NCBI GenBank assembly: GCA_036479435.1
Contig: JAZGFI010000229.1
Location: 1-11,905, forward strand
Source: Planctomycetota bacterium
Lineage (GTDB): Bacteria; Planctomycetota; GCA-002687715; DRQF01
DNA: 11,905 nt
Direction of reading: 5' to 3'
The notes beneath the pieces are model-generated. The model searched no databases. It was not told the origin of the DNA and saw only the letters and a program-made list of their open reading frames with translations. Shown here piece by piece: positions 1 through 11,905 of the stretch (the first letter of the stretch is position 1; the number at the start of each line of letters is the position of its first letter). Made by a program: the position numbers and the translations under genes.

Positions 1-32
1 ACGCCCATTACAAATTCGCTATCGTTACTCAT
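1..32 (-). CDS. 5' start of a gene running off the left edge (MSNDSEFVMG(V)...); product unknown, N-terminus compatible with a ROK/ASKHA sugar kinase
   Basis: ATG at 32-30 (minus strand), GGAG Shine-Dalgarno at 43-40 and an open frame to the window edge. 'FVMGV' resembles the hydrophobic strand preceding the D-x-G motif of ASKHA kinases, but only about 10 codons are visible. Confidence 0.5.
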   Translation of the reverse strand, partial: MSNDSEFVMG

Positions 33-73
33 GGCCGGTCTCCGTTTTTGTTTTGAGAAAAACACTGAGCCCC

Positions 74-95
74 ATTTTAGGTGAGCTCGACGACG
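74..95 (-). promoter_or_regulatory. Putative promoter of the left-edge gene: -10 hexamer TAAAAT with an upstream CGTCGT element 10 nt away
   Basis: The minus strand reads CGTCGT-CGAGCTCACC-TAAAAT, about 40 nt upstream of the ATG at 32. The -10 is a 5/6 consensus match and there is no canonical -35. Confidence 0.35.
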
Positions 96-117
96 GAGGC
101 CGGCCCTCTCATCTCAT

Positions 118-153
118 CTGGCACCGGATAGTGACGGCGTGGTGCCTGGCACC
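118..153. repeat. Short intergenic palindrome GGTGCC-T-GGCACC (141-153) with a second CTGGCACC copy (118-125)
   Basis: Seen directly in the sequence, immediately downstream of the stop codon of the 160-537 gene. Confidence 0.45.
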
Positions 154-159
154 CATGAT

Positions 160-537
160 TCAGTAAATTAGGGACTTTTCGAAGACTTCGTCGAAGTCAA
201 AACCGTTGGCGAAGTCTTCTTTGGTGTCGGTGTCTTGTTTGGCGAGGAGCTCGACTTGGATCATCGAGAAGACGATTTCGCCGAAGTCCTCGGTGCGGGA
301 GATTCCCCAGAGGCGAAAGACCGACTTGGTGAGGAAGCCAAACATCTGCTCAGCGTAGTCGCGAATGCCCTCGCAAAGCTCACCGCCATTGATATGGCCA
401 AGGCGGCCTTTCTTGCGGAATGAGGCCAGGGTGTAGTTGAGGGCTTCGAGAGTGAAGTCGTAGGCCTCACCGCGATAGCGTCCATCTTCTTGAACCAATT
501 GGTAGATGAGGTCGGCTTTATCTTGGCCATGGCTCAT
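160..537 (-). CDS. Minf_1886 / TIGR04138-like conserved protein of PVC bacteria, function unknown (125 aa)
   Basis: Characteristic motifs DxRY..EAYxF..EAL.YT, HIxGxELCEGIRxYA..xFG, WGIxxTEDFGEIVF and DxxEDFxxGFDFDEVF. The ATG at 537 is preferred over the GTG at 570 because a GGGGAGGG RBS lies just upstream. Confidence 0.85.
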   Translation of the reverse strand: MSHGQDKADLIYQLVQEDGRYRGEAYDFTLEALNYTLASFRKKGRLGHINGGELCEGIRDYAEQMFGFLTKSVFRLWGISRTEDFGEIVFSMIQVELLAKQDTDTKEDFANGFDFDEVFEKSLIY

Positions 538-646
538 TCTTAGCGCCCTCCCCAGAGTGCAAACCGACACAGAAGCGCGTTCCCTCTGCCGACGGAAGCG
601 AGGCTTCCTCTTCTATTCAACACCATGGGGAGACATCTGCCAAGTC

Positions 647-1579
647 TCAAGGAGATGATTCGCGTCGGCGCTTGCTGGCAAGGCGGCGCTGAATCTTGAT
701 CTTCAAAGACTCGACGACGATTCGAGGAGAGACGTTCGCACTGAGTCGGTTTTTGGCGTCGAGAAGGTCAGCAATGGTCTCAGCGTCATGGTCGAGACCC
801 CATGGGCTTTGATCTTGAGCAAGCGACTCGATGGCGAATTCGAAAAGGCGGCGGCAGCGCTGCCTTGCTTTGGCCGCGACCCGCATACCGCTGGATTGGA
901 AAAACTCATCGGCGAAGGCAAAGGGCCCGGGGCGGGGACCGAGGAGGGCTGGGACCAGTGCCATCAGATCCCGCGAAGACGCATCCGAGAGCCAGGCGAG
1001 CGCCGCCCCCGGGGCCCCTCGAGACAAAGACAGGGCCGTGGCGGCTTCCTTTTCCCCAACGCCGAGACGTTGAGCAATAAACTGCTCGGCATCGGCCCCG
1101 AACACGGGGCCAAAAAACACCGATTGAAGCCGCGAGTGAATCGTCTCCAACAAAGCACCTGGCTCATGGGTCACTAAGATGATCAAGCCATTTCGTGGAG
1201 GCTCTTCCAAGAGCTTGAGGAGTGAATTTTGGGCCTCAACTGCCAAGCAGTGCGCGTCTGCGATGAGGGCCGCCTTGCGGTCGGCCTGGTAAGGAGCCAA
1301 CGCGAACCACTTCTTAAGGTCACGCAAACGTGCGATGGGAATGGTGGTTTTGCCTTCCTCTGGCGCCAAGAGCTCAACGTCGGGGTGGTTCTCAAGGGAG
1401 GGACCGCCTGCAAACAATGACGACAAAAGTTCGGTGGCGAACAGCTTCTTGCCACGTCCGCTCTCGCCGTGAAACAAAAAGCCGGGAGGAACGCGCCCGT
1501 GGGACAGGACACCTCGAAAAAACTGCTTGGGGCCCGCGTGACCGACAACTCGAGAAAAGTCCGGCTCGGGCGAGCTCAC
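647..1579 (-). CDS. holB: DNA polymerase III subunit delta' (clamp loader AAA+)
   Basis: Motifs VVGH, FLFHGESGRGKK (degenerate Walker A), NHPDV, AQNSLLKLLEEPP, LLETIHSRLQ and GAPGAAL. The GTG start overlaps the TGA of the upstream DnaA-like gene (GTGA). Confidence 0.9.
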   Translation of the reverse strand: MSSPEPDFSRVVGHAGPKQFFRGVLSHGRVPPGFLFHGESGRGKKLFATELLSSLFAGGPSLENHPDVELLAPEEGKTTIPIARLRDLKKWFALAPYQADRKAALIADAHCLAVEAQNSLLKLLEEPPRNGLIILVTHEPGALLETIHSRLQSVFFGPVFGADAEQFIAQRLGVGEKEAATALSLSRGAPGAALAWLSDASSRDLMALVPALLGPRPGPFAFADEFFQSSGMRVAAKARQRCRRLFEFAIESLAQDQSPWGLDHDAETIADLLDAKNRLSANVSPRIVVESLKIKIQRRLASKRRRESSP

Positions 1580-2931
1580 GAGTCGCCGAACGGCGACGAG
1601 CCGGTGCGGCGGTTGGCAAGTCTGGTCATGAGGTCACACAAGGCGGCGTCGCTTTGGATTTCACCGCGATAGCGATTGTAGATCAGATGGATCGACGTGT
1701 GGCTACGGTCACCTAAGATGCGACCGATCTCTTTGAAAGTCAGTTGGTGCTGATCTCGCAACACACAAACGACGACGCCCCGCGGAAGCCGCAGAGACTT
1801 CACCTTGCGTTTCGAGAGTAAGGCACTTCGCGTCACGCCAAAATGTTCCGCCGATGCTTTGATGATCGACTCGTACTCACTGCCCCGCGACGCCCCGAAC
1901 AGATCGCCGCGGTGTTTGGCAATAAACTCGGGCGTCACCGGCTCGCGTAGCAACGCGGCGTAAGCGTGAATGCGCAAAATGCATCTTTTCAAAAGGCCCA
2001 AGCTGCCGTGACAATCCGCGACCAGAGCTTTCAAGACATCTTCGCGAAGAGGTTTGCGGTCGGGGCCTAAGCCCTGGCTCATGATCTTTACCAAGGAACT
2101 GTGCGAGTAGGGTCGGATCTCCACGACAAGTCCCGCGTGCAGCTGAGATTGAAATGGCTGCGAAACATTTTCGATTTCTTGGGGACGATGGCGTGACGCC
2201 ATGGCCACCTGCTTGCCCGATTCCAACCACTCTTTTAGCCGTGCGACAAATTCAACTTGAGTCGCCTTTTTGCCTCGAAAGCGATGAACCTCATCGACGA
2301 CGATGACACCAAAACCATCGTAGAAGCTACGGAATTGATCGACGGTCTTCATCTTCAGCGCCATCGTAAAGTGCGACGTGAACTGAAGGGCATCCGTGAC
2401 CAGCACTTTCGGCGCGTCCTCGCCATCTAGCTGCGCCTGGGTGCGAAAGCAGCGGACAAGATGAGTCTTGCCCAAGCCCGACGGTGCGGCCAAGAAAATA
2501 GGATTGAAGGTCGGCTCTTGGCGCTGAACCGCGTGCCGAATGGCCCGCCATGCGAATTCGTTTTCTGGAACGACAAAGAAGCTGTCGAGGTCGGCATCTT
2601 TGTCAACCGCAGGTGTGGCGTCCAAAACGTCCATGACTTCTTCAGCGCTGATATTCTCGCGGTGCTTTCGGTAGAGTTCAGGGTCGACTTTGACTTCGAC
2701 TTTGATGGCCGTACCCAGAACACGATTCGCGGCGCGGCCAATCATGCGCCCGTAGCGCTCGTCGATGAAATCTCTAAAAAAGAGATTCGGAACGCCGATC
2801 GTCAACGTCCCGCGGTAGAGGTTTTTGAGCAGAACCTCGCGAAACCAGATCTCGTAGGTACGCGATCCGATTTCTGTTTCGACGAGAGACAGAATCTCTC
2901 GGAAGCTTTTGACGGCGAGGCGGTCGGCCAT
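1576..2931 (-). CDS. dnaA: DnaA-family protein (divergent paralogue of the chromosomal replication initiator), 451 aa
   Basis: Full DnaA architecture: domain I (YEIWF...LTIGVPNLFFRDFIDERY), AAA+ (DSFFVVPENEFA, FNPIFLAAPSGLGKTHL, IVVDEVH, GKKATQVEF) and domain IV (FGVT..LLSKRK, PR, TFKEIGRILGDRSHTSI). Several catalytic residues are divergent and there is no dnaN next to it, so it is probably not the main initiator. Confidence 0.85.
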   Translation of the reverse strand: MADRLAVKSFREILSLVETEIGSRTYEIWFREVLLKNLYRGTLTIGVPNLFFRDFIDERYGRMIGRAANRVLGTAIKVEVKVDPELYRKHRENISAEEVMDVLDATPAVDKDADLDSFFVVPENEFAWRAIRHAVQRQEPTFNPIFLAAPSGLGKTHLVRCFRTQAQLDGEDAPKVLVTDALQFTSHFTMALKMKTVDQFRSFYDGFGVIVVDEVHRFRGKKATQVEFVARLKEWLESGKQVAMASRHRPQEIENVSQPFQSQLHAGLVVEIRPYSHSSLVKIMSQGLGPDRKPLREDVLKALVADCHGSLGLLKRCILRIHAYAALLREPVTPEFIAKHRGDLFGASRGSEYESIIKASAEHFGVTRSALLSKRKVKSLRLPRGVVVCVLRDQHQLTFKEIGRILGDRSHTSIHLIYNRYRGEIQSDAALCDLMTRLANRRTGSSPFGDS

Positions 2932-2937
2932 AGGGTG

Positions 2938-5787
2938 CTATCGGGTTTCTTGTTCGGCTTGTTTTTCGGCTTTTCGGAGAAGCGACTTCGCCTCACCATT
3001 CTTCGGATCAACTTCCAACACGCGCCCGAGATGGTAGGCAGCTTGATCAGTTTCGCCAAGGTGCATCAGCACCTTCGCGAGTTCAAACCTGACTTTGATC
3101 TCAGCCGTACCGCTTAGTCCCAAGTCCAACGCGGTCTCGAATTCTACGCCAGCCTGCTTCCAATCGTCCAGCCCTTTCGCGAGTTCGGCGCGCTGTTCAT
3201 AAATCCTCGGATCAAAAGGACTGACTCTTGCAATCTCATCGAGAAGAGTCCGCGATTTTTGCCATTCTTTTTTTTGCTTTCGAAACTCAAAAAGTTCCCA
3301 GCGTGCTTCCACCGCAACATCGACCAAGGCACAGAAACGCTCCGTCCATGCGGCCCAAGCATCGAGGTCGCCCTCGCCTCGTGCCAATCGAGCCAAATTC
3401 AGATAGGGACTCGCCTTGGGGTCGGCAAGGAAAGGATTCGCAATGGCGGCGCGGCGCCAATACTCGATCGCTTCAACGCTCTTTCCGGCTTTTTCAGCGA
3501 AACCCGCCAGCAGTGCGAACAACTCAAAATCCTCGAAACCGGAATTTTCGGCACTCGCAAAGTACTTGGCGGCAACATCTAAGCGCTTTGCCCGTACCGC
3601 CCTCAATCCGAACAGAAAGTCGATCCTGGGGTCTTTGACGCCAGCGCGGTTCAGTTTTTGCAACACGGCGTCGGCATCGAAATCTCGGCCATGCCTAAAG
3701 TGACCCCAAGCCAACTTGATACGGTTTTCGTCGACATCTTCATTATTCGCGATAGCGTCGCGAAAGCGGTCCAGGGCGGTTTCGGAGTAGCGCGGCATGC
3801 GCTTCAAGGAGCCGAGGTGTTTCTCCACAAAGTTACGAAAGCCCTTGTCGAATTCCTGTGGAGAAACTCCGAGGGCCTCACGTAACACGGCGCGGCTGTG
3901 CTTGTCCTCGCCGTAGAGCCGCAACATTTTTTGGATCGCCTCCATGCCCCAATTTTTCTCTAACCACTGCGAGCAAAGCCCGGCCTGAAAATAGGCAAAT
4001 ACGATGGCCGAAGTGCTGAAGGCCTTGTCGAACTCCAAGACCCCTAGTAATTCGTCGCTCGCCCAGGCATCGTGAAGGAGAGATTCAAGATTTCTTCCCC
4101 AGGAGGGATCGCGGCGAACTTCTTCCCATGACGAAAGGCCTTCAGTGAGCCAGCGCGGCACCCGGCCGCCGCTGAGCTGAAGCGTGAAGACGTGGGCGAT
4201 CTCGTGATGCGCGGTGCCCGCCCAATTATAAGTGCCAGGGCGGCGAGCCCTGGGGCTATCCATCGCCACGGTCGATCCAAAACACACTCCGAGAGCGGGA
4301 AGCCCTCGCGTGCCCATCGTCCGCACCGAAAAGTCCTTCGATCGGCGAAACACTTCGAAGATAATCGGGGCTTTCGGCGTGAAGCCGTAGCGTTTCACGA
4401 GTTCGTCCCAACTACGCTCGATGAAGGCCGGAAAGATCCGTTCGAGTAGGGGTCGATCCGTCTTGTGTAGTTTCAAGACGTAGTGCGGGGTCAAGGTCGT
4501 CTCGTAGCTCTTTTCCAACAGCCCCAAGACGGTGTACATGTTGTTGCGCCACACGTTGCCGTAGCGCACCAGACTGTCGGCTTTTTTGAGCGCCGCGCGC
4601 CCTTCTTTTTCTTCCCCGATGTAAATGGCGTAGCGCGCAAGGTCATCCCAAAGACGAAAGTTCGCGGGGTCGACCTTGACCGCCTCCCTCATAACCCCCA
4701 AGGCTTCTTCCCAACGCCTGCGATCGTTGAGGGCGTCGGCGATATAGCGAAAAAGTTGACCGTAGGTTGGATCTCGTTGAAGGATACGCCCCTTCAGCTC
4801 ATCAAAGACTGCGGTCTTGCCTTCGAGCCAGGCTTTCGACGCTAGCCCGGACAAGCAGGCGAGGTGGTCGGGATTGGCGGTGAGGCCCGCGCGAAAAGTC
4901 TGCTCTGCCTGTTGCCATTGAGCATCCCCGAGTTCATTCATTCCGCGCATCGCCAAGGCATCGGGGTGATGGGGATTGGTGTTTAGGACGCGTTCGATCA
5001 GGTTGATCCGCTCGCCCTCAGCCTGCCCGAGGCGCAAGGCAGCGGCACGAGCCTGCCCGAGCAAAAACCCCGGCCAGTTCTTGCGCAGTGCCAAAGCGTC
5101 TTTGAACTCGCGCTTCATGTCCGACGGACGTTCCTTGAGCCCGCCGTAGACCTCGGCCAACTCGACAAAGGCCGGCAGGTACTTCGGATCGGCCTTCTGC
5201 GCCGAGACCAGCGCTTCTTCGGCGTAGTCGCCGCCATGGGGGTAGAAGCGATAGGCCCGCGCCAAAGCAGTCAGGTCGGCCGCCCCCCGAACGACCTGGG
5301 ATTTCGCCTTTTCGACGATCGCGCTATGAAGCTTCTCAGCTTCAGCGTCGCGCCCGCGATTCAGATGAATCTGCGCGATGCGGCCGGGCACCTGGTACTT
5401 CGAAAGCTCCGGATCTTCGACCCTCGCCAAGAGTTCGAGGGCATCATCATCTCGCCCCTTTACTCGCAAGAACTCAAGGTGGTCGCAGATTCGATTCCAG
5501 TCGCGCGGTTTCTCTTTGAGCCTGGCCGCGCTCAACTCCCCGTAGCGTTCGTACTGTCCGGTCGCGAACAGAGCCAACAGCAGCTTCGGCGCCACATCTT
5601 CGTCATCCGGCTCTGCGGCGAGGACTCTCTCGAAGTACTTTGCCGCAAGTCGCCACTGACCTCGCGAGTAGCTGCGCTCAGCGCGTTCGTACCAACGGTC
5701 GATATCCTCTTCGGACTGACCCAAAACCGGTACGGAGTTGATACTTAGCAAGGTCAAGATTGTCAGGGCAAAAACGGCTGCGCGCAT
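2938..5787 (-). CDS. Exported TPR-repeat protein with a central HEXXH (gluzincin / peptidase MA-like) domain, 949 aa
   Basis: Sec-type signal peptide (MRAAVFALTILTLLSINSVPVLG-Q) and many TPR-like helices ending in DP/NP. HEIAH (4192-4206) is followed by PRWLTEGLS and a downstream AYFQA motif. Confidence 0.85.
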   Translation of the reverse strand: MRAAVFALTILTLLSINSVPVLGQSEEDIDRWYERAERSYSRGQWRLAAKYFERVLAAEPDDEDVAPKLLLALFATGQYERYGELSAARLKEKPRDWNRICDHLEFLRVKGRDDDALELLARVEDPELSKYQVPGRIAQIHLNRGRDAEAEKLHSAIVEKAKSQVVRGAADLTALARAYRFYPHGGDYAEEALVSAQKADPKYLPAFVELAEVYGGLKERPSDMKREFKDALALRKNWPGFLLGQARAAALRLGQAEGERINLIERVLNTNPHHPDALAMRGMNELGDAQWQQAEQTFRAGLTANPDHLACLSGLASKAWLEGKTAVFDELKGRILQRDPTYGQLFRYIADALNDRRRWEEALGVMREAVKVDPANFRLWDDLARYAIYIGEEKEGRAALKKADSLVRYGNVWRNNMYTVLGLLEKSYETTLTPHYVLKLHKTDRPLLERIFPAFIERSWDELVKRYGFTPKAPIIFEVFRRSKDFSVRTMGTRGLPALGVCFGSTVAMDSPRARRPGTYNWAGTAHHEIAHVFTLQLSGGRVPRWLTEGLSSWEEVRRDPSWGRNLESLLHDAWASDELLGVLEFDKAFSTSAIVFAYFQAGLCSQWLEKNWGMEAIQKMLRLYGEDKHSRAVLREALGVSPQEFDKGFRNFVEKHLGSLKRMPRYSETALDRFRDAIANNEDVDENRIKLAWGHFRHGRDFDADAVLQKLNRAGVKDPRIDFLFGLRAVRAKRLDVAAKYFASAENSGFEDFELFALLAGFAEKAGKSVEAIEYWRRAAIANPFLADPKASPYLNLARLARGEGDLDAWAAWTERFCALVDVAVEARWELFEFRKQKKEWQKSRTLLDEIARVSPFDPRIYEQRAELAKGLDDWKQAGVEFETALDLGLSGTAEIKVRFELAKVLMHLGETDQAAYHLGRVLEVDPKNGEAKSLLRKAEKQAEQETR
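3819..3867. repeat. Perfect 11-bp inverted repeat GTTTCTCCACA-N27-TGTGGAGAAAC inside the TPR gene
   Basis: Arms at 3819-3829 and 3857-3867. Each arm contains TTCTCCACA, one mismatch from the DnaA box TTATCCACA. The repeat is directly visible; its function is unproven. Confidence 0.5.
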
Positions 5788-5902
5788 GAAGTCAGGCTCG
5801 GCTCAAGGAACTCGGGGAGCGTTCGAACCAACAGGATAAGGAACGATGAGCCAAGGTGGAAGCTCGACTTTTATTGTCGCAAACAGTCCGAGATGAAGAT
5901 TA

Positions 5903-6889
5903 CTATCCCAAGGAATCTTGGAGGCGCTTGATTTCGGCCGCGAGGGCGCTGCGGTACTCACCCGGCGACTCGATGAAGGCCTCTGGGCCTAGAGTCAAAA
6001 GATAGCGGGCAATGGCTTTCGGACGGGAAGTCGACAGCGTGAGGGTTAGAGTCTCACCTTTTTTGTCCCAGCTCCATTGCGTTTGGTCCAGAGTCTCAGC
6101 GATGTGTCGGGCGGACGCGCCGGTGGCCTTGATGACAACTTCAGTTTCGTCTTGGCCTCGGCTCGAGAAAATTCCCGCGCGAGTAAACTCTTCGAGATCA
6201 AAATCAGGATCGGCCTCGAACGTTTCTTCCAAAAGCTGTGCGCTATCGATGCGATCCAGGCGAAAAGACACGGTGTGCCCTCGGCGCTGGTCCCAACTTG
6301 GGACGTAGGTGACGCCGTTTTGAACCACGATACCTTGCGGGTGCACGATGCGTACCCGCAGGCGATCCTCTCCACCGGAGAGGTAGGCAATTTCTGCCTT
6401 GTGCCGTTTCGCGATAGCGATTTTCAAGAGCGCTAAAATGGGAGAGGACGCTTCGGGGTTGTCGTCAATGCTCACCCGCTCTGATTCGCGCAGGAACACC
6501 CGCTGCTGCTCGGGCAGGGCCTTCTCGATCTTCTCACGCAAAGCGGAGATGCGCGCTTCCACTCGGGCGTCGCGCCCCCCCGGAAACCAAGAAGACGCAA
6601 GCGCCAAATGAAGCGCGGTGATCTCGATCGGCAATAGGGTCACGGGCCGTTTGAAGTGGTCTGCAAAACTGCAGTGAACTTCATCGCCTTCCATCCAAAT
6701 GCTCACGTAGTCGTGAGGCATGTAGGGAGGCGCTCCGCACAACATCAGAGTCGGAATCAGCTGGTCCACAATGGTCTTTTCGCTGAATCCACTTCGTTTG
6801 GAGAGTTCCGCGAGTTTGATTCCGGGATTCTCACGCACCAAGGGCACGAGATCCAAGCAGCGCAATACGGTCTCAAGCGACAGATTCAC
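5903..6889 (-). CDS. pafC: PafC-like HTH-WYL-WCX transcriptional regulator
   Basis: PafC-specific N-terminal signature LMLCGAPPYMPHDYVSI (actinobacterial LWMCGLPGY.PGDLIDF) and FKRPVTLLPIEITALHLAL. WYL domain R.VHP...TYV..W......FRLDRI and WCX end LLTLGPEAFIESP. The GTG start overlaps the pafB stop. Confidence 0.85.
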   Translation of the reverse strand: MNLSLETVLRCLDLVPLVRENPGIKLAELSKRSGFSEKTIVDQLIPTLMLCGAPPYMPHDYVSIWMEGDEVHCSFADHFKRPVTLLPIEITALHLALASSWFPGGRDARVEARISALREKIEKALPEQQRVFLRESERVSIDDNPEASSPILALLKIAIAKRHKAEIAYLSGGEDRLRVRIVHPQGIVVQNGVTYVPSWDQRRGHTVSFRLDRIDSAQLLEETFEADPDFDLEEFTRAGIFSSRGQDETEVVIKATGASARHIAETLDQTQWSWDKKGETLTLTLSTSRPKAIARYLLTLGPEAFIESPGEYRSALAAEIKRLQDSLG

Positions 6890-7953
6890 GTGCGCAACTC
6901 CGCCTGATAGTGAGCGGCGTGGCGAGCGACGTGATCTTTCATGACTTTGCGAATCGACTTCGGTTCCAAGATCTCAACGTCGGGTCCCAACGAGAGCAAC
7001 CAGTCCGCCATTTTCTCCGGCGCCTTGGCTGACAAGACAAGCGTTGAACTCTGCGCCTCATCGTCGTCTTCGCTGGCATCTACAAATTTGAAGTGCAGCC
7101 GCGACTGATGCCTCAATTGAAGCGCGAGGTCGCGGGGAACGCGGATTTTAACTTCTGTGGGGTCAACGTCCCCAAAGTCCCAAGCTTCCCGAAACAAATG
7201 ATCTTCGATGCGAAATCCCTTGGGAACTTCGAATTCGAAACTGGCGTCCGACGCTCCGGTCAACGCTACGGCCCCCACGACTCGGGAGAGACGAAACATG
7301 CGTGTCCCCTCACGGTCGTGATCGAATCCGACGAGATACCACTCGCCGCGATCGATGCCGAGTCCGTAGGGGTCAACACGACGCTTTTGAGGATCGGTGT
7401 CTTGGCGGCCGCGGTAAGAAAAACGAATCGTCCGCCGGGAGTAGACGGCGGCGCAAATGGTCTGCAACAGCTCCGCAACTTTGGCGTGTCCAGAACTGAC
7501 CTGTAGCAAGCTCGCGCGCTCCGCCGGAACCTCGCCGATCTCGGGAGCGTCGACGGCAAGCTTGCGCAGGGCAGAGGCAAAGGCCTCCTTCATGATCGGG
7601 CTGCTCATTGCGACCGCCCCACTGCGGCCAGCCATCGACAAGATGACCGCGTCCACGGTGTCCAACTTGATCTCGCCCAAGAAAAAGCGATCGAGGGGAA
7701 TGATGTAACCCGAGGCTTCGGGACTTCCGCCGTCGATATACTCGACCGGAATTCCCATGTTTCTCAACTCAGCCTTGTCGCGGTCAAACCGTTTTTCAAT
7801 GGAATCGAGCCGCGCTTCGTCGTCATAACCGACGACATGTCCGGCAATCTTGGAAAAGGGAATCGGACGGCGCGAACGAAGCATGAACGAAATGAGGTTC
7901 AGCAAGCGTTCGGTCTTCGAAACTTTGACCTGACCCGTGGAGCTGGGGTCCAT
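6886..7953 (-). CDS. pafB: PafB-like HTH-WYL-WCX transcriptional regulator
   Basis: PafB signature SKTERLLNL...VVGY...KRFDRDKAELRNMGIPVE (mycobacterial SKVERLVNL...VAGY...RMFERDKNELRDLGIPLE) and ALRKL. WYL domain RRVDPYGL...GEWYLVGFDHDR..RMFRLSRV and WCX end WLLSLGPDVEILEP. GGAAGG RBS upstream of the ATG. Confidence 0.9.
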   Translation of the reverse strand: MDPSSTGQVKVSKTERLLNLISFMLRSRRPIPFSKIAGHVVGYDDEARLDSIEKRFDRDKAELRNMGIPVEYIDGGSPEASGYIIPLDRFFLGEIKLDTVDAVILSMAGRSGAVAMSSPIMKEAFASALRKLAVDAPEIGEVPAERASLLQVSSGHAKVAELLQTICAAVYSRRTIRFSYRGRQDTDPQKRRVDPYGLGIDRGEWYLVGFDHDREGTRMFRLSRVVGAVALTGASDASFEFEVPKGFRIEDHLFREAWDFGDVDPTEVKIRVPRDLALQLRHQSRLHFKFVDASEDDDEAQSSTLVLSAKAPEKMADWLLSLGPDVEILEPKSIRKVMKDHVARHAAHYQAELRT

Positions 7954-7971
7954 GCCGATTACCTTCCGAGT

Positions 7972-8008
7972 ATTCTAACGACGAGCCGCATCCACGTGAT
8001 GCTGTCAA
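7972..8008 (-). promoter_or_regulatory. Putative pafBC promoter region: -10 TAGAAT (7977-7972), TTGACA (8008-8003) and an intervening palindrome
   Basis: A near-consensus -10 lies 18 nt upstream of the ATG. A perfect TTGACA is 25 nt further upstream (non-canonical spacing), with GCATC-N5-GATGC at 7988-8002 between them. Confidence 0.4.
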
Positions 8009-8148
8009 TTCCAAGGCGAAGGCCAACGCCAGCAAGGTGCCGGGAAAGTTGACGGTCTTGGGGGGCAGCCGAGGGAGAAACCCACGAACGGCAGAACGCC
8101 CGTTTTACCCGCAGGTTACCCTAGCCGCAAGCGTCGGTTAAACCCCAG

Positions 8149-8736
8149 CTAGGCCGGAGTGGCGGCCAGTCCCATCGCAGCCCGCACCTCTTTTTTGAGG
8201 GCGATGATGTCGAGCGGCTTCTTGACCACGCGCAGACCCTCTTTTTCAAGTTCGCCAACGCCTTGGTCCTCAAGGTAACCGGTCATGATAATGACACTCA
8301 TTTCCTTTAGCTGATCGACGCCCTTGATGGTCTCGACCACCTCGTAGGCGGTGGTGTCACCAAGGTTGTAGTCAATGAGCAGCAGAGTTGGCCGGATGCG
8401 CATGGTCTCGAAACCGGCTTGATAGCCCCCGGTGGCAACCTGGACGTCGAGGTCGCCGTCTTTTTCGAACAGCTCAGCGAGGCTGCGCACGAGTTTTTCA
8501 TCATCGTCCGCAATAAGCAGCTTGGGACGGCTATCAAAGAGCCGCTGATCAAAGGGGATCTTGTGCTCAACGAGGAACCTCAACAGAGCTTCCTTCGGGA
8601 TTCGACGGTCTTTGGACGCCGGAATCTTGTAGCCTTCGAGCTTGCCCGCTTCGAACCACTTAATCACCGTACGAATCGTGACTTGGCAGATCTTGGCGAC
8701 CTGACCCGTCGTAAAGACGTCTTTTCGCGTCGTCAC
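8149..8736 (-). CDS. Response regulator with N-terminal excisionase/MerR-like HTH (HTH_17) and C-terminal receiver domain
   Basis: VFTTGQVAKICQVTIRTVIKWFEAGKLEGYKIP.SKDRRIP is a typical planctomycete HTH. Receiver motifs are intact: LIADDD, LLLID (phospho-Asp), IMTG and KP. GGAG RBS before the GTG. Confidence 0.9.
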   Translation of the reverse strand: MTTRKDVFTTGQVAKICQVTIRTVIKWFEAGKLEGYKIPASKDRRIPKEALLRFLVEHKIPFDQRLFDSRPKLLIADDDEKLVRSLAELFEKDGDLDVQVATGGYQAGFETMRIRPTLLLIDYNLGDTTAYEVVETIKGVDQLKEMSVIIMTGYLEDQGVGELEKEGLRVVKKPLDIIALKKEVRAAMGLAATPA

Positions 8737-8874
8737 GGACTAAATATCTCCCCAGGGGACTCCGGCGCGGAGTTCTCGACAACAAGTTAGGCGCATGCGG
8801 GCCCAGCCCAGTGTAGGTCAAATTTCAGGTCCGCCCCAAGATTCTCTGCCGCTTTCGGCGCCACCCCCCCTATC

Positions 8875-8890
8875 TTTGCATCGTTGCAAA
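8875..8890. promoter_or_regulatory. Palindrome TTTGCA-TCGT-TGCAAA, candidate operator in the divergent intergenic region
   Basis: Perfect 6-bp arms, AT-rich relative to background, lying between the regulator gene and the tRNA promoter. Confidence 0.3.
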
Positions 8891-8940
8891 CCCCCGTGGG
8901 CTGGTCTCTTGGCAACTTTAAGACAAAAGCGCCACTTCCC

Positions 8941-8977
8941 TTGACTCGCCCCAAACCCCGCGTCAGAATGCGCGCGC
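8941..8977 (+). promoter_or_regulatory. Sigma70-type tRNA promoter
   Basis: TTGACT (8941-8946), 17-nt spacer, CAGAAT (8964-8969), then a GC-rich discriminator GCGCGCGC typical of stable-RNA promoters. Confidence 0.8.
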
Positions 8978-8980
8978 TTT

Positions 8981-9054
8981 GGGCGTATAGCTCAGCTGGC
9001 TAGAGTGCCACGTTGACATCGTGGAGGTCCCTGGTTCGAGCCCAGGTACGCCCA
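8981..9054 (+). tRNA. tRNA-Val(GAC)
   Basis: Cloverleaf: acceptor GGGCGTA/TACGCCC, D arm GCTC/GAGT, anticodon stem CCACG/CGTGG with loop TTGACAT (GAC at 9015-9017), T arm CCTGG-TTCGAGC-CCAGG and discriminator A. CCA is not encoded. Confidence 0.97.
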
Positions 9055-9058
9055 CTCC

Positions 9059-9100
9059 AGAAGGTTCCAGCCCGTAAGGGTTTGGAGCCTTCTTTCGTTT
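9059..9100 (+). terminator. Hairpin downstream of the tRNA, probable intrinsic terminator
   Basis: AGAAGGTTCCAGCCC-GTAA-GGGTTTGGAGCCTTCT stem with a GNRA loop, followed by the T-rich TTCGTTT. Confidence 0.7.
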
Positions 9101-9279
9101 GAAATGGCCGAGTTGGCCGGAAGCGCGCTTTGCCCCAGGGCCGGTCTGTTAAGGTTCGCCAGTGCTGCCTCAAGCGGGCCACAGGACACAAAGCGACTGA
9201 GTTCGGGGCACCCCGTCTCTAAGAAGAAGTTGGCGCCAGCCAGATGAAAGTTAGGTCTGGCCGGCGAGGAGGAAAAAGA

Positions 9280-10896
9280 ATGGTGGAACGACGCAGTTCG
9301 CGAAAATCAGGCCGAGACTCAGGCCGCGGCTCCCGATCCCGGCGACCGGCCAAGAAAAGCTCTTCCAATCCGGCCCTCATTTTCGGTGGTCTTGCAGGCG
9401 TCATCGCCCTGGGCGTCGCTGCTTTTTTCATTTTCGGCGGCGGCGACGAAGCCCAATCCGATGACAAAAAACTGAGCGCCAACGCCAAAAAAGAACAAGC
9501 GGCACTTCGCGAGCCGGCTGGTTCAGAAGAATCACTCTTCAGTGCGAGCACCGGGTCCGGCAACAAGAACGCCGAGAGCAAGAACAACGCAGCGACACCC
9601 GAGAATTCAGAGGCTCAAAAAATCGTCAAGCAGGAACCGAAAGAGCCCGTTCGAGAACGCGTCGTCGGTCGCGAACCCAAAAGTATTCCGGCCCTCGCAG
9701 AACTTCTTGAGATCAAGAATCGACTCTACGTGTCGACCGAGATCCGCGCCAAAATCGAAGCCACCAACCGGGAGGCATTAAAGTTCCGGACCGAGCGCTG
9801 GGACGTCACAAAAAAGATGATTCGCGCCGCCGAAGCCCTAAAGAAGCAGGCCCGCAAGGATAAGCGCGACCCCTTTCTTTCGGAGGCTGACACTCTCTTC
9901 AAGCGGCTCAACACTCGGATGACGAAGAGCGATCTGCACAAAAAAGACAGCAGCGGAAACCTCTTCGATGAGCCTTTCATCGGCTACATCGATGAGCCCT
10001 ACGCGATCTACGTCCAGCAGAGCCAAGACGTCGATGAGATCGCCTTCGCCAAAAAAACGGTGGCCGAACTAAAAGCGCTCCGCACAGCCTTCGTCGACTT
10101 CTTTGGCGGCTTCATCGACCTCGAGAAGAAAAAGAAAAAGCACGCGGTCAAAGTTCTGTTGCTCAGCAACTCGAAAGAGTACCAGTCTTACAACCGCATT
10201 CGAAACCCCGAGCAAGACCTCACCGGCGCCCTCGCCCATTACCAGCCCAAAGACGGCCTACTGGTAAACCCGATGAAGTTTAGAACCTCAAGTAATGAAG
10301 ACGCCGAGCACAAACGCCGCGAGGTCATCTTCCACGAGGGAACTCACCAGCTCCTCGACTACTATACGGGCCAAAACCACCTGTCATCTTTCGGCGCCAT
10401 GTGGTCGGACGAAGGGGTCGCCGAGTACTTCGCCGGACACTTCATGGATGACGCGGGCACCGTTCACTTTGGCCGCATGAATCATCGCATCTCCGCTTTG
10501 GAAGGCATGTTCGGGCAATCGAGGAGGTTGCCCCTTCGCAAGTTTCTAAAGCACACGCGCTACATGACCGACAAGCTCAAAAAAGAGGGCAAGGTCAATG
10601 AGTCCCGACTGCTTCAAAACGCGGTCTACGCGCAGGGTTGGGCGCTCGTCTACTTCATGAACAATTGGCACAACGGCTACTACAAAAAACAGTTCCAAGC
10701 CATCATGAAGAAGCAGATCGAAGACGGCGACGCGGGCTTAGTCCCTTTCAACTGGATCTTTCCGAAAGACGACTTCGACAAGCTTGAAGTCGAGTTCGAG
10801 GACTATCTCAATCACCTCGCCACCGCTCGCAAGGCGGGCAAGATCAGCAAAGAAGGGGTCATCGCGGACAACGACGACAAGTCTGACGAGGGCTAA
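9280..10896 (+). CDS. Membrane-anchored DUF1570-like HEXXH metallopeptidase-fold protein
   Basis: Arg/Ser-rich N-terminus, one TM helix (ALIFGGLAGVIALGVAAFFIFGG) and a low-complexity linker. These are followed by HEGTHQL (HEGTH at 10333-10347), WSDEGVAEYF and YAQGWALVYF. The ATG at 9280 follows an AGGAGG RBS; an alternative ATG is at 9244. Confidence 0.8.
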   Translation: MVERRSSRKSGRDSGRGSRSRRPAKKSSSNPALIFGGLAGVIALGVAAFFIFGGGDEAQSDDKKLSANAKKEQAALREPAGSEESLFSASTGSGNKNAESKNNAATPENSEAQKIVKQEPKEPVRERVVGREPKSIPALAELLEIKNRLYVSTEIRAKIEATNREALKFRTERWDVTKKMIRAAEALKKQARKDKRDPFLSEADTLFKRLNTRMTKSDLHKKDSSGNLFDEPFIGYIDEPYAIYVQQSQDVDEIAFAKKTVAELKALRTAFVDFFGGFIDLEKKKKKHAVKVLLLSNSKEYQSYNRIRNPEQDLTGALAHYQPKDGLLVNPMKFRTSSNEDAEHKRREVIFHEGTHQLLDYYTGQNHLSSFGAMWSDEGVAEYFAGHFMDDAGTVHFGRMNHRISALEGMFGQSRRLPLRKFLKHTRYMTDKLKKEGKVNESRLLQNAVYAQGWALVYFMNNWHNGYYKKQFQAIMKKQIEDGDAGLVPFNWIFPKDDFDKLEVEFEDYLNHLATARKAGKISKEGVIADNDDKSDEG

Positions 10897-11035
10897 CGCT
10901 CAACCCGATGGGCCGGGGTGAAGGGAGTCGTCAGGGCTTTCTTCGCTCTCAAGGCAAATCGAGCGGGCTTTTTTGAAAATCTTCGCATGCCCTTTCCGAC
11001 TTCAGGTCGGTACGCAGAATTCATAGAGACTGAGT

Positions 11036-11608
11036 ATGAACCCCATCGATATTGCCGCGATCATCCTCATCGGCTTCAACCTCATCCTGGGGTTGATGCG
11101 CGGCGCCGTCCCGCAGGTCATCAAGATCCTCTCCATCATCCTCGGAGTGTGGGCCGCGATGCGCTACGGAGAGGTTTTTCGCGACAACTTGCCCGCAAGT
11201 TTCGGCCTCAGTGATTCCGCGGGCCTGATCATCGCGCAGATCGTGCTCTTCATGTCGATCTACTTGGTCATGTTCGGAATATCGCATCTCATGCGAAAAC
11301 TGATTCAAAAGGCCGAGTTGCGGTCGATGGATCGGGTCTTAGGCGGGTTGTTGGGAGCGGCTAAAGGCATCATCTACTGCTGCGTGCTGCTCTACTTGCA
11401 GTTCATTCCCTTCATCACTGAAATCACGGGCGTCAAAAAACAGCTCTACGGCTCCGAGGCCAAGAATATTGATGGCTCCATCGCCAACCGCATCTTTATT
11501 TCTTACCTCAAGGATCGCATCGACAGCACGATACCTGACGACCTCTCAAAGAAAGTCGACAACTTCGTCGATGATGCCGACCGCGTCGTCCGCCCCAAGC
11601 CTAAGTAA
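11036..11608 (+). CDS. cvpA: CvpA (colicin V production) family membrane protein
   Basis: MNPIDIAAII...GLMRG, four hydrophobic segments and the DRVLGGLLGAAKG signature. Confidence 0.9.
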   Translation: MNPIDIAAIILIGFNLILGLMRGAVPQVIKILSIILGVWAAMRYGEVFRDNLPASFGLSDSAGLIIAQIVLFMSIYLVMFGISHLMRKLIQKAELRSMDRVLGGLLGAAKGIIYCCVLLYLQFIPFITEITGVKKQLYGSEAKNIDGSIANRIFISYLKDRIDSTIPDDLSKKVDNFVDDADRVVRPKPK

Positions 11609-11644
11609 GCGCCGCTGAAAGCCGCGAATTTGCTTTACAACCCA

Positions 11645-11905
11645 CTAATTGCTCGTAAGCCCTTTGAGCTGCTCATCGAGGTAAGCGCCGTAGACCACGC
11701 GATCCTTTTCGGTCTTGATCGACTCCAGCCTCGATTGCGCCTCTAAGTAGAGTTCTTTTGATCGCGCAAGATTACCGGCACGTTGGCGCCACATATCGGC
11801 GCGACTGATCAGCAAAGACACTTTCTGCGAAACGCTGATGGGGTCAGACAAGGGGTCGGCCGCGGCCCAGATATCATCGGCTCGCGCCCAGTTTTTCGCG
11901 TAAAG
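11645..11905 (-). CDS. 3' end of a gene entering from the right edge; helical, possibly TPR-like, unknown function
   Basis: The frame of the 11645-11851 ORF stays open to the window edge (LYAKNWARADDIWAAADPLSDP...AGNLARSKELYLEA...) and ends at TAG, convergent with cvpA. Confidence 0.65.
   Translation of the reverse strand, partial: LYAKNWARADDIWAAADPLSDPISVSQKVSLLISRADMWRQRAGNLARSKELYLEAQSRLESIKTEKDRVVYGAYLDEQLKGLTSN

Follow-up and report, generated by a model that had tools for sequence, protein, structure and literature searches.

A conserved second DnaA of Planctomycetota with substituted ATPase residues, a probable controller of the canonical initiator

PVC bacteria often carry two dnaA genes, and the clade of genes described here bears on how the pair is used. 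The window, by which is meant the whole stretch of 11,905 nucleotides analysed (contig JAZGFI010000229.1 of a Planctomycetota assembly), encodes a DnaA-like protein, DnaA2, in which several of the characteristic residues of E. coli DnaA are replaced, and the locus thus raises the question of whether such a protein starts replication, acts upon the protein that does, or has been put to another use. DnaA2 is a member of the DnaA family and a conserved second copy, and it probably controls the canonical initiator instead of initiating replication.

Identity, setting and descent of dnaA2

The features of the locus are as follows.

160..570, minus strand: Minf_1886 family gene, the last of the conserved run
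647..1579, minus strand: holB (clamp loader delta'), its start overlapping the dnaA2 stop
1576..2931, minus strand: dnaA2 (P0001), four-domain full-length DnaA paralogue of 451 aa (from the ORF, Pfam and the structure model)
2938..5787, minus strand: TPR/MA-clan peptidase gene, upstream of dnaA2 in every fetched orthologous locus that reaches that far
5903..7953, minus strand: pafB-pafC type WYL pair, upstream and in the same direction in the class, outside the wider conserved core

The original prediction had called the gene a full-length DnaA paralogue, and this is borne out by the 451-aa reading frame, in which Pfam domains DnaA_N, Bac_DnaA and Bac_DnaA_C all score above their cut-offs. Membership of the DnaA family is by descent, domains I, III and IV and the DnaA fold being present; against the initiator-family profile TIGR00362 the protein scores 243.4 bits, short of the 343.9-bit cut-off. 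The AlphaFold2 model (mean pLDDT 83.5, from a 20-row alignment) has DnaA secondary structure, and a Foldseek search with it returns DnaA structures first (8btg at E 5e-19). Relatives of the gene are named DnaA, AAA ATPase or hypothetical in the databases. No base differences in dnaA2 were found, where it is covered, in four contig sets of one study, two of which span the whole gene and all of which are possibly the source of the present DNA itself.

Aligned to E. coli K-12 DnaA with MAFFT, DnaA2 carries A149 for G172, R247 for D269, P259 for R281, Q263 for R285 and G312 for R334. The same gap-free register was obtained from MAFFT, from phmmer with B. subtilis DnaA (8btg) and from a profile-profile alignment to 18 canonical planctomycete DnaAs (hhalign probability 100). 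The substitutions are thus confirmed as real, including the four at D269, R281, R285 and R334 that had first been read by eye. R316 pairs with G338, one helical turn past sensor II, and not with R334, so that it occupies neither the finger nor the sensor II Arg position; in the model the sensor II helix begins at residue 311.

A profile search (PF00308) of the genome returned two full DnaA genes, with six further matches in frames of 253-276 aa. The second full gene, the canonical dnaA1, lies on another contig (C235), upstream of dnaN and then gyrB, and the presence of a canonical dnaA elsewhere in the genome is thereby established. Its product retains D269, R285, R334, R399, D433 and H434, and is 24% identical to DnaA2. 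Two or more DnaA matches are given by about 210 of 301 genomes of the phylum, a count made by eye in which some are split genes.

The conserved gene order is TPR/MA-peptidase, dnaA2, tmk, holB, Minf_1886; tmk lies between dnaA2 and holB outside the window's family and is absent within it. In the class, dnaA2 adjoins at least the TPR gene in 21 of 23 genomes (three cut by contig ends); G018 gives a partial dnaA2 match, and dnaA2 was not found in G021, a genome 76% complete. The run is also found in six further families (f6, f21, f25, f28, f36 and f67). In a FastTree phylogeny of 123 sequences the syntenic dnaA2 genes form one clade (support 0.99), and a quick IQ-TREE run on 50 of these sequences gives 99 for the split from the canonical copies and 97-99 for the syntenic clade. 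In both trees this clade groups with the second copies of other planctomycetes and separately from the dnaN-linked DnaA (FastTree support 0.97-0.99). Three deep members lie on long branches that meet in the tree, and their placement is unsure.

Within genera, dN/dS of dnaA2 is 0.04-0.38 (NG86; 10 of 12 pairs computable, dS being saturated in the other two), as compared with 0.03-0.17 for canonical dnaA (six pairs, linker included). The gene is maintained under purifying selection, although selection is somewhat relaxed in the AAA+ domain. All of the hosts are metagenome-assembled genomes. No description of the clade was found in the titles and abstract openings of literature outside the subscription journals, and the conserved variant is real and apparently undescribed.

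Residues lost and retained across the clade

Clade counts are out of 47 sequences, of which 31 were taken from genomes and 16 are database representatives; three more representatives were dropped as duplicates of genome rows. Some near-duplicates are still included, and related sequences do not count as independent. The features of the DnaA2 protein, with residue numbers in brackets, are as follows.

2728..2904, minus strand: domain I (10-68), with clade-specific G22, R40 and G41
2464..2487, minus strand: Walker A (149-156, APSGLGKT), Lys or Arg in 47/47 clade sequences
2365..2388, minus strand: acceptor-side ISM (182-189), with L182, S186 and T189 for B. subtilis E183, N187 and I190
2329..2331, minus strand: R201 (R202 in B. 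subtilis) on the donor side of the base-capture pocket, Arg in 44/47
2290..2307, minus strand: Walker B (209-214, VIVVDE), first acid in 47/47, second Glu in 28/47
2251..2271, minus strand: KKATQVE (221-227), with K221 for B. subtilis K222 and E227 for E228, Lys/Arg in 44/47 and Glu in 45/47
2191..2193, minus strand: sensor I position, with R247 for E. coli D269, Arg in 40/47
2131..2157, minus strand: box VII (259-267), P259 for R281 and Q263 for the arginine finger R285, S262 and G267 retained
1984..2004, minus strand: start of the sensor II helix (310-316), G312 for R334, L313 for E335 and R316 for the invariant G338
1690..1872, minus strand: domain IV helix-turn-helix (354-414), K376, K400 and S410 changed, H411 and T412 retained

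The roles of D269, R334, R281, R285 and R227 in DnaA are given in PMC4245941. Across the clade the arginine finger (R285) is Arg in four of the 47 sequences, R281 of box VII in three, R227 of AID-1 in one and the sensor II position in 12; the sensor I Asp is found in three and G338 in none. The finger is present in 27 and sensor II in all 28 of the canonical copies, and both are present in each of 17 other planctomycete second copies.

Parts of the original prediction need qualifying in this light. Both Walker motifs do remain, and the change of the first Gly to A149 is real, but this Ala is nearly private to the window, Gly being found in 45/47. Sensor II is lost from the window's protein (G312) but not from the 12 clade members just mentioned, and the sensor I Asp is gone but is replaced by a strongly conserved Arg, so that the pocket may have been rebuilt instead of having died. 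As Walker A and the first Walker B acid are present in 47/47 and an Arg follows strand 4, the nucleotide pocket may sense ATP in cis, with R247 as a putative gamma-phosphate sensor. STAND NTPases, in most of which sensor II is missing, sense the gamma-phosphate with an Arg placed immediately behind strand 4 (PMC2323615).

The finger position itself varies among V, L, N, Y, I and Q, a drift that, from the residues observed, looks like release from constraint. Such drift, with dN/dS up to 0.38, branches longer than those of DnaA1 and, in one genome (G003), a frameshift right at the C-terminal end, is what slow decay would leave, dnaA2 being retained chiefly through its place in the tmk-holB run. 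We consider this quite improbable: dN/dS is below 1 in 10/10 computable pairs, the full length is intact in the class and in six further families, and new invariant residues have arisen.

Strand separation fails when the finger or the ISM of various DnaAs is mutated (PMC8287927), from which it would follow, as originally predicted, that DnaA2 cannot unwind an origin alone. The same mutants count against DnaA2 as a second functional initiator whose oligomer interface has been rebuilt, with R247 or R316 replacing the lost arginines. This is the least probable of the readings considered, despite the finger and sensor II of relatives in other planctomycete families (17/17) and an Arg at the R316 position in 18/47, since both residues lie on the pocket side and not in box VII, and R316 is not conserved.

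What DnaA2 may do to the initiator

The reading of DnaA2 as a controller of DnaA1 draws on the distribution of the retained residues. In the B. subtilis origin complex R202 and E228 are contributed by one protomer and N187 and E183 by the next, whilst I190 flanks the base-capture pocket and K222 lies on the backbone (PMC10721633). Taking these six residues as the pocket, the donor half is retained in DnaA2 (equivalents of R202 in 44/47, E228 in 45/47, Lys or Arg at 222 in 44/47) and the acceptor half is lost (N187 in 3/47, E183 in 18/47, an aliphatic residue at I190 in 12/47). R201 and E227 could instead persist for an internal salt bridge. E. coli Hda is without equivalents of R202 and E228, in a register that is less sure, and because it keeps the fold without both, the DnaA fold does not demand them.

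A complex of the AAA+ domains of DnaA1 and DnaA2 with ATP and Mg is predicted with a score of 0.71, the best of three controls giving 0.00; the mark used for such scores is reached by 116 of 157 solved pairs and 2 of 215 mismatched pairs. The runs share at least 75% of contacts, with a partner pLDDT of at least 84. In the predicted pose the box-VII face of DnaA2 lies against Walker A, D294, R359, E360 and G363 of DnaA1, and G363 (E. coli G338) packs on residues 267-269 of DnaA2. Because DnaA filaments have already been solved, the score is to be read as likeness rather than binding, and the prediction may be a memory of those structures. Mean identity in the clade is 0.39 across the donor face and 0.30 across the acceptor face, against 0.37 and 0.30 in the respective surrounding subdomains and 0.68 and 0.60 for the faces of canonical DnaA; the asymmetry of the interface as a whole is weak, and donor-face positions A129, Y142, H230 and N233 have drifted. 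The earlier suggestion of a filament cap or partner nevertheless gains indirect support from the one-sided conservation and the modelled complex.

On this basis the favoured, though tentative, proposal is that DnaA2 is a non-polymerising partner of DnaA1 which damps the initiation of replication. Through its box-VII face DnaA2 would cover the ATP pocket of DnaA1, on the side by which a DnaA protomer has to join a filament; without a finger, it would neither stabilise ATP-dependent assembly nor trigger hydrolysis, and with a large residue at the G338 position and neither N187 nor I190 it would accept no further subunit. Because it would mask the ATP face of DnaA1 without supplying a finger and could not itself be extended, DnaA2 would sequester DnaA1 or terminate filaments. 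R247 might hold the gamma-phosphate in cis and turn DnaA2 into a self-contained nucleotide switch. In seven of the 47 sequences, namely all six f25 genomes and one representative that together form one family-level subclade, the C-terminus reads GQ(K/R)(L/M)LF, which we take to resemble a sliding-clamp motif and which could tether DnaA2 to the replisome in place of DNA. A scan of C-termini found no clamp-type motif in the window's P0001.

The proposed damping role may draw some further support from the fixed position of dnaA2 before tmk-holB and from the profile searches of five genomes (G000, G012, G043, G046 and G109), in all of which neither Hda nor YabA (PF06156) was found above cut-off. 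Against it stand the four clade members that have the finger, of which one (P0013) has sensor II as well, and the invariant residues of its own that domain IV possesses, which would be superfluous in a factor that only sequesters.

The same geometry could have the opposite effect. DnaA2 on a box of its own at the origin might be a dedicated first protomer that seeds a DnaA1 filament on DnaA-trios, although we regard this as unlikely. In B. subtilis the first protomer on the boxes works through domain IV, K222, R202 and E228 and points its finger in the direction opposite to them (PMC10721633), so that its own ATP face should be free. DnaA2 retains this set of residues together with domain IV, and canonical boxes are sparse beside dnaA1 in the class; but a first protomer donates its finger too, which DnaA2 does not possess, and neither an origin nor a DnaA2 box was identified. 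The gap between lptB and a response regulator gene on C53 is the sole 400-base stretch of the window's genome (G000) with three DnaA-like boxes; it was rejected as oriC, since in some relatives it is only 92 bases long and has no boxes.

The main alternative to the damping role, somewhat less probable than it, is that DnaA2 is a stand-alone DNA-binding regulator, either a transcription factor or a chromosome-organising protein. Domain IV would then recognise a different or less strict site and domain I a different partner, while the AAA+ domain would serve as a cis nucleotide switch, with the sensor Arg of STAND type, or as a spacer. Mean pairwise identity among the orthologues is as high in domain I as in canonical DnaA (0.37 vs 0.35) and stands at 0.41 in domain IV (canonical 0.55), while that of domain IIIa drops from 0.61 to 0.37. 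The bases of the DnaA box are read by R399, P423, D433, H434, T435 and H439 (PMC2533591, PMC7561715). DnaA2 retains the equivalents of H434 and T435 and has changed the other four, which are now K376, K400, S410 and, just past the helix-turn-helix, L416; of these, K376 for R399 and S410 for D433 are fixed in 46/47 and 43/47 clade sequences. From these residues DnaA2 should bind DNA differently from DnaA1. Against a stand-alone regulator, families f25 and f6 retain the gene with a decayed recognition helix, and the donor-side single-strand residues are retained.

No DNA-binding site for DnaA2 was found, and the only candidate nine-mer, GGGGGGACA, fits the PafBC consensus and tracks pafB. It lies beside the dnaA1 promoter in 7/7 genomes of the family and 0/10 other genomes of the order, occurs in 2-33 copies per genome (14 genomes) and ends like a DnaA box; as a DnaA2 box it was rejected, being most likely a PafBC element. 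The sequence at the dnaA1 promoter is TGTCCCCCC. Upstream of recA, the pattern GTC-N12-YA-N3-T is found in 20 of 21 class genomes, whereas each of the other spacings between 8 and 17 occurs in no more than three, and TGTCCC, the reverse of GGGGGGACA, stands there ten bases ahead of TA-N3-T. The assignment follows from the match of this pattern to the published consensus tGTCgg(N10)tA(N3)T (PMC8635444) and from the PafB orthologue encoded in the window, where the WYL gene at 6886-7953 matches mycobacterial PafB over its full length (E 8e-33). pafB is present in G046, which belongs to a family where the pattern is over-represented (40 vs 9 for the control, 11 genomes), and was not found in G043, G195, G024 or G109, all four of which retain dnaA2. 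The copies of GGGGGGACA at dnaA1 are without a -10 element at PafBC spacing, so that PafBC is a less certain binder for these. Induction of dnaA2 by damage was also rejected, no PafBC-type promoter being found upstream of pafB or the TPR gene at the five or six loci examined.

Comparison with known systems

Canonical DnaA (TIGR00362; 8btg, 2hcb, 2z4r) shares with DnaA2 the four domains, the fold, Walker A and B and the helix-turn-helix, but has the finger, R281, R227, the sensor I Asp, G338 and the acceptor-side ISM residues; the base-reading residues differ, and dnaA2 is not next to dnaN, the canonical copy being elsewhere. The 17 sampled second DnaAs of other planctomycetes resemble DnaA2 in 'xHP' past sensor I and 'xGM' past box VII, and differ in keeping the finger, sensor II and E183 and mostly also D269, N187 and G338. 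Against the chlamydial DnaA paralogue profile NF009087, DnaA2 scores 128 bits for a cut-off of 657, a comparison of profile scores alone. For the chlamydial paralogues DnaA1 and DnaA3 of Waddlia, no usable ChIP targets for the DnaAs are reported in PMC4989314. In the essentiality study of Planctopirus (PMC10632474) the main text names no dnaA and the supplements place Plim_0001 under COG0593; the searched parts of those supplements hold nothing on a second dnaA copy. The clade described here allows in vitro tests of a DnaA paralogue as brake or seed, and in it a full-length initiator has been deprived of one of its working faces, whereas a DNA-binding domain of altered specificity, a new sensor Arg and, in one family, a clamp-type tail became fixed.

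STAND NTPases such as Apaf-1 and the NLRs also place an Arg after strand 4, in the context hhh-x-S/A-R (PMC2323615). DnaA2 is unlike them in having the DnaA fold and domains, and this one-motif likeness is presumably convergent.

The proposed role has its closest parallels in the factors that restrain DnaA. Hda/HdaA (RIDA, TIGR03420) is, like DnaA2, a DnaA-derived AAA+ protein, is thought to dock on the ATP face of DnaA, and may have a counterpart of its clamp-binding motif in the clamp-type C-terminus of one family of the DnaA2 clade; however, Hda keeps the finger and is without domains I and IV, whereas in DnaA2 the reverse is found, and DnaA2 scores 58 bits against TIGR03420 (cut-off 194.8). 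YabA of Bacillus, which we take to bind domain III of DnaA and the clamp and to be encoded after tmk-holB, shares no homology with DnaA2 and is alike in gene neighbourhood and in the proposed role of non-catalytic brake. It is conceivable, if rather speculative, that control of initiation is split between two DnaAs in these bacteria, a one-sided subunit with a cis Arg sensor docking on the ATP face of the initiator and either ending or seeding its filament, and that one family has exchanged box reading for a clamp-binding tail, in a role similar to that of Hda and YabA. DnaA2 is thus a candidate for a third way of restraining DnaA.

Genes around dnaA2

In at least ten families the dnaA2-tmk-holB genes are bracketed by genes for a TPR / MA-clan peptidase and a Minf_1886 protein, which are found in the window together with two further features:

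160-570, minus strand: Minf_1886 protein gene
2938-5787, minus strand: TPR / MA-clan peptidase, 949 aa, with an N-terminal hydrophobic leader
8149-8736, minus strand: regulator with an excisionase-type HTH and a receiver
8981-9055, plus strand: tRNA-Val(GAC)

A regulator of the same excisionase-type HTH and receiver composition also lies upstream of the conserved run in genomes G003, G004, G054 and G109.

Variation among DnaA-like proteins

The arginine finger is retained in four members of the dnaA2 clade, the proteins P0013 and P0020 and those at loci L128 (genome G046) and L130 (genome G054); P0013 keeps sensor II too, alongside an arginine at sensor I, and these four sequences are useful intermediates. 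The recognition helix has decayed in the orthologues at loci L041 and L059-L063 (family f25) and in the protein P0019, all of which end at the C-terminus in GQ(K/R)(L/M)LF, a putative clamp-type motif. In G003 the very C-terminal end of the orthologue appears to be frameshifted by one base, so that the protein extends into the holB region (L013:2760-2900); the shift is either an assembly error or genuine.

Two other proteins were noted. The dnaN-linked dnaA of genome G017 (L087) reads ASNRPP and VNLFQWG, and its product seems to lack both the sensor I aspartate (D269 in E. coli) and the finger. The window's genome, G000, also encodes a stand-alone DnaA domain IV protein (C292, L010; 237 aa) surrounded by small, phage-like genes.

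DnaA-like boxes, short elements and a PafB/PafC-type pair

Only one 400-base stretch in G000 carries three DnaA-like boxes. It is the intergenic region that separates lptB from a gene for an HD-GYP response regulator (C53:3121-3454; loci L169, L172-L193), where a conserved palindrome-like element and TGTCCCCCC also occur in several family genomes; this may be an origin or a regulated promoter. The TGTCCCCCC element, exact or with one mismatch, is also found every time upstream of a hydrophobic ORF of about 24 residues between an IHF-like gene and mutS2 (L221, L224, L226, L227, L228, L292, L295, L297 and L299).

A second element, GGGGGGACA, adjoins the sigma-70 promoter of the canonical dnaA in all seven family genomes (G000:C235:17192-17200; L072-L077). 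Its copies there occur in both orientations and the PafBC -10 spacing is absent; DNA-damage control of the canonical dnaA through this element is possible.

The window also holds a PafB/PafC-type WYL pair (5903-7953, minus strand), here in a host outside the Actinobacteria. The element GTC-N12-YA-N3-T precedes recA in 20 of 21 genomes of the class (loci L345-L365), lies upstream of ruvA and dnaE in G000, and in relatives is also found upstream of ssb and an MrfA-like helicase gene. From their upstream sequences, these genes look like the regulon of the planctomycete pair, and the WYL pair and this apparent regulon together suggest that sigma adaptation would operate in planctomycetes.
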